DNA of 24,091 bases from a virus (taxonomy: Duplodnaviria; Caudoviricetes). The notes below the pieces were generated by a model. That model was not told the DNA's origin and ran no database searches. It worked only from the letters and a program-made list of their open reading frames with translations. The stretch spans positions 1-24,091 of the IMG/VR virus record IMGVR_UViG_3300025389_000119; one strand, written 5' to 3'. The position numbers and the translations under genes were made by a program. Within the stretch, counting starts at the first letter, position 1; each line of letters begins with the position of its first letter. Shown here piece by piece: positions 1-24,091 of the stretch.

Positions 1-216
1 CCACAAATACTGGATGGCAGCAGAACTAGGGTAGGCTGGATACGCCGTGGTGTTCTCCCAAATAGGGATAAATGTAGTACCCACAGCCGATTGATAGCCA
101 AAAATATTAACTGATGACACACCCGGCACGAGGCCACGGGCAACCTGCATGTACCAAGGCGCACTAGATACAGATGAGGTTGATCCGGCTGTAGGAGGAT
201 ACTGAATAATACTCAT
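1..216 (-). CDS. Phage virion-associated protein, 5' part only (runs off the window)
   Basis: Not in the ORF track. Translated by hand as MSIIQYPPTAGSTSSVSSAPWYMQVARGLVPGVSSVNIFGYQSAVGTTFIPIWENTTAYPAYPSSAAIQYLW... The ATG at 216-214 overlaps the TGA of the upstream gene (ATGA), and the frame is open to the window edge. Confidence 0.75.
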   Translation of the reverse strand, partial: MSIIQYPPTAGSTSSVSSAPWYMQVARGLVPGVSSVNIFGYQSAVGTTFIPIWENTTAYPAYPSSAAIQYLW

Positions 217-638
217 GTAGCTTGCGCTCCTGAAATGGTCAACACGCAGCCAGTAGCTGTCGCAAAGCCTTGGATGGAATCGCCGGGGTTAAGAATCTGT
301 GTGCCAGTCCACTGCACTACGCTGTTAGCAGGTATAGGGGTATTGTAAAACAAGGCATTGCCTAACCCGTTGGATACACCTCCTGTATACGAACCATTAC
401 CGTTGGCAACCGCAGTCGATCCGTTCTGTACAATAAAAATGTATACCGATATGGAAGATGAAGTCGTATTGCAGATGTCCATATCTTTTAGATAAGTCTG
501 TACAGTCGTCGGCGTAACTTGGTTAGTTGCTTGAGGGTTGTTAGTTGGCGAGATATAGAACGAAATAATATTAGTGACCGTAGCGGGAATAGCCCCCTGA
601 GCCAACCTAGAAGCAACGATGTTTTGGAATTTTGACAT
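213..638 (-). CDS. Hypothetical virion protein, beta-rich
   Basis: 141 aa, coupled at both ends (TAATG and ATGA), T/S/N/G-rich, C-terminal ILNPGDSIQGFA...LTISG pattern. Lies downstream of the nozzle gene. Confidence 0.75.
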   Translation of the reverse strand: MSKFQNIVASRLAQGAIPATVTNIISFYISPTNNPQATNQVTPTTVQTYLKDMDICNTTSSSISVYIFIVQNGSTAVANGNGSYTGGVSNGLGNALFYNTPIPANSVVQWTGTQILNPGDSIQGFATATGCVLTISGAQAT

Positions 639-835
639 TACCCGTTACCTGTACTGATCCATTGAAGGACATTTGCTGACAACGCGTTAGTAATTAACTG
701 TTGAGCATTGCTATCAAGTTGGACATGGTATAGCTTCAACTGATTAATAAAATAGTTTTGCTGCTCTTGGTTATATTCTCTATAAGGAACTTGTAAATTT
801 GGCCCTTTAGAAGGCACTAATACGTTAGTAGTCAT
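638..835 (-). CDS. Small hypothetical protein downstream of the nozzle gene
   Basis: 65 aa with TAATG coupling to both neighbours; PNL.VP..EY....Q segment followed by an amphipathic helix. Confidence 0.75.
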   Translation of the reverse strand: MTTNVLVPSKGPNLQVPYREYNQEQQNYFINQLKLYHVQLDSNAQQLITNALSANVLQWISTGNG

Positions 836-3414
836 TACCTTCTCCCATCTGGGCGTACGTCAAATCGCATCACACCCATCTGCCATGTTACTCCCGTTGC
901 GGTAGACTGTACTTTAAAATTCATCTGGCGACCGCGAATACGAGTATAAATTACGTTCGTAAATTGTTCCACGGGAGTAGTATTAGGTGGTAATGGCGCA
1001 GCTTGAGTATTAGACACTGTTGAATCTGCTACGTTGCCAATATCACCGCCTGTTAAATAAGCTGCACCGGGGCTATTTCGTGGGTTTAGTGTCAAATAGA
1101 TTTGTGGGGTAGCCGCCGTAGAACCTTGGAACGTAAAGTCTGGCAGGAACCTCCACACGTAACCGAAGTGATCACCTCCGTTAATATCAAAGTCAGAAGT
1201 CTGTAAATACGTAGTAATCGGGTTAGTGGCCCCGGCTACGTTAGATGACACATCATCAACGCCAATCTCATGGTTCAGTATTTGGTTATAGGTATAACTT
1301 TGCACCGCAGCATAAGCTGCATGACTTGCAGCCGTAGTACCATTAACCCCACGAGTACACCCAGTCAGGGACGTAGTAGTAACCCCAGTGTATGAGATTT
1401 GCTCTGAGTCAATTAATACTGTACCCGATGATGGGTAAGAGGATGCGTTAAGTAAAGATATAGAAGTTGCTGACGCGTTTATTGCAGCAGACAAATAAGA
1501 GTTCTGTACGCTATAAACTGCTAATGGGTATGTCTGTAATGAAGTCTGTAACCAAGCCGTACGATTCATCGTTCCGTAATACCATGTGGAATCTAAATAG
1601 TTATAGATAACATAGCTGTCATTGACAAGACTACTTGTTGACGGGTAGAACCACCAGATCTCGTTAAACTGTTCGTTTTGACCGCAAACGATTTGTTCGG
1701 CTTGCGATTGGTTAATGTTAGAGAATATATATTTACGAACAGAACAGGGTAACGGCACTACTGTGCCATTATAGAAATAAAACTTATCCGCACCCATCCA
1801 ATAAGTAGCCCCGTTAACCGAAATCATGGCATTGGAGGAAATGATAGAAATATTGTCCATCATTAAATGAAAGTTAAAAACGTATGGCGAACCCACGTAC
1901 TGCATTGAATACAGGGCACGGTCAGTCCAGATTAAATTCTCTTGCCGGGTGCTTAACCCACAAACAATATATGACCCTAGGGAGAGAGACTGTTCACCAG
2001 ACTGGTTATAGGTTGCAGGTGTCCATTCGTAAGGCAAAGATTGATCTGACCATCGTACAAGCATTGGGCTGAAGCTTTGTGCAAATGTGGCGGGGTTGTA
2101 GGGGGTAGACCCTAACGCGATAACAATTTGGTTTGTAGTCGAGACAATAACTGATCCTACTTCAGTCGGAGCTGTCTGCCCTGAATAGCTAAAAGATACT
2201 TGCTGCCCTGCGGTAAGAGTAACGGCATTCGTTACGGTTACGTTTACAGACCCAGTATAGTCTGGAGATTTAGACACATAAGTATTCGCAGGTACCCCAC
2301 TACCCGTGACCAATGCGCCATAATCAATACCCTGAGCATTAGCTACCACAAAAGTAGTACTAGAAGTAACTGCGTTAACAACCGTTTGTGTTGTCTTAAT
2401 TTTCTTAGACGGGGCAGTTGTGATCGTGGTATTTGTGCTACCCATAGGTAACGCGTCGGGATAAGTTGTATCAAATTCCCAATAATATAACCCGCCATTA
2501 TTCTGAGCAAAAACTAAGTTATCCCCAAAATTTGCTTGAGACCATAACCGCAAAGGGACGCTTGTAGGCGTAGCTGAACCCCATCCACCAGCACCCCAAG
2601 GTGAAGCACCCCATCCACCAGTACTACTACTAACTACTGCGTTACCCGCATTAAGATCATAAGTCGCCGTTACTGAACCACCACCTACCGTAGTAGAAGT
2701 CGCATTAGCAGATGCAAGGATTTGATACCCCGCAATAGAAAATTGAATGGTTCCCGCTATAGTCTGTGCCCCAGTCGTTGCATTAGCAAAAGATACAGAG
2801 GATGTGGTAGAGGCCGTAACGGTATACGTCCCGTTATACCCCGTTGGAGTAACACCCGAGATCGTTACCTTAGACCCAGCTGGAACTGCGAAAGCTTGTG
2901 CTGCAAAAGAAATAGTAGCTGTACCCGCTGCACCGCTTGCAGCTGTTGTAGCTAAAGTAGGCAATGTTGGATAGTTAATAATCTCATAAAGACCATTAAT
3001 GGTTACGCCACCAACAGTAGTTGACGAGAAATTTACAAATGTGCCTAATGTTATGGATGTACTATCAAGAACTGTTACTACCTTTGACCCAGAAGTCGTT
3101 GCAAATGGATTAGTAAGCGTCCCCGTCGTAGTGGGGGTAATATCGTTAAATGTGCCACCAGAACCACCAGCCTCAATGTAGTATTTTTGATTAGTCCCAA
3201 TAGCAATCAGGCTACAACCTGAACTAGTCTGCCAATACCACATAGTACGGGCTACGCCATTATAGCCTACGTCGAAAGCAGTCCAACCCCCGATCTTCTC
3301 AGGGTTGCCAGAACGAAACCGTATGTTATTAGAATCGTAATACCCGCCCGAACCCGCATAGTTCGTGACTTCGCGATTGATTCCCGGTTTAAATTCTATT
3401 TTGGTTATAGGCAC
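835..3414 (-). CDS. Tail nozzle / tail tubular protein B-like (P22 gp10 / T7 gp12 class) with inserted beta modules
   Basis: 859 aa. N-terminal KPGINRE...NIRFRSGNPEKIGGW, beta-propeller-like segments (LWSQANFGDNLV, LVRWSDQ, FNEIWWFYPS, WYYGTMNRTAW) and C-terminal RIRGRQ...RFDVRPDGRR. Position after the adaptors and fibres fits. Confidence 0.75.
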   Translation of the reverse strand: MPITKIEFKPGINREVTNYAGSGGYYDSNNIRFRSGNPEKIGGWTAFDVGYNGVARTMWYWQTSSGCSLIAIGTNQKYYIEAGGSGGTFNDITPTTTGTLTNPFATTSGSKVVTVLDSTSITLGTFVNFSSTTVGGVTINGLYEIINYPTLPTLATTAASGAAGTATISFAAQAFAVPAGSKVTISGVTPTGYNGTYTVTASTTSSVSFANATTGAQTIAGTIQFSIAGYQILASANATSTTVGGGSVTATYDLNAGNAVVSSSTGGWGASPWGAGGWGSATPTSVPLRLWSQANFGDNLVFAQNNGGLYYWEFDTTYPDALPMGSTNTTITTAPSKKIKTTQTVVNAVTSSTTFVVANAQGIDYGALVTGSGVPANTYVSKSPDYTGSVNVTVTNAVTLTAGQQVSFSYSGQTAPTEVGSVIVSTTNQIVIALGSTPYNPATFAQSFSPMLVRWSDQSLPYEWTPATYNQSGEQSLSLGSYIVCGLSTRQENLIWTDRALYSMQYVGSPYVFNFHLMMDNISIISSNAMISVNGATYWMGADKFYFYNGTVVPLPCSVRKYIFSNINQSQAEQIVCGQNEQFNEIWWFYPSTSSLVNDSYVIYNYLDSTWYYGTMNRTAWLQTSLQTYPLAVYSVQNSYLSAAINASATSISLLNASSYPSSGTVLIDSEQISYTGVTTTSLTGCTRGVNGTTAASHAAYAAVQSYTYNQILNHEIGVDDVSSNVAGATNPITTYLQTSDFDINGGDHFGYVWRFLPDFTFQGSTAATPQIYLTLNPRNSPGAAYLTGGDIGNVADSTVSNTQAAPLPPNTTPVEQFTNVIYTRIRGRQMNFKVQSTATGVTWQMGVMRFDVRPDGRR

Positions 3415-3423
3415 TTTATTCTC

Positions 3424-3843
3424 TTACACAATCTGTTTGCCAGAGTTTAAGTCCTCAAGTGTTAGACCGCCTGTATATTGAAAATGGGCCATCTCTTTAA
3501 ACGTTTTCCATTCACCCGCCCATTCAAGTCCAGCTTCTTTGCCTAACTTTCCTAATGTTGCCCAAACTGCGTGAGTACCGTCCCAATCACACTTACCATT
3601 GATGACAGGAACCACGTCAATAGCGCAACGAAAATTATGAAAAGATTGACCGCCTTTAGCGTTGGTGACAATAGCACCCGGAGTAGTACGCCCTTGTGCA
3701 TATAAAGCATCCTGTGACTGAATGTCGCGATAAGTCGAAGTAATAATAATATCAATATTATTTGCCCGGCAGAGGCCAAGAAATCGGCTTACCTTAGCTT
3801 TAACAGGCATGACTAGATCATCAATGTTTCGAGAATTGACCAT
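3424..3843 (-). CDS. Endolysin, Zn-dependent peptidase M15 (L-Ala-D-Glu peptidase, CwlK/Ply500-like)
   Basis: YR...Q..LYAQGRT.PG.IVTNAKGGQSFHN...AID gives the SxHxxxxAxD motif; LEWAGEWKTFKEMAHFQ gives ExxH. Adjacent to a holin-like gene. Confidence 0.92.
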   Translation of the reverse strand: MVNSRNIDDLVMPVKAKVSRFLGLCRANNIDIIITSTYRDIQSQDALYAQGRTTPGAIVTNAKGGQSFHNFRCAIDVVPVINGKCDWDGTHAVWATLGKLGKEAGLEWAGEWKTFKEMAHFQYTGGLTLEDLNSGKQIV

Positions 3844-3845
3844 TT

Positions 3846-4343
3846 TTACACCGGAGTTGATTGATGAAGCATCGCGTCTTTTCTTTGACTAGATGCACTG
3901 GAACCAAAATAAAACGCAATAATCCCCGTCCAAGCTGTACCTAATGAACCGAGCATAATCTCAATCTCAGGCCCAGCAGTCACCTTACCACTCATCAAAC
4001 TTACAAGAATCCCAAAGAACCCAAAAGTCACGCCGATTGCAAGGGATGCTGGGATAAAAGAATTTGTAGCTGTCTGCATGTCCCTAGCCGACTTACGGTC
4101 GTCGTTAGCTAGTTTCTCAAAGTCTAATCCCAGCTCTTGTGCCTGTTTCTGCAACTCAAGTTCAGCCTGTTTAAGCTGAGCAAGTTGGTCTGCGTTCATC
4201 TTGCCCGAATCAAGTAACTTCTGGGCATCCGCAGGGGCAATACCAAACGCCTTACCAACAGCTTCAACAGCCATGCCCGCCAGAGGGCCACCCAGAGCAG
4301 TAGCGACCGTAGGGGCAAGTTGAGTAAGCCAAGACAGGTTCAT
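3846..4343 (-). CDS. Putative holin (resembles the 3-TM/GTA-type holins)
   Basis: N-terminal APTVATALGGPLAG, a coiled coil, DRKSARDMQ, then two hydrophobic segments ending in FYFGSS. Immediately upstream of the endolysin. Confidence 0.7.
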   Translation of the reverse strand: MNLSWLTQLAPTVATALGGPLAGMAVEAVGKAFGIAPADAQKLLDSGKMNADQLAQLKQAELELQKQAQELGLDFEKLANDDRKSARDMQTATNSFIPASLAIGVTFGFFGILVSLMSGKVTAGPEIEIMLGSLGTAWTGIIAFYFGSSASSQRKDAMLHQSTPV

Positions 4344-4615
4344 TTCTTGTCCCTTTCCCGATTACGTTCTTCAAGCAAAGTAACCCGAACAGCAATTTGG
4401 TTAATCTTTTCGTTCAAATCTTCTTTCAATTTAGTTCTTGCTTCAGCAGAAATTGGACTATCCGTAGGAACACCTTGTGGTGTAATTAATGCTGGCATCT
4501 TTGAACGAATATCAACCAATTCATTCTGCATGGACGTAACTGACGTGATCATCCACCCCACGGCAGCAACCATCACTGGAAACACCATCGGGACAATTTT
4601 GCTTGAGTCAAACAT
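4340..4615 (-). CDS. Membrane-anchored coiled-coil protein, possible lysis accessory
   Basis: 91 aa; N-terminal hydrophobic helix IVPMVFPVMVAAVGWMI, then a coiled coil ending RVTLLE. ATGA overlap with the holin. Confidence 0.7.
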   Translation of the reverse strand: MFDSSKIVPMVFPVMVAAVGWMITSVTSMQNELVDIRSKMPALITPQGVPTDSPISAEARTKLKEDLNEKINQIAVRVTLLEERNRERDKK

Positions 4616-4791
4616 TAGATAGTCTCGGGCTTCTCTTGTGCCGCTTGAACCTGCGGGGCAGCTTGAACCTGCGGGGCAGCTTGGATCTTAATCTCATTAA
4701 TGACAGGTTCTGCAATTTTGAACGGGGCTTCGCCTAATGCCGCCATAATTACGTTGACCATCTCTAACTTTAGTTTAAGCGTGATTTCCAT
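4615..4791 (-). CDS. Small hypothetical protein (58 aa)
   Basis: Below the ORF-track cutoff: MEITLKLKLEMVNVIMAALGEAPFKIAEPVINEIKIQAAPQVQAAPQVQAAQEKPETI. GGAG upstream, TAATG coupling to the next gene, and it fills the gap exactly. Confidence 0.8.
   Translation of the reverse strand: MEITLKLKLEMVNVIMAALGEAPFKIAEPVINEIKIQAAPQVQAAPQVQAAQEKPETI
4643..4683. repeat. 18-bp tandem repeat (~2.3 copies), in frame, encoding QAAPQV
   Basis: gcttgaacctgcggggca twice plus gcttg. Confidence 0.95.
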
Positions 4792-4802
4792 TACTTACTC
4801 CA

Positions 4803-5144
4803 TTATGCAGCCGTAGCCCACGGCAGGGGGGGTGAAACAACTGGAGGGTTCTCAAGCATCGCTATTTGAGCGTCAAGATTTGCTTGAACTTCTGCTACGC
4901 CTTCTGGTCCCATAGCTTCTTGAACCCAACCAATAACAATACTGGGGGTTAGCTGAGCGTAAGGAATATACGGCTCTGCCGAATTATAAATAACCGTTTG
5001 TACACCATAAATGGTCGCTTGGTTAGGAGGAGTCGCTTCATCCACCGCGTTGCACCGCCAATGTACGTTAAAAACGCAATCAGGTTGCGGGTTAGTTGGA
5101 TAGCAGTCCATCTGTTCAATAATCCATGTGTATGAATTAGCCAT
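4803..5144 (-). CDS. Tail-fibre-associated small protein (113 aa)
   Basis: Start moved to MANSYTW (ATG at 5144) because AAGGAG lies at 5156-5151. The pattern W.I..M...V..VHW...Y..LT...VIGWV...G...PLPW is typical of small genes that follow fibre genes. Confidence 0.75.
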   Translation of the reverse strand: MANSYTWIIEQMDCYPTNPQPDCVFNVHWRCNAVDEATPPNQATIYGVQTVIYNSAEPYIPYAQLTPSIVIGWVQEAMGPEGVAEVQANLDAQIAMLENPPVVSPPLPWATAA

Positions 5145-5154
5145 AAAAAACTCC

Positions 5155-6477
5155 TTACGCAAATCGAGTAGCTGTTGCCGTGATAGTTTGAGATGCACCC
5201 GATGATTGGGTAGCTTGTAGGTTTGATCCGCTAATTGCTACCGTCATATTTGTTGCTGTGACAAGGTTTGTCCACTTAGATGTTGTTCCGTTAATAGCCA
5301 AAAGACCAATTACGGTATAAAGATTGACGCTGTTCACGGCGCTTAAAGTAGCCTGAATTAAATACACTCCGGCGGCATCTGAAGGTATTGCAAAAATAGT
5401 TACCGCCGTACCTGATGCGGTTGATGCTGTTGTAAATGCAGACGATCTAAAACGACCTGCCGCTACTGGGACTTGGTTGGTTGATAAATCAGTTGATAGC
5501 GACGTAGAGCCGACAAAAAGGTTTCCACTTGCGTCAAACGTGGCTCGAAGCGTCGTGTTTGTAGCAAACCCAAGCGTATTTGCAGAGGGTAAGTAAATTC
5601 CATTAGGAGGAATCGTAGAACTTGCAACACTTAAATAGTTTATTTGTGTTAAACCAGCGCTACTAATAGTAATAGGTGCGGTGCTAGGTTCCGAAGCTCC
5701 GCTACCACCAATCAACATATAGCCAGCGGCTGTTATCCAGAACAGTGTGCCAGTACCAGAATTGGTAGCCATCGCAATGTTAGCGTTACCACTTGCTGCT
5801 CCATTAAGAAGCAAGTTTTTTGCACCAGCAGCCGAATTATTGATTGTTAATGAAGTGCCGCTAGTGGGAGCATTAATTGACCAGTTGCCCGTGCTATTGA
5901 CCGTACCCCGTTGGGTGGTATTAGACGAAAACCCAAGTGTGTTGGCTGATGGAAGGTAAATACCGTTAGCAGGGACAATTGACCCTGTGACGTTAATATT
6001 TGAGAACCCCGTAAAATAGTTTTGGGCTTGAACTATGTTAGTACCATCACACACGACAGCTATACGTTGTCCTACTGGGATAGCAACGCCCGTACCAGAA
6101 GCAGTTTTGACGGTGATCGTGCCACCGCCTGACGTAATGTTGTTGTAGACGTAATACAGCTTAGTATTAGTTGGTACGATCAGGTTGTTGCCGCTAGATG
6201 TACCTTGACATTCGATGTATAGATTACGGGCTGAGATAGGGACTGCTGTAGTACCTGCTGTATAAATTGTACCGGGGGTATTGTTACCTCCCGCATCTGA
6301 ACCGTTGACCAAAGATAACGTGACATCGGCACTAGCAAACTGCTGTGTGCAATAAGACGCAATGGCTTGTTCCATTAACGTGCCGAGGTTTAAATTGGTC
6401 GTGCTACCCCATGTACCGGACTGGTCGCCAGTACCCATCAGGTTAGTGCCGAGGTTAGTGCTGTATATACTGGACAT
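5155..6477 (-). CDS. Tail fibre-like protein
   Basis: 440 aa, S/T/G/A-rich. N-terminal GTGDQSGTWGSTTN.NL...LMEQAI anchor-like segment, ITVKTASGTGVAIP.G...V.CDGTNI, and a duplicated NGIYLPSANTLGF motif. Confidence 0.75.
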   Translation of the reverse strand: MSSIYSTNLGTNLMGTGDQSGTWGSTTNLNLGTLMEQAIASYCTQQFASADVTLSLVNGSDAGGNNTPGTIYTAGTTAVPISARNLYIECQGTSSGNNLIVPTNTKLYYVYNNITSGGGTITVKTASGTGVAIPVGQRIAVVCDGTNIVQAQNYFTGFSNINVTGSIVPANGIYLPSANTLGFSSNTTQRGTVNSTGNWSINAPTSGTSLTINNSAAGAKNLLLNGAASGNANIAMATNSGTGTLFWITAAGYMLIGGSGASEPSTAPITISSAGLTQINYLSVASSTIPPNGIYLPSANTLGFATNTTLRATFDASGNLFVGSTSLSTDLSTNQVPVAAGRFRSSAFTTASTASGTAVTIFAIPSDAAGVYLIQATLSAVNSVNLYTVIGLLAINGTTSKWTNLVTATNMTVAISGSNLQATQSSGASQTITATATRFA

Positions 6478-6487
6478 TATCTAATCC

Positions 6488-7054
6488 TTACGCTGCTATT
6501 GGCGTCCAATTGGGAGTCTGAGAATCTGGTACCACCGTCCATCCGGGGGTCTGGTTATCATTAATTTGCACCCAACTAGGTGTTTGACTATCACTTATAA
6601 GCGTCCATCCGGGCGTCTGAGAGTCAGAAATAGGTGTCCAATTAGGAACCTGACCGTCGTCTATAATACTCCAAATAAGGACGGAAGTAACAGCCCCTAT
6701 ACCATAAATCCCTGTTACAAACACAGTGGCATTTACATTGGCTATAACCGAGTTTACCGCGCCTATACCAGAAACGCTAGATAAAGTAAAGTTAGCATCT
6801 CCGACTACGGAAACAGAGGTAACAACACCCGTGCCAAATACCCCCGTAAGCAGAGTATTTCCATCAGCAACGGTAGTAACAGATGTTATAACACCCGTAG
6901 CCGTAACCGCAGAAACTATATAAGTTTTATCGACTTGGGGAGTAACTGAGCTAACAGCGCCTGTACTGGATACGTTGGTCAGAATAACGCCCGCATCAAG
7001 CGGTACGGTCAAACTTGATAATGGTGCATTAGATAAGGTATCAAAACCTAACAT
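6488..7054 (-). CDS. Virion protein with V/T/G beta repeats and C-terminal Trp repeats
   Basis: 188 aa; MLGF...S.APLS start, ~24-aa TGVxxTGxVxSV repeats, then 11-aa W-x-x-I-x-D-x-Q-x-P repeats. Confidence 0.8.
   Translation of the reverse strand: MLGFDTLSNAPLSSLTVPLDAGVILTNVSSTGAVSSVTPQVDKTYIVSAVTATGVITSVTTVADGNTLLTGVFGTGVVTSVSVVGDANFTLSSVSGIGAVNSVIANVNATVFVTGIYGIGAVTSVLIWSIIDDGQVPNWTPISDSQTPGWTLISDSQTPSWVQINDNQTPGWTVVPDSQTPNWTPIAA
6491..6673 (-). repeat. 33-nt / 11-aa degenerate coding repeat, ~5.5 copies
   Basis: WSIIDDGQVPN WTPISDSQTPG WTLISDSQTPS WVQINDNQTPG WTVVPDSQTPN WTPIAA. Confidence 0.9.
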
Positions 7055-7064
7055 GGTTTAATCC

Positions 7065-8939
7065 TTAGTAACTCGGATACCACTTAGCTGTAGTCGTATC
7101 GTAGGTCATTATCAAAGCTTTACTGACTACGGCAGTTGACGCTAAGGCAATGTTACCCGCTGTTGTTGTCGTAAATGCGCCTGTCGGAATTAATGTAATC
7201 TGCCCGCCACCAGCAGAAATCGGGTTAGGGGCTGTGATTGTTGCAATCGCTGTAGTGCCCGAAATAAATACAATTTGAGTAGTTGGAGCAATAGTTGTTG
7301 CAGATGCAATCGTAGGAGCCGCTGCCGATGTAGCATGGAGACCAGACTGTACCAAGTTACCGTTAGTTGATGGAACTGTTGTTGTACCAATCAATAAGTT
7401 ACTGTTAAGGTAATTTGGAGCCGCACCCGCCATATACAGGTTCCAGTTATTTGTGGCTCCTGTTGTGCTTTGGTTGCCATAAAAACCATAGGCGTTAGTT
7501 ATGGTTTGAGTAGTACCGTGGGCAATGTTTGCCGCATAGAAACCGTTTGCGTTAGTAATTGTAGATGCACTAGTTGCAATAGACGGCGAATCCGCCATAA
7601 CTGAATAAGTATTTGTAACCGTACCACCAGTAGCAGCAGATGCAAGGTTAATCAATCCTCTAACGCCAACCATTGTTGTCGGCATAACTGCGGTATTTAA
7701 ATAACAGTTACCACTAATCGCATATATACTTCCAACAACGGCGCTTGTCTGCGGGCCAAAAATAGGTACGACGTTTAATCCGTACATACTTGTTGCAGAA
7801 GATGTTCCATTGACGTTAGGGTTTATATACACCCCAACAGGGGCGGCATTAGTCGTTGTATTCGTGCCTTGCATCCAAACTTGGTATTGCAAAGTTGTGG
7901 ATGGGACTAAATAAATAAAAGCGTTAGTAATAGTGGTTGAACCAATAGACAACTGACCCGCCAAGTAATTGGGGGCGTTACCTGTCATGTACAGGTTCCA
8001 GTTATTTGTCGCACCCGATGCAGTAGTCTGCGAACCGTAATACGAATAGGCGTTAGTAATCGTGCCAGAGCCGGGTGCGGCTTCTTGTGCAAAATACTGG
8101 TAGAAGTTGGTTATCGCGGCGGCGGCATTGATGGTAGGTGCTTGTGCGCGGTTAGAGTATGCGCTAGTGATTGCACCCGTGCCTGACGTACCAATCGCAA
8201 TGTTGGTTATCAACGCGCTAAAGTTGGTTATGGAGCCTGAGCTGTTGTACTGAGGGTTTGACTGTACCCCGATAACGCCTGTAACGGTTCCCGTGACGCC
8301 TGTAAATTTAGGGTTAGAAATAACCCCGTACAAAGTTGTCGTTGAAGCACCACCCGCAAGAGTTGGGACTAAGTTTAAACCCTGTACAGTAGCGCCGTTA
8401 AAGTTGTTTGTTCCCGCGACTGCAAACTGATGCTGAAGTGTTGATTGCGTTGGAGCAATATAAGCATATGCCGTAGTAGTATCAGTAGTGCCGACGCTTA
8501 ATTGACCGCCTAAGTAGGTATTGCCAGTTACCGCTAATGCACTAGTTCCTATAGTCGCTCCACCAAACGCGCCAGATGAAGCACTCATAGCCCCCGTAAA
8601 CGCAGGGGAGGTAGCCCACAACGCAGGGGATGTGACGAACACATCTTTGACACCCGCGCTAAATGTAACAAGCGTACCGGCACCGGATGAGCTAGATAGC
8701 ACGTTGCCAGAAGATCGAGTAATGGTTGTTGCAGACGCAAGTGTGCCTAGACCAACTTCCCACTCAGTGGGGTCGGTGCTACCAGCCTGACCCGCGATAC
8801 AGTAATAACATGTATTACCGACGCCAATTCCACTGTTAAATGTCTGATAGCCAGTAGCAGCCGTTCCCGATATCGTGAACGTACCCGTACCAGTAGTAGT
8901 GGAAGAGTCTTTGACCCGATCTGCAAATATTAGGGCCAT
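7065..8939 (-). CDS. Tail fibre / receptor-binding protein
   Basis: 624 aa. N-terminal MALIFADRVK...TTTGTGT...EWEVGLGT...FSAG.KDVFVT.PA attachment-like domain, followed by a beta-helix-like S/T/G/N body with an internal duplication. Confidence 0.8.
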   Translation of the reverse strand: MALIFADRVKDSSTTTGTGTFTISGTAATGYQTFNSGIGVGNTCYYCIAGQAGSTDPTEWEVGLGTLASATTITRSSGNVLSSSSGAGTLVTFSAGVKDVFVTSPALWATSPAFTGAMSASSGAFGGATIGTSALAVTGNTYLGGQLSVGTTDTTTAYAYIAPTQSTLQHQFAVAGTNNFNGATVQGLNLVPTLAGGASTTTLYGVISNPKFTGVTGTVTGVIGVQSNPQYNSSGSITNFSALITNIAIGTSGTGAITSAYSNRAQAPTINAAAAITNFYQYFAQEAAPGSGTITNAYSYYGSQTTASGATNNWNLYMTGNAPNYLAGQLSIGSTTITNAFIYLVPSTTLQYQVWMQGTNTTTNAAPVGVYINPNVNGTSSATSMYGLNVVPIFGPQTSAVVGSIYAISGNCYLNTAVMPTTMVGVRGLINLASAATGGTVTNTYSVMADSPSIATSASTITNANGFYAANIAHGTTQTITNAYGFYGNQSTTGATNNWNLYMAGAAPNYLNSNLLIGTTTVPSTNGNLVQSGLHATSAAAPTIASATTIAPTTQIVFISGTTAIATITAPNPISAGGGQITLIPTGAFTTTTAGNIALASTAVVSKALIMTYDTTTAKWYPSY

Positions 8940-8948
8940 AAGTCATAC

Positions 8949-9428
8949 CTACTGAATCTGGATGATTGCTGTACTCGCAGCCGCAGTTGGGAACTGAACC
9001 GTAAACGTACCAGCCGTTGAAGAAATAATACCGCCAAACGACAGTACGCATACGCAACGGTTGCCCTGAGTACTATTATAAATCATAGCGCCTGACGACG
9101 AGATGGTTGCCGTAGACCACGACGTATTAGAAAAGCTCAACCATGCTGTTGTAGCAGGAGACGCACCCGATGATGGGGCGTTTGAAATGGTAAGCGTATT
9201 ACCACCAGCAGAGTATCCAGTGCCGGTCGTTTCGTCCGTATTACCGGTCATGTTGGAGTAGTTAGTAGTCGTAGCGTCGTACGTACCGGTCACAGTTCCC
9301 TTGAACAAAGCCATCTTAAACGTATCCGCAGCACTAGTACCACGAGTGGGCGCAGTGCCAAAGTTGTGGTAAGCATCCATCAACTCTACTTTAAAGCTTG
9401 TCGCCATCGCTTGTGTAATACCAGCCAT
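8949..9428 (-). CDS. Conserved virion structural protein
   Basis: 159 aa; ITQAM.TSFK.EL...HNF...DTFKMALF...TGTGYSAGG.TL...GAMIYN...VLSFGG...GTFTVQFP. Lies in the tail module. Confidence 0.75.
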   Translation of the reverse strand: MAGITQAMATSFKVELMDAYHNFGTAPTRGTSAADTFKMALFKGTVTGTYDATTTNYSNMTGNTDETTGTGYSAGGNTLTISNAPSSGASPATTAWLSFSNTSWSTATISSSGAMIYNSTQGNRCVCVLSFGGIISSTAGTFTVQFPTAAASTAIIQIQ

Positions 9429-9721
9429 TATAAACTCCTAACCGTATCTGAGATTTCGCCTAAGCCTTGCAAGTCAAGCTTGGCACAAATTGTGTTCCGT
9501 TCTTCTAGTTGCGCTTGGATAAAGGCATTGACCAATACCTGACGCATGTGTTCTTTAAAAGCCTTAGCCTGTTCAATGATTGCAGGGTGACTATTACGCC
9601 CCACGTAAATCAATCTATCGACCGTAAGATCAGCCATTTCTTCGGCATTAAGCCCACGATTATTCGTGGCAAAAACCTTTACTTCGCCAACAGCCGAACC
9701 GCTAGTAACTATCATATTCAT
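9428..9721 (-). CDS. Hypothetical protein
   Basis: 97 aa, coupled on both sides; V..T.NRG...EE.A.....II.VG...HP.I.EQA.AFK pattern. Confidence 0.75.
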   Translation of the reverse strand: MNMIVTSGSAVGEVKVFATNNRGLNAEEMADLTVDRLIYVGRNSHPAIIEQAKAFKEHMRQVLVNAFIQAQLEERNTICAKLDLQGLGEISDTVRSL

Positions 9722-10401
9722 GGGGGATCCACTCTAACTTGACCACTACGATACGCATCACGACGACCCTTGCCTTCAGCCAGACCTTTGAGCAACGCAA
9801 CACCTTCTTGGTACTTTTCTTCATAATGGCTTACCATGTCCGGCTCACCTTTCATATAAAGATAAGCTTCCCGCAAAGTGCCGTAAAGTAAACAGTTAGA
9901 AGCATAACTGCCAAGCCATGAAGACCCTGCTGTCACAATACTAGCTGGGTAATAGTAATAATGGAGTTCAGCGGTGTAACTTTGGTCAGGCGTTGGCCCA
10001 AGAATAAAACTAGTCGTATCAAAAATACCATAATGGGTGGGTGGCCCCCAGTAGGTAGACGGACTAGGATACGGGAACGATTGCCGCATAAACTCTACGT
10101 CTTTATTTAACAAGTAAGTCTGATAAGTATTACCTGAGCCATCTACTTGGTAGATTGATAGTGCAAATGTTGCGGTCCAGTCAGTAGGCACGGCCAGATA
10201 GGGGTTACCCGCAGTCATCGTTCCGGTGACACTTTTACGTAGCGAGGGGATTTGAACAGTATTGTAGATACGTTCTTCCGCGACTTGCACGAACGTAGGA
10301 ATATACGTTACGAAGGTAGTCTCCGTATTCTCAGTATAGTCCTGCACCATCTGCCAAAGGTTAGATGGTGAGTTGGTTCCTGCTGCGTAAGTAATCGCCA
10401 T
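9718..10401 (-). CDS. Head-tail adaptor / tail tubular protein A-like
   Basis: 227 aa; DYTEN.E..F...IPTFV..AEERI, LGPTPD..Y..ELHYYYYP.SI, LLYG.L.EAY.YMKGE. Helix/beta/helix layout typical of podovirus adaptors. Confidence 0.7.
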   Translation of the reverse strand: MAITYAAGTNSPSNLWQMVQDYTENTETTFVTYIPTFVQVAEERIYNTVQIPSLRKSVTGTMTAGNPYLAVPTDWTATFALSIYQVDGSGNTYQTYLLNKDVEFMRQSFPYPSPSTYWGPPTHYGIFDTTSFILGPTPDQSYTAELHYYYYPASIVTAGSSWLGSYASNCLLYGTLREAYLYMKGEPDMVSHYEEKYQEGVALLKGLAEGKGRRDAYRSGQVRVDPP

Positions 10402-10403
10402 AA

Positions 10404-10700
10404 TTAATACTTGTTATCAGTCTTGATTGGACTACGGATATCGTCGTCAATAAAGAACTTCTTACCGCGTTGAGTATTACGGCAACCACGAATTTCTTCC
10501 CGGTTCTTCTTACGACCATAACCCTGTACATACCGACCATAAGTCTTAGTACCCGTACGATCGATTTCGCCAGCATCTGAGTCAGACTCATAGCCAGAGC
10601 TTTTGTCATAACGAAGATTCTTTTTGGGCTGAGTATATTTACCAATAGGATCTTTTTCATCCCACCCGTAATATTCAAAATCCCGCCATTTGTTAGTCAT
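10404..10700 (-). CDS. Hypothetical charged protein
   Basis: 98 aa, K/R/D-rich, TAATG-coupled to the upstream small ORF. Confidence 0.65.
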   Translation of the reverse strand: MTNKWRDFEYYGWDEKDPIGKYTQPKKNLRYDKSSGYESDSDAGEIDRTGTKTYGRYVQGYGRKKNREEIRGCRNTQRGKKFFIDDDIRSPIKTDNKY

Positions 10701-10849
10701 TACCGACCCCTTCCACTAGTCTTATGGAGACCTTTAGGAGTCCCCTTTGCCTGATACATGGCACGAGCAAGATTACGCCCATGCTTCTTCATTGCTTCAC
10801 CGGTCACACCTTCAATCTTGTGCGGCCCTTTTTGTTCGTGCTTCTTCAT
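10700..10849 (-). CDS. Small basic protein (49 aa)
   Basis: Not in the ORF track: MKKHEQKGPHKIEGVTGEAMKKHGRNLARAMYQAKGTPKGLHKTSGRGR. Strong AGGAGA RBS upstream and TAATG overlap downstream. Confidence 0.8.
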   Translation of the reverse strand: MKKHEQKGPHKIEGVTGEAMKKHGRNLARAMYQAKGTPKGLHKTSGRGR

Positions 10850-10858
10850 CTAAATCTC

Positions 10859-11239
10859 CTAAGATACCAATACCGTAACTGTGCCTACAACGCCTTGTGC
10901 AATTAAATCGTTCTGCATTTCCAGATCAAACGGGTTATTTAACCCAACTGGATTCCATCCCCACTGCGTAACCCGACTACCACCATCGCCACCTACTGCA
11001 CCCGTAGGTGTGTAGTAACTAACGTCAGGACGAGGATTCCGCAACGCTTGTGGATCATTAACTGGGTATAGACCTAACTGCAATTGCGGCTGATCCGGTT
11101 CCCAACACTCAGAACAAACAAGGATATTGACGTTCTTAGTCTTAATGACTAATTGTTTCAACTCCTTCAGCTTATACCTAAATCCACAACGATCACATTC
11201 CGCAATCGCAAATTTACCAGATGCAAACTTACTCGGCAT
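10859..11239 (-). CDS. Zinc-ribbon-like conserved phage protein
   Basis: CDRC...CSEC (two CxxC motifs), followed by PDQPQLQLG..PV.DPQALRNPRPD. Confidence 0.8.
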   Translation of the reverse strand: MPSKFASGKFAIAECDRCGFRYKLKELKQLVIKTKNVNILVCSECWEPDQPQLQLGLYPVNDPQALRNPRPDVSYYTPTGAVGGDGGSRVTQWGWNPVGLNNPFDLEMQNDLIAQGVVGTVTVLVS

Positions 11240-11243
11240 GGGG

Positions 11244-11975
11244 TCACCTCAAGAATGTTTCTCGGGGTACAAACCTCACTGCTGCCTTCTCTCGGTCTTC
11301 ATCTGACGCATTTAGCCAATCCTCATCATACATTGCCTTCAACATTTGAGTGCGTTCAGCAGCATGAGGGATCTTCAAGGATAAGTAATAGGACAGCCCA
11401 GATATTAAAGCTGGCCACATACGAAATGGGACATCTTGCGAATTGATGCCAGTGCCAGCATCTTGCATACGACGTAGACGGTTATATACAAAAGTATATG
11501 TAGTTCCTGAATCTGGCGTAGGCCATACAGTAATTGTAGGAGCATAAGTAGTTGCACTACCACTCGAATCTACCTGACCACTTAACCGGTTAATCCAGAC
11601 TTGGATAGGGCGACCCGTAGCGTTCTTATTGGGTATGGAAAGATAAGTCGAGCTAGAAATTCGAGTAATGTTGATATCTTGCTGAGTAGTACCCGACCCT
11701 GTGCGGATTACATGATCTAAAAGATCGACCGTATCCACAGGCAAAATATACGTTGCCGTATTAGGGGTCAAAGTAATCGTCAACTGCTGATCAACCGTCC
11801 AGAGGTTAATACCTCGGTTAGCCCATTCCATCATCAATAGGTTAAGACTACGAGTTGCTGTACGCATATCGTAGCCAGAGCGAAGTTCCGCTCCACACCT
11901 TTCAAACGCTTCTTCTACGACTTCGTTAAGATCCGGAAGAAACGATGTAGTGCCGGATAATTGACCTAATGCCAT
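11244..11975 (-). CDS. Head-tail adaptor / head completion protein (P22 gp4-like)
   Basis: 243 aa; EEAFERCG...SGYD.RTA.RSLNL...EWANRG.NLW, VWPTPD, C-terminal helices LK..Y.E.W..A..EDRE. Confidence 0.7.
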   Translation of the reverse strand: MALGQLSGTTSFLPDLNEVVEEAFERCGAELRSGYDMRTATRSLNLLMMEWANRGINLWTVDQQLTITLTPNTATYILPVDTVDLLDHVIRTGSGTTQQDINITRISSSTYLSIPNKNATGRPIQVWINRLSGQVDSSGSATTYAPTITVWPTPDSGTTYTFVYNRLRRMQDAGTGINSQDVPFRMWPALISGLSYYLSLKIPHAAERTQMLKAMYDEDWLNASDEDREKAAVRFVPRETFLR

Positions 11976-12503
11976 TTAGCAATTCCAAGCCCTGAGACTT
12001 TTGTTAATTCGACTGTTCGGGTCATTTGCGGTCTTCTTACTAGTCAACTTACGTTTCATACCTTTCATACGGGCACAGAACGAATCCCTACGCGATCCAC
12101 CTTGCGGTTGTGGAGCCTTTAGATGCGCCCCATGTGCACGGTTATATGAAGCCCTGCCTTTAGCATTTAGACCGCCTTTTGGGTTCTTACCCTCTTTACG
12201 AGTCCAAGCTTCAGTACTACCGCCTTCAGCCATTTTTGCTACAGCAGCATTATCAACAAGATTCGGATAAGGTCTACCAGCGGCCTTAGCACGAGCTTTA
12301 GCTGCTGACTTTTTATCCGGGCTAAGATGTTTAGTCTTGTGACCTTTAGGAGCATCTTTCTCCCAAAATGGTTTGTCAACTTTGCCACCTTTAGCCATGC
12401 CACCAGCACAATAAAGTTTCACGGGGACGTTAGCATCTTTCCGCTGTATCTTACGCGGAATTTTGTTTGGACTAACTGCTCCCATACCCCGTGAAGGCAT
12501 CAT
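11976..12503 (-). CDS. Basic multi-module protein; C-terminal SFCARM module (possibly DUF6321-like)
   Basis: 175 aa, K/R-rich. Three apparent modules (MMPSRGMGAV...; W...AKARAKAAGRPYPNLVDN; AWTRKEGKNPKGGLNAKGRASY...RRDSFCARM...LRAWNC) are separated by xxGG motifs. The family label is from memory and unverified. Confidence 0.75.
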   Translation of the reverse strand: MMPSRGMGAVSPNKIPRKIQRKDANVPVKLYCAGGMAKGGKVDKPFWEKDAPKGHKTKHLSPDKKSAAKARAKAAGRPYPNLVDNAAVAKMAEGGSTEAWTRKEGKNPKGGLNAKGRASYNRAHGAHLKAPQPQGGSRRDSFCARMKGMKRKLTSKKTANDPNSRINKSLRAWNC

Positions 12504-12506
12504 GAC

Positions 12507-12683
12507 TTATTTGCCGTGGTAATAGTGCCGAATATGCTCGTGATGGGGCTTATGGCTGTCCACATGCCCACCATGCTTGTGATGATGAACGTGGGGAGTC
12601 ATATGCTCCGGATGGTGCTTAGGCTCGTGATGCTGCGGATGCTTGACGTGACCGCCGTGAGCATGATGTTTAGCGTGATGCAT
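12507..12683 (-). CDS. Histidine-rich peptide (58 aa, 24 His)
   Basis: Start moved to the ATG at 12683 because AAGGAG lies just upstream (the track's TTG start overlaps that RBS). Sequence: MHHAKHHAHGGHVKHPQHHEPKHHPEHMTPHVHHHKHGGHVDSHKPHHEHIRHYYHGK. Confidence 0.8.
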   Translation of the reverse strand: MHHAKHHAHGGHVKHPQHHEPKHHPEHMTPHVHHHKHGGHVDSHKPHHEHIRHYYHGK

Positions 12684-12705
12684 TTTAGTCTCCTTCAAAA
12701 ATTAA

Positions 12706-14472
12706 TTAACGAATCTTACACTTAGTATGGCCCTTACTAGCAGCGCCATCGCCGCGACGTGAGGGATGAGATCCAACGTGACCGCCGGAAGCCATTTTAA
12801 CCTGTTTACCCTTGGTATGACCACGTAAAGCACGTTCATCAATACCTTTACGAACGTCGCCGCCCGAAGCCATATGGCCCTTATGATGCTGCTTGATATG
12901 GCCGCCCTTAGCATAATGGTGGTGGTGATGGATCTGATGAGCATGGTGCGCGTGATGCGTAACATGGCCACCTTTCTTCATACCCGGCATACCGCTTGGT
13001 GGTGCGCTTGGTGGTGCGCCCGGAGGGCCAGCCATACCCGGAACTGGAGGAGCTGAAGGAGGCATACCACCTAACATCTGTGCTGCGGCCAATGCCTTAC
13101 CGATACCGGGCTTCCTGATACCGCCACCACGACGCATGGCAAAACCCTTCGTATGCGTCTCATCTTTACCAGCATGAGCCTTGCTCACATGGCGACCGGG
13201 CTTGCTCTTGCCACCCATACCAAACCCTTTAAGCTTCGTATCGCCCTCAGAACTATGCTTGCCATGTGGTGCTTTGCGACCACTAGCAGACTCTTTCATC
13301 TTATAGCCTACAGGCTTAGTTTCGTCTTTAGGCACTTTAACTGACTTCATTTTTGGCTGGATCTTTCCGCCACGCTTGTAGCCCATTTCCTCATGTTCTG
13401 CTTTCTCATGTTCCAGAATCTTCTTAGGCGCATGACCGCGCTTCAGGGCTTTCATCTCTTCTCTAGCAATGGCTTTCGTTTCCTTAGCCTTACCATGTAG
13501 TTCATTTGCGTGTTTCACATTACCACCTTTCGCATATCTAGAAATTTTACCACCGTGCTTATGGCCAAAATTAGTTGGCGCAGCAGACATACCAGCACTA
13601 GGCATGCCCATACCTAGACTACCGCCATAACCAGCGCCCATACCGAAATTAGACATACCAGCACTAGATGGCGCACCAAGATAATTGCCACCTAATGCCT
13701 GTTGTGGTTGACCATGTAGAATATTAGATGTCATACCGCCCATACCATAATCAGGCATACCTATTTGTGGTATCGTTGATAAATCCCTTGATGCACCGGA
13801 ATACGCTCGAGGAGGAACCATTCCTTGGCCTTGGCCATACTGTAGTTGACCCGAGAAAGCGGGTGGGCGGCGCTGTGGGGGTGACAATGGGCTAATGCCT
13901 CCAAAATAATCCCCCCTAGGCATGTTAGGCACGTTTGGAATTGGCGAATAGTTAACCGGTGACTGTCCAACAGGAGTCATCGCACCCATAGGTTGATATG
14001 GTGATTGATTCATCATTGCTGGTGGCGGTTGAAACTTAGCTGGCATTTGTGTCGGTTGTACGGCTGTCGGTTGTACGGCCATCCCGGGAGCTGAACCTAA
14101 CATACCACCATCGGCATACTTCATCTTGCGTTTCACGTGACCACCTTGCTTAAATTTTGGTTTTGGATGTGCGACATCTGCCCAATAGCCTTCAGACTGT
14201 GCTTCTCTCTCGCTATCAGTCATACCCTTGGGGGATTTAGGTTGGACTTTAGGCGTTTTAGGAGGCGTATATTTGTCGTCCGGCACTAAAGAACCATCGG
14301 TGCCGTCATAATGTTTACGTTTCATGTGACCACCTTCTCTAAATTTTTTGCCTTTATCGGCATCATGAAAATGTTTTCCAACAGATATAGGGACTCCAGC
14401 CTTTTTCGCGAAGGATGGATTGTGAGCAACTGCTTCCATGAAACGATGTTGCTTTGAAGATTTACTGGGCAT
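12706..14472 (-). CDS. Large disordered K/H/G/M/P-rich protein with 12 xxGG motifs, putative internal virion protein or polyprotein
   Basis: 588-aa open frame in the operon direction, low complexity, repeated [FYMH]xxGGx[VIM] motifs. Confidence 0.8.
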   Translation of the reverse strand: MPSKSSKQHRFMEAVAHNPSFAKKAGVPISVGKHFHDADKGKKFREGGHMKRKHYDGTDGSLVPDDKYTPPKTPKVQPKSPKGMTDSEREAQSEGYWADVAHPKPKFKQGGHVKRKMKYADGGMLGSAPGMAVQPTAVQPTQMPAKFQPPPAMMNQSPYQPMGAMTPVGQSPVNYSPIPNVPNMPRGDYFGGISPLSPPQRRPPAFSGQLQYGQGQGMVPPRAYSGASRDLSTIPQIGMPDYGMGGMTSNILHGQPQQALGGNYLGAPSSAGMSNFGMGAGYGGSLGMGMPSAGMSAAPTNFGHKHGGKISRYAKGGNVKHANELHGKAKETKAIAREEMKALKRGHAPKKILEHEKAEHEEMGYKRGGKIQPKMKSVKVPKDETKPVGYKMKESASGRKAPHGKHSSEGDTKLKGFGMGGKSKPGRHVSKAHAGKDETHTKGFAMRRGGGIRKPGIGKALAAAQMLGGMPPSAPPVPGMAGPPGAPPSAPPSGMPGMKKGGHVTHHAHHAHQIHHHHHYAKGGHIKQHHKGHMASGGDVRKGIDERALRGHTKGKQVKMASGGHVGSHPSRRGDGAASKGHTKCKIR

Positions 14473-14803
14473 TTTTGCGTCTCAACCATTCCTTTCGCCA
14501 ATTACAATTTTTACAGAGAAGTTGAAATTTAGTTTTGTCTAGACCATGTTTTGCAAAGTATCCAATAATGTTTCTTATTTTGAATTTACGTCGATGTTCT
14601 GCACCATCGTCAGCAATATGATCAAAATCTAAAACTACCGAATCCAATTCACCACAAGAAAAACATTTACCGCCCAACTCTTCTATAAACTTTCTCCTAT
14701 TTGCAAATCTTAAATTACTTGAATATTTACGTTCTTTATCTTTGTTTTGTTTGTAATGCTGTCTTCTCCATAAGCGCCGTGCTTCTGGATCTTTATACGG
14801 CAT
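14462..14803 (-). CDS. HNH endonuclease, probable free-standing homing endonuclease
   Basis: LGGKCFSCG...VLDFDHIADDG...FQLLCKNCNW gives CxxC, DH and LCxNC motifs. Basic N-terminus, visibly AT-richer than its neighbours, and overlaps both flanking genes by 11 nt. Confidence 0.85.
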   Translation of the reverse strand: MPYKDPEARRLWRRQHYKQNKDKERKYSSNLRFANRRKFIEELGGKCFSCGELDSVVLDFDHIADDGAEHRRKFKIRNIIGYFAKHGLDKTKFQLLCKNCNWRKEWLRRKNAQ

Positions 14804-14984
14804 TACTCGTTTTCCGCTTAACTATAAAATTCTGTACCGTGTTGGACTCCCATATACGGATTATATACCAAAGTATAGTAAATACGCTTGCCGCCGCAGG
14901 TAGCCACTTCATTAGAGATCCAAAAGCAAATATTGCAGAGATAACATCTATTACGTGTTTGAAGATGTCATGGTTGTCTTTCAT
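14793..14984 (-). CDS. Small membrane protein, holin-like
   Basis: 63 aa with two short hydrophobic segments (VISAIFAFGSLM; WLPAAASVFTILWYIIRIW) and a basic C-terminus. Confidence 0.7.
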   Translation of the reverse strand: MKDNHDIFKHVIDVISAIFAFGSLMKWLPAAASVFTILWYIIRIWESNTVQNFIVKRKTSNAV

Positions 14985-14999
14985 GGCAACGGCTACCTA

Positions 15000-15200
15000 T
15001 TATTTGGAAGTAGAGGGTGGAGTGATGAACTTGCCGTTCTGATATAGCAGACCATAGTTTGCAGTCGGTGGGTTAGTATCTAAAACTGCCGTTAAAGGGT
15101 TGCCATCAGCATCATTACCCGGAGTCCATTCGGTTACTCCGTCCCATAAACACATATTGACGACGATATTAAGGTTGTTAATAACAACATACCTATTCAT
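15000..15200 (-). CDS. Small protein partnered with the Gly-rich fibre gene
   Basis: 66 aa; Y.VI....VVN...WDG..EW.P...G..Y..G.F..P pattern. TGATG coupling to the Gly-rich gene. Confidence 0.75.
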   Translation of the reverse strand: MNRYVVINNLNIVVNMCLWDGVTEWTPGNDADGNPLTAVLDTNPPTANYGLLYQNGKFITPPSTSK

Positions 15201-16147
15201 CAGAAATACTCCACAACGTAAATAAAGCCGTTGCCGCCAGCGCCACCATTGCCACCGCTAACCGTGTTTGAAGCACCACCACCGCCACCGCCGCCTTGAA
15301 TTCCCGCACCACCCGCTTTAGTGCTTGAGCCGCCAGTACCGCCACCTGCACCGCCACCACCGGGCGAATAAGTTGTGACCGCAGTACCCGGATTACCTGC
15401 GCCTCTGTTTACACCAGTTGCATAAGTATTAGTTACGGCTAAAAAACCACCGCCAGCGCCACTACTGTTTCCGCTACTTGAGTTTCCTGCGCCGCCTCCT
15501 GTTGGAGCAAAAGCGTATTGATAGCCAACACCAGCTCCACCAGCACCATAAATACCCGGTGAGCCGGGGGTTCCACAAAACCCGATTGTGTTGGCGGTTC
15601 CATTAATGCCTGCGCTTCCGGTACTCACACCGTTTACACTGGTTATGCCATACGCAGTTGTATATGTTCCGGCGGTTCCACCAACTGCTCCGGCAGGAGT
15701 AGAGTTGCTTGGAATTCCACCTGCACCGCTTCCAGAATTGGTTGCGGCAGTTACTTGACCGCCGCCCCCGTTACCACCGCCAGTGGCATAAATAAATGTT
15801 CCAAAGTTCGAGTTACCGCCGGATGTTCCGTCGCCACCAGCAGTGTTAGATGAAGTAGCGCCAGTTCCACCTGTGCCGCCAACGCCAACCGTGCAAGTGA
15901 CAGAAGAACCTAAAGCAGAAACGGGGAACCATTCCTCAATGTATGCACCGCCACCACCGCCAGCGCCTCCAGAAGCGGCGGTAACATAATATGCACCGCC
16001 TCCACCGCCGCCACCGCCACTACATACAACCACTTTGACAAAAATAGCGCCCGCTGACGGGGTGTATGTTCCGCTTGAAGTGAACAGTATTTTGTTGGTC
16101 GGGGCCGTTGAACTACCGCCACTACCACCTATAAAACGAATAGCCAT
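15200..16147 (-). CDS. Glycine-rich virion fibre-like protein
   Basis: FTSSGTYTP..GA..VKV.V..GGGGGG start and GG.GG.GFIYVVEY end, typical of phage Gly-rich domains. Start set at MAIRF (ATG 16147, GAGGGG upstream). Confidence 0.8.
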   Translation of the reverse strand: MAIRFIGGSGGSSTAPTNKILFTSSGTYTPSAGAIFVKVVVCSGGGGGGGGAYYVTAASGGAGGGGGAYIEEWFPVSALGSSVTCTVGVGGTGGTGATSSNTAGGDGTSGGNSNFGTFIYATGGGNGGGGQVTAATNSGSGAGGIPSNSTPAGAVGGTAGTYTTAYGITSVNGVSTGSAGINGTANTIGFCGTPGSPGIYGAGGAGVGYQYAFAPTGGGAGNSSSGNSSGAGGGFLAVTNTYATGVNRGAGNPGTAVTTYSPGGGGAGGGTGGSSTKAGGAGIQGGGGGGGASNTVSGGNGGAGGNGFIYVVEYF

Positions 16148-16148
16148 G

Positions 16149-16472
16149 TTATGGCCCCTCACCCGGTGTCATATAAAGTGTGTTACCACTTGTACCGATT
16201 GCAGCAATGTAGGTTGTACCATAAGGCACAGTGAATACTTCAATGCTATTCCCCGCTAAAGGAACGCTAGTAGAAGTTGTTGCTGCTACCGCACTGCTCG
16301 TACCAAACTCAACAAAAGTGGTGTTAGTCCCACTATTGAAGAACCTGACTTGCATGTTAGGTACGGTTGTAAGCGGTGCAGAGAACACCGCTACGTTTGC
16401 CGATGACGCCGTGACCGCAATGTTGACTGTTACGCCAGCACTGCGGGGTTGGAACGCTGCTGTTATAGCCAT
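16149..16472 (-). CDS. Small beta-sandwich virion protein
   Basis: 107 aa; VR..N.G....FV.FG...A......PL.....EVFT...YIAAI...LY.TPGEG. GGGAG RBS. Confidence 0.75.
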   Translation of the reverse strand: MAITAAFQPRSAGVTVNIAVTASSANVAVFSAPLTTVPNMQVRFFNSGTNTTFVEFGTSSAVAATTSTSVPLAGNSIEVFTVPYGTTYIAAIGTSGNTLYMTPGEGP

Positions 16473-16486
16473 TTAGCTACTCCCGA

Positions 16487-17224
16487 TTAATAAGTAGCTG
16501 GGATTGGAGCAGTAAACGGATTAGGCGGCGTCTGTGGATACCATGAACCGTCTGGGTTACGTAAAACGTAGTTGAACGCAAACGAACACGCACCCGCCGT
16601 AATTAATGGAGTAGTACCTGCCCCAGTTACCAGAATTTGGAATATTGCATCCGTTGGGCCGGTGTTTTGGAGCATAGCTAATGGAGTAGCAGAGCCGCTT
16701 GTATATACGATTGGCGCATACTGGCTAGCTGTCGACCCTGAGTTACCCGTCGCATAAACACCAATCGGTGGCAATGAAGCGCCAGTCAAAGTGACTGAAG
16801 CAATCGTTTGTGCCGATGCGTAGGTTGAACCGGGGGCACCGATAAGCTGAAGCGCTAAAGTAATAACTGGAGATGTGCCGGTTAAAGTAAACGCTGTATT
16901 AACAATAAAATCAATGTTGTCAATGTATGAACCGGCTGGGAATACCAGCGGGTAGTTTGTGGTTCCGCTACCGTTCGTAACTGTATACGTCGGAATAACC
17001 GTAGCACCAGAACCTGTTAACGTACCAGTAGCAATGCTAGTAAAAGAAGTTTGTGGAACTGAAACGAACTGGAAGCAGTCGCCAGCACCCGTGTTACGGT
17101 AGCTATTACCCGTACCGTATGGACTTAAATAAGTTGCACTGGGCGTATTAGAAGTAACAAATGCTGTGTTGTTATTCTTTTGCGTACCAGCAAGAACCGG
17201 GCCGAGAAAGGTTTGAATACCCAT
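16487..17224 (-). CDS. Putative head fibre / minor capsid protein
   Basis: Start set at MGIQTFLGPVLAG (ATG 17224; TAAGGAG at 17238-17232). T/S/G/A-rich with a PAGSYI.NI...V.TAF segment. First gene after the capsid terminator. Confidence 0.7.
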   Translation of the reverse strand: MGIQTFLGPVLAGTQKNNNTAFVTSNTPSATYLSPYGTGNSYRNTGAGDCFQFVSVPQTSFTSIATGTLTGSGATVIPTYTVTNGSGTTNYPLVFPAGSYIDNIDFIVNTAFTLTGTSPVITLALQLIGAPGSTYASAQTIASVTLTGASLPPIGVYATGNSGSTASQYAPIVYTSGSATPLAMLQNTGPTDAIFQILVTGAGTTPLITAGACSFAFNYVLRNPDGSWYPQTPPNPFTAPIPATY

Positions 17225-17231
17225 GATAAAT

Positions 17232-17308
17232 CTCCTTAAGCACAAGTCGCCATGTCATCTGTGCTACGTCCCTCTAGGAAGGGCTGACATGACTAAAATA
17301 ATCCTAGC
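17232..17308 (-). promoter_or_regulatory. Candidate structured, pseudoknotted 5' leader RNA abutting an RBS
   Basis: Four complementary pairs within ~70 nt: CUAGGA/UCCUAG, GUCAUGUCA/UGACAUGGC, CCCU/AGGG and AGCACA/UGUGCU. The last is followed directly by UAAGGAG. Confidence 0.55.
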
Positions 17309-17316
17309 CTTAATAC

Positions 17317-17347
17317 ACTATATACGCATTAATTAAAATGCTGTCAA
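17317..17347 (-). promoter_or_regulatory. Putative sigma70-type promoter
   Basis: Perfect TTGACA (17347-17342), an AT-rich spacer, then TATATA (17-nt spacer) or TATAGT (19-nt spacer). Lies in the only sizeable intergenic gap. Confidence 0.55.
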
Positions 17348-17375
17348 CAAGAAAAAGGGGGCCGAAGCCCCCTTT
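17348..17375 (-). terminator. Rho-independent terminator after the major capsid gene
   Basis: Minus strand reads AAAGGGGGC-TTCG-GCCCCC-TTTTTCTT: GC stem, C(UUCG)G tetraloop and U tract, about 12 nt after the stop codon. Confidence 0.92.
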
Positions 17376-17386
17376 CCCAGATCAAC

Positions 17387-18289
17387 TTAGGCGCAACCAA
17401 ATACGCCGAGTGGATCCGACCAGCCGAAGCTATAACGCTCGCGGCTCTTGTAACGCACGTTACCCGTATCGAAATCACCGTCCATGCTGTTCTGCAAGGG
17501 GGTGCGCTCGAACATCTTCAAGCCATTCGGCACGTCTGTCAGGATATACCAACCGTGGGTATCCGTTAAGAAGTGGTTGACTTTGAAGCCTTCGCCAATG
17601 GTTCCCATCGACTTCAAGGCATTGATGTCGTTATCCGAAGTACCAACGCGAAGCTCAGTGTCAAGCAAGCGCTTGGCAACGAACATGTTGTTTGGTGGGA
17701 TAACCAATTTACGGGGCTTAGCAGCGATCAACAGGCCACGCTCGTCAGTCCAAGCAGCGATCTGAATCGTAGCGGCTTCCAATGAAGTCTCGTTAAGATC
17801 AGGGCTGGTTGAGAACGTGTTGCTGTTCGTGCCGCCGCTAACCAGCGGGTGGGCAGTGCTAAACAGGGATACGCCGTCACCACCAACATACGAGGCATTG
17901 AACCCGTTGTTAATGATAGCAGCCGCCTTGACTTGCTTCGTGTACGCCATCGCACGAGCCAACGCCTTTGTATAGCGCTTGCTGAGTGAGTCGTACAAGT
18001 TATCTTCAATCGCTTCCTCAGTGATCGAAAACCCGAGAGCAATCGTCTCGTGGTTATAACGAGCAGTCCACGCTTCTTGCGCGTTGTCATACGCAATAGC
18101 CTGACCTTCGTTCTTCACTGGGGCGGCGCTGAAGCCCGAAAGCTTCGTCTCTTCTTCAAAAGAACGCTCAGAGGTCTCGACCTCAAATAGTTCCTTATGT
18201 TCCTCACCATAAGAAGCATATTCCATGCCGAACAGTGCGTTCAGACCCGGGAGTAGTTCCTTAAGGAGTTGTGCTCTTGAAATTGCCAT
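17387..18289 (-). CDS. Major capsid protein (HK97 fold, Mu gpT-like family)
   Basis: 300 aa; MAISRAQLLKELLPGLNALFG.EY, ARYNHETIALGFSITEEAIEDNLY, KPRKLVIPP, DFDTGNVRYKSRERYSFGWSDP. Strong AGGAG RBS, C-ending codon bias and a following terminator. Confidence 0.9.
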   Translation of the reverse strand: MAISRAQLLKELLPGLNALFGMEYASYGEEHKELFEVETSERSFEEETKLSGFSAAPVKNEGQAIAYDNAQEAWTARYNHETIALGFSITEEAIEDNLYDSLSKRYTKALARAMAYTKQVKAAAIINNGFNASYVGGDGVSLFSTAHPLVSGGTNSNTFSTSPDLNETSLEAATIQIAAWTDERGLLIAAKPRKLVIPPNNMFVAKRLLDTELRVGTSDNDINALKSMGTIGEGFKVNHFLTDTHGWYILTDVPNGLKMFERTPLQNSMDGDFDTGNVRYKSRERYSFGWSDPLGVFGCA

Positions 18290-18307
18290 TTTTAATTACT
18301 CCTAGTA

Positions 18308-19207
18308 TTAAGCGCCGTTGGCGACGTTATAAGCATGCATACCCGCGCCCCAACCAACGATAACTTCTGGATAACCAACGAACGTCAAAGTTGCCGCCGA
18401 GGTCAAAGTTACCGAAGCCGAGACAGTCATAGCCGTACCGTTAACGTTAGTCACGGTCAGGTAGTTGCCCGGAGCGCAGCCAGATACATAAGTACCGTTC
18501 GCGTTCGTAGCAATTAACTGCATACCCGGCTTGATGTTCGAGTCTGACGCTGAAAGCGTGACCGACGTGCTTGACGAAGCCGAACCCGTAGATGACGTTT
18601 GGTAAGTATACGCCGTGTCTGGAACAACCTGAATGACGCGGAACGGGGTAGCCGTACTGGTCAGAGGAGCGCCAGCGCCCGAAGTACCACTTGATACAAC
18701 CGCACCAGAAACACCCATCAACGAATCACCCGTAGCCGTAGACTGGCCCGTAGCGCCCGAGACGAGATACACGTTGCTGCCCACATAAGATGGGTTCAAA
18801 TAGCCAACGGTGGTAGCCGAGTTTGATAACGTAGTACCCTGTGCAATAACCGCTGTGCGGAAATATGCAAGAGGATCATCAACCACGTAACCAACGATGT
18901 CGTTTGACGCGATGCTGCCAGCATAGTACTGATAGCGATTCTTACCATAGATTGGGCCACCGGTCGTGCTGTACTCAGCACCCACGAAAATACCGATACC
19001 CTTACCGGCACCGGCTGACGGAGCACCGACCGTATAACCAGTAGCAGCAAGAACGCCTACAGCGTTACCTACAACGTCGCCGTTGTAAAGTGCCGTAGAA
19101 AAGTTGTTAGAAATCGGGAACATACGGGTCGAACCAGCGTAAACTCGCCCACCCTGTAGGTTCACCGGCTTAAGCCCGTATGGGCTTGAAATAGTCGGAT
19201 AAGCCAT
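18308..19207 (-). CDS. Capsid decoration / cement-like protein with an inserted beta module
   Basis: 299 aa; PYGLKPVNL.GG..YAGSTR..PI, GIFVG.EY, YVVDDP, PFRVI.VVPDT...YPEVIV. Directly upstream of the capsid gene and with similar codon bias. Confidence 0.65.
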   Translation of the reverse strand: MAYPTISSPYGLKPVNLQGGRVYAGSTRMFPISNNFSTALYNGDVVGNAVGVLAATGYTVGAPSAGAGKGIGIFVGAEYSTTGGPIYGKNRYQYYAGSIASNDIVGYVVDDPLAYFRTAVIAQGTTLSNSATTVGYLNPSYVGSNVYLVSGATGQSTATGDSLMGVSGAVVSSGTSGAGAPLTSTATPFRVIQVVPDTAYTYQTSSTGSASSSTSVTLSASDSNIKPGMQLIATNANGTYVSGCAPGNYLTVTNVNGTAMTVSASVTLTSAATLTFVGYPEVIVGWGAGMHAYNVANGA

Positions 19208-19221
19208 TTTAGTCTCCTAAA

Positions 19222-19689
19222 TTAAGATTTATTACCACGACCAAAAGAGATGGTTGATTTCTTGTCCGAGAACAAAGCCATATTCGCCCGATCATCTTTT
19301 TGTCGCATAAAGTTATTTTCTACACCGTCCATCTGAGCCTTGTTCATATCAGCAAAATGTTGACTACGCTGTTGAACCATCTCTTCAGGTGCTTTACAAA
19401 GCAACAAACCACCAATTTCGATATTGTCTTTGAAACGACTACCGGTATTCTGGTCTGCAAGATGCATGATTTCCGGATGATCAACAGCCCTTACAGGCTC
19501 CCAACCTTCACGGAACTTTGCGGATGTGTTCGTTGGATCAGCTTGACCCATCGTGGCAATCCGAATGTACTTGAACTTCCAACCCGGAATGGGATTCGGT
19601 TCAGGTAGTAATTGTGGCGGTGTCCACGCGGCTTTACGCTTGGTGGCATCCCGATTCTCTAATTCACGGTTTGTGCGAATTTCAGCCAT
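19222..19689 (-). CDS. Conserved head-module protein of unknown function
   Basis: 155 aa; W.PP.LLP.P...PGW..KYIR...G..D..N.S.K.REGWEPV...IEIGGLLLCK.P. Located between the scaffold and decoration genes. Confidence 0.8.
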   Translation of the reverse strand: MAEIRTNRELENRDATKRKAAWTPPQLLPEPNPIPGWKFKYIRIATMGQADPTNTSAKFREGWEPVRAVDHPEIMHLADQNTGSRFKDNIEIGGLLLCKAPEEMVQQRSQHFADMNKAQMDGVENNFMRQKDDRANMALFSDKKSTISFGRGNKS

Positions 19690-20585
19690 TAGATGTTCTC
19701 CAGTTTGATTTTTTCACGGGCATACGCTTCAGGCGATAATCCCAATCGTTTTGCGATTGCTGCTTCAGAAGCAGATATTTGGATTCGCTTAGAACCAGTA
19801 GACCGCGTTGCCGGAGCAACAACAGTGCTATTTTTGCGGGGTGCCGGTCTTTCTTCCGGTTCCTCGGTAGGTTGTGCGTCCTCGAAGTAGTCCGAGAAAC
19901 GTTTTTTCATTGTCGAATCGACTTTCTGGTAGTACTCGTCACTACGTGGATCGACGCCCGACTTAATTAACTTTTCATGCAGTCCCAAAGCAAGGGCAGT
20001 CATTTCCTCGTCTACCCCAAACCACGTATTATTCTGTCTCCATCTTTCTGCTTTAGGGTCAGGTAATGGAGCAGGACGTGGCTGTGCTTGAGCCTGTTGT
20101 TGTATTTGTACACTCGAATCAGCATCTTGTAAAGACGGTTTAAAGCTAGAAACCTCTTTCAGCCTAATCTGGGCTTCGTTTAGATTTTGAGTCGCCTCAA
20201 CAATCTTATCCGCATCACCAGACTCGTAGGCTCTCCTAAGAGCATCTTTAGTCGCAGCTAAGGTATTAGTGGCAACCTTATTTGCCTCACTAATATATAC
20301 CTTCTCATTAGCTCCAAGTCTTTGTTTTAGCTGTCTATTTTCCTCAAACGTTTGTTGCGCAAAACGCAATGCTTCCTCACGTTCACGAGCAGCCGACTCT
20401 TTAGCCCGACGTTCGTCATGCCATACTTTTTTCATCTGGCCTAAACGTTGTTTGACCTTAGCCGAATACTCTTCAAGATCATCGTTCTCTAACTCCTGAA
20501 CAATCTTTTCAGGGAGTGGGGCGCGGTTACGATCCTCTACAGGGGTATCATCTACCACATCAACCTTTACTTCTTCATCAGACAT
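19689..20585 (-). CDS. Capsid scaffolding protein
   Basis: Start set at MSDEEV (ATG 20585; AAGGAG at 20597-20592). Acidic N-terminus, long coiled coil, W...N.WFG segment, and a short C-terminal helical hairpin (AIAKRLGLSPEAYAR) reminiscent of a coat-binding tail. Confidence 0.7.
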   Translation of the reverse strand: MSDEEVKVDVVDDTPVEDRNRAPLPEKIVQELENDDLEEYSAKVKQRLGQMKKVWHDERRAKESAAREREEALRFAQQTFEENRQLKQRLGANEKVYISEANKVATNTLAATKDALRRAYESGDADKIVEATQNLNEAQIRLKEVSSFKPSLQDADSSVQIQQQAQAQPRPAPLPDPKAERWRQNNTWFGVDEEMTALALGLHEKLIKSGVDPRSDEYYQKVDSTMKKRFSDYFEDAQPTEEPEERPAPRKNSTVVAPATRSTGSKRIQISASEAAIAKRLGLSPEAYAREKIKLENI

Positions 20586-20595
20586 AAATTGCTCC

Positions 20596-20979
20596 TTATG
20601 CACGGCCTACGCCGCGTGGGTCTTCAACAACACCTTCAACAGTGTCATCATTAATGATTCGCCATTCAGTGCCATGAATCTTTAGCCGGGTTCCGGAGTA
20701 CGCCCGAACTAAAACAAAGTCACCGACCTTGCACCAAGGCCCACTAGCAAACCGTTTCTTATCTTTGTAAGCATCTGGCCCTATCTTTGCTACAAACAAC
20801 ACGACCGTCGTTTGCTCTTCAACTCGTATGGATTCAGATGACTTAACAATCATACTGTCGCCGTACGTGTCTTCAATCTTAGGTACCATACACAACAACC
20901 GAAACCCGCTTGGTTCTGGAAGTTGTTTAGCTTTTCTATCTACTTCACTTAATGTTTCATCGACGTTGATATCACTCAT
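20596..20979 (-). CDS. groES: GroES-like co-chaperonin
   Basis: LPEPSGFRLL, V.KIGPDAY, KVGDFVLVRAYSGT.LKI.G.E.RIINDD.V.GVV match the Cpn10 signature. Confidence 0.85.
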   Translation of the reverse strand: MSDINVDETLSEVDRKAKQLPEPSGFRLLCMVPKIEDTYGDSMIVKSSESIRVEEQTTVVLFVAKIGPDAYKDKKRFASGPWCKVGDFVLVRAYSGTRLKIHGTEWRIINDDTVEGVVEDPRGVGRA

Positions 20980-21169
20980 TATCGTCCTCTAGGTTTTTTG
21001 CAAGGTCTTCTATTAATTGCTTTGCGGCGTCGAGTCCTTGAATAACGCCGGTCAGTCTTCGATACTCATCGAAAGTAGTTACATGCCCACGAGTAATAGC
21101 CCTCGTAGTTGAATCAATCGCTTCGTCAATTTTGCGAGTTAAATACTCGGCGGCAGTATCTGTCTTCAT
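20972..21169 (-). CDS. Small helical protein following the portal
   Basis: 65 aa; G.V..FDEYR.L.G.IQGL helical hairpin. ATGA overlap with the portal stop. Confidence 0.8.
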   Translation of the reverse strand: MKTDTAAEYLTRKIDEAIDSTTRAITRGHVTTFDEYRRLTGVIQGLDAAKQLIEDLAKNLEDDNE

Positions 21170-23988
21170 TCAATACTTCCCTCATCTGCTACATCAGGTT
21201 GCTGGGCTTGTTCAGCCTGTTGCGCCATCTGGTCTTTATCCAGTTGGTGTTGTGCACGTTTGTGGGCTACATCTACTCCCACGTTTACCGCGTCAAGGTG
21301 GTGTTTAGATACATCAAGCTGATGTTGTTTATGCTTAAGTGCATCTTGAACCCCTGCCTGTGTTGAATCAGCCATTTGCTGGTTGTGTTCACTATCTTGT
21401 TGGTCAACAGATTTAGCCATATCCGTAACGTGCTTAACCTTATCCATTAAATGCTTATGCTGTTGTGCATTGTGATCATGGTCTTGCTTATCAGACTTAG
21501 TGGCCATATCAACCAACTGAGCAGCACGTTTGTGTTGGATGTCCGCGCCTAACTTAGCTCCTTCAAGCTGAGTCATAGCCGCAAGTTCCTGCTGTTTGAA
21601 CTTAAGTTCTTCAGCCTTAGCCGCTGCGTCCATAAGGTCTTTCTTAGCCTTACGTGCTTGTTCAGCCTGTGCAATCTGACTCTCAACCTGTGCTTGTTGC
21701 GCTTGGACTTGGGCTTGCTGTTGAGCAAGTTGAAGCTGCTGCTGTTTAATCTGCAACTCTTGCTGCTGCATCTGAATAAGCGGATCTTGTGCTTGTTGTT
21801 GGGCCTGTTGTTGCTGATGTGCTTGTTGATTCTGCTGAAGTACCCGTTGCCCTGCTTGAGCAAGTAACGGAGACAACTGTGCCTCAATGGGCGGCGGTAA
21901 ATACCCAGTCGTATCGTCATCATCATTATTCCCAGCCAGTACCGATGCGGGAGGTGGTGGTAATGTAACTCCAAGACTCTGTTCAATCTGTGTACGGTAT
22001 TCCATCGCAGCATGTTCCATTAAGTGCGCATTGAGCGCCGCTGTAATAGCCTGTGCTTGTGGATTCTGACCTAATGTCTGTGCGAGTTTAGGATCTTGTA
22101 ATAGTGCAGAGTGAACCGCGATATGTGACGCATGATCTTGATACAAGAACGCTCTAACAGGTTTACCCACCATGAGCGCCATGTTTTCAGACACAGGATC
22201 AACCGGTTGAAGGTCATCATTCATTGGGATAAGTTTCTGAGCATTCTTAATCCCAATCGTCTCAATCATTTGCCTATGGAGATAAGGGAGGTTATAGATT
22301 TGAGGCGCTGTCTGAGCAAGTTGTAGAACCGCCTGATACTGAACAACCCTTTGGGCCATTGTGCTGGCGTTAGGATCAGACACAGGTAGAACGTCAACGT
22401 TATCGTAATCAGCGCGCTTAGCAGAAGGATTTCCAGTCTCTGGCTCATAGTCATAACTCTCCGGAGTATTGTCCCTAATAATCGCAGCAAGAAGTTTAAA
22501 CTCTTGCTTCATTGTGTAATGGATACGCGCTTGAATAGCGCCCATAACCTTCAATGCCCGTTCAAGAACGGCTAACGTAGTTCCTACTGGAGCATTAGAA
22601 GACATATCTGAAACGCTAAGATCACCAGATCCAGCGAAACGACGGCCATCTTCGATGACTTGGTTCATCAAAGCCATTAGAACCTGACTTGGCTCCTTGT
22701 ACGGGAGTGGCAGGATGTTGTCCCTAATGGCTCCGCTACCAACGTCTACATCTCTAAATTCACCCGGCGCGATAGGCGTATCATCTCCCTTAATCCGTAG
22801 TCCTTTAGACTTAAGCCCACCCGGTAAATTACTGAGTGTACCCGCATCGATAAGTTGTCTAAGAATCGAGGTTGCGGCTTTGGTGTGTCCACCAATAAGA
22901 TGGATAAGTCCAAAGTAGTAGAAGCCAAATCCGGGGATGTATCCGTAGTGGACAAAGTGTTGTCTACGGATTTTGAGCGGGTCTTCTTCGAGCCAGTTGC
23001 GGCGGATCGCGAGGATCGTACTGGTACCTTTTTCGATGGTAACGACGTACGGGAGTTCAATGCCGGTTTCTTCGCCATGTTTGTTTGTGTCCTCATATCC
23101 GGGTAAATTTAAATTGACATGCATCTCAAGAATCTGGAAGCGATCATCCATCGACGCTGAGAAGCCCTGTTGCTCAGCCTTTCGTTTCTCAACCTCATCC
23201 ATAACGCGAACTGGGTCGCCAAGATCAACATCACGGTAGAACCCCGCAACCTGAAGTTTACGTAACTCATTTTTAGTTTTCCGCATACGATGGGTAATAC
23301 GTTCAGCGGTTTCAATATTTGCTGCACCATAGGGAACAATTACATCTTCTGCGGAAATGAATGGAGCTACTTGACGGTTATAAGATGGGTCAAAGTAAAT
23401 CTTCTTAAATGCGTTACCTGATAAAGCTACGGAAAGCAGTAAGCGTTCATGTTCTGGACGATACTCCAACATGATGTTGGTAAGCTCATTATTCATGTCG
23501 GCTTCGACACGTGCTGCGGCTTGAATCTTTTCTGGGGTCTCTTTACCAATGATTTCAGTACGGACTGGGCCAGCCGAAGGGAACGTCTCCATAATAGTTT
23601 CAGATTGAAACTTAACTGCTGACTCCATCAACAATGGGTGATACACACCACAAGCACCGGGCCAAGGCTCTGAGCGATCCTCGTACTTAAGTCCTAAGAG
23701 TTGTAAGCCTTTAACATAAGTATCTAACCAATCTTTGCGTGAAGCGATATCTTCTTCAAGGTCACCTAATAACTCATAGGCTAAAGAGAGCAGCTGGTTC
23801 TCAGGCATATCGTCAGCAAGGTTCGCATCAAAGTCAGGCTCCACATGCTCCATGTGCATCTCAAAACCCGGGCCAGAGATATGAAGTTCTTCTGGGTCTA
23901 CAATCTCAACTTGAAGCGCTGGTTCACTACCGTCGTCAAGAGAACCTAACCCCTGTGGGGCTTCATACAATGATTTATCTACACTCAT
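21166..23988 (-). CDS. Portal protein (P22-like) with a long Q/H-rich C-terminal extension
   Basis: 940 aa; SRKDW...Y.KGL.LLG, PWPGACGVYHPL..E..VKFQ, G.AFKK.Y.D, RQLIDAGTLSNLPGGLK, PLPYKEPS, APVGTT.A.LE, DVLPVSDPN. Upstream of the scaffold and capsid genes. Confidence 0.9.
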   Translation of the reverse strand: MSVDKSLYEAPQGLGSLDDGSEPALQVEIVDPEELHISGPGFEMHMEHVEPDFDANLADDMPENQLLSLAYELLGDLEEDIASRKDWLDTYVKGLQLLGLKYEDRSEPWPGACGVYHPLLMESAVKFQSETIMETFPSAGPVRTEIIGKETPEKIQAAARVEADMNNELTNIMLEYRPEHERLLLSVALSGNAFKKIYFDPSYNRQVAPFISAEDVIVPYGAANIETAERITHRMRKTKNELRKLQVAGFYRDVDLGDPVRVMDEVEKRKAEQQGFSASMDDRFQILEMHVNLNLPGYEDTNKHGEETGIELPYVVTIEKGTSTILAIRRNWLEEDPLKIRRQHFVHYGYIPGFGFYYFGLIHLIGGHTKAATSILRQLIDAGTLSNLPGGLKSKGLRIKGDDTPIAPGEFRDVDVGSGAIRDNILPLPYKEPSQVLMALMNQVIEDGRRFAGSGDLSVSDMSSNAPVGTTLAVLERALKVMGAIQARIHYTMKQEFKLLAAIIRDNTPESYDYEPETGNPSAKRADYDNVDVLPVSDPNASTMAQRVVQYQAVLQLAQTAPQIYNLPYLHRQMIETIGIKNAQKLIPMNDDLQPVDPVSENMALMVGKPVRAFLYQDHASHIAVHSALLQDPKLAQTLGQNPQAQAITAALNAHLMEHAAMEYRTQIEQSLGVTLPPPPASVLAGNNDDDDTTGYLPPPIEAQLSPLLAQAGQRVLQQNQQAHQQQQAQQQAQDPLIQMQQQELQIKQQQLQLAQQQAQVQAQQAQVESQIAQAEQARKAKKDLMDAAAKAEELKFKQQELAAMTQLEGAKLGADIQHKRAAQLVDMATKSDKQDHDHNAQQHKHLMDKVKHVTDMAKSVDQQDSEHNQQMADSTQAGVQDALKHKQHQLDVSKHHLDAVNVGVDVAHKRAQHQLDKDQMAQQAEQAQQPDVADEGSIE

Positions 23989-24089
23989 AAAATTTTCCTG
24001 TCGCGAGTCGTGCGCTCAATAAGGCCACCTGCTTTAAAAAAAGGATTGTTCATCCTAGTAGCAGGATCAGGCATAGCCATCGGTGAGGG
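23985..24089 (-). CDS. 3' end of the gene upstream of the portal (partial)
   Basis: Open frame ...PSPMAMPDPATRMNNPFFKAGGLIERTTRDRKIL* whose TGA overlaps the portal ATG (ATGA). Contains an FKAGGLI motif. Confidence 0.65.
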   Translation of the reverse strand, partial: PSPMAMPDPATRMNNPFFKAGGLIERTTRDRKIL

Positions 24090-24091
24090 TG

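Follow-up and report, generated by a model that had tools for sequence, protein, structure and literature searches.

A repeated diglycine motif in accessory head-region and ejection-region proteins of HTVC023P-type podophages: a candidate tag for loading internal cargo

The diglycine motif described here, [FYMH]xxGGx[VIM] in its strict form and [FYMH]xxGG in its looser core, is real, conserved and broader in distribution than the initial annotation of this DNA had seen. The reading we favour is that of a short, multivalent tag which, through a presumed binding interaction, would load internal cargo into the procapsid of HTVC023P-type phages. We regard this reading as evenly poised: it is founded on gene position and sequence, by which the motif proteins are putative virion components. 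A loading tag seems likely rather than a protease site because the motif marks predicted ejection proteins and co-occurs with a module shared with tape-measure proteins, named the GEFV module in the present analysis. It is also the most economical reading given the restriction to probable internal cargo, the occurrence in both basic and acidic flanks, the tandem copies and the way in which the motif comes and goes with the module. To our knowledge, how short-tailed phages select the proteins that are carried in the head and ejected is largely an open question.

The window, that is the whole stretch of DNA analysed, is a complete 24-kb virus record (24,091 nucleotides) representing a genome about 38% complete, and capsid homology and core gene order assign it to a podophage of the HTVC023P type (Table 1). 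Its capsid protein is 70% identical to that of Pag-Yong1/MinM2 and 62% to that of Pelagibacter phage HTVC023P; together with DSL-LC04 these capsids lie at 60-70% identity, and that of Caulobacter RW at about 44%. The window and the relatives examined have in common the order portal, GroES, scaffold (a label that rests on position and sequence character), 155-aa protein, 299-aa protein, capsid, adaptors and nozzle. A P22-like phage had been assumed initially, which holds for the portal and ejection layout, but the phage itself is of the HTVC023P type. Both the motif and the GEFV module are present in HTVC023P, DSL-LC04, Pag-Yong1/MinM2 and RW, and both are unnamed in the GenBank records of this type. 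The ejection genes of the window would be expected past its left end.

Table 1. Features of the window discussed in the text.
Feature	Position	Strand	Description
588-aa protein	12706..14472	-	basic, pI 10.2, low-complexity; 10 strict and 13 core copies
Motif copy FREGGHM	14323..14343	-	residues 44-50 of the 588-aa protein; GG invariant in 7/7 aligned proteins
Last motif copy MASGGHV	12775..12795	-	residues 560-566 of the 588-aa protein; conserved C-terminal module follows
His-rich 63-aa protein	12507..12698	-	24 His; strict copies at 12645-12665 and 12561-12581
175-aa basic protein	11976..12503	-	3 core copies; DUF6321 (PF19846, E 3e-22)
98-aa basic protein	10404..10700	-	without the motif
Nozzle/stabilisation protein	835..3414	-	motif-bearing ejection genes come after the nozzle in relatives
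Major capsid protein	17387..18289	-	places the phage in the HTVC023P type
Portal protein	21166..23988	-	phrog_1216, E 1e-30; candidate anchor for cargo
Cut-off ORF upstream of portal	23985..24089	-	ends in FKAGGLI

Three window proteins, with pI values of 9.6-10.7, carry the motif in numbers far above those of composition-matched shuffles. The strict copies in the 588-aa protein compare with a mean of 0.30 and a maximum of 4 in 10,000 shuffles, and its core copies with 2.45, whereas no enrichment is seen for bare GG (18 vs 13.9, p=0.13). Both copies in the 63-aa protein are strict (0.02 expected), and the 175-aa protein holds three core copies (p=0.0004), one of which is strict. The remaining 30 of the 33 window genes tested contained one strict match altogether, in the nozzle. 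All 17 copies listed in the initial annotation were found in the sequence. The strict pattern stated there fits the two listed for the His-rich peptide and 10 of the 12 listed for the 588-aa protein (YADGGML and FGMGGKS do not fit), while the three listed for the 175-aa protein are core copies with the single strict match just mentioned. The view that selection acts on the peptide is supported, since the Gly codons vary (GGT 20, GGC 14, GGA 1 and GGG 1 in 18 core copies) and the DNA copies differ. The spacers had been described as unrelated, which does not hold for all of them: the last two units have a common module, R-x-[DE]-x-x-A-x-[RK]-G-x-T-K.

The 588-aa protein is laid out as a conserved N-terminal MPSKS module, a variable Pro/Gly/Met-rich insert and a C-terminal RxDG..KG.T module. 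Its N-terminal 41-46 residues match phrog_16759 as well as phrog_22033 and phrog_25121 ('virion structural protein'), and many of 77 tails from related proteins show a comparable C-terminal module after their last motif. A homologue of the 63-aa protein adjoins a homologue of the 588-aa protein at one further locus, L002. In the 175-aa protein the last copy, MAEGG, stands directly ahead of the DUF6321 domain; a PDB search with this protein gave 0 matches. The 98-aa protein has a GxRxxxRGKK stretch resembling the post-motif module, as judged by eye only.

The motif is kept in homologues, 44 relatives of the 588-aa protein holding 230 copies against 8.0 in shuffles. The motifs persist while the spacers vary in length, charge and content, and conserved modules bounded by motifs are shuffled between them. 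The window differs from most relatives in its unusually long 13-copy protein, most of these having 1-4 copies across several 60-300-aa ORFs. At 80 capsid-anchored loci, the capsid strand held 210 copies and the opposite strand 13; small basic ORFs situated between capsid and adaptor accounted for most. Complete relatives also show the motif in post-nozzle and pre-portal genes, the pre-portal genes of several being motif-bearing like the cut-off ORF of the window. Genes in relatives were called by a codon-score script, and the portions read were 47/62 kb for RW, 48/53 kb for CRP-901 and 50.0/50.1 kb for QDWS535. Across 16 genomes bearing the GEFV module, 57 motifs were counted in accessory head-region proteins (2.1 shuffled) and 37 in the post-nozzle ejection region (5.3 shuffled), the latter count including copies that adjoin the module. 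No enrichment was found in tail (2 vs 3.5) or core (5 vs 2.8) proteins; the 'other' zone (17 vs 3.1) includes terminase look-alikes and pre-portal genes. In 8 module-less genomes every zone was at chance level.

The persistent part of the motif comprises the hydrophobic residues at −3 and +3. K and A predominate two positions before GG, and in the small basic ORFs, a set selected for basic proteins, K is commonest at −5, −4, −2 and −1. Copies in acidic context exist too, in ejection proteins (YSDGG, FDDGG, FAEGG). Most copies are internal or C-terminal, and only 5/241 have their start among the first 8 residues. Tandem copies spaced by 8-11 residues account for 18/87 spacings, a distance that suits avidity, and 16/154 small proteins end a mere 2-5 residues past their last GG.

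We take the post-nozzle genes to be ejection genes on the basis of their position, of phrog_4287 ('DNA ejection protein') within the block and of SLT and LPD38 domains, and the same features together with gene position elsewhere suggest an internal location for the motif proteins. At 80 ejection loci the motif was present in 79/81 first ejection proteins (a circular figure, the first protein having been the anchor), in 21/24 third ejection proteins and in 28/67 members of a mixed second/third cluster. It was found in 2/14 and 1/25 of the largest ejection proteins, in 0/72 nozzles and in 0/55 members of the small family that follows the first ejection gene. As the largest ejection protein is mostly without the motif, it would require another loading route.

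The GEFV module is an unannotated C-terminal unit of about 60 residues in the first ejection protein (GxG-SD-IPA-L-DGEFV and a helix), in which Asp and Glu are invariant and which no Pfam family matches. In relatives, one or two motif copies stand directly ahead of it, the same arrangement of Phi-x-x-GG followed by the module as in the tape-measure family. The three motif proteins of the window are without the module, whose gene would fall outside the window. By profile comparison the module is homologous to a unit in siphophage tape-measure proteins (8zdo, E 1.6e-19; 8rk3, E 2.4e-6); the profile matches many tape-measure PHROGs and 13,140 cluster representatives at E<=0.001. The AlphaFold2 model built for the module on a shallow alignment had a mean pLDDT of 52 and a pTM of 0.24, too low for use, and a complex prediction of module residues 26-106 with the C-terminal 38 residues of the 588-aa protein (score 0.00) says nothing either way on binding. 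By eye, the C-terminal module of small proteins (GG...R-A-D-G-I-A or G-x-G-x-A) resembles the first half of the GEFV unit.

Across genomes the GEFV module of the ejection protein tracks the motif. Among 24 genomes, 16 have the module and 2-12 motif matches each (7 of these 16 were chosen via the module itself), and the 8 without it (CRP-901, six of its kin and Alcaligenes phage QDWS535) have 0-1 copies, at or below chance. Two module-positive genomes deserve mention: in G018 the two matches are look-alikes and the real copies adjoin the module, and in RW the copies lie mainly around it. More distantly, MW202545 combines the module with 12 copies (0.6 expected; 50/57 kb read) and encodes a 449-aa multi-copy basic protein, and MW202796 and MW202785 are without the module and have 0 and 1 copies. 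For all 27 genomes, module and motif occur together in 17, and the other 10, which represent only about four lineages, are module-less with 0-1 copies. The co-occurrence draws on few independent events, namely 2-3 label changes on the capsid tree and three further lineages. The partial genomes G003-G005 were excluded from these counts, and G006, G008, G009, G012, G014, G017, G019, G022, G023 and G031-G035 were searched for the GEFV module only.

The small basic motif proteins are absent from the module-less lineages, but portal, GroES, scaffold and capsid are kept in all 8 module-less genomes and the 155-aa protein, for which there is no named Atlas family, in 7/8. Since they are kept in motif-less relatives, none of these five is singled out as a reader of the motif, and they are not favoured as its specific partner. 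We propose instead that the motif would be a strand bound by the GEFV module, both in cis, within the chain that bears the module, and in trans, on other chains, and that the cargo so gathered would consist of the ejection proteins and the small basic proteins. At the portal vertex the module would serve as the anchor of the first ejection protein, and many-copy proteins such as the 588-aa protein could be flexible cross-linkers bringing basic, DNA-neutralising segments into the core.

The siphophage tape measures, exemplified by lambda gpH, JBD30 (8rk3) and a mycobacteriophage (8zdo, with two motif copies), show Phi-x-x-GG followed by the GEFV module as here. They differ in that the tail is built apart from the head and in having one or two units, whereas here the motif also occurs free on many small proteins. 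Portal anchoring cannot be the general role of the module, since siphophage tape measures assemble in the tail, away from the portal. In gpH, FATGG at 733-737 and YATGG at 778 surround RGEFV. The match between gpH and the module reached an hhalign E of 5e-4 at 30% probability, and a deeper profile in a local search gave E 64; lambda is for this reason best regarded as a distant case. According to PMC12617516, gpH* comprises about residues 1-710, residues ~690-817 are unresolved, and the enzyme and site of the cut are still unknown. The cut would thus map about 20 residues upstream of FATGG, and with an end near 710 both motifs would fall inside the released fragment. The fragment mass, calculated as 14.3 kDa from 715 and 12.2 kDa from 738, compares with a reported ~14 kDa, although arguments from the cut position are soft because these are gel estimates. 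A tentative extension of the loading reading, possible but on balance doubtful, is that Phi-x-x-GG and the GEFV module form an undescribed pair of peptide and reader extending from the lambda tape measure to the ejection proteins of a very abundant group of aquatic podophages, and perhaps to crAss cargo. The pair would load ejectable cargo as a multivalent network and may position or catalyse the gpH cut.

In crAss001, the cargo protein C1 (gp45; PF25725, PDB 7qog) is proven to be in the virion and has GG sites in repeated form. Its residues 425-552 are modelled as bound to the portal wing, and its segment 214-245 is located in the tail (PMC10172136). The portal-bound domain starts with AFGG (residues 425-428), holds two more GG and contains GEVV. 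Segment 214-245 falls between GG sites at 209 and 263. In gp45, A[FY]GG occurs 4 times against 0.10 in shuffles, a pattern picked after inspection, and [FY]xxGG 3 times against 0.93 (p=0.07). PF25725 is the nearest named Atlas family to the GEFV module (score 0.83), and hhalign comparison of the two gave E 0.13 and 0.63 with no Pfam match, so that a relationship between them is a lead only.

The initial annotation had offered cleavage or docking as the function of the motif. The docking half gains support from the concentration of copies in accessory head-region and ejection-region proteins and the chance level in tail and core proteins, while cleavage of the adenovirus/ASFV kind is weakened. 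T4 internal proteins offer a parallel to docking: their capsid-targeting sequence is likewise a short peptide, borne by small basic proteins, which guides these into the prohead, but it consists of one N-terminal leader that gp21 removes. The motif here is internal, repeated and common to ejection and tape-measure proteins, rarely lies near the N-terminus and is confined to accessory head-region and ejection-region genes with a presumed internal location. Adenovirus protease and ASFV pS273R likewise act behind a hydrophobic residue ahead of GG in basic core proteins, but the adenain consensus, (M/I/L)xGG-X, places that residue at P4, whereas here it stands three positions before GG, at P5. By analogy, the motif would work like a capsid-targeting sequence, yet it is not a leader and departs from the adenovirus and ASFV systems in both protease and spacing. 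That no protease was recognisable in the window agrees with our search, which found no CE-clan Pfam family in 29 window proteins. Two complete relatives, represented by 110 proteins (68 of G025 and 42 of G001, short ORFs and the core genes of G001 having been left out), likewise gave no CE-clan, Ulp1 or prohead protease by Pfam; the peptidases seen there were a tail-fibre S74, an M15 endolysin and one early-region M20/M28.

The motif might still be a protease site at or near GG that, in head maturation, frees small basic peptides and trims ejection proteins, and cutting by a host protease, an unrecognised protease or the GEFV module itself is possible; we consider this reading unlikely. It would accord with the polyprotein-like shuffling of modules between motifs, with the invariant Asp and Glu of the GEFV module and with the proteins that end shortly after the last GG, as ubiquitin-like precursors do, in which few residues follow the final GG. 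The nearby cut in lambda gpH, which has motif and module, and the tail-bound gp45 segment between two GG sites point the same way. Against it, no separate gene family tracks the motif (only motif-bearing, ejection-region or accessory genes split positives from negatives), 18 sequences of the 155-aa protein share no invariant Cys, His or Ser, and cuts every 8-11 residues would yield trivial products. The estimate for gpH lies near 710 rather than 737 (PMC12617516), and the AFGG copy of gp45 appears uncut, the GG bonds at the start of the portal domain seemingly intact in the virion, because residues 425-428 are within the portal-bound domain as modelled in PMC10172136. Another reading makes the motif an element of a basic repeat that binds nucleic acid (K-K-G-G, RGG-like) in DNA-condensing core proteins, with the copy at the GEFV module a structural turn free of recognition; this would suit the high pI of the window proteins and the surrounding lysines in the basic-selected set. 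It is improbable in light of the persistent hydrophobic residues, the acidic copies of ejection proteins and the absence of small basic motif proteins where the module is missing. We think it a little harder to credit a role of the motif as a handle, common to all proteins threaded out of a virion, that is grasped by an assembly chaperone or a post-ejection host envelope factor, with mimicry of the GroES mobile loop (T-K-G-G-I-I-L) as a special case. The unit is indeed common to tape measures and ejection proteins, two kinds of protein that travel unfolded, and the phages encode GroES, several with TKGGIIL loops; but motif-less genomes also have GroES, GroES is without the hydrophobic −3 residue, and in the window's motif-rich clade the GroES loop has lost its GG. 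A compositional artefact of Gly-rich low-complexity sequence might be entertained from the lack of enrichment of bare GG in the 588-aa ORF and from look-alikes in folded proteins, but the shuffles of this ORF and of its 44 homologues rule it out, the strand bias at the 80 loci agrees, and chance is almost certainly not the explanation. Two such look-alikes were rejected as motif copies: the terminase C-terminal RFRQGG, which in other lineages is a helix end reading RFRQGN, RYRQGS or RLRKGW, and GY[TS]AGG in a ~140-aa tail protein, which occurs in motif-less genomes too.

No description of the motif was found in full-text literature searches that covered few subscription papers, nor was any virion proteomics of HTVC023P-type phages. 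Passages of PMC5512222, PMC11972413, bioRxiv 10.64898/2026.02.24.707460, PMC6235969 and PMC11288001 do not mention it, and the motif in tape measures may already be known to specialists. In phages that can be cultured, a seven-residue tag and a 60-aa module can be probed directly by mutation and proteomics, and the two together provide a means of predicting which genes without annotation encode internal cargo. The presence of the module in both ejection proteins and tape measures ties the ejection machinery of podophages to that of siphophages. The group concerned is large, an estimated ~13,000 IMG/VR stretches matching the capsid patterns.

The GEFV module, our name for a unit of about 60 residues that closes the first ejection protein of relatives, occurs a second time in one relative genome (G002), on a 1279-aa protein encoded opposite to the structural operon. 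In the distant genome MW202545 an ejection-region protein carries two of these modules in tandem, the second of which is missing its N-terminal half. In the second ejection proteins of three relatives (L126, L167 and L157), a GGGGS run is preceded by a short N-terminal leader that reads KLFADGGV or RKEGGRIVY. P22 gp7 has a processed leader, to which this arrangement may be analogous. The crAss001 cargo protein gp45 holds short basic modules between its GG sites and, compared by eye, these resemble the small basic proteins of the window as if the latter had been joined into a single cargo chain.

Coordinates of features in the window and in stored sequence stretches of relatives (L-numbers)
Feature	Location	Strand	Remark
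1279-aa protein with GEFV module	L090:4930-8769 (G002)	opposite to structural operon	
Ejection-region protein	L552:12617-14536 (MW202545)		two GEFV modules
Second ejection protein	L126:10683-13127		
Second ejection protein	L167:10716-13598		
Second ejection protein	L157:10686-12275		
crAss001 gp45	L104:1987-4515		
His-rich protein	window 12507-12698	-	63 aa
HNH/endonuclease VII-like gene	window 14462-14803	-	
Phage GroES	window 20596-20979	-	
Portal	window 21166-23988	-	940 aa

Histidine makes up 24 of the 63 residues of the His-rich protein, a composition with which metal binding is possible, and a His-rich homologue was found in L002. In the window's clade the GGI motif is missing from the mobile loop of GroES; TKGGIIL is retained by HTVC023P-like members. 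The portal is larger than those of relatives (about 780-830 aa), with a C-terminal extension that is long and rich in Gln and His.

The HNH/endonuclease VII-like gene lies directly upstream of the 588-aa ORF and overlaps its start. GC content is lower at positions 14001-15000 of the window, and the gene is possibly a mobile homing endonuclease.

The records OL906435 (L083, L084), OQ594354 and PP438419 share the length of 65,014 and the same capsid match scores, and are named as phages of different cyanobacteria; the host assignment may be unreliable.
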